Shown: positions 1-55,817 of the stretch, piece after piece | How positions within the stretch are numbered: position 1 is the first letter of the stretch | Layout of the letters: each line of letters begins with the position of its first letter | From: Polymyxa betae A26-41 | Lineage: Eukaryota > Protista > Endomyxa: Phytomyxea | Assembly (NCBI GenBank): GCA_003693705.1 | Contig: RBZT01000096.1 | Coordinates: forward strand, 1 to 55,817 | Length of the DNA stretch: 55,817 nt | Reading direction: 5' to 3' | Translations under genes and position numbers: made by a program | The notes under the pieces: model-generated | Told to the model about the DNA's origin: nothing | The model's input: the letters and a program-made list of their open reading frames with translations, nothing else | Databases searched by the model: none

Positions 1-305
1 ACATTATAGTAACAGATATGGCATCATATTTCATGTCAGCTGTAATGGAAGAGTTTACACTTCCGTGTAACATCAAGTATCATTTTACAGTGGCATATGG
101 TCACTACAGTAATGGTTCCATTGAGATTATCAATAGGCATTATCTAGCGCTAGTTCGCGCTTTGATATCGGAGCTACACTGGGAGAAGGCAATCCCATCA
201 ATTTCTTAATCTACGAATCTGAAATTGCTTGGTAATCGCCGTTTTCATAAACGGAAGTTTTCGATGCTGCTTGCTTATCGCTCTATTGGAAATCTTGTAC
301 ACATC

Positions 306-1635
306 ATGGACCTAATATTTCATGTGCCCGTCCGCTGCTCTTTTGATAGTCATTGGCTGCAGGTTAGTCTTGGTGATCGATGGCGACCGCCAGACACAGG
401 GGTCGGCCGCTGTCGGTCTCTGCTTCGCCGCCGTCGTCTGGGTCGTCGCGGTGCCCTTATCGCATTCACGATCGTGGTGTGGGCCATCCTCAACAATGTC
501 GGGGCCATCAATTCGGTCGTGCCGTTCTGTATGGCTTCAGCTACTCCGTTTTTCCATCGCTTTGTCAGATCAATACTACGTTCGCTTTCTTCTCGAAAAC
601 TTCTTCGGCAGGTGTGTCTCTCTGGTAAATTGTTACCAAAATCTGTCATGCACAAGGTAAGCCCGTTTTGGAAGATGTAATTGTTTATTCTTCACGAATT
701 TGATCGCGACTTCGCTTTTCCCCAAACTTGTTTTGTAACAAGTATTTGAGCTTTCGTTCGTGGAAGATTATCATCTTCTGATGAGACCTGTCCTTTGGTC
801 GTAACACGGTCCTGCAGTGGTGATGAGGCATGCTCTGCAATTCTGCATCTGGAGACCAAGTCCACACGGATCTGCCCAAATCAAAATGACCAAATAAAAA
901 ACTAGATCATATTCGCTGTCAAATCGAATATAAACACATTGAAAGCAATGTGGACCAAATAAAAATGCATCCCTTGCTTAACAAGATAATAAGAGCATCT
1001 AGTTAGTTCAATGATGGCCACTCGCTCGAAAACGATCATTTCGCAGACGGGTCTTTGTTAAAATGGGCTTCGAAAAGGTCCAGATGCTCAGGAATGCGGG
1101 CGCTATCAGAACTGCTCAAAAATTTTGACTTTTCCTTGGAATCGCCAGCCGCTAGAAATTCTGCCATAGTTTCGCCGATAGGTGAAGGGCCGCCGTACTG
1201 ATCAAGCCGGGTTTCGAAACCAAACCGATCGTAGTAACGGTCCTAAAACAAACAATCGCACATTTTCATAATTATGAAATGAAACAACTGGAAGAAAGCA
1301 ATTGTATGAACTACAAAGATGAAAAATTGTTGAATGGTTCAATCCCTGAACATCCATATAAGATAAGCAATATGGCAAGAGACAAGGCAGACAAAACAAA
1401 GCAAAACCAACATTTAGCTCCCAGAGGCAATACAAGAGTAAACTGGAATATTGACAGCTAGGAGAATATCATAGCGAAAGTCGAAACAATCAAGCAGGTT
1501 CAACAACCTTCAGGCGTCATCTGTTTTCAGGATCGCAGAGCTCGAAAATGCTCATCAAGCGGGCTACAGGATAGACATCAGCAAGACGTTATAGATGCAA
1601 ACTCAGCGCCTTTCGCAGGTCGGTACGCTTTTTGA
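306..1635 (+). pseudogene. Possible decayed or fragmented gene of unknown function
   Basis: Strong donor AAG|GTAAGC at ~657. Downstream protein-like frames are broken by an apparent shift in the A-run at ~895-903 and by in-frame TAGs at 1004-1006 and 1459-1461, each followed by ~55-60 open codons. A competing Arg-rich minus-strand ORF (350-649) makes the strand uncertain. Confidence 0.2.
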
Positions 1636-1927
1636 ACGAGCAGAACGGGCACATTGAGAATGGGTCAGTCAGTATGAAGTCACAACATCAGAAAGATATC
1701 TTATGTATTATTATATTGTATTTATATTAATTAACTCCATACAGTACTACAGTCTTCCAGGTGTTGGTGAAGTACCGGTACAAACGTTCGACGATTGATG
1801 ATTATTCATTGAAAAAACGTCCAGATCTGGTACTCAATGCGATGAACGAGAAAGATATCTTCTGTACTCATTTCCGGTACCATTGCATGTACACGTATTT
1901 TCAGTGTTTCCACGAGGCGTTGATACG

Positions 1928-3352
1928 ATGATTCAGGCGACTCCTACAATCACTGGATTAATGACAACCATGCCCGTGATCATGGCCCTCCAGCTTCCAC
2001 TTTGTGTACTCTTCTGGCGTCGACGTCATTTATCCCCAATCAAAGAACGAATGCCCATTCGGACGTTGTTGGCGCTACTATCACTCAATGTACATTTCGT
2101 ACTCACAGTATACACAGTAATGAATCAGAACCACCATTGTTACCTGCTTTTTATTATGGCAAACTACGCCACGACCATCAATCAAGCGTCTATGATAACC
2201 CGGTTCTTGGGATATTATCTCATCTATCGACTGAATCGAGCGAAGACGCTGATGGCCGCTACCGGGAAGAATATGGTAGCGATCATGGGCCATGATCTTC
2301 CCAAGCCCAGCAACGTTGATATCTGGATGCTGAGAAATAACTGGTTCGTGACCTGGAAGTCTGTCGCTCCTCTCTGGATTGTTGTTCTCCTCATCATCAC
2401 CATCTTTAACTTCTTGTCATATCCATATTTTGCTGGTGACGAGTGCGATTGGCGATCATCGCTGCTTCAATCTTATGTACAGGTTAGTTCCAGAAACTCT
2501 GTTCCCCCTTTGGATCAGAAGAAGCGATCTTAATCACGTTTAGCTTTAACATGCTTTCCTTCGAGAGCTTGCAATGAATCGTCTGCAGCATGTTGTTTAT
2601 CTAGCTATGTTTAGGTGTGGTCATTTACCTGGGCGTTGATCTTCATTGCTCTCGGCATCAAGCTGCGACGATTTGTCGATGGATTTCATATACAATGGGA
2701 GCTGACGGCAACAATGAAGATGGTTTTGGTTCTCATGATACTTTGGTCTATACCTTTTATTATTGACTACGATAAGAACCAGTTTCCGGTTCTAACCATC
2801 GTTTATTTCCTCTTTAACGAAGGTTTATGGCTCGTCACTCTTATCCTGCCTATCAAATGGTCATATGGCGAGTTCGCCGAACATTTCTGCCCAAGTGGCG
2901 ATCAGATATCGTTGCACTGGATTCTGGACCGACCAGATGCTTTGGACGCATTTATACAGTTTCTGGCCAAGGATTTCTGCATTGAAAGTATTTATTTCTT
3001 GCTGTCTGTTCGACGCTTAAAAGAGAAATCGAAGAGAATGCTGGCGTGGCAAGCGCCCGACAACTCGGAGGCCAACAATATAAGCTTATCAGCATTTTCG
3101 ACCATGAGCGAATCCGGGTTGCAGTTGCAAATCAATGAAATATACGAGATATTCTGTAGGCAGGACTCGCCCTTCATGATTAATATCTCGTCGTCGACGC
3201 TCAAAATGATTGAGAGTGAATTAGACTGCGTCAGTGTCAACGTATTCGATGATGCTGTACGTGAAATCGAAGCGCTTCTTGAGAGCAACTCTCTACATCG
3301 CTTCCTTCAGTCAGATCTAGGAAGGCCATTGCTGGCCCATTTTAGCAGATAA
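1928..3352 (+). CDS. Seven-transmembrane RGS protein (7TM-RGS); exons 1928-2482 and 2615-3352
   Basis: In-frame GT-AG intron 2483-2614 (VQ|VW). About 7 hydrophobic segments with loops RRRHLSPIKERMP and KLRRFVDGFHIQWEL. C-terminal RGS box: AFIQFLAKDFCIESIYF...IYEIFCRQDSPFMINIS...VFDDAVREIEALLESNSLHRFLQS. Confidence 0.9.
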
Positions 3353-5278
3353 GACAGTCGTTAGCCAAGATTTTATTGTACGGATTCAGCAATAGTTCAA
3401 GTGATCGTATAAACTGATTGATGGCATCGGTAGACGATGTTGAATGAGATCATCAGCGGTCGTCAAATGCATCTTGTTGGTCGATATTAAAGGAGCAGTT
3501 TGCGTTTGGAGCTCACTTCCAGATACTGATATCGCTTGCGATTATGCCAATCAATCTCACTTAGCACCGACTGAAGTCGCTGAAATGAAGATTTTCAAAA
3601 AGGAGATCAATCATCATCGTCGTCATGTATCTTTATTATAGCACAACATAAATATTTGAAGAGAGTATAATTATATCTGCTTGTAGCGTGTTAGACCAAT
3701 TATTATACCGGTACCGGTACATAGGCACGATGGCATTAACAACTATGGGTCCCAGATCAGCAAAACTAAATCCCTGAAGTTTCCAATCACTTACATTAAT
3801 GACAGTAATCATAAACCTGTTTAGGAAATGTTGGTTTCGGACGTTAGCTTACAAGAACTCCAATTCGGTTGATGATCGACCTTACAAAATGAAGCCAGAC
3901 AACTAAAAATGTTTTTATTTTTTTGTTTCAGAAAGGGTTTTCACTTACTAATGTAGTGATAACAGTGACTTGAATTTAGGTGACGATTGATAACATTTGG
4001 TCGACTGCTAACTATCTCTTGACTCAGATTACGTCTCAACAGCATTAAGAACTCGGTGGTGACAATTCGCTGCATTCGTATCGCTTCGGGATGGGCGAGT
4101 CCTGAATCAATTTCGTTGGCTTAGGTTGATCTTTGATGCGTTCATCCCAGCGATCATGCCGTATCTAAATCGTTTTCAACGATGCTTCACGCCTTTCATC
4201 AGAACCAAAATCCGTGATAACGTCGAGCCAGAAATCGGAGGGATTCGTGATAAACAGATGTATTCATATTGGCTGTTTCATTTAGGAATCTACAATACAA
4301 GTATACGTTCATGTGTACACCAAGTATACTAACAATAGAGCTGGACATACCATATTGGAAATAGAGATTAGAGGACGAATAAGATCTGGTACTAAACATG
4401 AGCATACAGATCGGGGGTGTCGCTATCAACCGACGAGAAACACAATCGGCGAACATTGCGATTTGAGACGAGGAATCGAGGGAATGAATAACCAAAGTTA
4501 ACCAGCGTCATATTCCCAAACCCAAATGAATCAACCAAAAACGGTATGGGATGCGTTGGCAGATAGTTAAAGGAATAAAATAAAAAACTGAAGATTACAA
4601 ACCCGGAATGACACTAAGAAAAGAAAGGAAAAATTGCTGTAGAAACCAGCTACTTGAAAGGTTTCGGTAAAAGTACAAAGGATAAGAAAAAAGTATTTAA
4701 TAAATACAACAAAAATGGAATTGATAAACAGAAAGCCTGTACCATTATTTACTGGTAGGTCGTTATGAATAACGTCCAGATCCATGATCTGAACACAAGT
4801 TCCCTCCAGGCTTTTTAGGATACTCAAGATCTCATCAACAGCGTCAAGGTGTAATTGGATACAAACAAGTTCGGGATTTTAACGACATCGAGAGAAAAAC
4901 TAAACCACGATGTAATGATGCTGTGAATCACAAGCCACATCGTATAGTCGTATAGTTTTGCAACCATCTGCAGATTGGCACCCATCACCACCACTTGTTA
5001 GCGATCAAATTCTGGTGGCAGTTCGATACCATCTGATCGCAAGGGGACGCGAGGCAGCGGTCAACCTGAGACGACGATCCAACTCCAAGGGGTTCACATC
5101 GCTGATACGATCGTGGGTGCTACCACCTCTCGCCAGAAATCGAATCGTTACGATTCCACTTAGCAAAAGAACGCCTTGGCGAAATTACAGCAGTGAATAT
5201 CAGAAGAAGTTCGACAATTGCAGAATAGGTGAAATCAAATTGTGAGCACAGGTTCGATCGCGACGATTTCCAACCGCT

Positions 5279-6892
5279 TTATAAGACATCAACGGCAATG
5301 TTATTACTGCTAAGAGATATGGCGGCTGTCACCGATTTCACGATGGTCTTAAGACTTGTGCGATCCTTTGGGTTATGCTGAAGCATGGAATCAATCATGT
5401 CCCGGACAGCAGGTGAATACCGGTTCATGGGCACATGGCGGACGTGAAGATCAACCACCGCCAACGCGATGCTGCCACCGCTGTCCAGGACTTCATCTAA
5501 TGGTGACGATCCATAACACATCGCATATAACAGGCAGCCTAACGAGAAATTAATTTAGAATACTTTAAATCACTGGATCCCAGTATCATTGAGAATCAAA
5601 CTGTCCATTGAACAATAAAATGATATAGCACGTTATTAGGAATAACGGATTAAGGTTGAACATACAAGAAAGGTAGACTAAACTGAATGATAAGAATACC
5701 TAATGACCAGACATCTGTCTTAGCAGTAATTGTGGTGTTGAGTTTCACATGAAGTAATTCAGGAGCCCGATATGTGATCGTGGAATGTACAGACGCCTGC
5801 TCTTGCAGAGCAATCGCTTCTTGTCGTGTCACGACCTTGACAGAAGCAGGCGCCGCCGAACCGAAATCGGTTAGAACGGCACCCGCCTTGTCATCAAGCA
5901 GAACATTGCCAGGCTAATGAACTCATCAAAACCTGCTATGGATTCACAGAACACAATAAAGATGACAGTATTTGAGAGGTAGAAAAATACAGAATCAAGA
6001 TAAAAGATACCCATCCAATCCGAAGTTTCGAAGGATTTTTCTTACTCAGACAACAAAGAGAACTCAGCAAACAAGTAAAACAAGATTATCGAACTGGTAA
6101 AACCTTGATATCACGATGAGCGACGCCTGGTTTAATATCGTTATGCATGTAGGATACCGCCGAGCAAATCCCCAGAAATACTGTCAATAGGTCATGCTCG
6201 GAGAACCATTTCCCGGTCGCCTTTCGTGTTTGGATTTCCGATAATAAACTGCCTATTTTGCAGAATTTAATCGCGCGACTGTTCATGGATTGCATAAGCT
6301 AACCTTTGGTATGAAGCGACATCAAGAGCAGGACAACGACTTGGCCGTTCTGGGTGTCTTTAATTTCAGCATTATCGATGAGTTTAACGATGTTCGGGTG
6401 GCTTAATCGCGTCAGAAGCTCGACTTCTTCGCGAGCGAGCTTCAGCTGCTCTTCTGTTCCACAAATCATTCGTTTCAAGGCAAATCTCTTCCTGAAAACG
6501 AATCAATACGAATGATGCCACAAGCACGATAATAAACATTGAAAAAAGACAACAAAATACCAGCAGTGCGACTGTCAAACATCAGACGACAATGGGAGAA
6601 AAAATTTCACCGATATCGCTTCGATATTGCTAATAAAAGAGGTGATTACATTTTTTAAACAGAAAATATTGATACAGCGACAAGCTTGATTCCAACAAAA
6701 ACGCATTTCTGGAAAACTCGCGAATGCTTTGTGTGACCTTGTTCGTGTATTTTCGACGAGGTCAACGAAGGCGAAGCCGCCTTCAGCCAGACGTGTAATC
6801 TGTCGAACGGTTTGCTTCTTGAGCTTGTAGATGGGATGAGCGGCGAACACGGCCGTCAGCCATCTCCAAAAGCGTTGCAGAAGCGGGTGCAT
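5279..6892 (-). CDS. STK16: NAK-family Ser/Thr kinase, STK16-like; 5 exons
   Basis: Spliced product carries LAEGGFAFVDLV, FALKRM, HPNIVKL, AHRDIK|PGNVLL, TDFGSA, the NAK activation segment QEAIALQEQASVHSTITYRAPEL, TDVWSLG|C and GGSIALAV. All four introns are GT-AG and in frame. Confidence 0.88.
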
Positions 6893-7053
6893 TGGGATGA
6901 TCGCCCAACGCCACGATCTTCTGGACCGATGACGGGAAGCAGGAAGGGCGGCTGAACGAGCGTAAGATCAAAAGTCATGACCCAAGCTCATTCTGGACAC
7001 CGATGACAATTACATCACAATAATTCTGTCTTAATACTTGAAGTCACTCCCAA

Positions 7054-7077
7054 AAACCCTAGAGGCCCTAAACCCTA
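7054..7077. repeat. Short interstitial telomere-like motif (AAACCCTA...CCCTAAACCCTA)
   Basis: Degenerate CCCTAAA units ~160-185 bp upstream of the kinase ATG (telo-box-like position). Confidence 0.45.
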
Positions 7078-8264
7078 CTATACAAAAGTAAATCTCACAT
7101 AAAGCCCACCCATTATCTTTTCTTCCTGGAATCTGGAGATGTTCCCAATTCGCAGATGGATCCATTTGGCGAAATTTTCTAGCTCCATTTTTTATCAAAT
7201 GAAAGCTGTGGTCTAGAAAAGAATCTGCAAATGGAGGGACTTCTATTCTCGGTACTCAAATCACTCTCATATCTGCATACTACAAACAATCATTAACAGA
7301 GTTGGAACTCGTCAACGCGAATGGATAGGTAATCAATCACGTTGTTATCCATTACGAAAGATCTGATGCGATTTGGATTAGAGCGAGATCTTAGACAATC
7401 ATGTTCTAAACAACACGTTGGAGTTCAGAGTTCAATTGGCTGAATTATAGGAAGGATAGATCGCTGGGGAACCGACCAAACTCTTCAAGACTGCCCGAAC
7501 ACGTATTGAAAGATTACACTTTTTTGAATCCGGGTAAGTATCTGAATTCTGTCATGTGGGTCAGTACAATGATCGATTCATTCAGATCAAAATCAATAGA
7601 AATATCACTGAGTCCATCGATAGTATGAAATGAAGGCGACAATGGAAAGACGGCGGGCAACGATGACTCTGGCTCTAATGGAAATGTGTGGGAGACAACT
7701 GCGAATATCCAGCTGTGGTTTCCGATGGCGAACCATTTAAACCTCGTGAAGATGAAGGGACTCAATGTGCAGGTGCTGAACTATTTTCCTCTCATTTCTC
7801 GTTTCAGCATTTGCGGATTTTCGTTAAAATCGGTAAAATTTTCACTTTTCTTTTTCGTAGAGTGGTATGTATTATAGGTATATAAATAGATTTCCAATAT
7901 TTAAAGAGGCCTGATCTATTCGATGTGTATGATTACTAAGGGCAATATATCCAGTCGGGTATATTCACGATGGTTCTGGAACTCTGCCGAAACGCCAGAA
8001 TCGAGATTGTGCTGTAGTTGACAGCACCGCCTGTTGATGATATTCAGCAAACTAGACGACTCTACTTCTTTCCATTTTTGTATATCGCCAGCGTTTTTAG
8101 GCATCAATGCCATTCCTGCTCATCCTCGCACATACTTCGTCCAAACTCCAAAGTTAGCAACTGTCGAAAATTATCAACAGCATCTTAGTTGGCAATATCA
8201 AGACGATTCCGGAAGTGTACGATTGAAGATATTTGTTGCCAAATCGGTTTTCCTGTCTCGTTAA

Positions 8265-9530
8265 ATGCATCGAAATGAGCCGCCGTCTCCATCAATCCGA
8301 ACACGACGACTTGATCTGACGCTGGTATTCATCCAGGTGTTTCTGGCCGAATGTCCACGTGGCGTCGCTATGTCTGGCATGTTGCCATACTTTTCCAGCC
8401 TTTCACCAACGCCACAAGCAAACGTCGCTGCCGCCGTTTCGTTGTTCTCGTTCGGGCGTCTATTAGCGTCACTCCCATTCGGCTACCTCGTCGATCGCAA
8501 CAACTCTTCACGAACTGCTCTGATCATGGCCACTGGAATCACAATCATCGGTCAACTTCTCTATCTACTGGGTCCATACGTTCCGAACGGCATCGTTATC
8601 GTCCTGCTATCACGATTCGTGATCGGATTTGGGACAGGGACATTGTCTATCTCGCGCGCCTTCATGGTCAAAACCTGTACGCAAACTGAACGCACCCGGT
8701 ACATCTCCTACAACACTCTGGTCCAATACGTTGGGTTCTCGTTTAGCCCCATCTTGCCCATGATGATCGGGTTCGGCGATGAGCAAATGCGGACGGTCTG
8801 GGTGCCGTCCCTTCTAATTATCACGATGAACGTCTCTATGTTATTAGCGTTATTAACATTGATGAGTAAGCATGATCCTCTCCAACTTCGACGCGCTCAA
8901 TCCAAGACCGAACCGCTTGATTTTCAAAGCTGGACGCGGAATGAAACCGCCTTCATTCTGTTCCTATTTCTAAACTTTAGCTTAAGAGGCGTCGTGGGCG
9001 TCGCCGAAACAGTTGCAGCACCCGAACACCAACGTCTGAACATTACAGATGATGCTATCAGCGAGAGTGCCCAGTTTCTGCTTGTGCTGGGCGCCATCGG
9101 AACTTTCACGTTTGCATCGTTGCGAACAGTGGAGATGTGGTTGTCGTCTTTTACGTTGCTGCAGGTCGGCATGGCCGCCATACTAATCGGCTCCAGCATC
9201 ATGATCGTCATTAGTGATTCAATGACGGCACTAGTGGTGGGCATGGTGCTGGTCTGGTCTATCGGGTCGCCGATTACCCAGGTCTTAACCATTTCAACGT
9301 ACTCTCAGCTTATGGGCGAACGTCCCCAAGGCACCATTATGGGCTGGTTAACAACAGCTGGGTCGGTTGGAAGGATTCTGCTGCCAATGGCCTGCGTTGG
9401 TTCAGTCCGCTTCGCACATGCTCTTAACGTCTTAACGGTCATAATCTCAATGGTATTCGTGTCGTTGTTCCTCGTCAAAAGCGGATCGGCTTCCTCCAGC
9501 CCGAGAGATAGGTTAATAGCTGGAGATTAG
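8265..9530 (+). CDS. MFS transporter, MFSD8/CLN7-like, intronless
   Basis: 421-aa ORF with ~12 TM segments; GYLVDR motif A, LSRFVIGFGTG, and QGTIMGWLTTAGSVGRILLP resembling the MFSD8 C-terminal motif. Confidence 0.88.
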   Translation: MHRNEPPSPSIRTRRLDLTLVFIQVFLAECPRGVAMSGMLPYFSSLSPTPQANVAAAVSLFSFGRLLASLPFGYLVDRNNSSRTALIMATGITIIGQLLYLLGPYVPNGIVIVLLSRFVIGFGTGTLSISRAFMVKTCTQTERTRYISYNTLVQYVGFSFSPILPMMIGFGDEQMRTVWVPSLLIITMNVSMLLALLTLMSKHDPLQLRRAQSKTEPLDFQSWTRNETAFILFLFLNFSLRGVVGVAETVAAPEHQRLNITDDAISESAQFLLVLGAIGTFTFASLRTVEMWLSSFTLLQVGMAAILIGSSIMIVISDSMTALVVGMVLVWSIGSPITQVLTISTYSQLMGERPQGTIMGWLTTAGSVGRILLPMACVGSVRFAHALNVLTVIISMVFVSLFLVKSGSASSSPRDRLIAGD

Positions 9531-10094
9531 TATGAAATCGGAACTTGAGAATTGCCAATCAAACCAAGTATACAAAACTCGAACTGGAAAAAAAAAGGTA
9601 AAACTTAGGTCAACCGGGAGCATTAAGTACAAACGGGTTTCAGAACAACATAGACGTAATGCATAGGGCTGTTGCCGTTAACAGCAGTGCATTGTTATTG
9701 GGCTTGTTCGGAGGAAAGTTCTCTTATCTATTAAGGGCATTTAGAGACTTCATACATCGCGCCAGCTCTGTGAACGAGAACGTCGCCAAATCTCTTTGGA
9801 GTACAACAAAGTAAAGTTCTCTTATCTATCATGGGCATTTCGAGATGAAGATACCCCAGGCCGTCGAGGCTGAATAAGCCGAATCAGCTTCCGAAAAAAG
9901 TGAAAGAGAGAGAGAGAGGAAATGGCGGGCGTCTTGAATTTTTGCAAAGGTTTTCGATTTAGGGTTTCATGTGACAGTGATGCGCTGCTATACACTCGAC
10001 TGTCAAGCAAGTGTCAGTGACTGACAGGGGAGACTTCGATCGGTGAAATTTCGAATGCCCTCTTGACCTTGAACCACTTTTTATCATCTGCATC

Positions 10095-11059
10095 ATGTTA
10101 TCGTCAACATCGAGCACACCCGTTCTCGATGACCGCAGGCTTCTGCGCCAGAAAAAAGGTCGGCGCTTGGTTTGGATCGTCTGCTTTCTGCTAAGCTGGA
10201 TTGCAGCTGCTGATGGAGCATTGCAAATCAGACCGTTAGCCGATATTAGCAACACGCCACGACGAGCTTTCAATGACCTAACCAACCGTGTAAAGCCACA
10301 GAAATCGTAGGTCAAAAATTCATTTTATAGTCTCATATGTTAGATTGCTATTGATTTGAAGTCTTTGATTTCATATTTGCTCTTTATGATCGGATACCAA
10401 AAGAGCTGGGATTTCTGGTGCTGTCTCTGTTTATCCTTAATGAAAAACGAGAGAGGGAGCATTATTTCTCTGTTCGGCAGTTGTAAGCTCGCGTTTTTGC
10501 CTTCGGCAACGGATCGTTTCAGTTCCGTATTTTGATGCAGTTTCTCTCCTTCTCTATCTATACTGACTGCTTTTAGCGATTTGATTGCAGCAAGAAAGAA
10601 CGTCATTGAGAAACACACTCAGCAAAGGTACATATCAGGCACGTCTATCGCTTATTGTTTTTTTATGTTTACTTTTCCATTAGACCAGACGACCTGCTTT
10701 TCCAAGAGAAGTCAGCACAGATCTGTAATGCCGAGTCTGGTCACAAGTAATTATCTAAAAACCCTTTTTACCTTTTTTGACAATATTGCAGGGAGGATGA
10801 TAGTATCGAGTATTACTTCGGCAATTCGGAGCCAGCTGAATGGAAAGGGGAGATGGACGCCATGGATTACTTAAGATGCCTTCGTGATCCAGATCTCGTC
10901 CTCAGCGAAGTTGAAGAGGAACCGGCCTCGCACGTCCCATTAGTTGATATTCCTCGGCTTCCTGATGGATTCTTTGATGATATGCCCGATGCTCTCTTTG
11001 ATGATTCATCCGAAAACGACGTTAAAGATGAGCTGCTACCTACTATTGAATTACCTTAG
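10095..11059 (+). CDS. Hypothetical multi-exon protein with N-terminal hydrophobic segment and acidic tail
   Basis: Short exons join in frame through GT-AG introns (...SVRQ F|DLIAARK...QQR|PDDLLF...GHK|EDDSIEYY...IELP*). The first junction needs a weaker GTGTAA/AAG intron and is uncertain. Confidence 0.55.
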
Positions 11060-11548
11060 GTTTCTTATTATTTTATAAGTTATACGAGTGTTTTATATAA
11101 ACTTCAAACTGAAGCTTAACAGACATAGCAGCTATTATCTTGCGGTTTACAGCCTGGCAGTTGAACAATAGATGCAAGCCATAATAACTAACCAATCCTT
11201 GCATTACTGTCGATGCAGAAATACCCCCAATTACCTTACGCGGTCTGAAAACGATTAACGAGTTCATAATCACGAGCGGAAGAATTCATCACTCAATGCA
11301 TTCGGGTATCTTACGATCACCGATCCTGCGTCTGCTATCAGCTTCTGGTTTACGACTGTGCTTTATAATGAAGATCTAGATTCAGAATAGAAACATTACT
11401 TATAACTGAACGGAAATGAGATGTACCAATGTAGTAATGTTCTGGAACATTAGGCTGCTCCTCCGAAAGTCACGATTGATATGGATCACTCAAATACTCG
11501 TCCGTGGGTGAGGCCTCTATTGACTCTTCAGGCAATTTCAATACAATA

Positions 11549-13562
11549 ATGTTCATCGCCTTTATCGTTATCGTTGTCTTGCTCGGTGCTATCGTGGTCG
11601 TCTTCCTGCATCAGTCCCTGGAGAAGGGCTCTTCGGATCCTGCTGTGGCCTACTCGTCGCTACCGCAGCTGACACCGACAAAGTCGACCCGACCCGCAAT
11701 GCTAAATGCAGCTCTTAGCGTCGCTTGCGATTTGGCTATGCGCGATTTTGTTTATTCTTGGTGGCGACAATATACTGACGATGAGAATTTTCCAAACCAC
11801 ATTCGCGGTCTTGTCGCTCAAGCTTTCCTAGTCATGTCAGAAGACCTGTCAAAGGTGAACTGGGCCGTTCTTTTCCGGCAATATGTACAGATAATTCGCG
11901 ACAAAGTTGTGGAGAAAAAAGCTGCCGAAAACAGCATCGTGCTCTCACCAGCGAGCCGCTCAAGTAATTTGGCGGCTTTACCAGCATTGAATATTCCCGA
12001 TGGAGACAAGCCAGATGCGATTTATTTGGAATACTGTCGGCATTCGCTTCAACGAATTTTGCAGCACATCCTGCCCCAAGAAAAGACTGTGAATCTCATG
12101 CTGGAAGAGCTCTTGCTTAGTACCGTCGTTACGTCTTTGCTTGCGTTGCTGCACCCAGACAACCTCAATCAAATGCTGTTGGATTATTTAAATTCTGATT
12201 CAGAAGCAATCCATTGTGTAATCTCAGAATGGATTGAAGCTCAGACATCCACAGAACAGGTTCGTATGTATTTTTTATGGCAACTCGGTTGATATGTTCT
12301 TTTCAGGAAAGCGTAAGGAACGAGCTTGGGTCGGATGTAACCAGTGATTCGGCTGCATTGCATGCGATGCCGTCATCAGTCTGGAAAGTTGATATAGTCC
12401 AAGCAATGCTGAGATTCGACCCGAAACCTTATGTTGTATATCGTATTGAAATCCGTTATGGGCAGTCCTATTGGGAGATTTGTAGAAGATACAATGATTT
12501 TTCAAAGTTGCATAATCAGGTCTAAGTTGAATTCGTTTGTAACTTATTGTTGATCTTCCATTGCCTGCGGTTTCAGTTTGCTCTCTTCTGTGCAGCTTAC
12601 TGACAAGAACTTAGATTCGAAGGCAAGTAGGATCCGCGTTTACCGGGCAACTTCCAAAACGAAATTTTCGTGACAAATTCAAAAAAGTATTCATTGAGTC
12701 CCGGCGTCTGGAGCTCCATAGATATCTTCAACAGGTAAAGGCAAGGTTCAGCATTCCTGTTTGTTGATACCCCGGTTCTTACAGGTTATTTCGTGCCCAG
12801 AATGTCTCCAGACCTCAACACTATTTGAATGGCTTACTCCTAGAGCTTCAGATTTGGTCTCTGTTGCTTCTCCTGTTGGCCATGATTCGTCCAACGACGT
12901 GTCGAGAAATAGACTTTGGTCTGCAGATGTAAGCGCATTATGTGCTCTCGCTGTCATTATAGTGCTCAATTTTAATTTTTGTATTTTACAACTATATATT
13001 GATTGTGTAGAAACAGGCAGAACCTGGTTTCTTCCAGAATATCGAAATCTTGGATTCAGAAGACCCGAAACTGCGCTTTCTGATAGCCGATATTCTGTCA
13101 TTGTTTAAGTCGCTTTTAGGAAGTGATATTTCGCTAAGAACAAGAACAGGATATCGTATTCTTTACACGTACGCACCGCGCTCTATCCTCAAGGAGATGA
13201 GGAAAGTCACTTTCAATGATTTTTTTGCTCGCATCCTGGTTTGGATCACGACGACTGTGTGGCCAAATGGCGTTCTGGTGGAAACTGTCCCCAAAAATGT
13301 TTGTCGAACTGAGGAAGAGCGGAGGCAGCTGCAAGTCAACACGGAAGCTGCTGTTCTTAAAATTATCCCGAAATCAGTTATACTAATGTTAGGCCAAAAT
13401 GCTTGCGAAAAGGTCGTCAAGAATTTTATTACAACTCTGAACAAACGGGGAAAAATGACTGAGGCTGTTTGTATTATGCTTGAAACCACTGTGGATCATC
13501 TCGTTTCTCAAAGAAAAGCCAAAGATTTATCTGCACCCACTACCGGCTTTTCTGCTGCTTAA
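11549..13562 (+). CDS. PXA-PX-PXC sorting nexin (SNX13/14/19/25, Mdm1-type), no RGS domain seen
   Basis: N-terminal TM; PXA motif RDFVYSWWRQYTDDENFP; PX motif YVVYRIEI...RRYNDFSKLHNQ|IRRQ...LPKR...FIESRRLELHRYLQ; nexin-C motif VWPNGVL...RTEEERRQ. Four in-frame GT-AG introns. Confidence 0.88.
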
Positions 13563-14235
13563 AAAGTCTTGTTCTGACTCAATTCCAAAACATCTCTACC
13601 TAGCTGAATCAAGAGCTTGTGACTGTTATGCAGAGCAGGCACTAAGCTCTGCATCGTGATGTAATCTCAACCATTCAAGGTTATGCATCTGAAGTCATCG
13701 GCACGAACATATCTGCCCATTTTCTAAGGCAGCATTTCTCAACAGAAAAGCTATGGTCAAGCATGTGTTCATCATCTATGGATAAAAACTTCCATGAAAG
13801 AGTTATAATGTTATGAACGGGGTGCCAGTATTTGAAGGTTTCAGAGGGCGACAGTTCACAGAACGAAAGCTAGGAGTCTCTACTGAGGCGACATTGCACA
13901 GAACCGGGCGAAAGGTATCATCACCACATGAAATGCTATCCGGTTCGTTCTGTTCCAAAGCACCTATGTAAATCGTGTTATACCCATTCGATGCAGTCGA
14001 ATTGCCGGAATTGGTGCGTCGAATCGTGGCGGCAACGGCAAGTGCAACTTGCGAGCCGCACCTGCCGGCTGCTGCGATGTCCGTGCTCATCCCACGTTCG
14101 TTGAAATTCGGCCATGTCGCGCACCTCTCCACGATCAACCCTTGATATGTATTAATAAGCTCACCGCCTATTCACGTCCCAGCATGACGATGATCTTGCC
14201 GTATCTATCAACACTTTTAAATTCGCACCTTCTCC

Positions 14236-15857
14236 ATGGTGTTCATCGCCGTTTTCTGGTTCATACTTTGGGTGATGATGTGTTCTCTACGTCATGATAA
14301 TCAGCGAAACTGCCATCGATATCGACCCACTCGATCCCTTCAATGTCTTACCCAAAGTTCTCTGTTGCTGCAGTCAATCGTCAACCCAGATAGTCCTGAA
14401 TTGGCTGCGACCAAACAAGCAAATCTATCGGATTTAATCCGGCACTTTCCTGACGACATCACTGCTGGCTTGAGGCTCGCCGTTCGAGTTGCTCAAGCAG
14501 AGGAACCGGTTCGTATCCATCTCTGTTGCCGAGCGGATGCTCCTAACTCTTCGACTAAAGGGTTTCTGTATTCTGAAATTGAACACGATGGATTTGATGG
14601 CGTTGCTTCCTGTTGCACGTTATTTGCAACTATTCATTCCTGTTCTGACATATCAGTCCGACTCTTATACTACCTGTCTAGTCGAATCTGTCACTCTTCA
14701 AGCATTGGCACACCGATTTCTAGCAAATATTTCTAGAGATCGACATTCATTTGAAGACTTTCTTCAAGACCTTCAGCCATTGCTTGACGACGGATTTCGG
14801 CCTGAACTTCTATATGAATGTTTTCATATCCTCTGCACTCGTGCCAAAGTCGTCTTCCAATCATGCCAGTGGGACTTTTTCGAGAAAAGTTCTGGGTTAT
14901 CGTGGCAATTGCATGAGATCACATCCCCGGCATGGGAACTCTTCGTCCTTTTCTACCTTCCTCGGGTTCACGAAGTCGAGCTAAATCTGGAACTGTCGTC
15001 TGCCGAATTTGAAAGGCTAAATAAGCTATATTCGGGTTATCACCAGCCTGTTTGTGTTCGAAATTTCCAGTATTACTTATCAACATTTCAAAGCGCCGAT
15101 TTTGGCAGGATTCCGTATGTGACTCTCTTCTGCTCAGCTATATAAACCCTAATTGCTGTTTGTTTCTAGACGGTCAACTTTGAAAATGTTTCTCGCGATT
15201 CCGTTAGTATTGACGCTGATAGAAAGCATTCCGAATAAGGCCGACATATTTAATATTTGTCGTTTCACCAACTTAGCTAAGCTTTTTTCCTCGCCATATG
15301 GAGCTAAAGTGTACGACGATTTGATCACAGTATTCTTGGACTCGTATGTTCAGGAACTGAAGTAATCACGTCGTTAAAATTCCTTGTATGAACCTATCTT
15401 AACATGTTTCTAGGTCGACGATTGCTCTCAATGATCGTCAGAATTACCGGGAGCGAATCCGATTCTTAGGCCACGTTTTGCGGCAGCCCCAATGCTCATT
15501 ATTCTTAGGGTTCTTCACCCAGATGGGCGATTTCATTGAATGGAATCTATTCTGCCTGCCCGATCCCGATACTGGGACTACGATGCAGTCGGAATCTTTC
15601 GAGACTGGGGATGTCATGATGACTTTGACAAAGTGTTGCAAAGCTTTCAAAAACGATCCGATGATGATCAATTTCTATGTCCACATGGCACCGATGGACC
15701 CTCACCTCGACCTGCCTGAACATTCGTCACTGCTAAGGAAACCAGGTTTTAGTATCGGTAACCGTTATTTCGTTTTCGCCAAGCTCAATTGGATTAAGTT
15801 CTATCGCTTGCAGGTTGGATTGCATCTGATAGCAAGTATCAAAAATATTTGTATTAA
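14236..15857 (+). CDS. Hypothetical helical protein with N-terminal signal-like peptide (secreted candidate); about 5 exons
   Basis: MVFIAVFWFILWVMMCS N-terminus. ORF pieces join via candidate introns 14482-14560 (GTTCGA...CCTAAC...AAG), ~15115-15169, ~15362-15413 and ~15746-15813, ending ...PGWIASDSKYQKYLY* at 15855-15857. Confidence 0.55.
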
Positions 15858-15899
15858 TCAAGCTTGACGATGTTGGCCTTGATTTATTGGTTGATTATT

Positions 15900-18800
15900 T
15901 ATGATAAAATTAAAAAGCTTGGTATACTTGCAGCTGCCTGAGTTTCAGGTCTGGAAGGCAGGAAGTTGTCATCCTGCTAAGTCCCAAGAACTTCCATCTT
16001 CTCACAACGCTTGTGATCTCAACCTGAATTTGAATAAGAGCCAAGCTTTCAACTGTAAATGGCGGAAAAAGTACTTTTGAAGCTGATTCTTGAGAAGCTT
16101 TTTGCAGTCTCCCCACCCTCCCATCCGCTTGCTTTTTTGCCAAAATATCAAACAATTTCATTTGTTTGATCCTCCCTCCACCATGCATCCCATCCCAAAC
16201 AAAATCGCGTTAAGGCATATTTCTCCATAGGAAGCAACCCTAAAGAGCTCCTGGGCTCCAGCCGAACATAAATACATAGGCCGCATAGGCTTTTTGCGAA
16301 TGCTGGAGTCGTGAACGATGCGCTATATATAAGCACATTGGAATATCCGAATGAATGGCAGACTGACTGCAGAAGACAAAAGCCCAGTCAGACTTAAGGA
16401 CAGGGACTGTGAGAGTGGGCTTCGCGGGGTGGCGGGACCACGCCTTGTTTTATTCAATTTATTCTGAGCGATCGATTTATTATTTTCTATCATCCGTCGT
16501 CCTAATCCATCTGTTTTCCATCATCGGTCGTCCTCAATCCATCTGAGAACTGACTTCTACTCATTCTTGCTTGTATCGCCTCTGAGATTGGCTCTGTTAT
16601 TTGCCTGAAACAGAAGGTTTTGTCGGTCTGAGATTCGTGCTACTGGTTTAGGTATGGTTACTCGAATTAATTGCTTTATTCGGGTTTGTCACTTTTTTGG
16701 TTGGTATGGGCATTGAGTACAATAAACACTGATCTTTGCTTAAGCATCTGGGTGTAATTACAGTTTTGAGTGAACTGGGATTTGCTGTGAGCAAATCCAT
16801 TTCCTGTAGGCTATAATCATGCCATTCCGATGATGCTTGCGGCGGCATGTTTGACGTCGTTAATTATCATGCAAAAACAGCTTCGCTATTCATACTGGAA
16901 TCTTATAAGCTGTGTTCGTATTCAGCTGCTTTGTGCGCAGACCCAGCAGAATCTGTAATCAATAGCTGGCTGTACATAGAACTTCAACCCTATTATGTTT
17001 TGAAATGCATCGTTCCTTTGCTGTAAGCAACAGCTTCATCGCTTATATTCTGCGAAAACATCGATTGCGGCAATCATGTTCCAAAAAGTTGCTGATTATT
17101 TAGAAGTTTTGGCAGTTCTGTGCGCTGTTTTAATGCACTCAAAATTAAATCAATCTTATTGGCGAAATCAGGCAGAGTTGTCATCTTGAGCACTTTGGTT
17201 TAATGGATATAGGACAGACGAGATCTAACTGCTTCCCATTCAGCAATAACCTCGAACTCGCTTAAATCTTCATTATTATGGATGGCGCATGCTATTCAGT
17301 GGACATCTGGCTCTTTGTATTGCTGCGTATGCAGGCCTCGGCAACAGCGGCGCTGGAACCAATCCAAACCGAGTCGAAAACAGCGTCTGCGCCATTATTA
17401 ATCTTTCATCTTTCGGTGCAGCTACTAAACACATCATGCCATAACCATGTCCCTGCCAAATAGTGGCGCTCGGTCTTCATAGAATCCATTCCATGTATTG
17501 GTCGCGAATGGGAAGATGCCGTTGTTCTTGATCATATTGCTAGCAAACTCGCATCCATTCAGCTGGATGATGCTCGTCACTACAAAAGATCAGTAAGCTC
17601 AGCGAATACGACGACGGGTGTCGAGCTGCTGACGACTCTAGGGACGCCGTAGGCGTAATCATCTGATCTAACCGGTACTATTCCTTTAGCTGCTGCTGCT
17701 GCTGCTCTATTGTATTACTATATTATTATATCAAAAGCGTGTCTGGCGTGGTGATTCCGATCACCGAAATCCCTGCAGCAACTTCCGACGACCCTCTCTG
17801 GTCATTCGACGAATCTGCCTCCGTCTTTTATCTAGATTGAGGTTCGCTGTATTGTTTTCTTGCGATGCGGGTTTGATGTTCCACGTTAGGTATTTTAATG
17901 AATACGCTCCTTCTGTTGGAGGTGTTATGTTTTTTCTTGAAGAGATGCAAATTTTGAGGCTTCGTGAGCATTTGCTCTCTCAATGAAATGAAGTTTTAAG
18001 AACACTACCCTGTCTCATTGTCCATGAAATTAGCTTGATTGAAACTTCATCGGGTTCATGTAATCGACAGCAGATTATGCTCGTCAACCTATTTCAGGGC
18101 TTAAACAAGATCCACTTAAAAATCATTATGTGATTCGTTCGATTTGTGAGAGCGATGCTCAATTGCCCATTCACAGCCAAGATCCCACACTCCATTTTTA
18201 TGGTTTGCTGAACCAAATCTGCTGTTTTTGAAATTTATATCTAACGAGAAGTTTTAGGGGTATTATGGTTCTATCGGTCGCTGTTCACCCTCTGTTCTCA
18301 GCCTTATTTTCTTTCTTTTCCGTTCTATCATTCCCAAATCGAATACAGTATGAACTGGAATGAAGGACGGTGATTTGCATGGCCCATCAGGTTCGGCAAT
18401 CAAGTGGAAAGTTTTCACAATGATCAACTTGCAATCAGCACCAACAATATATGTCGGTACACGATTCTCACATTACCGTTTTGAAATTGGTGACGCTTTT
18501 AATGTTATTTTGTTAATCTTATGCTGATCGTCGGTTTTTATGCTGGATGCCTGGGCTTGCATTTTAATAGCAGTTATCTGTACATATCACTTCGACTGCT
18601 TGAAAGACATTTCTTGCTATTGCTTGCTTGGTTTGGTCAAGAATGTTATATCATACTTTTACTACGTATCTTGATTTGCTAAGATGGCTGCATTGACAGC
18701 ATCCTGATAGTGATTTTAGATCGAATCAAGCAGATTTTGTCAAATTTCAACAAGATGTCATTGGAGGAAACCAGATGTTCCAGCGTCTAAAAGTTTTCCC

Positions 18801-19750
18801 GGTGACAGAAATCTCTTGCTGAAGCTTTATCGTACGCAGAGCATGCTTGAAACAATGCACAGTAAGTGCCATTTATATATTCTTTTATACTTGACTGATT
18901 CTTGAGAAGCTTTTTGTAGTTTGCTTGCACTCTGATTTAAGCCTTCGATATTTGAAAACATCTGCCTATGGTCAGACTGAGATTGGTGCAAAAAGATTAG
19001 CTTCAGCGCTAGATCGCTCACCGAATGCTGGTGTTGTGGATGCTTTGTTATATCTACTAGGTGCTCTCGCTGGCTGAGTTTTGCGTCTGACGACATTTAG
19101 AAGGCATCGTCGCGCCCTGCGACTAGTCTTTGCTCGCATTCTTTGACAAGACAGCATTTATTTATGGCGCATTTGCTCTCTGCAGAGCGACATTGGCGTA
19201 TGGGTAACATGTCTTTAGTTGTCCTCGTGAAGCTAGCGAACCTCGATGCATTCTGTTAACTAACTGGGCCTCCAATGGCGATTTGAATAGCTTGTGAATA
19301 CTGATTGTAAAATCTGGATTCTCTGATATACCAATACAGCTGAGCAGTGACCTTCAGTGTTCTTCTGTTTTGGCTGATGTGCTGATTTTTTTCGGTAACT
19401 TCTGATGATCTTTCAAAATTGTAGTGCTCTGATCTCAAATCTCCTTGCTTGGGTTGGTTTTGCCTCACTGCTGGTTGTAGCATATTGTCCTGCTTTTCGT
19501 TAACTTGGTACTCCAAAATGGTTGAAGAAAGATGTTTGTGTTAGCAGCACTGCTTTGATTAGGGCGTTTTAGCTGCGTAAATGTATTTTCCGATGGAAGA
19601 ACCCAAGCCCATGATGTCTGGGATACTGCTGAGAATTGAAAAAGATTGCAAGCAGCGGACGTCTTCATGCTTCACTATTTGCTTGAACAGATGGATCTGT
19701 CTTTCAGCATGCTCGATCAATGCGGCAGGCAACAACTAACATAAATCATT
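15900..19750 (+). pseudogene. Decayed multi-exon coding region with internal degenerate duplications
   Basis: No long ORF in ~3.9 kb. A canonical intron survives at 18862-18919 (GTAAGT...ACTGAT...TAG) with an open frame across it (...ETMH|ICLHSDL...EIGAKRLASALDRSPNAGVVDALLYLL). Duplicated blocks at 16083-16104/18895-18916, 16297/19022 and 16622/18971. Confidence 0.4.
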
Positions 19751-20317
19751 CTCGTTGATCATTAACTTGGTACAGTAGGTATTATTAACTTATTTGGTAC
19801 TGTAACAAGTAGCGCCAGGGGCTATGGGATCAAAATGAATGCCGAGTGGTCAGCGCTTGACTTCCATATTTTGACACCGATTCGTGTGACAAAAAGCTAA
19901 TCTTGATGCTTTTTTGCAGAAGTCGAGTAAGCAAAGCTCTATAAGGCCAAACCATTTAACGATGCTTTTCGATGTTGGATTGACCGCAGTCAACCATTTA
20001 AGTGTTCAAGAATCTAAACTACCCTTTAAGCGTTTGTTTCTCTCAGTGCAGGAAAATTCTGTCGGCCGCATTATATATCATTTGTTGCTGGATCTCCATT
20101 AGTACATAAGTTTAACACAATTGAATTGTCATTGGAGAACATTCCATAAATTATTCGAATCCACATTCGGTTTATTTGAGAACCCATACTCTGTTGCACT
20201 TGGTATGTAATCGATGCTGTATGGGGATCATGGGATCCCATGGTTCCTGACGCAACCATTTATTGAAAAGAGAAAATATAATCTCCAAAAGTTACCATTG
20301 GACTCTTGATGAATAGC

Positions 20318-20849
20318 TTATTCTTTCAATTGAGCAAGCTGTCTTTCCAGACGTGCTAATTTCGCTGCTGTTTTAGCATAATACTCTTCTAACATCGTCA
20401 CGTGAATTACTTCGGTTTCGGTGGCGTGTTCCGCATCCTTAACTAAAACAACTTCAAAATTCATATTCCAACTGAAAACTTCCCCAACGTTTTTGCCTCA
20501 TGGTCTGGCATGACTGCCGTTCGAGATGGTAGTTGGACCTCCTCCTTTTCTTAGGCGCTTGGGGCCGTGGACTGTCATTGGAATTGGACTTCGTAGGGCT
20601 GCCATCAGCCACCTTCGGCGACACCAGCTCTGGCTTCACATCATCGCCATCAGATCCGGCGGTCTGCGCTGATCCTGACGGAGAGGATGGACCGCTGCCG
20701 GCGTCGTCAACATTCTCAACCGCTCCAGCGATTAGTTGCAGAGGCTTGGCTTCATGACTGGCCTCGCCGTCGTCTTCGGGCGAAGGTTCCCCGGTACTGA
20801 CGTTTCCCATGCGTTTGAAGATACGCGTTGGTGACAGCCAGTCAAACAT
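20318..20849 (-). CDS. Small low-complexity protein with basic NLS-like patch and C-terminal coiled coil; intron 20488-20443
   Basis: MFDWLSPTRIFKRMGNVSTGEPSPEDD...PKKRRRS...RQK L|KDAEH...AKLARLERQLAQLKE*. The second ATG (20810) gives MGNVST, a myristoylation-like start. Confidence 0.55.
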
Positions 20850-20904
20850 CGTATTTGATATATGATAATATCGCACGCGGAAAGCATGCCATATAGATGA
20901 GGTT

Positions 20905-23239
20905 TTATAAAGTTGGAGACAATCGATCAGATGTTGGCGCTCTGGCAAAATAACTCAAGATATAAAGCACCCAGATGTGCAAGACGAAGATGTAGATAAC
21001 CACAGCGATTCGTTTCCTTGCTGATCTCCTCATCATTTTTGTGATTGAAGTTCCGATGTTATCTAAATGCAGGAAATAAACATCCATAGATGAGGTAAGT
21101 GAACTCTGTGCGCAACTGAAGAAAGAATTGTTAAAGTGTTAAGCTAAAAGCAATCGGTTGAACGAAGAAAACGCGCATGGTACTTTAATATCCGTTTGAT
21201 GAAAAAATAAAGCAAACGAGAAGTAGAAGAATCATTGGAATAAGTTTGAATATTCGAATATACATCATAAACATAAAGTGTCGCAGGCAGGATGGATCAC
21301 AGAATCAATCTTACCAAGTACATCTACGACTTGGGAAGTCAGTCTATGTTGATAGGGACGTAGGCGTCTTCGCTTGATATCATGATCATAATCTGGCGAG
21401 TTTATCACCTCTGAAAGCCGTTGTTCCAGAGCTTTACGCTCCTCTTCGAGTTTTATACACCTGGCTCTTTCATTATCCAGTTGCAATCCGAGAGTCGAAG
21501 ATACACTTCCTGAATTTAAGAGAATCAGTGCCAAATCTTGGCCTCCATAGTACAAACATCCTACCGATACGTTCAATTTCAGTTTGTCGTTGTAACAGCG
21601 TTTTAGTTAATACTTCAACCTTTCTCTGCAATGCATCTGCTCTAGCTGCTGATCCAGTTTCGACACTCGACGACTTCAACTGCTCCGACAGGTTAGCAAT
21701 CTTGATCTCCAGCAGATTTCGCTCATTTTCGAATGAGTCCGATTGCGCTTTTAAAGCGGAAGATAAACGTTCGTCATGCAAAGCAACCCTCTGAAGTGCT
21801 TGCTGTTCATTACTAGAGACATGTTCAAGCTAAAATGCACAGTTCAGTTCTGTATAACAATCTGCATAAACAGAAAGCAAAAAGCTTCAAAAAATTAGGC
21901 ATGAGCAAGAATGTAATATTGCAGAACCAACGAATGAAATCAAAGTCTGGAGACTAACCTTTGTTTGCAGCTCAGCAAGATTTGCTTGCAGAACGTTGAA
22001 TTCTGCTTGAAGTTTCTGCTTCTCTTCCTGAGAACCTCTGAGAACGGACGATATCTTCTGCAAGTCGCGATCGGCCTGAACCAAAGCCTTCACATACTGC
22101 TCTTTGTCGTTGAGCAATTTCGATTCAAGATCGCGAAACTGTTGCAGTGATCCAGAGGCAGCCAGGGCATTTTCTTTTAGTTCTTTCTCTTTAAACGCAA
22201 ACTCGTCATGCAAAGCTTGTATCTGCCTTATAACAAATAAGTCCCAAGACATCATTTCTAAAAAACTTCAGAAGAAACAAATTCGAAAACGATAGCAGCA
22301 ATTACATTGAGCGATCCGTATTGGACTGATTCAACTCCGACTGAAGGTCGTCTTTCTCCTGAAGCAATCTCGCATTGCTCTCCGACATCTCCCCGATTTG
22401 CTGCTTCAAAGCTTCAACCTAAACGCATTATCCTTTCATTATACCGCAAAACGGAGACTCAGAAGAAATGAGAAAATGCAGAAGACAAACCAAAACGAAA
22501 CATGTCATTCAAATTTGACAAGGCAATATGGGTCGGAGAATCTACGATAGGTTTACCTGAGCTTCTAACAGTTCCCGATTTTCTGATGATTCAGCCAGGC
22601 GCTTTTCGAGCATCGAAACTCGTCCAGAGCTGGACTCTATCGAATCAGATACACGAGCATCCATCTGATCTCGTAATTTTTGCAACGACTGCCTATGGAG
22701 ATCGTCTCGAGATCGAAGCAATGCTTTGACGCGAGCTAACTCATCCCGAGTTTCATGCCATACTTTGGTGAGACTGAGAATTTGTTCATCTTGGGAGCCT
22801 ACTGGAAGAGTTTCCACCCCAGCTACCTCAGCGTTGCTCTGTAACATTCGTAAGAACTAACCAATGAAATACAGCGAGGCTTATGAGCATTAAGCTTAAA
22901 CAGAAAACGGATTCACTTTGAAGGAGAGAAGAACAAGCAAGCGAGCCATACATTTGAAGTTTAGAAGTAAGAAATGCAATTCCAAAACTGAACAAAAACA
23001 GTTGCAAGGTTCGGGTCCGAGTGTAAACTGAAAAATCCATGTAATGGCAGCAAAAAATTTGGAATTACATCGGTGCTAGGAGCTTGATCGTTATTGGTAG
23101 CAACTTCCAGATCCTCGTTGGGTGACCCGCTGCCGGAATTTCGTCTGTAATCATTTTTCAGTGCCTTTTGCAAGGCTGAAGCTGCCCCTTCATCGACTGA
23201 ATCCAGCACCTTCCCCGCCCATGATACGAACGATGACAT
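20905..23239 (-). CDS. GOLGA5: Golgin-84 (GOLGA5)-like coiled-coil tail-anchored Golgi protein; multi-exon
   Basis: N-terminus MSSFVSWAGKVLDSVDEGAASAL; long coiled-coil exons; C-terminal MRRSARKRIAVVIYIFVLHIWVLYIL with the family Tyr/His TM signature. Confidence 0.8.
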
Positions 23240-23765
23240 GAATAGATGAAAAAATGGGATTATTTACTGCACTTTTTCTTGCAAAATCGAATTTTCCAAG
23301 GGAGGCCGCGTCACACTGCCCTTTGAATCTTGGTGTGATCACCTCACCGGTGATGATTACGAGCAAGACTAAACTCACTGAAGAAGTAATCTGTGAGCCC
23401 AGGCTAATCACAAGATAACGCAGGGCTCTTTGCTTGTGTGAAATTAGTAAAGTTGAGGCCATAACGGTTTGTTGAACATACAATGACTCTATCCAACCGG
23501 TTTCCTAAAAGTGTCAAGATTCGCATTGGCTAAAGTATGAAATCATGAGTTTTATTAACAACTCTAAAGTGAGAGTCTATCAAGTTGCGCTGAAAACAGT
23601 CAGCGAACAAAGTACGAAGAGGAAGATTGCTGATGAGCGACGGGGCATTGCCTGGCACATGGCTTTCTGTATCGAGCAGGTTCTAGCTTCTTACCGCTGT
23701 TAATCTGATTATGATCATGAGCAATTTTACAGAATGCTCAGATTGGAATCTCCGTTCCAAGCTCA

Positions 23766-26700
23766 TTAATCATCAGTGCGGTTCGAATTGCGATATGGAA
23801 CGATGGGAGATTCGTTGACCACTCGAACCAGTACGTCCATCAAATTCCGATACGTCATGGTCGCAGCGCCCAAATCGCGTCGAAGCCGCAGTTCAGTCTT
23901 AAATTTGTTCAGGGCATTCCAAACATCTTCTTGTCCAGGGAATTTGCAATCCCGTATGTGCCCAACTTCATGCAAGACCAACTGTACCCATGACAAAAAA
24001 TAACTCAGTTTAAAGCGAGTTCTCTAAAGTTGAACTTGAAAAAAAGTCCCATGGACCACTAAAGCCAAAAAGCTCGGCAAAGTACAGTGCAAAGGGTTTC
24101 CAAACCTGTTCAAGTTTCTTCCAATCATTGACTATCTGATTCCAGTTGCTGGCTGGTGAACTGCTTGATGTTCCTGCAGAAGATATCGTCACTGTCGACA
24201 TCCTGCTACTTACCAATGGTAGCGTTGAACTTCTGTTCCCGTCCTCAATAGCTATCGGCACCTCTGATTGCTTTCTCAACAACGTCATTTAACTTGAACG
24301 CTGGTGTTACCTTGGCTGTCTTTAAACGATATTCGTGTTTCAGCGTATCGTTTCGTGACGATCCCAAACGAATGGCACACGGAAATAAAGGCGTCCAGGC
24401 TAATCTCGAAAGCTCGATTTGATTCATTAGAAGTTAGCCTGTGGTGCACTTTAGTGACACCAACATCTAGTCAATACGATTACCCGGCCGATATGGAAGA
24501 TTGGCCTTGGCACGAAATCTCCAACATTTGTTTATAGATGAGAATCAAATCGACGGATGAGTATTGAGGTTGACGTATTATTAAACTCGGGTTTGGCTCG
24601 ACTGCGATTACTAGATTCCATACGGCCACGAATCGGGCGAAATCCAGCCATCCAATTCGATCTGTCATTGCATTTAATAAAGCCATCCTGGATTTCGACG
24701 GTTTAATTCAAATTTGATTTTTGAACCAAGGTTAAACGCTGCTTTATAAGAACTCTGTTGCCTGTAAACTGTAAAGCTAAACCTTGAACCCGACCCCTCT
24801 ATCCAAATTTTGAGGAAGACAAAAGTCCCAGCACCCGCCCGTACCAGAATTTAATTTCATAAAAAGTTGTTTTAGATGATGATCGCTAATGCAGTTTTCG
24901 TCTTTCCATTGTTGATGAATAACCTGTAATACTGTTGGCTGACAACGCAGAGGGGTTGAAAGAGTGTCACCTCGATAAGGGCATCGCCATCAATGGAGTC
25001 CCCAGAGCGTAACTTCCCCTTGGAGAGCTCTGCAAGTTCCACTTGTTAGTTCTTCTTCCGAAGCATGCACCGAAAACAATCTTAATTTGCACACTCATAA
25101 TGGCTTGAATAAAAAAATGTGGAAAATTCAAACAATGCAACCTTGGGTCCTGTTCGTTGCAAGTTTGAGAGTATTCGCTTTGAAAGCAGCTGAGTCGTTA
25201 ACGAGAAACGAATCCACGACTTGTTGTGCAACCTGCGGTAATTTTCAACGAAACCAATAGCATTATCATCCGAGAGAAAACGTTCGGATGACTTAAATAA
25301 GGAAATCAAGCCAACCGGTCGTTGCAGAATAATATTGCCATCAATATCGTCAAGGCGGTGATTGTGATTCGCAGAAACCGGTCCATCCAATGCTCGTTTG
25401 ATTGTGGCCATGACCGACATTACGAACGTAGCATCGTGGTGATCAAGTGAAGGTTGATCGGCCATGGTAAATACTCCACAAAGTCTCCTAAAGAACGTCA
25501 GTTAACAGATTGTGATCCCAAACCAGTTCATACCCAAACATTTGTATTCGCGGAATGTGCATCCAACGTCGGGTTTTAACCAAACTCAACAACTACGATA
25601 TTAGAGAAATTCAGTCTGTGGGAATAGAGATACCTCGGCGAGCGTAGTTTCCGCTAGTTTCACTTCGTTATACCGTTTAATGTACAGCCGGTATATAAAC
25701 TGGCACAGTGTCTCATTAGGATCCGTCGTGTTCACCCGTTGGGTATAAAGGTTCAAAATCAGGCGCAACGTTGCTCGTAATGAAGAACGGCGTAAACTCT
25801 CGGGGACAGGCAGCGTTAATAACGGCGCGAAGTATCCCAGCTGCGATTTCACCACGATCGGTTTGTGAGCCGACAATATGGGGCGTTCAGCCTCAGATTG
25901 AGGAGATGTCTAACCACGGGTTAGCCACATTGCAGATTTCAAGCTTGAGATCCACCTGAACGGCTATACTAGCGCAGCTGCTTCTGGAGTTGATGCCGTC
26001 GATGATTGCCTGTGTCGTCTTCATCGAGACATGTTCCAGCGCGTTCAATCTGTTCGTGAGCACCTGCGCAGCTGGAGTCAGACAGGATAACATCCGAATT
26101 CAATCTGGATCGACCTGTTGCGCTTCGACTTCATTGACAATTTCAGCGAGAAGATTGCTTTGATTATTCGCTTCTTTATGAAGCGCCATTGACAGCCTTA
26201 GCTCTAGACAGATCTTCTTGGTCTTGATGCCAATGCCAGTCACCTGTTCGTTTTGTTAAATCGCAAACTTGGCGAGTACTAACTGGGCATCGCTAACCTT
26301 TATATACCAAGTTCCAGAAGCAGCCTGATTCGGGCACAGTTGCAGAAACCCATGCTTTGCCTGGCGAGTTTTTATATGGTAAGCATGTGATAACGATGTC
26401 GGAATAGAATCACGCGCAAATAGAACCTGTAGGAATAGTTGACAGCAAGCGCATTGAGCAAACGAGTTGTATGGAAAATAAATGCTTCTGGATTGAAACA
26501 AACTGCATCATGCTTTTGTCGACTAGGCAGAGCATTAAGTCCAAAAAATGAGATTAACGCGTGTTTGTTCGTGTGAAATATTTCATAGAACCTGAGTGAA
26601 ATTTGAAGTATCTCCTGCCGGAGATTGGCTGATCGCGATAGATAGTCCAGCAGAATCGCGAACCTCAAACCGATAGTATGCCTATTGAAACGTTTGTGAG

Positions 26701-27910
26701 ATGTGCGCATCCCTGGAAAGCATTGTTGCTACCGAGCCGGAAGTTAGCGATGTGATAATTCGATCGCCGTTCGAGATAGGCGTCACCAGAATATCCTCAC
26801 CTTGCAATGTCTTCATAGCCACCGCCGGTAAAGCAGTTGAGGCATGATCGTTCTGCCAATTTTTAGTTCTGAGCATGAAAACCAGGCGCCTTCTTACCAA
26901 CTCGTCTTTAAGCGGCGTCGCAGGCAATAACGGCTGCTTTGATTCGCGGAAGCTTTTGTAGGCTTCGGTTTGCTGACCTGTTGCTGCAAGAATAGGAAGC
27001 ACAGACGGCCCGAAATCCACATTCTCCATCGTATTCTGGCAATTAGGCTTACAACGTTGTAAAACAATTTTGGTTCCAAGCCTCACCGTCATGGATTCTT
27101 GAATTTTTGCGACGTAAGATTGCCATCGCTCCGCTTTTTTTGCTTCTCGATGCACCTCTGACTGCAGATTTTTCAAAGCTTCAGATGTTTGTCGCTGAAT
27201 GCTAGATTTTCTCTTTGACAATTCGTCAAGCTGTGTGTCTTCTGTAAGCTGATTGACACCCGTGGATGATACACACGTACAGTCCAGTCATAGGCGGCAC
27301 GTTTTTTGGCTTCTGATGTTAATAAAGCGACTGCAGACGTCAAATCGGTTATCTGAGATCGTAGGGCCTTCAGTAAAGTAATCAAAGCTCCATGTCCACA
27401 ACACAGCCCAGGTCGACGTGTGATTTCCAGAAGAATTTCATCCCACAACATCATTTCGGAAAGCTTGGAATCCACTTTCGCTAGGTAGCCTCTCTGGAAT
27501 AAGAATTAGCATGCTTATGATTATCAAACATCTCAAAATTTATCGATTTCATCGCTGTTGCGAAAACATTGATGAGGCTCAAGTGAATTAAGACATGGCA
27601 TCATGTTGATGCACGTTATGGGGAGAATGCGTGAGTACTTACGATAGGATCCAAACTCGGCTTGACGTCGTGCTCCGAGGCCTGTCGGGATTCCCGCCAT
27701 CTTTTCAGCATAAATCGCAATGATTGATGCAACTCGGCGATGGCTGCATTGGATGTAACAGAAGCCGCCATGGCTGGCATGGAGGCTGTACTCTGCTTGG
27801 CTCTTCAATGTCGCCTTCTTCTGCTTGAGATACACTGGCACGCGTCTGTCTACATCACCATCACCATGAGGTGACCCCCTGAGAGGAGTGGCTATTACGT
27901 TTGCACTCAT
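23766..27910 (-). CDS. Large multi-exon hypothetical helical/coiled-coil protein, possible C-terminal EF-hand-like segment
   Basis: Chain of minus-strand ORFs separated by T-rich GT-AG introns (e.g. 26801-26713 joins LQ G|MRTSH). Segments TLCQFIYRLYIKRYNEVKLAE and RIGWLDFARFV. Not every junction was resolved. Confidence 0.65.
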
Positions 27911-28180
27911 TTGCTATAACGGACATCATCTCATGATCTGTTGCTGTCGATCTCGACCATCAAAGATCGTCCGAGACCGTTCGGTTCGGGAATGATGCAC
28001 TACAAATGTTGTGAGAGAGCCGATTGGAAAGCCGTCTGGTTCGGTTTTCATCCTGCTGACCCCGAGTTTACAAACTTTCACAATTCATGATTCTAAATTC
28101 CTCAGTATTTGCTGGATATCAATACCCTGTTGCGATCGAATCGTGTACTTAGCATATATTCAAGTTTATGAAGCTTCTTC

Positions 28181-31100
28181 ATGGATGATGCTAATAAGGG
28201 CAAAAAAGCAGCTGTCATTACAGTAGATCGACCTTCTGAATCTGAAATCACATCTGCAAGTAATACGGACTGGCGAATTTCCCCGATATGCGAAGCAGCT
28301 GCTAACTTTCTGTCATAGGGAGCGAATATCAAATCTTTGACTTCAAAAACGGATCAACTTTTAACCCGAATTTTGTTGACTATGACTCGTCGTCAGAAGA
28401 CATATCATCGACTGGCTTAAGTACAAATGTCGAGGAATCCGATGACGATGAATTCACATATAATGATTTCGACGATGGAATTCTAAATGGATTGGAAGAT
28501 CCGGCTAGGTCTTATTCATTCACGCTACCGAGCAGTGGCTCTGCTGCTGCGGCTGAACCGGCTGAACAGTTTATGGTGACTTCGTCATCAATCAGTGATG
28601 CTGATCTATCGATGCCACCTAGTGACGATCTGTTACCAGATATGCCACCATCTGAGAAAACGGCTCGAGAGCAACGTTTGAAAGTGATGGAAGAATTGGT
28701 TTTTAGTGAACAAGCTTATGTGTCTAGTTTGAGGATTTTATGTGAGATCTTTGCTCCTGCTCTTTCCAACGCTCCTGGTATCGACGCGACCGTGACCATA
28801 CTCTTCAACAATATTTCACATATTTATTCGCTGAACCGGGAGCTTTTGAATGAGCTAGAACATCGTTTAATATCATGGGAAGAGCAACCGTCGACAGTTA
28901 CTGATATTTTCAATGAGCAGATGGCCTTGTTTTGGTTCTATTCACGATTCAGTGTCAACCTGAGTGCAGCTCTCGAAAGAATTCGAGCTTACAAACATCA
29001 GGAACCCCTAAAAAAGATTATTGAAGAGTGCGAACGTGGTCGCGAACCACTCGAATCACTTTTGATCAAACCCATTCAACGTATTCCGCGTTATATCTTA
29101 CTGCTCAGTGACATGGCAAGGAAGTCAGAGCAGTACGTAATGCTCATATCTTGTTTGTTGCCGAATAGTTTTTAGCTGTCTGACGCCTTTTCAATTTTTT
29201 TTTTCATTTTTATGACCATGTACTTACTGCATCCTCAGAACAGATCCCGACGTTGAGGAAATCAAAGCGACCGTTGCGGCTTTGGAAAAAATTGCAGATA
29301 GCTTAAATGAATCGGTTCGCGAACGTGAAGGCATGGATTCGCTTATCAAACTTCAAAAAATGCTGGGACGAAAAGTAACGGCCCCTTTTCAGATTGGTTT
29401 TTTGTTGGGTTTCTTTCATTGCACTCTACCAAACAGCTCAGTGATGGGAGCGTGTTAGGTTAATTTAGTAGCTCCAGGCCGGAGGATTTTGTTAGATGGA
29501 ATGCTCTGCAAAGTGGATCGAACAGGGCAACCGATTCGAATGCATTGGCATCTGTTTACCGACCAATTGATGTTTTCAAGAATGTCTCCTCTCGCGACAG
29601 GTGGCCTGTATAAGCACCGTTTCCTGGCCCTGAAAAATCTACGCGTAAGCTATTTGGTTTGGTCGAAAATATTTCCTTTTTGATTTGAATTAACGTCAAT
29701 AGGTCGAGTGGGACACAGGAGGTTACGACTTTCAGAATGCCTTCATGATTAAATCCCCCCGCAAAAGCTTTGTTGTGTTTAGTGACACAGAAATCGGAGC
29801 TAGAAAATTGTTTAAATAGCGGTTTACTGCTGTACTTACACAATTCTGATTGGCAAATAGGTTTAACGCCATTAATGCTGCTTGCCAAGCGTACGCTGAT
29901 GACAATGGTCTTCCTGTGGCGCCTATCAGGTCCCCGCATGCAATTAATGAATGTTCTGCATGCCATATAACCTTTTCCATGCTGCACAGGCGGCATCATT
30001 GTCGTTCGTGCGGGTCAGTTGCTTTTGCCTTTTGTTTGTGCTGTTTTTGAATAATGACATCTGTCAGTGCCGTTGTTTGTAGCGGATGCAGCAATCACCG
30101 CGAGCTGCTTGCTGCTATAGACACCGATGTAAAACAAAGGATTTGCGATTCGTGCTATGAAGATTTTCAAGATGATAAATTTGAAGAATTTCCAAGTACA
30201 CCGTCTACTCCTTCAAAAACAAAGGTGCGTCTCTTCTGGTTCTATATTTCTCGTTTTGTACCTTCTAGTTGCTTCCGCTTTGTCTGAATTGATGTTTTTG
30301 TTGCGAGCGATTTTTGGAAACTTTTGGAACAGTTTGTTGAACGCTCACTTTAGGAAATGGTGTCATTCTGGAAGAATTCCATGAAGAAGATAATATCACG
30401 GCACTCAGCATCATCGACATCTTCAGATCCAAACAGCTCCAGCTTGGGTAGACCGTCAGTTCTAGAAAACCCCAGCTCGAAAGTATCAGGGACGCGGGCT
30501 TTGTCGACAACTTTTCGTACACGTCGAGAAGTGGTTGAAGAACTATTGAGGACCGAATCGGCATTTCTGACAGACATCAGTATTACGCTTGATGTTATTA
30601 TCACTCCAGTAGTGACCCAGTTGAGCTCAAATGACAGCCTGAAGAAGATCAATCCTGTCAGAAATTTTTGGTTTGAACACTCTCGAACTCCTAAATTCCA
30701 AATTAGCAACTTATAGCCGCGTTCGAAGCGCTTGAAATGATTCGCACGCTGTCTCAAACAGTTACTGCAGATCTCGAAGCTGTACTGAATAGAGAAAGCC
30801 CGGTCTCTCCCCGAACATCAGGTTTACTGGCAATCAATTATATCTTTTGCGGTCTCATTTTCGGGGTTAATAGGCAGGCGTATCAGCTATCCGACAGCAA
30901 TGCCACACTCACCTGCACAAGCGGGGGTTGCCTCGTCGCCGAAATCGCAATCTGGGGCTGATGACCCTTCAGTTGGCGATATTTTTGAGAGACGTGCTAA
31001 TCTTTTCATACTGTTTGGTGAATATGCTGAACATATTGGCCCAATTCATAGTGCACCACTCCATCCCGATGTTGAATCCAAGATCACTGCCGTTGAATTA

Positions 31101-31853
31101 GACCCTCGTTGCGGTGGGACTCATTTCCAACGACGTCTTTTGATTCCTTTGCAACGTCCATCAGCGTATACGTTCTTGTTGAACAAATTAATTCGGTTGA
31201 CTCCGGAATCACATCAAGATTTTCAGGCACTTCAGTCTGCTGTTGAGCACACCACTGCTGTAAGAACAGCATTACACTTGATTACGGCGCAATCTTTGTG
31301 ACTAAACGGTAGGCTTCAAAACTGGTTTCGTTAGCGTTGAAGGCTGGGGGACAACGTGCCAAGATAAATGCTTTGGAAGCGCAGTTTCATGGCAAAATCA
31401 AGCTAACTGAAGAGACAGAGTTAGTTCGAACCGGCAAGGTTTGCATAATTTCGATTTGGTATAAGAGCTTTTCCCGATAGCATGTTGCAGGTGTCCATGT
31501 TTGAAGAGAGCTGGAAGTTCGACGATACTGACCCTATCCCAAAGTTCGATCAAGTAACATTACATTTACTCAATGACCGCTTGATCGTGAGCCATGGTGA
31601 TGAGAAACGTGGATTCAAAGTGGAGCACGATCTGATTCAATCTCCGGACGCTTGGTTTGAGATGGATGAAGAGGCGGCAAGAGTACTTTCTAAAGCCCTG
31701 CCGTTGGATGAAGGCGCACGGTACAGCGTTGTTCGGTTGCACTATGGGAGAAGAAATCTTTTCGGCTTAATATTAAAGGAGCCGGCTCAGAAGCGTTCTT
31801 GGGTCAATGATTTACAGCGATGTATTCACCGATCTTCAGCCGCGTTGTCATAG
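28181..31853 (+). CDS. RhoGEF with DH-PH-FYVE-DH-PH architecture (FGD/frabin-related)
   Basis: DH1: RLKVMEELVFSEQAYVSSL...LESLLIKPIQRIPRYILLL. PH. FYVE: CSACHITFSMLHRRHHCRSCG|AVVCSGCS...RICDSC. DH2: RREVVEELLRTESAFL...LLIPLQRPSAYTFLL. PH2 ends KRSWVNDLQRCI. About ten in-frame GT-AG introns. Confidence 0.88.
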
Positions 31854-32055
31854 TTGAATAAATAGCATGCGATCCAAATTACTAATATTAATAACATAAA
31901 GTTAGTTTGCCGTCCCTTCTAGATAGATGAATTCAAAACAGGACCTTTCTGAACATTTTCTTGAAGCAGAACTTGAAAGCAAATCCGGTGAAAAAGTCAT
32001 AATTATGCTAATACCAGGGGTAGCCCGATTGTCGATCAGTAAGCATTGAGCTGCT

Positions 32056-32061
32056 AAAAAA
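32056..32061 (-). terminator. RNA polymerase III T6 terminator of the tRNA gene
   Basis: TTTTTT begins 3 nt after the discriminator base on the minus strand. Confidence 0.75.
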
Positions 32062-32063
32062 GA

Positions 32064-32135
32064 AGCCCATGCAGGGATTCGAACCTGGCTTCGGGATTCA
32101 AAGTCCCACTTCATGAACCACTAGAACACACGGGC
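32064..32135 (-). tRNA. trnQ-UUG: tRNA-Gln(UUG), intronless, with imperfect T-stem
   Basis: Minus strand reads GCCCGTG TG TTCT AGTGGTTCA TGAA G TGGGA CTTTGAA TCCCG AAGC CAGG TTCGAAT CCCTG CATGGGC T: 7-bp acceptor stem, A-box, anticodon TTG, B-box GGTTCGAATCC, discriminator U. Confidence 0.88.
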
Positions 32136-32440
32136 TAAGTGCTGTTATTAATCAAATTGGACATTTCATTTTGTGAATGTTCGTACTTCTTTTTTATGTT
32201 AATTTTTGCCTTTTCAATTCTGCATTCGTCGCGAAAATCGTTGATACCAACGTCCGGTACATTTTTCGCTGATGATAAGATCGGGCACGCGCCACCTAGC
32301 ATGGCACGCCGAAACCAGGGCTGTGCCTGTGTCGTACTGCCTGAGTCAATAGTCCATCGTACAACCTCAGCACTAGGGAGCTGAGCCCAAATCATTCTTC
32401 AAAGCGAAGTTCGATTGATAGTCTCTGCCAAACTAGAACA

Positions 32441-33334
32441 ATGTTCCGCTACATCGCTGTCGTTTCGCTGACCTTGGCCGTCTTGGCTCAGGGCGCTAAC
32501 TACGCCTTCCTTGATCAGGCTTGTGATTTGTCGACAACCCCGTCAACCTGTGCCTTCGGTAATTGTTTTTCACCAGCAAGATATGATAAAACTTACAAAA
32601 GGTTTCAGATTACAAACAGGTTCCGGTTCTGCTGCAGCCCGTTCATATCGGTAATCGCAAATAGCATTACGAATAATCTCTAACCTGTTGTAGACGGAAC
32701 CATTGGCGGTTGTGTCAGCCAGCAAGGCGTCTGCCAGTTCGACCGATCCATTACTTGTGAGAATTCTGGGATCGCAGCTGTCATTCGCGACGCCGTCTCT
32801 CAATTAGCCCAATGCGCTTCCTCAACCAACCTCGACGCGATCACCGGCTGTCCAACAGTCTGTGGCCAGCAAATCAACCGTGTTGTCGCTGCCAATTTCA
32901 TCGCCTGCCATGAACAAGAATTCTTGTCGATGGAGGCGGCAGCTAAGCAACTGGCTCAAGCGAGCGATGATGTTCTGCGCCATGCGATCACTCAGTTCAT
33001 GGTTTGCGCCACCGACGCCGTTACACCGGCCCAGCTGAACGCCCTGGCGACCTTCGTCCGCAAGCTGACCGTCAACCAGGTCCAGACCGAAGTCAACCAG
33101 CTGCAGATGTGTTTCCAAGTCAGCGACGACCGGATTCGCGCCGCCTTCAACGAGTTGGTTCAGATGAGGAACCGCGTTGACAGCGCTATCACAACCAACT
33201 CGCAAGCGCTGGTCCCAGCTGGGGCGAGTACGACGGCACCGGCGAACAGCGGCGTCGGATCGCGAATGGAAACTGTATTCTCGGTCGCCGCTCTCTTGTT
33301 TGTGCCGATTGTGATGTTGCTCAACTTCATTTGA
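32441..33334 (+). CDS. Cys-rich secreted, probably GPI-anchored surface protein; exons 32441-32558 and 32694-33334
   Basis: Signal peptide MFRYIAVVSLTLAVLAQG; ~10 Cys; S/T/A/P spacer, NSG omega-like site and hydrophobic C-terminus VFSVAALLFVPIVMLLNFI. In-frame GT-AG intron with a CTAAC branch site. Confidence 0.8.
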
Positions 33335-33557
33335 ATCTGAATATTCTGTAAATATACTTTATTTTATATATTCAACTGATTGAGATATGAACGGGCGTAT
33401 ACGGTAGAGCCATCACTGACTGGTTGTGGCGGCAGTATTCCCCAAAATTCTGTACCTGTTAAAATCCATGATAACGCCCAGCTTTGATACATTACTATGG
33501 TGGGATTGCACCTAGACATTCGTCAACCAAAGACCGAACGGGAAATTGAAATTACCT

Positions 33558-34595
33558 TTAGTAGGGATCGGAATTTGGTCTGCCTGTGCTGCCTGGGCTG
33601 TCTGAGCTGTCTGGGCTGTCTGGTACGAGACCGGGGTCCGACCTAGCAGGTTGAGGTGGTTCCATGGTTCCAGCCTGATACCAAGGTCCCGTTTTGATCC
33701 CATCTTGTAGGTCATTGCCGCAATGTATGCAGAAATAGCAGGGCAGGCGATGGCCCAGGGCCTGACACCGCTCGCAGGTCAGCTCGTTGCAGATTCGGGT
33801 CAGAGGCTGGCTGCATTGTGGGCAGTACCGAACTTCCATGGCGTAGAAGCACCTCGGGCAGACAACATGGAACCCAGGCCTACGAATACCATTACAACCG
33901 AGTCGTCGAGGGCGTGATGGCTGCCTACAACTCCCCATGAAAGAGCTCCGCGCGAAGTCGATCGACAATCTTCGGCGCCGATCCGGTAACGTCGCTGGAC
34001 GAACGATTCACAAGGCCGAAGAGCTCGACGCCTTCCCGCCGGAGCGCCTCTAGCTGAGGATGGTGCAGGAACGGGCCTCGATTACCCTTCTTGGACTCAT
34101 AGCTGCCTTGAAATCGTTGCTGCATACGCGAATATCGACTACGAGTGGCCAGAAATGAGTCTCGTCCCTAGATCTTCACCCACACCGGTTTCGACACAAC
34201 GCTATCGGTTTAGAAATAGATTCGCAGAACGGGTGGCGATCGTGGCGTCTCAAGCTGGCGACATGAAATTGCTGGCGACGGGATTGTTAGATGAAGCGGC
34301 AGCGGCATGATACGTCCATGGTCCGATGATGGGAATCTCTCGTTGATCAGCTGGAACAGCTCGTTCTGGGCTATAACGCCTTCAATGCCTATTGGCTGGT
34401 TAACCTTTCCTGCGAATGCAAAAGAGTTCGTTTACCTGGAACGCTGGCGAGCTCCCGTAACGTCTGGATTCGAGCATGTCTTAACACCAAGGCAACATTC
34501 GCCGACGATTTCGATTTGGATTGCCGTTGGATAAGGTTCTCGGCATTGTCAAGCTGTCGTAGGAGCATTTCGTCGAGCTTGGGTCGCGACGGCAT
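33558..34595 (-). CDS. Double-zinc-ribbon protein, multi-exon; one junction will not splice in frame
   Basis: Last exon has CPRC, CPQC, CERC, CYFCIHC and PDS repeats. Three of four candidate introns give in-frame joins; the join at ~34270-34315 does not. Confidence 0.45.
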
Positions 34596-35061
34596 GATGT
34601 GTTCTTGTTGGGACGAATTCGCCACGATTCAATTCAATGAATGAATTGGTCGAAGTCTGTAACTCGAGCGTCTTATAGTGCAAAAATATAACATCTGTTA
34701 TGACGTCGACCACAGTAGTTTACAGGTCAGCTGGAAATCGCCTTTAATGTGGTTCAATACTAAAAATGAGTAACATTACCATACATTAAGCAATGCTGTT
34801 TTAAAGAGAGGAAAAAGCATTAAGTCTGTTATGAGATCTGTTAATAGAATAAAAAAATCCGATCAGTTTTTATCCAAATTACAAATTTACAGAATTCTGA
34901 TACGATTATGAAGGGTCTTTGCATTTTCAGTATCTAGTGCTCTGTGATTGGAATTTGCAAGATGGAAGAATGATAATGGTAATGATATTTAGCCACATGA
35001 AATAACGACGACAGAATTTAATTGAAGTAAACACCTGAGGAAGCACAACGGCCCGCCGTAT

Positions 35062-36581
35062 TCATCGATCGTATTGCTGTTTGACAAGAACCATGCGATA
35101 ACGGACCGTGTTTTTTGCAAGTCGCGACATAGCTTCATTGCAATTCTTTGCATTCATGGGCAGCACCTCAGTGATTGCCTTTTGTTAACCAATTCAGCAT
35201 TGACTTTCGAGAGAAAACAGAGTCGAATGTTGAACCTGGATTTTATGATCGGCAGCGAATTTCAGCATACGCTCGATCTCTGACTTAGGAGCCAAAAGCG
35301 AGCCGACGAAGGTCAATTGCTTCATCACTACAAGGAAAGGATTGAACTCGACTTTCTTCGGCACCCCGACCAAGCATAGCTTTCCTTCTGGCTTTAGCAG
35401 AGTGAGGTAAAGCGTCCAGTCAATATTGGCAGAAATTGTGGCCAATAGAAAATCTGGTGAAAGTCAGTATAGGAGCCTAGCTCTGGAAATCATTCGTTTA
35501 CCAAAAGTGCCAACTCGAGCTTTGACTTCTTCTAGATCGTTAATGTTCAAGAATTGATGGGCTCCTAATCTTGTTGCTTCGTCTTTCTTGCTGGGTGAAG
35601 TAGAAATCGCCTAAGCAAGCGTTATTCAGCCTTAATCCATTTATAACAAATTTACTGCTTACAGTTGTCCCATATCCAAGAGCACTGGCAAACTGAATCG
35701 CGATATGACCTTACAGACAATGAAAGCAAGCTGGAAAACATGACCATAAACGCACCTAACCCTCCTATTCCAATGATCCCAATGGCATCGCCTCTTTTAA
35801 GTCCATGGCGCATGAAAGGCGCCCAAGTCGTCTGGCCAGCACACAACAACGGAGCAGCATTGACCTTATCATCAATCAACAATTGTATGTAAAATTAAAC
35901 AGAAATTGTAAGATGCAGCAACAGAAATACTGGAGATAAAGTCGACTCTTTAAACGATTTCTTGAGCCTTCAAACTTGCAAAAAAAAGTAAGCAATAAAG
36001 CATACCGTTTCGAGGTCATCAGGAATAGCAAAGCTCCATTCGGCTGGGCATCGAATTCGATCGGAGAATCCACCATATGTAAATGGCTGATCTGGATTCT
36101 CAGTTTTCGAGTTATAGCACTGTATCTGGTTGATGCAGAGGGATTCCTTCCCATTAAGACACACTTCACATTCCTTACAGCTTCCTACCTGTGGACCGAC
36201 ACCAACACGCTGTCCGACATTGAGCTCGGATACCTTCCTTCCTGAACAAAAAATTACAATCAATTCGTACTGAGATTGATGAAGCCTGGAAGAGATAGAA
36301 ACTGGATAAAATCACCGAAGCAAAAACGCATTTTGAAACTTAGCAGGAATCTTGCCTTTATCAACGATTCTTCTGATAATTTCATGACCTGGTACAAGAG
36401 GGTAATTTGAAAGACCCCAATCGTTATCCTTCTGATGCAGGTCGGTATGACAGACCCCACAGGCCTCAATGTCAATCTCGATCTGGTCGTCACCGAGCAG
36501 CAGCGGCTTGTAATTGAATTCGACGATATCGGCGCCTGGTTTCAGAGCAGCATACGAATGGAATTCGCCCTGGCTTGACAT
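35062..36581 (-). CDS. Zn-dependent MDR alcohol dehydrogenase, cinnamyl-alcohol-dehydrogenase/YahK-like; 6 exons
   Basis: ACGVCHTDLH, YPLVPGHEI, structural Zn CKECEVC...C, AAPLLCAGQT, GIGGLG|HIA, GKLCLVG, RYRMVL. First intron 36355-36242 is GC-AG. Confidence 0.92.
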
Positions 36582-37021
36582 AGTGGCGATTCGTATGAAT
36601 GAATGAATCGCCTGTTGATGCGATAGTACTCAGTTATCATTGTATGAGAATTAATAGTGACTGTACAAGTGTCTCCTCACTCTCACATTTTATAACAAGG
36701 TCAGATATTAGTGAAAATCTGAATCAGTTGGCTCAGGTTGAAACGTGTTCGATCTAAGTCGTTTTCAAAATGTATTTGACAATATGTTGCTGGATACGAA
36801 GACAGTTACATCTTAATAAGTACAATTTGAAGATGATGAATGAGATTGGACGCCCTCGAATGCAGGTTCATGGACAACAAGTCTAAACGTGTTATGTTTA
36901 CGAGCGTCTCTATTCCTGATCTTCTATCGTATCATGCTTGGTGAATTGGCGAAAGCAAGCGGAGTCAACAGCTGTCATAAGACTAGAGATCCGTTATTCT
37001 CACGCTGCATAAAGAGACTTT

Positions 37022-38203
37022 ATGGGGCATATTGAGCCAAGATCATGGTTACGTACAGCACACATAACGGAACGATTATTTCCGATGAACTTCACGAGCC
37101 CAACCGGGTCGGAGCGTTCGTCCTCTGAACCTCCGATGTCGGACCCTGATGATCTGAGCGATGGCGCCGCCTCCTTGGTTGACGACGACAACTATTTGCC
37201 GAACGGCGATACGTCCAGCTGCGACCTGATTCTGGTCTTCAAGTCATGTCAATATCCGGTCCATCTGACGGTCCTAGAGGCGAATAGCGATTTTATCAAG
37301 AATTGGGCTCGATTCCCGGGGTCGGCCCCATCATCCCAAGAACTTATCACCACATCTCCCCAAGACCCCATCACCCCATCACCGAAAATACCCATCACAC
37401 AGGAACCTGGTCACGACGCCATTCCATCAACGAATTATGACGAAGGCGACCTTTGTGAACAGATCGAAGGTCTGAATCTCAATCTTCCGCAGGTTGAGAT
37501 CGACGTCGGGCTCATATTCGTTCCGTTCGAGGACCAGCACCACGCCATCAACTGTGATGATTTCCGCAACTACTTACGGATGGCATACTCTGTCTGGAGA
37601 CCAAATGACGACGCCCTCTCGGCGATGAAGATCGTTCCCATTGCCGACTACATGCAATCGCAACGGATTCGTGAAGTTTGTGACCTGGAGATGGCCAGAA
37701 TCTCGATCTCTTGGTCAATACGGCTTTGTCACACGGCCTTCGATTTCGCACGCAGATGGTCACTGCCTCATCTGGCCGGAGCCATCTGCGCCTGGATCAA
37801 CGCCAATGTTCCCACAGACACCGTACTAGCTCGGTTGATGTTGTCGACAGCCGATCACTTGTTGGCGATGCTCCCGGAGCTGGATATGGATCCGGTCATA
37901 CAGGTCCAGGCCCTGGTCCGTTATGTGTGCCGGAAACCGCTCAAAGGTGAATTGATCGGGCGACTGCCGGTGGAGGGCGACATGGTGGATGTGCTGTGTC
38001 GTGGATATCGTGGCCTGTACGGCCGATGGACGCGTTCCCGGGCAACATTGGAGGTGATGCGCCAGACGCATGCCATGTCGTTCCAGAATATGGAGGCCAG
38101 ATCCTGTGTAATGCAATGTTTGTTGGAAATCTTACAGAAACAGTTAGAGGCAGGTCCATTGATATACTGGGGAGAATGTCACTGTTATAACCGAGCCTTC
38201 TAA
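37022..38203 (+). CDS. BTB/POZ domain protein, intronless
   Basis: CDLILVFKSCQYPVHLTVLEANSDFIK...FRNYLRMAYS...KIVPIADYMQSQRIREVC, followed by a BACK-like helical region. A P/T-rich insert interrupts the BTB domain. The start may be 37086. Confidence 0.75.
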   Translation: MGHIEPRSWLRTAHITERLFPMNFTSPTGSERSSSEPPMSDPDDLSDGAASLVDDDNYLPNGDTSSCDLILVFKSCQYPVHLTVLEANSDFIKNWARFPGSAPSSQELITTSPQDPITPSPKIPITQEPGHDAIPSTNYDEGDLCEQIEGLNLNLPQVEIDVGLIFVPFEDQHHAINCDDFRNYLRMAYSVWRPNDDALSAMKIVPIADYMQSQRIREVCDLEMARISISWSIRLCHTAFDFARRWSLPHLAGAICAWINANVPTDTVLARLMLSTADHLLAMLPELDMDPVIQVQALVRYVCRKPLKGELIGRLPVEGDMVDVLCRGYRGLYGRWTRSRATLEVMRQTHAMSFQNMEARSCVMQCLLEILQKQLEAGPLIYWGECHCYNRAF

Positions 38204-40132
38204 AATGCCAAGTGTAGGATTTATGTATAATACATCATCTGCGTTGTCCATAACCCCCTCAAAACCCTCAAATCCTATTTTGGCGATGGACCAGCGTGAC
38301 TACAACAGTATGTGCTATGAGCCGGGTCCCAAAACAAGCGACAGCAGGTATCGCTGGCTCTTATACTGACCAAATTCCCTTCCAGTTTCACTTACGCGAT
38401 CTCTACAACGTATGCCACAAGATTAGCCAGAACTATATGCGGGATTCGCCTCCTGGCATTCCGACTCCAACGAGAAGCTTCGGCTAAAAAGCCTTCAATG
38501 ATGGCAGCTGTTATGCCAGGTACTGTCATCGCTGGGGCAACAATTCAGCTAAGAATTGCTGATCTTGACGCATCGGCGTCGTTACCAGGCGATATTGGCG
38601 ACCCGGAAAGGCTAAAGCAGCGTGCAGTTGCCCAAATCGCAAACTTCGATGATTAGGCCAGGATCATCCGGCTTCGCGATGAGAGCTGCGATAGCTTCTT
38701 AATACACGAAGAACATGGTAATTTTTGTGGAGCATCACAGATGAGGAACAAATAATGAAAGGTTACCCGGATGGATCTACATACCGGTGCGTGGCAGTTA
38801 AATATCTTGACAAAATAAAAAATTTAAACTGCGAGTTTCAACAAGTGCGTCTGCCAAAATTTGAATGGGGCGATTTTTGACAAGAATAGCCTGGCGGTTA
38901 AAAATTTCGCAGACGCATTATTTTTAAAAATGAGTTTTTACATTTTTTTGAAAAACTGCCAGAATCACCGTCTCGTTGAATTGCTCTTAAGGGTCTAGAC
39001 TCTATAGTCTACTGGCTTCTCGGAATGGAGAATACAACTACTGTGTGTAATGATCTAGTAAGCGACGATCGACCTGTTGGTTGAGGATTTCTATTATGCT
39101 GTAAGTAATGTGGCATTATCATGAACCCGTCAGCAATAAAGAAGCACAAGATCGGCTGAAATCGGAATACTGGCCTTCCTTTGATACAGACCAATAATTG
39201 ATCATTGTGATGCCCATTCAGGCAGGGAATCTTTTATTGTTAATGCTTTGAAGTCTCTGGGACTTGGGCAAGCATGTCATTGAGGCTAATTGCAACCTTA
39301 TCCCAATATCAATTTTACAATTAGTGAGATGTTTTCAACGAAAACAATATAATACTATGTACGACGTGGCAGTGTGTACTAATTGGTAAGTCTCATAATC
39401 AGGCTGGAGAATCCCATTACGATTTCCGTGCCCAGCTCTGAAAACCATTGGAATAGATTCCATAGTGAAGATACTAGATGATGATATAAGGCGTGATTCT
39501 GGAGGGTTTACTGAAAAACATCAAACATTTTTCACTGATCCTGACTCTCCTACCAGTAATACCAAGACCTTCATGTAAATGTCGTGCAGAATCTGCAGAT
39601 TGATCGATTGGTCCAGGAGAAAGCTACTGCTTGTGGACAAGCAGGCTGAGACTGACGAAGCCAAAAGTAGAGCTTTCAAGATCGGATTTTCGAAGAGGTC
39701 TGTGGTTGGGTTTCAAAACAACAACACCAATACGGCTAGAGCAGAATGCAATGGAAGAAGAGCAGAAAGGCTAGAGAAGAGATACATATTTGTAATCGCG
39801 GTCGAATCATATAAATCTTACGATGAGCGACGAAGCCAGAACTTAAGTTCTCGATTAGAGCAAAAACAGTTTTTAAATCTGACTGAATTAAGATGATACC
39901 ATGCACTCAACAACCTCTCGACCTAATCGAGCGGGCGTTTAAAAATGGGGATGTCTGAGTTCTCGAAAGCCATCTCTTTGTCTCCCGGATGTAAAAATGT
40001 CAAACTGATTGAATGCACAGTGAAATGAAAATCTGATGGCAACCGCAACCGAATCAATAATGAGCAGATGATCTCTCGAAATGTCAAATTTGAAAAGATT
40101 TTCGGAGTAGGGTTGAGGTCTTGACATCGATG

Positions 40133-40490
40133 TCAATTATTGATAGCAGTTTTAAGATGATTTATGCCTAAGCCGTGAGCAACATGTTCTATAGGCGTCT
40201 CTCTGATTGTGGACGTCATTTTATAGGTGATCAGGCCCGACACCTGCTGTTGAGCCTTCCTCCGATGGCACTTCATATCGGATGAATGTGATAAATAATC
40301 CCGAATTTCGGCTAATTTATTAGATGTGGCATAGTCGAATACATTCATGCCATCATCGTCTCTTCATTCGAGATGCGCACAAGGAACCTTCAATATGAAG
40401 ATCCAAATCGAAATCGCATCGATTTCGGTTCTGTTTTACAGTAGCTCAATCAACATCCGATATCTGCCACATAGGAGGCGAATAGTGGAT
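40133..40490 (-). pseudogene. Ankyrin-repeat gene remnant
   Basis: One frame reads RMLIELL*NRTEIDA...ILKVPCAHLE*RDDDGMNVFDYATSNKLAEIRDYL: ankyrin-like consensus with in-frame TAA and TGA. Confidence 0.45.
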
Positions 40491-40884
40491 TATTAGGAAT
40501 ATAACGGTTTAGTTTCCGGTCCCAATCTGACGGAATGGAAGTTCCTCTAGAGTCTAGATTCATCATGGATCCGATCACATCAGGATATAATCATGCTGAA
40601 TAAAGTGATTCTACAGGATGTAAGTTGTCTGCAGATAAGAACTGATTAACTAAAAGTCAGTTACCTATATATGTGGATTTCTATGTCAGGAACGAACAAT
40701 CTGTAATAAACCCAGGAGGTCGTAAATAAATCTTCCAGAGAGTATTAGTGAAGTATAGCTTGTGATATGATGTATCAATAGAATTAGATATGGTGTATAC
40801 TATATGGGTCGGTCAGTCAACCTCCGAAGTCTCTCACATTTGTGGTGCACTTGTAACATTACCATCAATACATTCATTTACTGA

Positions 40885-41379
40885 ATGTCAATGTTACAGT
40901 CCAATGGACACCGTGTTCCAGATACAGACAGCACTGAACACCATAATGTTACACATCAGACCAAGCCATCACATGACGATGTAGCGATGGATGACACTAC
41001 TGATACTATGGACGTTACTGATCCTATCCCACCACCAACGTTTCGTAGTATCATTCCACCTATGCCACGCTCACCATACAGATTCAACATCCGATGTAAG
41101 GCCTGTGCTGAAGCTCGCCGATGCTGCGGTCCAGCACGGCCTTGCTGGCATTGCGTACGACGACGGGAAGAACATTTATGCGTGGATCGTAGTGTGTCAC
41201 CGACCAAGTCGATCGGGAAACGTAAAGGTGGAGGCCGTCCACGGCGATCGTATCGTAAACTGACGGACTCCGAGCAGCGCCTGTTTGTTGATTCGCAGCT
41301 ATCGGATCAACCATCATCATCTGAGTCACAGTTCGATCTGAAAGCGTTACTGGAAGCGTTACACAGCACTGATGAATAA
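40885..41379 (+). CDS. Small Zn(II)2Cys6 binuclear-cluster DNA-binding protein
   Basis: CKACAEARRCCGPARPCWHCVRRREEHLC matches C-x2-C-x6-C-x5-C-x2-C-x8-C (41095-41181), followed by basic KRKGGGRPRRSYRK. Confidence 0.8.
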   Translation: MSMLQSNGHRVPDTDSTEHHNVTHQTKPSHDDVAMDDTTDTMDVTDPIPPPTFRSIIPPMPRSPYRFNIRCKACAEARRCCGPARPCWHCVRRREEHLCVDRSVSPTKSIGKRKGGGRPRRSYRKLTDSEQRLFVDSQLSDQPSSSESQFDLKALLEALHSTDE

Positions 41380-41982
41380 AATAGTCAAAAAATAGCAACA
41401 TAAAATCTATAGCAGGTCAGAGTCTCAATCCTTCAATACAGCAGTCCTGCAGGGAATTCGGATTTCTTGTTATAAACGGGCATTTTGACTCGGTTATAGT
41501 TTGTGGAATCGTTGTGAGGACGTTCGGGACCCCTCCAGGCGAAGAAACAACGCAGCCATCTGATGGGTGCCCGTCTGTTGATCGAAATCAGCGAGCTGGA
41601 CAGATCCAATCCATTTTCTAATGAATCTCCATTCGAGTTTTTATATCTCATAGATTTTTTCTGTCAATCTTCGGGGGATCTGTTATCTGTATTAATTATC
41701 TTCTCTACATTTTGTATGCGACACGGTTATCGGTTACGTTTTGTTAAGCACCATTCGGACGCGCTAGTTCTTGCCATCCTTATAGGTTAGACCGATTGTC
41801 TCCAGGCACAATTGTTCATTCGTGCTCTCTGACACGACCTGTCAGGTTGTCGAAATCGATTCAAGATCCAGCTAACTACAATAATGAGTGGACCTTACAA
41901 ATTTGTTCTTGATAGAAGCGAAGACAATGAGAATGTGATACGAATTATTAAGTTGCAACCAGCAGTGATTTAATTATATACT

Positions 41983-42438
41983 TTAATCATCATCATAGTC
42001 TCGATGTGGCTTAAATCCAGCGAATGTCTCCCCCAGCAGTCCCTTGGTCAGTGACTTTGGACCAGAGCCGCCTTTCGGATGTCGATCATCATCATCGTCA
42101 GAGCTCTTCCGTCTCTTCGGGTCGGAGCTCTTTGACTTTTTCCCATCCGAATCTGACTTTTTTCTATCACTATCCGGGGATTTCCGATTCTTCTTTTTCG
42201 GCTTGTTCTTCGGGTCGCCGTACACGAATTTCGACTTGGGCTTCTTCGACTTACGCGGAGCTGGAGTTGGGGCCGGCGTTGGGGCCGGAGTTGGGGCCGG
42301 CAACGGGTCGGTCCGATTCGGGATCACGTTACTGTCGACAATAATAGGAGCGATGACCTGAAGCTCGGCCGACGCCAGCATCCCCATCACATGAACGATG
42401 ACGGCCAGGGTCAGGGCCGCCATCATCACATATTTCAT
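41983..42438 (-). CDS. Small secreted protein with (PAPT)n linker and Lys/Ser/Asp-rich tail (effector candidate)
   Basis: Signal-like MKYVMMAALTLAVIVHVMGMLASA; PAPTPAPTPAPTPAP; KPKKKNRK NLS-like patch. Confidence 0.7.
   Translation of the reverse strand: MKYVMMAALTLAVIVHVMGMLASAELQVIAPIIVDSNVIPNRTDPLPAPTPAPTPAPTPAPRKSKKPKSKFVYGDPKNKPKKKNRKSPDSDRKKSDSDGKKSKSSDPKRRKSSDDDDDRHPKGGSGPKSLTKGLLGETFAGFKPHRDYDDD
42263..42300. repeat. 12-bp coding tandem repeat (GGAGTTGGGGCC-like, x3) encoding PAPT
   Basis: Directly visible in the sequence. Confidence 0.8.
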
Positions 42439-42789
42439 AGATATCACTTACTTAGAAAATGGGTGGGTACGACCATCGAGACATGACTCATGGACATTTT
42501 TGGAATTTTTTTCACAGAAACGACCATGAGTCAAGGTGTAAAAGCCCTAAATCTACCAATTGCAGTGTGAATTGCTTTATTCGATTGCAAATATTAATAC
42601 AGAATATTTCAAATTTTAATCAAGTCCAACGCAATGAGTAGCCTTAGATATGATATTGTAGCGGGTTGGAGGACGGATGAAACCTTTTACTGAGTAGTGC
42701 ATATGGCATTCTTTGGCTGCCTCAAATAATGCTCAAGTGTTGTCTTTGAGCTGTGAAAGAATTTGGTGGAACTTGATTGTTTTGCCCAA

Positions 42790-43390
42790 CTACTTCTGCG
42801 ATTTGCTTTCAAGACAGACAGCAATGAATTTCAACCTTCGTGTTCCGCCAGTTTTACCAGATCTGTAACCATTATTCCAGCTCGAACATGCCATGGCTGT
42901 ATTGGATTTCGTATCTTCAGGCCCTGCGTCATCAATGGTATCGTGACCTGCAGCCAGAGAATGTGTGAGTTGCCTAGCTGGTTGCGTCTCTGGACCTGTT
43001 GCCCTGATTCTGGACTGGCACTCAGCAGGTACTGGAGACTTGCTATCAACGATATTCAATGATGGAAGGTCTCTGCCAGTTCCAGCTCTTTACTATCAGT
43101 CTTGCGTTTCGGATAGAGCGCCGCCTGTTGAAAAAAATCAACGAACTAGATTAATCCAATCCCATCCAATCTTCTAAATCCAACATCGACGCCTTCGCAA
43201 AGTGACGTTTGTAGTCAAAACGATTACAGAAAGCTGGTTCAAGTAATCTGCTATTAAAGATGCGAGGCTGGCTTGCTCCTACAGTTGAACAAATAGTCAT
43301 GATGGACTGGGAGAATAGTCGAGTCAGTCTTAAGAGCAAAGTACGGACTTCGAGGTCGGTTTTGATTCTTATGACCTGGTTAAAATCCTA
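42790..43390 (-). pseudogene. Frameshifted ankyrin-repeat gene remnant
   Basis: Alternating frames give SLQYLLSASP...RRNQLGNS/HSLAAGHD...KSNTAMACSSWNNG/TDLVKL, i.e. two ankyrin-like units broken by frameshifts. Confidence 0.4.
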
Positions 43391-44954
43391 ATTCTCATCC
43401 CAACAGATGTAACTTGTATGTATTCTGGTTTTCATTCAGACGGCGTTGATTTCGACTTGACATATTACAAGGGTTCCCCTGGATCGTTAACTGCACAATA
43501 GGGTTTCTACTAAAGTCACTGAAATTAAAAAAAAAAACGATAAAATATTCTCCCTAAAGTAAAGCCTATCTTGAGTAAAGCAAACATCAACTACATGAAA
43601 GGCAAGAAACCGAATATCAATCGGATTATTGATGAGATCATGAAACTGAATATTCATTACAAAAGCCAAATGGTCTATCTCAGCAAATTCAAGAGACGAT
43701 TTGAAGACAAGAAGACAATATCCTGACTTGGAAAAGCTGAAATTGCTGAAATAGCTCATCAAGTATGGAATCAGCAGCAACGAAGAATTGAGGAAAATGA
43801 AAACACGGAAATCAAAACAACGAAATAGAAAGAATATTAGACCTCAGTAAATCCTACAGTTTCTATGATATCACCATCTTGCTTCATCTTATGTTGAGAA
43901 GCTCGAAGAGATGAAGAATCAATGAGCGATTTCTGTGAGAGCAACTCTCAGATGTATTCACACGATTGTTGTCATATTATCACGATCCGTTTCGGGTTAC
44001 TAACGATGACCGATTCTTCCTCTGTCGCTGAATCTGGCGCTGATTATCCACCCATGTGTTGGCTCGTGTATTTGACCCCACAGAGAAAATGAATTCCTCA
44101 CTTTTTAATCTAAGGAAACAGATGACCCAAATGCTTGCATTTGATCAGCGACAAAAGAAGAAAAATAAGGTTGAGTATGAAGTACCATTAATATAAAATA
44201 TGAGCTACAAAGTGCTCAAGTTGTTAATTAGTAAAGATGAAGCTGGTCAGTTCAAAATCCAGAAGAATACACAACTGAGAAATCTACGCACACGATTAAG
44301 AGTGATTTCAGGAGCTGATCTACACTCACTTGATGAATGAAGAGATCGATAAGGTGTTGTTTGTCATTCCCCACTGCTTGCATGGGCACGAAATTAACAA
44401 AACCAGCGCCCACTATTATAGATTAAGGCTGGCTTGAAGAGACAGAAACATATAAAACATGAATTTAAACTAAAAATCAGGCTTTGAATTATTACATTTG
44501 CGGTCTATCCATCGTAGATTTCGGAAATCTGTTATCGGCTATTATAAGAGATTATTCTTTATAAGAACATGAATTATAAGAGAGTCTACAGTATGTATCC
44601 GCGGGAGCCAGAACATCCGATTAAATAATGGAAATACCTTCTACAGGACGCGGATATGGAAATCGCGCTTTATCAATAAGTGCGCTGTTAGAGAAAGTCA
44701 TGACTTGACTGTTTCGTATTAATACTTGTCGCAAATTTGGTCCCATAGAGTTAGGCGGGCCCTCTATTTGTCATGAGATGCCTTATTTTTAGTTGAAAAA
44801 ATTGCGCAAATATTCAGCATTGATTGCAAAGAGGCACAGCCAGTCGAATTCTCAGCCAGATCGCCACGGACTTGGTAAGTGGAATCTATCAAGGGCGGGC
44901 TCGTCGTCTCCGACGTCGCGCTTTTGTAAACCGAACCATCTCTCCGTCTCGATC

Positions 44955-45458
44955 ATGTCCAAAGCCTTCCGGCGTTGCGTCTCGAAAATTCATGCATTTC
45001 ACGGGATGGGCGGATCCGAAGCCGAGCTTCGTGCGGCCAACTGTATCATCAAGCTTCTCAACCTGGACGACGACCAGCTCGACGACCTGGTCTCCGCCCT
45101 GCACTCCCAGGCACAGCATGAACAGGTCGTGGTGGTCAGCGTCTCCGACAGCTGGATCGAGAAGCAGCGATCCGAGGACGAACCCGGCGCCGTACTGGAC
45201 CTGATGGCATCGTATGCACAGAGATCGATGGGCGACGGCGTCGCGATCTTCTTCTTTGCCGATTCCGGTCAGCTGGCTGAATGCCGTCATGATCTGCTAC
45301 GTCGGTTTCCGCAAGCGTTCTGCGCTAGTCGTGATGCCATACAAGCGGGGATTACACGAAGTACGGCCCCAACGACCCCATTGGCCCATACGGCCATAGT
45401 ACGACGGATTGGAGCGGCGGATTTCGATATCAGCCATCAACAGATCTTTCATCTCTGA
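44955..45458 (+). CDS. Hypothetical protein; 3' end uncertain
   Basis: GC3-rich ORF MSKAFRRCVSKIHAFHG...VAIFFFADS...; its 3' end overlaps a long antisense frame. Confidence 0.5.
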   Translation: MSKAFRRCVSKIHAFHGMGGSEAELRAANCIIKLLNLDDDQLDDLVSALHSQAQHEQVVVVSVSDSWIEKQRSEDEPGAVLDLMASYAQRSMGDGVAIFFFADSGQLAECRHDLLRRFPQAFCASRDAIQAGITRSTAPTTPLAHTAIVRRIGAADFDISHQQIFHL

Positions 45459-45928
45459 ATGCATCAACCGATCCCCATCGATATTCTTCCAGAACTCGTT
45501 CGCAAATTCTGACAATAAATATGGCAGTTTCAGACTCGGAGACTCTCTCGATATTGCTCGAAGAAATGTCAACTCGATCTGGGAATCGCGACTGTAAAGC
45601 ATTATCTTGTGGATTCTTGCATCTATGGCCTTATTGAGATAAACATCTTCCACGTCTATCGAATACTTGCAGAAATCTCTAAACTCGTGAAACCCAAATA
45701 GACCCCAGATATTGTCCAAGCACAATAATCAACTGAATATCTCTCAATGGCTGATTAACCCTTAACAGGTGTCGACTCTGTCCATGTTGCTTCCATGTTC
45801 CAGTACGACTTCAAACAGTCGATCAAGAAATTTCAAGAAAACTTTCGTCAACTTCAGGAAAACTGATCTGAAATATCGAAGAATTCTGTGACCTTCAGCG
45901 CTGAAATGATCGGTTCTGGTTAACGTGA

Positions 45929-47494
45929 ATGGATTTGGCCGAGCTCTCATCCTGGGTTGGAAATGATTGCCTGGCTGCGACCGAATCCTTTGAAATCGGT
46001 CAAGATGCAGAATGTGGTCGTGGCCTATTCGCTCGATCTCACATCAAACCCGGGACGGTGATCATGACCATTCCGATCTCGAAAATCATCACCAGCGTCA
46101 TGGCCTATGAGACTTTGACTTCATTAAACGCCACGAACTGGAAATATCGTCATTCGTTGCTGGCGACGTTTCTCGTTTTGGAGAAGAACAAAGGCTCGGC
46201 TTCTACCTGGCATTGTTATATTCGGAATCTTCCAGAGGGAATACCGCCCTTTATGGAAAGATTTCTGAACGATGGATTGAGCGATATTGTTACCTGCTCG
46301 CTGAGCTTTGGAAGATTAAAGAACCGCATTCAGGCATTGATTTCGGATTATGAAACTCTTCGAGTAACAGATCCGGATCTGGCACCGAATAATCTCCAAC
46401 AATTTCTATGGGCTGTATGGATGGTCACAAGCCGGGCTTTTGCTCTCTCAATGCCTGATCGTACAATCACAGGTTGATCGGCGATTTCTGCGGCTGCTTC
46501 ATGACCGATGATTGATAGGGCTTGTACCGATCGCCGATCTCCTCAATCATGCTACACCTTGTAATACATCTTGGAGTTACGATCACGAATCGGGAATGTT
46601 CTTCGTCCGATCTGTAGATGGTATTGATTCTGGCAAACAGATCACCGATTCCTATGGTAGGAACATTCCCGCCGAATTTCACGAAATCGACGATTTTTCT
46701 TCACAAAATCGCAAATTTTCTTCACAAAATCGATAGGTTTTCTTCAAAAAAGATGATGTTTTACAAAATCGATGGTTCCAGGGCGACAACATAACGATTG
46801 TTTCTCATTGGATGGATGCGCTCAGGTCTAAAATGCAATTCGCATTATTTCGTGAATTACGGGTTCGCTCAATATGAGAATCCCGAGAACGAGGTCACGA
46901 TCAAGCTCTTCATATCTGATCAAGATCCTCTGAGAATTATGAAATCTCGTCTTCTGGGATTTACCTGCAAACATGTCCACATCAAATCCGACATCAACTC
47001 GCCATCATTTCTATATTGTTTATTCATTTTGAGGGTCATTCATGCTGGCTTCAAAGATTTCGCTTCCCTCTCCAACACTCCGAAAACATGCGGTCTGAGG
47101 CCGCTCAATATCAACAATGAAGTCAAGGTTTTACAGAGTTTAAGAGATGGTGCTCGTCAGGGCTTCAGATGCCTGAAACAGGTATTCATGCATTTCTGTA
47201 TTAAGCTTTCAATACGCAACCAAATTGGCAGCAAGAAATAACAGTTTGAAAGTTCTTTGATATTCTGTCAATAACACATCGAATGACTAAAATCATGTTT
47301 AGGAGATGGATCGAGTGTTCAGTAAGCACGAACATAATAACGCATTGATAATTTGTATGAATGGAGAATTACATCTTTATGAATGTATTATTGAATTTGC
47401 CGATTATATGCTACATATTATATCATGCCGGAAGCGGATTCCACATGATCATCGATTCCCGGATTATTTCAATTCGATATCGTCGTTGTTCTAG
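45929..47494 (+). CDS. SET-domain protein methyltransferase, SETD3/Rubisco-LSMT class; exons 45929-46472, 46519-46656, 46826-47181, 47303-47494
   Basis: GRGLFARSHIKPG, WHCYIRNLP, FLWAVWMVTSRAF, LVPIADLLNH, QITDSYG|LKCNSHYFVNYGF...NPENEV and a substrate-binding C-terminal domain. Confidence 0.9.
46690..46773. repeat. Degenerate ~21-bp minisatellite (TTTTCTTCACAAAATCG core) inside SET-gene intron 2
   Basis: Two near-identical and two degenerate copies are visible. Confidence 0.7.
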
Positions 47495-47737
47495 AAACCC
47501 AATGAACGATCGTCAACAAATGAAGACGAAAATCACGATCATGGATCGAAGTCCGGGCCTCAGCTGGCTGCTTTGGATAGCTTCATACGAATGAAGGCGC
47601 AGAGCTGGTATAAGACTCGATCTATCCTTCGGAAGGACCACGGACTACACGGCCACTCCCACCAATAAACAATCGGTTTCGAAATGGACACAACGCTCGA
47701 CGCAATACGAGTTTACGTTGACAACGATTCACTGGAT

Positions 47738-47754
47738 TTAGGGTTAAACCCTAA
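47738..47754. repeat. Inverted telomere-like pair TTAGGGTT-A-AACCCTAA
   Basis: Perfect 8-bp inverted repeat with a 1-nt spacer, ~150 bp upstream of the 47905 ATG. Confidence 0.6.
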
Positions 47755-47904
47755 GAGTGATCACTAATGAAACGAATGGAAAAACAAATCGAAACTAAGT
47801 ACAAACTCCAAATTTGGACGCTCAGGACGAAAGGCCGTGCATCACTCCGTACGGAGTTTGTCCTCTACTCTCTATCTCTCTATCTCTATCTCCATCATCT
47901 CGTC

Positions 47905-48310
47905 ATGAACTTCATGCTGAAGGTTCTCGCAGCTGTCACATTCGTCATGTTACTCTGGCTTCATCCCGTCAGGTCCGGGGTCGTACTCGTCCCTGGCATT
48001 GGGCTCCTCTGATTTTGGATTTAGTGGTGGCCGTTATCTGTCCAGTCCGGAAGCCTATCCTCCATATCCTGCGGTATCTGGTGCAGAGATTGATCATCTT
48101 CATAATCTATCATATAGAGCTCTTCTGGGTATTGCTGCAGGTTCATTCTTTATGACAGTTCTGCTCTCCAGTTTCTGCTTCATGTTGTTCCATCCTGAGA
48201 GAACACCGACCCGAGCAACTCCACCAAATCAACATCAAGATGCTGCAAACTCAGAGAAGGAGGAAACCATTCCGCCAGTTACTTCTCCGGACTCAACCGT
48301 TCGTCATTAA
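47905..48310 (+). CDS. Small single-pass membrane protein with signal peptide; intron 47973-48024
   Basis: MNFMLKVLAAVTFVMLLWLHPVS|GGRYLSS...ALLGIAAGSFFMTVLLSSFCFMLF...; a 52-nt GT-AG intron restores the frame. Confidence 0.7.
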
Positions 48311-48897
48311 AATCTAAAAACGTCTTGTACGACATTCAGTACCAGGCTGGGCCGCCTTCCGAGCTGTATCGTGATGGATAGCTTTCCTCGGGTCGTACTG
48401 GGCCTCAGATGCCCGTTTGCTGTTCTGTCTGGATCAACGGGATCTCATTCCGATTGCATCGGTCCTCGTATCAGCACACGTCTTACAGATGACGGTCTTT
48501 GATCTAATAGCGTTGTTGTGATAGTATGAACACCGCCCTATCATCATAGACATCATTCCAATCATCTTCTTTCCTATTGTCCTGCTCCGTTTCAACATAA
48601 TTCCAACAATGATTTTTTCAGCTATCGTTAGCCGCTAACCGAAGCGATATCAACAGCCGCCATTCTCATAGCTCTCCCCCAGAAATGATAGAGATCGGCT
48701 TAGAGGGAGCAATCGGAGGAGATCACAAACCAGACTATCATGAAATCAGGAAAAATTCCAAAAAAAGTTCAAAAGACTCTCGAAATCTCGTCATCTATTC
48801 AAATTCTTGCCCAATCATCATACCAGCCCGTCCCAGATTTTTAAACAGATAATTTATTTACAAGACCCAGAAATGTGGAAGGTTGATGGGAGGGTTT

Positions 48898-50504
48898 TCA
48901 GTATCCAACAGAGAACTCAAAATTATCGACATTGATCCAGGGATAATCCTTCAATGCCGTCTGAAATCCTTCATATAATTCCTTCCATGCTGATAGACTC
49001 TCTCCAGATAGGAACGTCCCTTTAACCAGCTCCTGTAATTTCAATATACGAACACTGACACCCATCGTGGCCGCAGCAATGATATACGCGAACTCGTTCG
49101 TTCGGCGATCGTACTGGTCCCCGCTGTAGGTGCGCGTGTTCAGGTCGCAGTTGTAGATGGTCTTGAGTTGAAAGTCGCCGACGAGTTCATGATAGAAAGT
49201 GGAGACGAACAGGGCGACCTTCGTCTGAAGTTTGAAATCTTCAGGGAGTTTGTTCTGGACGAGACGCTCGACGAATTTGTCGACGACGCCGTAGATGGGC
49301 TCGGCGATTCGCTTCCATTGGCAGCTGCGACTGTCGATGAGGAATTTCTTGATATCGGCCGATTGCTGTAATGATGGGTCCGTTAATAGATCCGACATCA
49401 TCATCAGGAAAGATTCACCTACATAATGATCAGAAACCCTAACCCTAAACAGCCGAAATGAAAGAAAAGATTCTCAAACTTTTTACTGAAAAGCGAAATC
49501 GCTAAATGCGCACAAAATAATCGAAAAATGCGTTAAAAACTCGTGTTTGAAAAAGCCGACTGACTTGTGAATCCGAATCCCATCTGAATGAGCGATCCCT
49601 GATTTCCAGCCAAGATCGGGATATTGCTATTGATCTCATTCGTCCGATATGTACATAGGTAGTACAGGTCCTTGAGGACCGGGTCCTTATTAATCATATC
49701 GTAGTATGTGGTGGTGGCCGACATATACAGTTTCTGTGATACTAACAGATGGGACAGTATGGCGTGACAATGCAGAATGATATCCAGAATCAGAGTGCTC
49801 TTCATCACGGAGAGAGCGACACCGAATTTCGGATCGTTGGCGGGGATCCCGTCGATCGAGACGACGTTGAATTGGGCGTCGACGATGGCTTTACAGCCGT
49901 AGCCTTGATAATGATCTCGGACAGCGTATTTCTTATAGCGTGTGAGATCGATAACGTAACGGCCATCGGATTGTGGCATCAACCAGAAGGATCCTTCACG
50001 GGATAGAAACTGCTGCAGAGTCCCGAAATCGCCGACCTCGACCACGGGCTGGCGATTGTTGAGCAGTCCGGAGACGACCTTGATGTAGGTTGGGTCGTCG
50101 TTCAGATTGATATCGAAGGGGACCTTCGACATGGCCCATTCTAACGCCTTCATCTGTAGGTGATAGAGCGGGCTCGGATTCACGACTTCGTATAAGTTCA
50201 TGATGTTGGTCTTCGCGGCGTCTTTGTTGTTAGCGAGAGGCTGCATGGAGAAGTCGTTGGTCGTTGGACCATTGATGAAGATGTTGAGATAGGCGTGAAG
50301 GATATCGGTCTTGATATCCGAAACGCATTCTTTGGCGTCGTCTTTCCCATCATCAATGAGGCCTTCGACAGCATTCAGCAGTTTCGGTTGAGCAGAAGAC
50401 TTCATCATTTTCGATTCTGGATGAAGCTTTTGGTGCTCATAGGTCGTGACGAGTTTCTCGAAGCTGGAGAGCAGAGAGGGTAGCTGATTCATATCGATAT
50501 TCAT
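48898..50504 (-). CDS. Divergent lipoxygenase-fold non-heme metalloenzyme, 486 aa; exons 50504-49565 and 49418-48898
   Basis: FGVAL-x15-H-AILS-H (same spacing as LOX WxxAK...HxxxxH), YRTNEINSNIPIL (TxxINxxA helix), FVSTFYHELVGDFQ (HxxVN motif) and C-terminal NFEFSVGY (IxNSVxI). The phase-1 GT-AG intron joins FT S|ESFL. Confidence 0.78.
49434..49450. repeat. Telomere-like tandem AAACCCTAACCCTAAAC inside the LOX-like gene intron
   Basis: Directly visible, ~15 nt from the 3' splice site. Confidence 0.65.
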
Positions 50505-51392
50505 GATGAAGGTTGGTTGATGTTGATGCTGAGAGATGTGATGTCGAGCAGATCGTTTGTGATTTGAGCGAGATTGGAAGCCATGGGCAGAGATGTCGCC
50601 TGCAAATATTTGATAGGGATGGACAGCACGCGCCATGCACGCGATTCTGGAATCCGCGCGCTATCAGTCTCAGAGAGGGCCACAGAACCACTCTCGAACA
50701 TTCTTACAGCAAGAAACAGATGGCGATCCGTCTCGACATTCTACTACCGCCAGAAATCTGTTTAAAACTGTCGAAGTAGAACAGCTCCCATGATTATTGT
50801 GCTTTAGTGTCCGCAAATCACAAACGCAGAAAGTATCTGGTTGGAGTAAAGGCGTTTCCGCAACTGTTGATGGGCGTTCAGCGACAACGACGCATAGGCC
50901 GAAGATTCGGTGAAGATAAGATGGCGTCTTGTAACAATACAATACATCGACAGCAATGTTTTTATCAATTTTCTCTATTTTATATCAAACATGCAAATTG
51001 TCAGAATGGAACATTTTATTAAAGAGCTTTAATGCTATTCTGTCTGTCAGTCGTTATCGCATAACACTGAGATCGGCCTGATAGAGTCTGTTGTCGTTAT
51101 GGAAGCAACCAGAGGGGGTCATGGGGCACGAGCTCCTTTTTAGAGAAATCTTCCTTACATTATGGAACAGATAGAAGATGTGAATACAGCCAGCAGTAGT
51201 GGAATTGTCGACTGAGTCCTTCCAGAAAACACCGGAACTGATGAAGCTCATTGCGATTATACTTTAAGGTAACATAAAAAGATGGCATTTAATCACAGTG
51301 TATTAATGGCATAACATGAAATACAGAATGGTACATTTGATAATATAAGGCATTAGTTAGACAGTTTGAAGAATGTATGGGTGATTCATTGT

Positions 51393-51409
51393 CCTAACCC
51401 CTAACCCTA
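51393..51409. repeat. Telomere-like tandem CCTAACCCCTAACCCTA (intergenic)
   Basis: Directly visible in the sequence. Confidence 0.6.
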
Positions 51410-51502
51410 GCAAGATAATGAGGCTTTGACCACCCGGTGTCACGAACGACACCCAAAAAACAGCAGTTCCGACATCTGCTCACATTTAGAGACCATTTTA
51501 AA

Positions 51503-51548
51503 CATTTTTGAATTCATTTTCATTTTTGAATTCATTTTCATTGTTGAA
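51503..51548. repeat. 18-bp tandem repeat CATTTTTGAATTCATTTT x2.5
   Basis: Two exact copies plus a partial one. Confidence 0.8.
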
Positions 51549-52046
51549 CGAAAAATGTTTTTTACGGTCTTTAAAGGTTTCTTGAGATAAAACCCGAATC
51601 TAGGTTTGAGGATCGGAAAAATGTGAGTTTGCCCAACCTTGGCTACTGGACTAGCTGCGGCCCAGCACGACCTGTGCTCCAGTTTCCCTTTTATATGCGA
51701 CCATTGTGCAGCCTGTTTTGTCCTGTCTCTTTTTATATCATTTTTGTTTTGAATTGGAAAAACGTGGCTCAATTCCGCTTGATCACAGTCTGCCGACTTG
51801 CTTTCAAATGATCACGAAACCCTGACTTGCTTCTTCTTTGTTTTGTAGGCTCTTGTAACAATACTATAAAGCCACAGTTTCCAGTCTATTATTATCTCAA
51901 TAGTCAATTTTCAACAGAATGAGCTCAGGATATGATAATTTCTGATATCCATTTTAACAACCCGTTTGCTGCAACGAAGAATCAAAATAAAACTTCCAAA
52001 TCATAAAATATTGTACAGTGATGTATTGATGTGAAGAGTGAGTATA

Positions 52047-53482
52047 TCAGAAGTTCAGCATACAATTAATATAGTCGGGTATTCCATCATACAAACAATC
52101 TGGCAATGGCATGGGATGGGACAGCACGGCCTGGTGTATCTCGGGGGCAGTATGATTCTCTATGATCCTATAAGTCCGTGTATTCGGGGTCGCATAACGT
52201 AACGGAACATAGCCGAATTCATCGGACTCATTGGCCAATGCGGGATTGTAACGAAGCAGGATAGCAGCGATCTCAGCCTGGTCGTGCTGGGCCGCCGTAT
52301 GTAACAGGTTCTTCTGGCTAGCACGACCTGGGATATCGATATGAAGAAAGAGCGCGCGGCGAATGGGATCGCCGCCACGGCCTTGAATATATCGACCTGC
52401 TTGCTATAAATGAGATCATAGAACAGATAGAAGAACTCCTGATCATGATCTTTAAGATTCAGCACAAACGAAGGAATTGAGCGTAGCGCCTCCAGATCGT
52501 TCAGATTCGCCTCGCGAACGAAAAACAGCAACGCATCGAATGCGGCTTCATTGTCGAGGAGCGGTACGACACGCGGGATATCGATGTGAGCATTGTTACG
52601 GCCTAATTTCCGGAGATATGACATGATATTGAATGCGATTCCGCGCCGATATAATTGTAGGAGTGTGTGAGGATCAGATATCAGAGGAAGGTCAGACAGC
52701 AACTTGTTGATTATGTCCGGTAGCTTAACAGCAGAGGCACCTACAAAACGATTCGGGAATTATTACTATTCAGAATGAAACTTTTATAACTTTAGTTCAT
52801 TTAAAGTTATAAATAGATAGATTATTCATTTTAATTTAGATAAAAAAGCTCAAAGATGAATTTGTTTAAAAAATATATTTTTTAATAAAACATTGTAGTC
52901 TTGATTTATAAACAAAAGATTAAAAATCGTAGAAATCTCACCAAGAGCTGCACGAATATGAGAGGGAATATCATCATCGACAGGCTGACTGAGCTGCAGT
53001 AATATCTGGGTATCGGTGTCATTCAATCCGGAGACCAATGCAGCTCCGGCAACGACTTTGCCGATCCGATCAAGTTCGAGACCATCGATTAGATGCTTCA
53101 GAAGCTGATATCGGACATGAATAGATTCCGGTAATTTGATCACACGTTGTGTTAGATACAGAGATTCAGGCCAGTCTATCCGAGACTGCAGTTCGGGTTG
53201 CTGGTGCTGGCCCAATGACGTTACCATTGATGTTACAGCCGAATCGGGCAATGTTGGATCCAATACACGACGGAGACGGACATGATTGAGCGATAATCGA
53301 TTGAATACACTGGCGGACAGATCTCGAAGCGGAATCCGCTCCAGGATCTGGTCCAGCACGTCTCGCTGTGTCAGGACCTGATCCGGCGACGACATCCAGT
53401 CGAGGTTGCCCACAGCCATATGGGTGGCGGTCGCCAGGACCAGGACGATGGCAGCGGACGCCGACAGATGTGATGTGGTCAT
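52047..53482 (-). CDS. Secreted protein with C-terminal ankyrin repeats (effector candidate); apparent frameshift at ~52366
   Basis: Signal peptide MTTSHLSASAAIVLVLATATHMAVG; AT-rich intron 52941-52741 in frame; ankyrin KNLLHTAAQHDQAEIAAILLRYNPALANESDEFGYVPLRYA lies in the -1 frame. Confidence 0.7.
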
Positions 53483-54531
53483 ATAGAAGACAGATAGGAT
53501 GTCATTTGGTAGGGTTTGTATTGACCCGGGCTGGTGACCGCGGTCGTGCTGCCTCTCGGCATCTGTCCGAAGCCGGATGTGAAGTGTTCGCTACGGTTCG
53601 TGATCGGAAGGCGTTCGACGAGCTCGCCCAAATCGATCGCCTGCACCCGGTCGTACTGGACCTGGAGCAGATCGAGGCCGCGCGCAACGAGGTCAGTGAC
53701 TTTCTCCGACGGGAGAATCTGCAGTTCACGGCTCTGGTGAATAATGCCGGAGTTGTGGAAGTTGGAGCATTTGAAGAGATACCAGCTGATAAGAATGATA
53801 TGGTGTTACAGGTAACGTAACAGCTGACGGGGTGGACTCCCAGAATCCCCTAAACCCTAACCCTCGTACACATTGCCAATCTTGATCATGCCCAGGTGAA
53901 TGTAAATGGGACCATGGCCATGACCAGGGCGTTCCTACCGCTGGTCCGAGCCTCACAGGGACGTATCGTTAATATGGGCAGTATACTGGCCCAGGCCCCA
54001 TCTCCCGGCTTTATCGCTTATTCAAGCTCAAAGATGGCAGTGCGAGGTCAGCTATTTTTCTTTCGTTTTTTTAGTATCTAGAAGCTGTTTTGAAAAGTTT
54101 TGAATTTTTACTCGAAATTTGAGCGTGGTCGCTGTGCAGGTTTTACATTGGGATTGCGAGAGGAGCTGACCCCATGTGGGGTGTCGGTGTCCCTGATAGA
54201 GCCTGGTCCCATACAGACCTCAATGGCTACCAAGACGGATCGCAGCCTTCATAACAACCAGCACGACGCCGTCTATGCCGGCCTCGAACAGTTCTCGAAA
54301 CCCTTCACCGCTCTGCTGTTCAATCAGCTCGCCGCAGTGCCGGAATCGTCCACGAACGACGCCATCGCCCATGCCGTGCTGGCCCGCCGCCCTCGGGTCA
54401 CATATGCACCCGGCAAGTTTATGTTTATGAATCTGGTGGCGGCTGCCTTACCTGCGGCTCTATCTCCATATCGGTTTCTCGTTCAAGCTTATCGTATTCG
54501 GAAGGGACTCGCCCATGGATGGAACCCTTGA
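53473..54531 (+). CDS. Classical SDR (retinol/17-beta-HSD/BDH-like) with a damaged N-terminal glycine motif; introns 53812-53895 and 54047-54139
   Basis: VFATVRD, LVNNAG, VNVNG, GRIVNMGS, YSSSK and VSLIEPGPIQT are present; the expected TGxxxGxG reads TRAGDRG. May be a pseudogene. Confidence 0.8.
53847..53864. repeat. Telomere-like tandem CCCCTAAACCCTAACCCT inside the SDR intron
   Basis: Directly visible, ~30 nt from the 3' splice site. Confidence 0.65.
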
Positions 54532-55817
54532 TGGCAGTGAGATTTTTTTACTTTTGTTGTGCAAAATGAAGTGTTTTCTATAAAGGAAATGGAAGAGATG
54601 TTTACAGATGATGAACAGAAATCGTATTGTTTGTTCGACCCATTTCCAGGGTCTCATACGATTATGAGGGTGGAATAGGGAGCTCTTGTTATGACTTATG
54701 AGGGCGAAGCTGGGCCATTTTAAATCTAGGAAACGAGGTCGAAATCAGCTGTAGCGCAATCGTGCTCCATCATTCTGGCAGAGAAAGGTTTGCAAGGGCT
54801 GGCTGTCATTTAGCAAATGTTATTCTGTGCTGAGCCAAGGTGCTACAAGTATCAATAGAGTGTCATCAATGATGACAAAAGGAAAGTGGAATTGTGACAT
54901 TTATCACAATTACAAAGTAGAATAGGACACGATATAAAAACTGAAAATATTTGTAGAATCTTTGTTCGCCCGAATCGTATTCGTATATATTGTCATCTCT
55001 TGAATTTGTTTTTTTATTTGCTTCATACCCATGTATTTATCTGGTTTATTAAAAAGTCCACATTCAAAGACAATAAATCAATTGCCGAAGAGGAATAGAG
55101 AGAAGGATTTTTGCTCATAAAAACGTGTTTTTGAATGCATACATACTGCATCCAATGGCATAGCTTAGGTTCGTCAATCTGTCCTCCGCTGGATACAAAC
55201 AGTATTCAGGCGACGAAATATATACTGACAATCTGACAAATGGATTCAAATTGAGTCTTGGAGATCTCCGCATCGCTTATCCCAATTCACAGCCTTTAAA
55301 CAGCTTCCGAGAACTGCCAGCTCAATGCTGCAGTATCTGAGACGCTCAGACTGATCCTTCTGGATTGAAACAGGTTTCTACACTCTACCCAAATCAATCA
55401 AACATCGCATTCATTAAGAAAAGGACGGGTCGGACACAGGAATCCAAACCCGACCACCATGACGTTTCTGCCAGTTCCACCTCACGTCAACTTTCGGCTT
55501 TCTTGGACACCTTTTCAGGCTCAACTCTGTGACTTCTGAAGAGCGTGAGGGCTCTTATTAGCGCAATCTCCCAACCCAAATATCATACTGTCGAAGCTTT
55601 CACTATTGGGATGGCTCCATCTATAAATCACCATAACAGGCGATATAAGAAATCCATTTACGCAACTGAATCTCCAGAAAGTTCAAAACCGAAACGCTCA
55701 GTGTCACAGCTTTGCACGGATTAGCAATCTCAAAGATGGAAAATTTCCTATTTTTGGTTTTGACAATGATTGTGTCGTTATATTATAGTTACATAATACG
55801 ACCCTGCTAGGCGTACG

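Follow-up and report, generated by a model that had tools for sequence, protein, structure and literature searches.

The window (the whole stretch of DNA analysed here, 55,817 nt of contig RBZT01000096.1 from Polymyxa betae A26-41) carries at 48898..50504 a spliced gene on the minus strand, whose two exons, open frames joined by a GT..AG intron, encode a protein of 486 aa with the hallmarks of a lipoxygenase (LOX) catalytic domain. The gene is organised as follows:

49565..50504, minus strand: exon 1, codons 1-313 plus one base, defined by the open frame and RNA contigs; it encodes an N-terminal helical extension (approximately residues 1-91, the domain boundary being mapped from the homologue P0002), the start of the LOX domain, the helix with H247 and H252, and the arched-helix region
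49419..49564, minus strand: spliceosomal GT..AG intron of 146 nt, phase 1, GC 0.36, skipped in RNA contigs
48898..49418, minus strand: exon 2, codons 314-486 and the stop codon, with H390, G394, D395, Q397, R437 and Y486

The two-exon, 486-aa coding sequence proposed in the initial annotation is borne out by RNA data. Contigs from five of eight runs (X1, X3, X13, X14 and X16, from four studies) skip the 146-nt intron, which reads CT..AC on the forward strand; in the other three, no X2 or X5 contig reaches across the intron, and X20 yielded no reads from the 6 in 100 of the run that was read. The X13 contig comes from a relative, with 23 differing letters in 473 nt; no library type is recorded for X14 and X16. 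The habitats represented are root and rhizosphere metatranscriptomes only. One spliced contig (X16 record 7, 48833-50597) includes both the start and the stop codon with zero letter differences and, because it covers the whole spliced gene, rules out a splicing artefact as the source of the C-terminal Tyr; splice and C-terminus in the RNA data are the same as those predicted. Alternative in-frame GT/GC-AG splice forms, including products of 504 and 512 aa, were absent from all RNA contigs aligned. Comparison with the homologous transcript L001 over 474 codons gave a dN/dS of approximately 0.12, at a dS of 1.8 that is near saturation.

The neighbouring open reading frames (ORFs) are ordinary eukaryotic genes, encoding RGS, MFS, PXA/nexin, RhoGEF, SET, ankyrin and short-chain dehydrogenase proteins, and a scan of 37 ORFs and exon frames of the window detected no viral family. 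The GC content of the LOX-like gene (0.49) lies within, and its GC3 (0.64) just above, the range of eight neighbouring ORFs (0.41-0.61). Three of the neighbours are located as follows:

45929-47241, plus strand: gene with a SET domain and a Rubisco-LSMT-type substrate-binding domain (Pfam, both domains below cut-off)
52047-53590, minus strand: ankyrin-repeat protein gene (Pfam scan)
53305-54531, plus strand: short-chain dehydrogenase in three ORF segments (Pfam scan)

Convergent with the LOX-like gene is a small spliced neighbour at 47890-48311 on the plus strand, with a 52-nt intron at 47973-48024 (X14 and X16); its product has two hydrophobic segments, one of them N-terminal, and belongs to no Pfam family. 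A single contig (X14 record 4) runs through both genes, which is not proof of a single transcript. Short doublets of the telomere-like repeat CCCTAA(A) occur at 49437-49449, in the intron of the LOX-like gene, and at 53848-53860, between two of the short-chain dehydrogenase ORF segments.

Neither exon, nor either of the full-length homologues P0002 and P0003 (70% and 51% identical to exon 1, respectively), matches the Pfam lipoxygenase family PF00305 (gathering cut-off 23.6). The LOX fold that had been claimed is nonetheless supported by the predicted structure of P0002 (pLDDT 90, pTM 0.90), the homologue having been folded in place of the spliced window protein. A Foldseek search of this model against the PDB gave only lipoxygenases among the matches listed, and VIA-align superposed it on human ALOX12 with a Z score of 22.9 and an rmsd of 3.7 A over 368 residues, at sequence identities to solved LOXs of 9-14%. 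Likeness to known PF00305 members was similar across ALOX12 (8ghc), the Pseudomonas aeruginosa enzyme (4g32), CspLOX2 (5med) and coral 8R-LOX (2fnq), with Z scores of 22.3-22.9 and rmsd values of 3.3-3.7 A. The match covers residues 81-474 of the model, which was built without metal, and its last residue, a Tyr, lands on the terminal Ile of ALOX12. Searched against PDB sequences, a 69-row family profile recovered solved LOXs at E 1e-15, and A6, a profile of the sister group described below, matched 11R-LOX at E 1.4e-20; A6 also scored the spliced window protein at 102.5 bits (200 shuffles, at most 4.7), a score that is not fully independent because the A6 rows were gathered with a window-based profile. 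The same kind of search with exon 1 or with the near-clade profiles A1, A4 and A5 gave chance matches only or none, and no LOX, and the ESM Atlas returned LOX clusters for three further queries of the clade. As judged from the homologue's model, the protein is a member of the lipoxygenase superfamily by its predicted fold and core ligands.

The domain is compact and stands without the usual accessory module. The first 79 residues of P0002 are helix and coil outside the LOX match, with no PLAT-type beta-sandwich, and the N-terminus of the window protein is not hydrophobic (best 19-residue Kyte-Doolittle mean 0.28 over the first 15 windows, on this scale only), in line with the earlier statements that both a PLAT domain and a signal peptide are absent. 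The spacing from the first to the third metal-site His is 143 residues and from the third His to the end 96, compared with 180 and 123 in ALOX12, and the profile alignment places a deletion of approximately 35 residues ahead of the His390 helix relative to solved LOXs; the substrate channel may therefore be remodelled. Over the matched range, the domain spans approximately 395 residues versus approximately 545 in Cyanothece CspLOX2, and is thus about 150 residues shorter.

A profile search of 1.84 billion representatives recovered 74 relatives (E<=0.001), and a word-indexed search with profile A4 found at least four proteins. Pattern scans using exact short words found no relative in GTDB genomes and, for P0029, P0008, P0006 and P0005, none in viral contigs, although scans of this kind do not show absence. 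The tree (FastTree, 67 rows, after 13 fragment, fusion or duplicate rows were dropped and two rows trimmed) separates a far, or sister, group of 25 rows (support 99) from 42 rows that include the window protein and are referred to here as the near clade; it is unrooted, has no canonical LOX outgroup and carries a long-branch warning, and most of its rows carry no taxon. PF00305 matched 11 of the 72 relatives scanned at E<=0.01, nine of them above the cut-off; all 11 lie in the sister group, and no near-clade row gave a match. This supports the earlier proposal of an unrecognised subfamily; the near clade is also unlabelled. Horizontal transfer, for which a phylogeny had been suggested as the check, is not borne out: the unrooted tree groups the window protein with P0002 and P0003 (support 100), beside unlabelled rows, and the genes around it are ordinary eukaryotic ones. 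Two fusions were encountered: in P0042 (619 aa) a clade member is preceded by a MENTAL cholesterol-capturing domain, and in P0066 (1194 aa) a far-group LOX domain is preceded by a C2 domain and a glycine zipper.

The predicted metal site and the conserved residues around it map to the following positions, for which residue counts refer to 41 near and 22 far rows of alignment A3, the window rows and four fragments being left out:

49749..49766, minus strand: H247-x4-H252, the first two predicted iron ligands, aligned with H360 and H365 of human ALOX12
49734..49736, minus strand: Q257, clade-specific (38/41 near rows, 0/22 far rows), aligned with a Glu of ALOX12
49611..49631, minus strand: N292 to L298, with I295 in the Coffa column and L298 as the probable Leu clamp; the far clade has one residue more here, and the register is uncertain by one residue
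49168..49191, minus strand: H390-x3-G394-D395-x-Q397, comprising the third His, Gly in place of Asn/His/Ser, a near-invariant Asp and the second-sphere Gln position
49048..49050, minus strand: R437, clade-specific (35/41 near rows; Ser in 18/22 far rows)
48901..48903, minus strand: Y486, the last residue; its counterpart in the P0002 model overlies the terminal Ile/Val of solved LOXs

The three His, which align with the ALOX12 ligands, are kept in 66, 65 and 65 of the 67 rows (H247 in 41 and H252 in 40 of the 41 near rows) and are the best-conserved columns across rows that share only 15-28% identity. The pattern HxxxxH followed 120-200 residues on by HxxxG[DN] arose in 13 of 20000 shuffles. 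F227 sits 20 residues ahead of H247, and this spacing, together with H252, H390, G394, Y486 and the Ile at the Coffa column, is as the initial annotation had placed it. Gly394 is a family-wide feature, being present in 40/41 near and 21/22 far rows (63 of 67 rows overall), whereas the last residue distinguishes the two groups: among the 39 near rows aligned at the end (two more are unaligned there), 23 terminate in Phe and 11 in Tyr (34/39), compared with Leu in 12/21 far rows. The conservation check suggested for the Gly and the terminal aromatic residue thus came out positive within the near clade. Asp395, present in 40/41 near rows, is Asn in 14/22 far rows. In the Coffa column, the near rows carry Ile (19), Glu (8), Val (6), Leu (4), Gln (2) or Met (2) and never Ala or Gly (n=41), in contrast to Ala (16), Ser (5) and Ile (1) in the far rows (n=22). 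Ile295 occupies this column in both alignments examined, and a shift by one residue would bring in Asn294, again neither Ala nor Gly. A one-residue gap likewise decides whether the Leu clamp is L298 (37/41 near rows, aligned through P0044) or, in an ungapped alignment, A299. At the second-sphere Gln/Glu position, four residues ahead of the first His, both groups mostly carry a hydrophobic residue or Thr (I243 here), and the Gln three residues past Gly394 (Q397) is kept in 30/41 near rows. In sum, the 42-row group is characterised by HxxxG-D, a Phe or Tyr at the end, a Coffa position free of Ala/Gly and near-invariant Gln257, Asp395 and Arg437, and the unusual residues are thus not confined to this gene; the three last-named residues are absent from the initial annotation.

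The initial annotation described the metal site as altered, and the three substitutions behind that description, Gly394, Tyr486 and Ile295, are real; the weight given to Gly394 was overstated. A passage on 153 aligned LOX sequences names Gly next to His, Asn and Ser as an occupant of the fourth position, and Ile or Val as the terminal residue (PMC3840004), so that the departure of Gly394 from the canonical Asn/His/Ser counts for little. The conserved core is described as three His and one carboxylate, with the Asn/His close by and not directly liganded, and the Ala/Gly Coffa rule as having a few exceptions (both in parts of PMC13059375). The clade shares with PF00305 LOXs the HxxxxH motif, the third His, a terminal residue predicted at the metal position and the second-sphere Gln position, and probably the Leu clamp; the differences lie in the Gly-Asp past the third His, the terminal Tyr/Phe, the Ile at the Coffa site, the lack of a PF00305 match and an identity of 9-14%. 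An engineered equivalent of Gly394 exists in the Asn694Gly variant of soybean LOX-1, a single change unaccompanied by the Asp at +5, the terminal aromatic residue or the Coffa changes; Segraves et al. are said to have found in 2006 that it retained reduced activity, with water in the vacancy.

Small size is also less novel than it had been taken to be, as PLAT-less microbial mini-LOXs are known (described in parts of PMC10177866, PMC5712309 and PMC13059375). The clade resembles prokaryotic mini-LOXs and fungal MnLOX in having a single catalytic domain and no beta-barrel (from passages of PMC10177866 and PMC13059375), but those enzymes are described as ending in Ile/Val and the fungal ones are secreted (per a portion of PMC12383934), whereas complete ORFs of the clade extend down to 402 aa (P0024). 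The best structural matches were giant-virus proteins labelled as containing a lipoxygenase domain (Yasminevirus A0A5K0U892, Terrestrivirus A0A3G4ZNF4 and Satyrvirus A0A3G5ACP3; E 3e-11 to 2e-9); these labels are automatic, and no assay of such proteins was found in the literature searched. A Pfam-less 'putative lipoxygenase' is listed for Mimiviridae in a section of PMC10598087. The Terrestrivirus protein P0077 has HxxxG and belongs to the same wider family as the window protein, but sits in the 25-row sister group, which mostly has Ala/Ser at the Coffa position and an aliphatic last residue. In the literature searched, which lay mostly outside subscription journals, no account of a LOX clade ending in an aromatic residue was found; this novelty may be affected by the 153-sequence alignment behind PMC3840004 and by the cluster lists of PMC10598087.

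Splicing, conserved residues and the predicted fold of close homologues are observed here; metal binding and all of the chemistry that follows are inferred. We place about even weight for and against the protein being a soluble, cytosolic non-haem iron dioxygenase of polyunsaturated fatty acids with the predicted LOX catalytic fold, and favour this reading because the conserved LOX core is a 3-His-1-carboxylate set, a terminal Tyr can supply the carboxylate, and Gly leaves room for water. The reading is further backed by the model and profile matches to LOXs, the three retained His, the low dN/dS, and the LOX fold of a diatom member together with the LOX-type oxylipins of diatoms. Y486, through its main-chain carboxylate, and the three His (H247, H252 and H390) would bind Fe or, less likely, Mn. 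With this predicted core kept, the vacant space left by Gly394 is probably filled by water, held in all likelihood by a set formed by Asp395, Gln397, Gln257 and Arg437, which would replace the canonical Gln-Gln-Asn second sphere. Fe(III)-OH would abstract a bis-allylic hydrogen and O2 would add to the pentadienyl radical, one end of which Ile295 and Leu298 would shield; the Ala/Gly rule would in that case not predict regio- and stereospecificity. The resulting fatty-acid hydroperoxide would feed an oxylipin pathway of the organism itself, and would form in the cytosol instead of being secreted into a host. For Plasmodiophora brassicae, relevant if the window belongs to a plasmodiophorid, parts of two papers describe a hydroperoxide bicyclase (PMC12843491) and arachidonate-rich spores with three genes labelled ALOX5 (PMC5118790). 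Against a dioxygenase stand the complete lack of Ala/Gly at the Coffa position in the 41 near rows, a published terminal ligand that is only Ile/Val in the relevant passages of PMC3840004 and PMC13059375, and the analogy of LOX homologues that, with the fold conserved, can show minimal activity or act as isomerases. The low identity to solved LOXs, the near-clade profiles that match no LOX among PDB sequences, and the shortened His spacings with the deletion before the His390 helix also count against it. No enzymatic activity of any clade member is reported in the literature searched.

The main rival, possible if somewhat unlikely, is that the protein is instead a dedicated fatty-acid hydroperoxide isomerase, lyase or peroxidase, in which a bulky Coffa residue would close the O2 route and the iron would cycle between Fe(II) and Fe(III) on hydroperoxides already formed to give epoxy-alcohols or aldehydes, as in eLOX3. 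The near-far contrast in the Coffa column fits such an enzyme, as do D395, Q257 and R437, polar residues that are new and almost invariant. The Ala/Gly switch is where O2 tunnels end, and the isomerase activity of eLOX3 has been proposed to stem from restricted access of O2 (both from part of PMC13059375); a red-algal enzyme, Pyropia PhLOX, combines lyase and allene-oxide activity in one non-haem site (according to excerpts of PMC11507377). Both are precedents for non-dioxygenase chemistry on a LOX fold. Unlike the clade, however, PhLOX keeps His/His/His/Asn/Ile (same excerpts of PMC11507377) and eLOX3 itself has Ala at the Coffa position (in the portion of PMC3840004 concerned), and bulk there is therefore not the known cause of its isomerase activity. 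Moreover, the column holds no single conserved bulky residue, its register is uncertain by one, and no partner LOX occurs among the window ORFs scanned. A bolder version, which we regard as unlikely, would make the clade a distinct class of non-haem iron enzyme, where Asp395, Gln257 and Arg437 provide the iron with a rebuilt coordination or proton-relay sphere, the O2 channel is closed off by the bulky Coffa residue, and fatty-acid hydroperoxides are cleaved or rearranged on a stripped-down LOX scaffold.

We find it more doubtful that the LOX scaffold has been turned into a 3-His/carboxylate metalloenzyme acting on another substrate, such as a shorter or non-pentadiene lipid, a sterol, a carotenoid or a phenolic, possibly with Asp395 as a ligand or base. 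The short domain, the wide and patchy host range of the family, and the contrast at position 395 between mostly Asn in far rows and near-invariant Asp in near rows are consistent with this, but the probable Leu clamp (37/41) and the second-sphere Gln position (30/41) are retained, and column 395 holds Asp, Asn, Ser or Thr directly past a helix break at Gly. These are the residues that a helix N-cap typically shows. In the P0002 model the helix is broken at this Gly, and the role of Asp395 may thus be no more than to cap the helix. It is improbable that the protein is a pseudo-enzyme that binds lipid or metal and is catalytically dead or nearly so: the three usual determinants do differ together, and class II fungal LOXs keep fold and ligands with minimal activity (as stated in part of PMC12383934), but His columns that are the best conserved at 15-28% identity are not expected of a dead enzyme. 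We consider it highly improbable that the protein is secreted to rewire host jasmonate or oxylipin pools, an action the initial annotation had raised and that remains unsupported, for apart from transcription in root metatranscriptomes the evidence opposes it: there is no hydrophobic leader, and the clade also occurs in diatoms and on a giant-virus contig.

The named members of the near clade are all diatoms (Chaetoceros affinis, C. debilis, Attheya septentrionalis, Minutocellus polymorphus and Thalassiosira oceanica), and none of the five matches PF00305. These proteins (P0090, P0112, P0118, P0130 and P0146) carry no LOX label, the T. oceanica one (EJK68487.1) being annotated as 'hypothetical', and those of Attheya and T. 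oceanica match LOX structures; the model of the Attheya protein P0130 (pLDDT 85) has a LOX fold with Z 18.8 and rmsd 4.2 A over 375 aligned residues. Several diatom members have an N-terminal stretch whose motif resembles that of a plastid presequence. P0090 carries a precomputed assignment to PF26972.1, which is absent from the Pfam scan, and part of the clade may already fall within a newer family. A further near member, P0024, is a complete 402-aa ORF on a giant-virus MAG contig (L002, 5995-7203), where it is adjoined by ORFs labelled by eye as subtilisin-like, alpha/beta-hydrolase-like and leucine-rich-repeat, and in the far group P0077 has a close copy on another giant-virus MAG contig.

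What is new in this clade is the combination of a terminal Phe/Tyr, a Coffa residue other than Ala/Gly, and near-invariant Asp, Gln and Arg residues, conserved across proteins without a label from diatoms, giant viruses and the present organism. Because the protein departs from three determinants of canonical LOXs and does not reach the Pfam cut-off, it should not be filed as an ordinary LOX, and the clade offers a natural experiment on three LOX rules (terminal Ile/Val, fifth ligand and Ala/Gly switch) in a domain of approximately 400 residues. Diatoms produce LOX-type oxylipins (noted in part of PMC8511707), and lipoxygenase inventories based on PF00305 miss the whole group, including the Chaetoceros, Attheya, Minutocellus and Thalassiosira oceanica genes; counts of oxylipin capacity in diatoms and in microbial eukaryotes of other groups may therefore be too low. 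If the clade did prove to be a hydroperoxide-cleaving class, its unlabelled diatom members would be candidates for hydroperoxide-lyase-type steps in aldehyde and oxylipin synthesis, and the members from giant viruses and root eukaryotes would share that chemistry.
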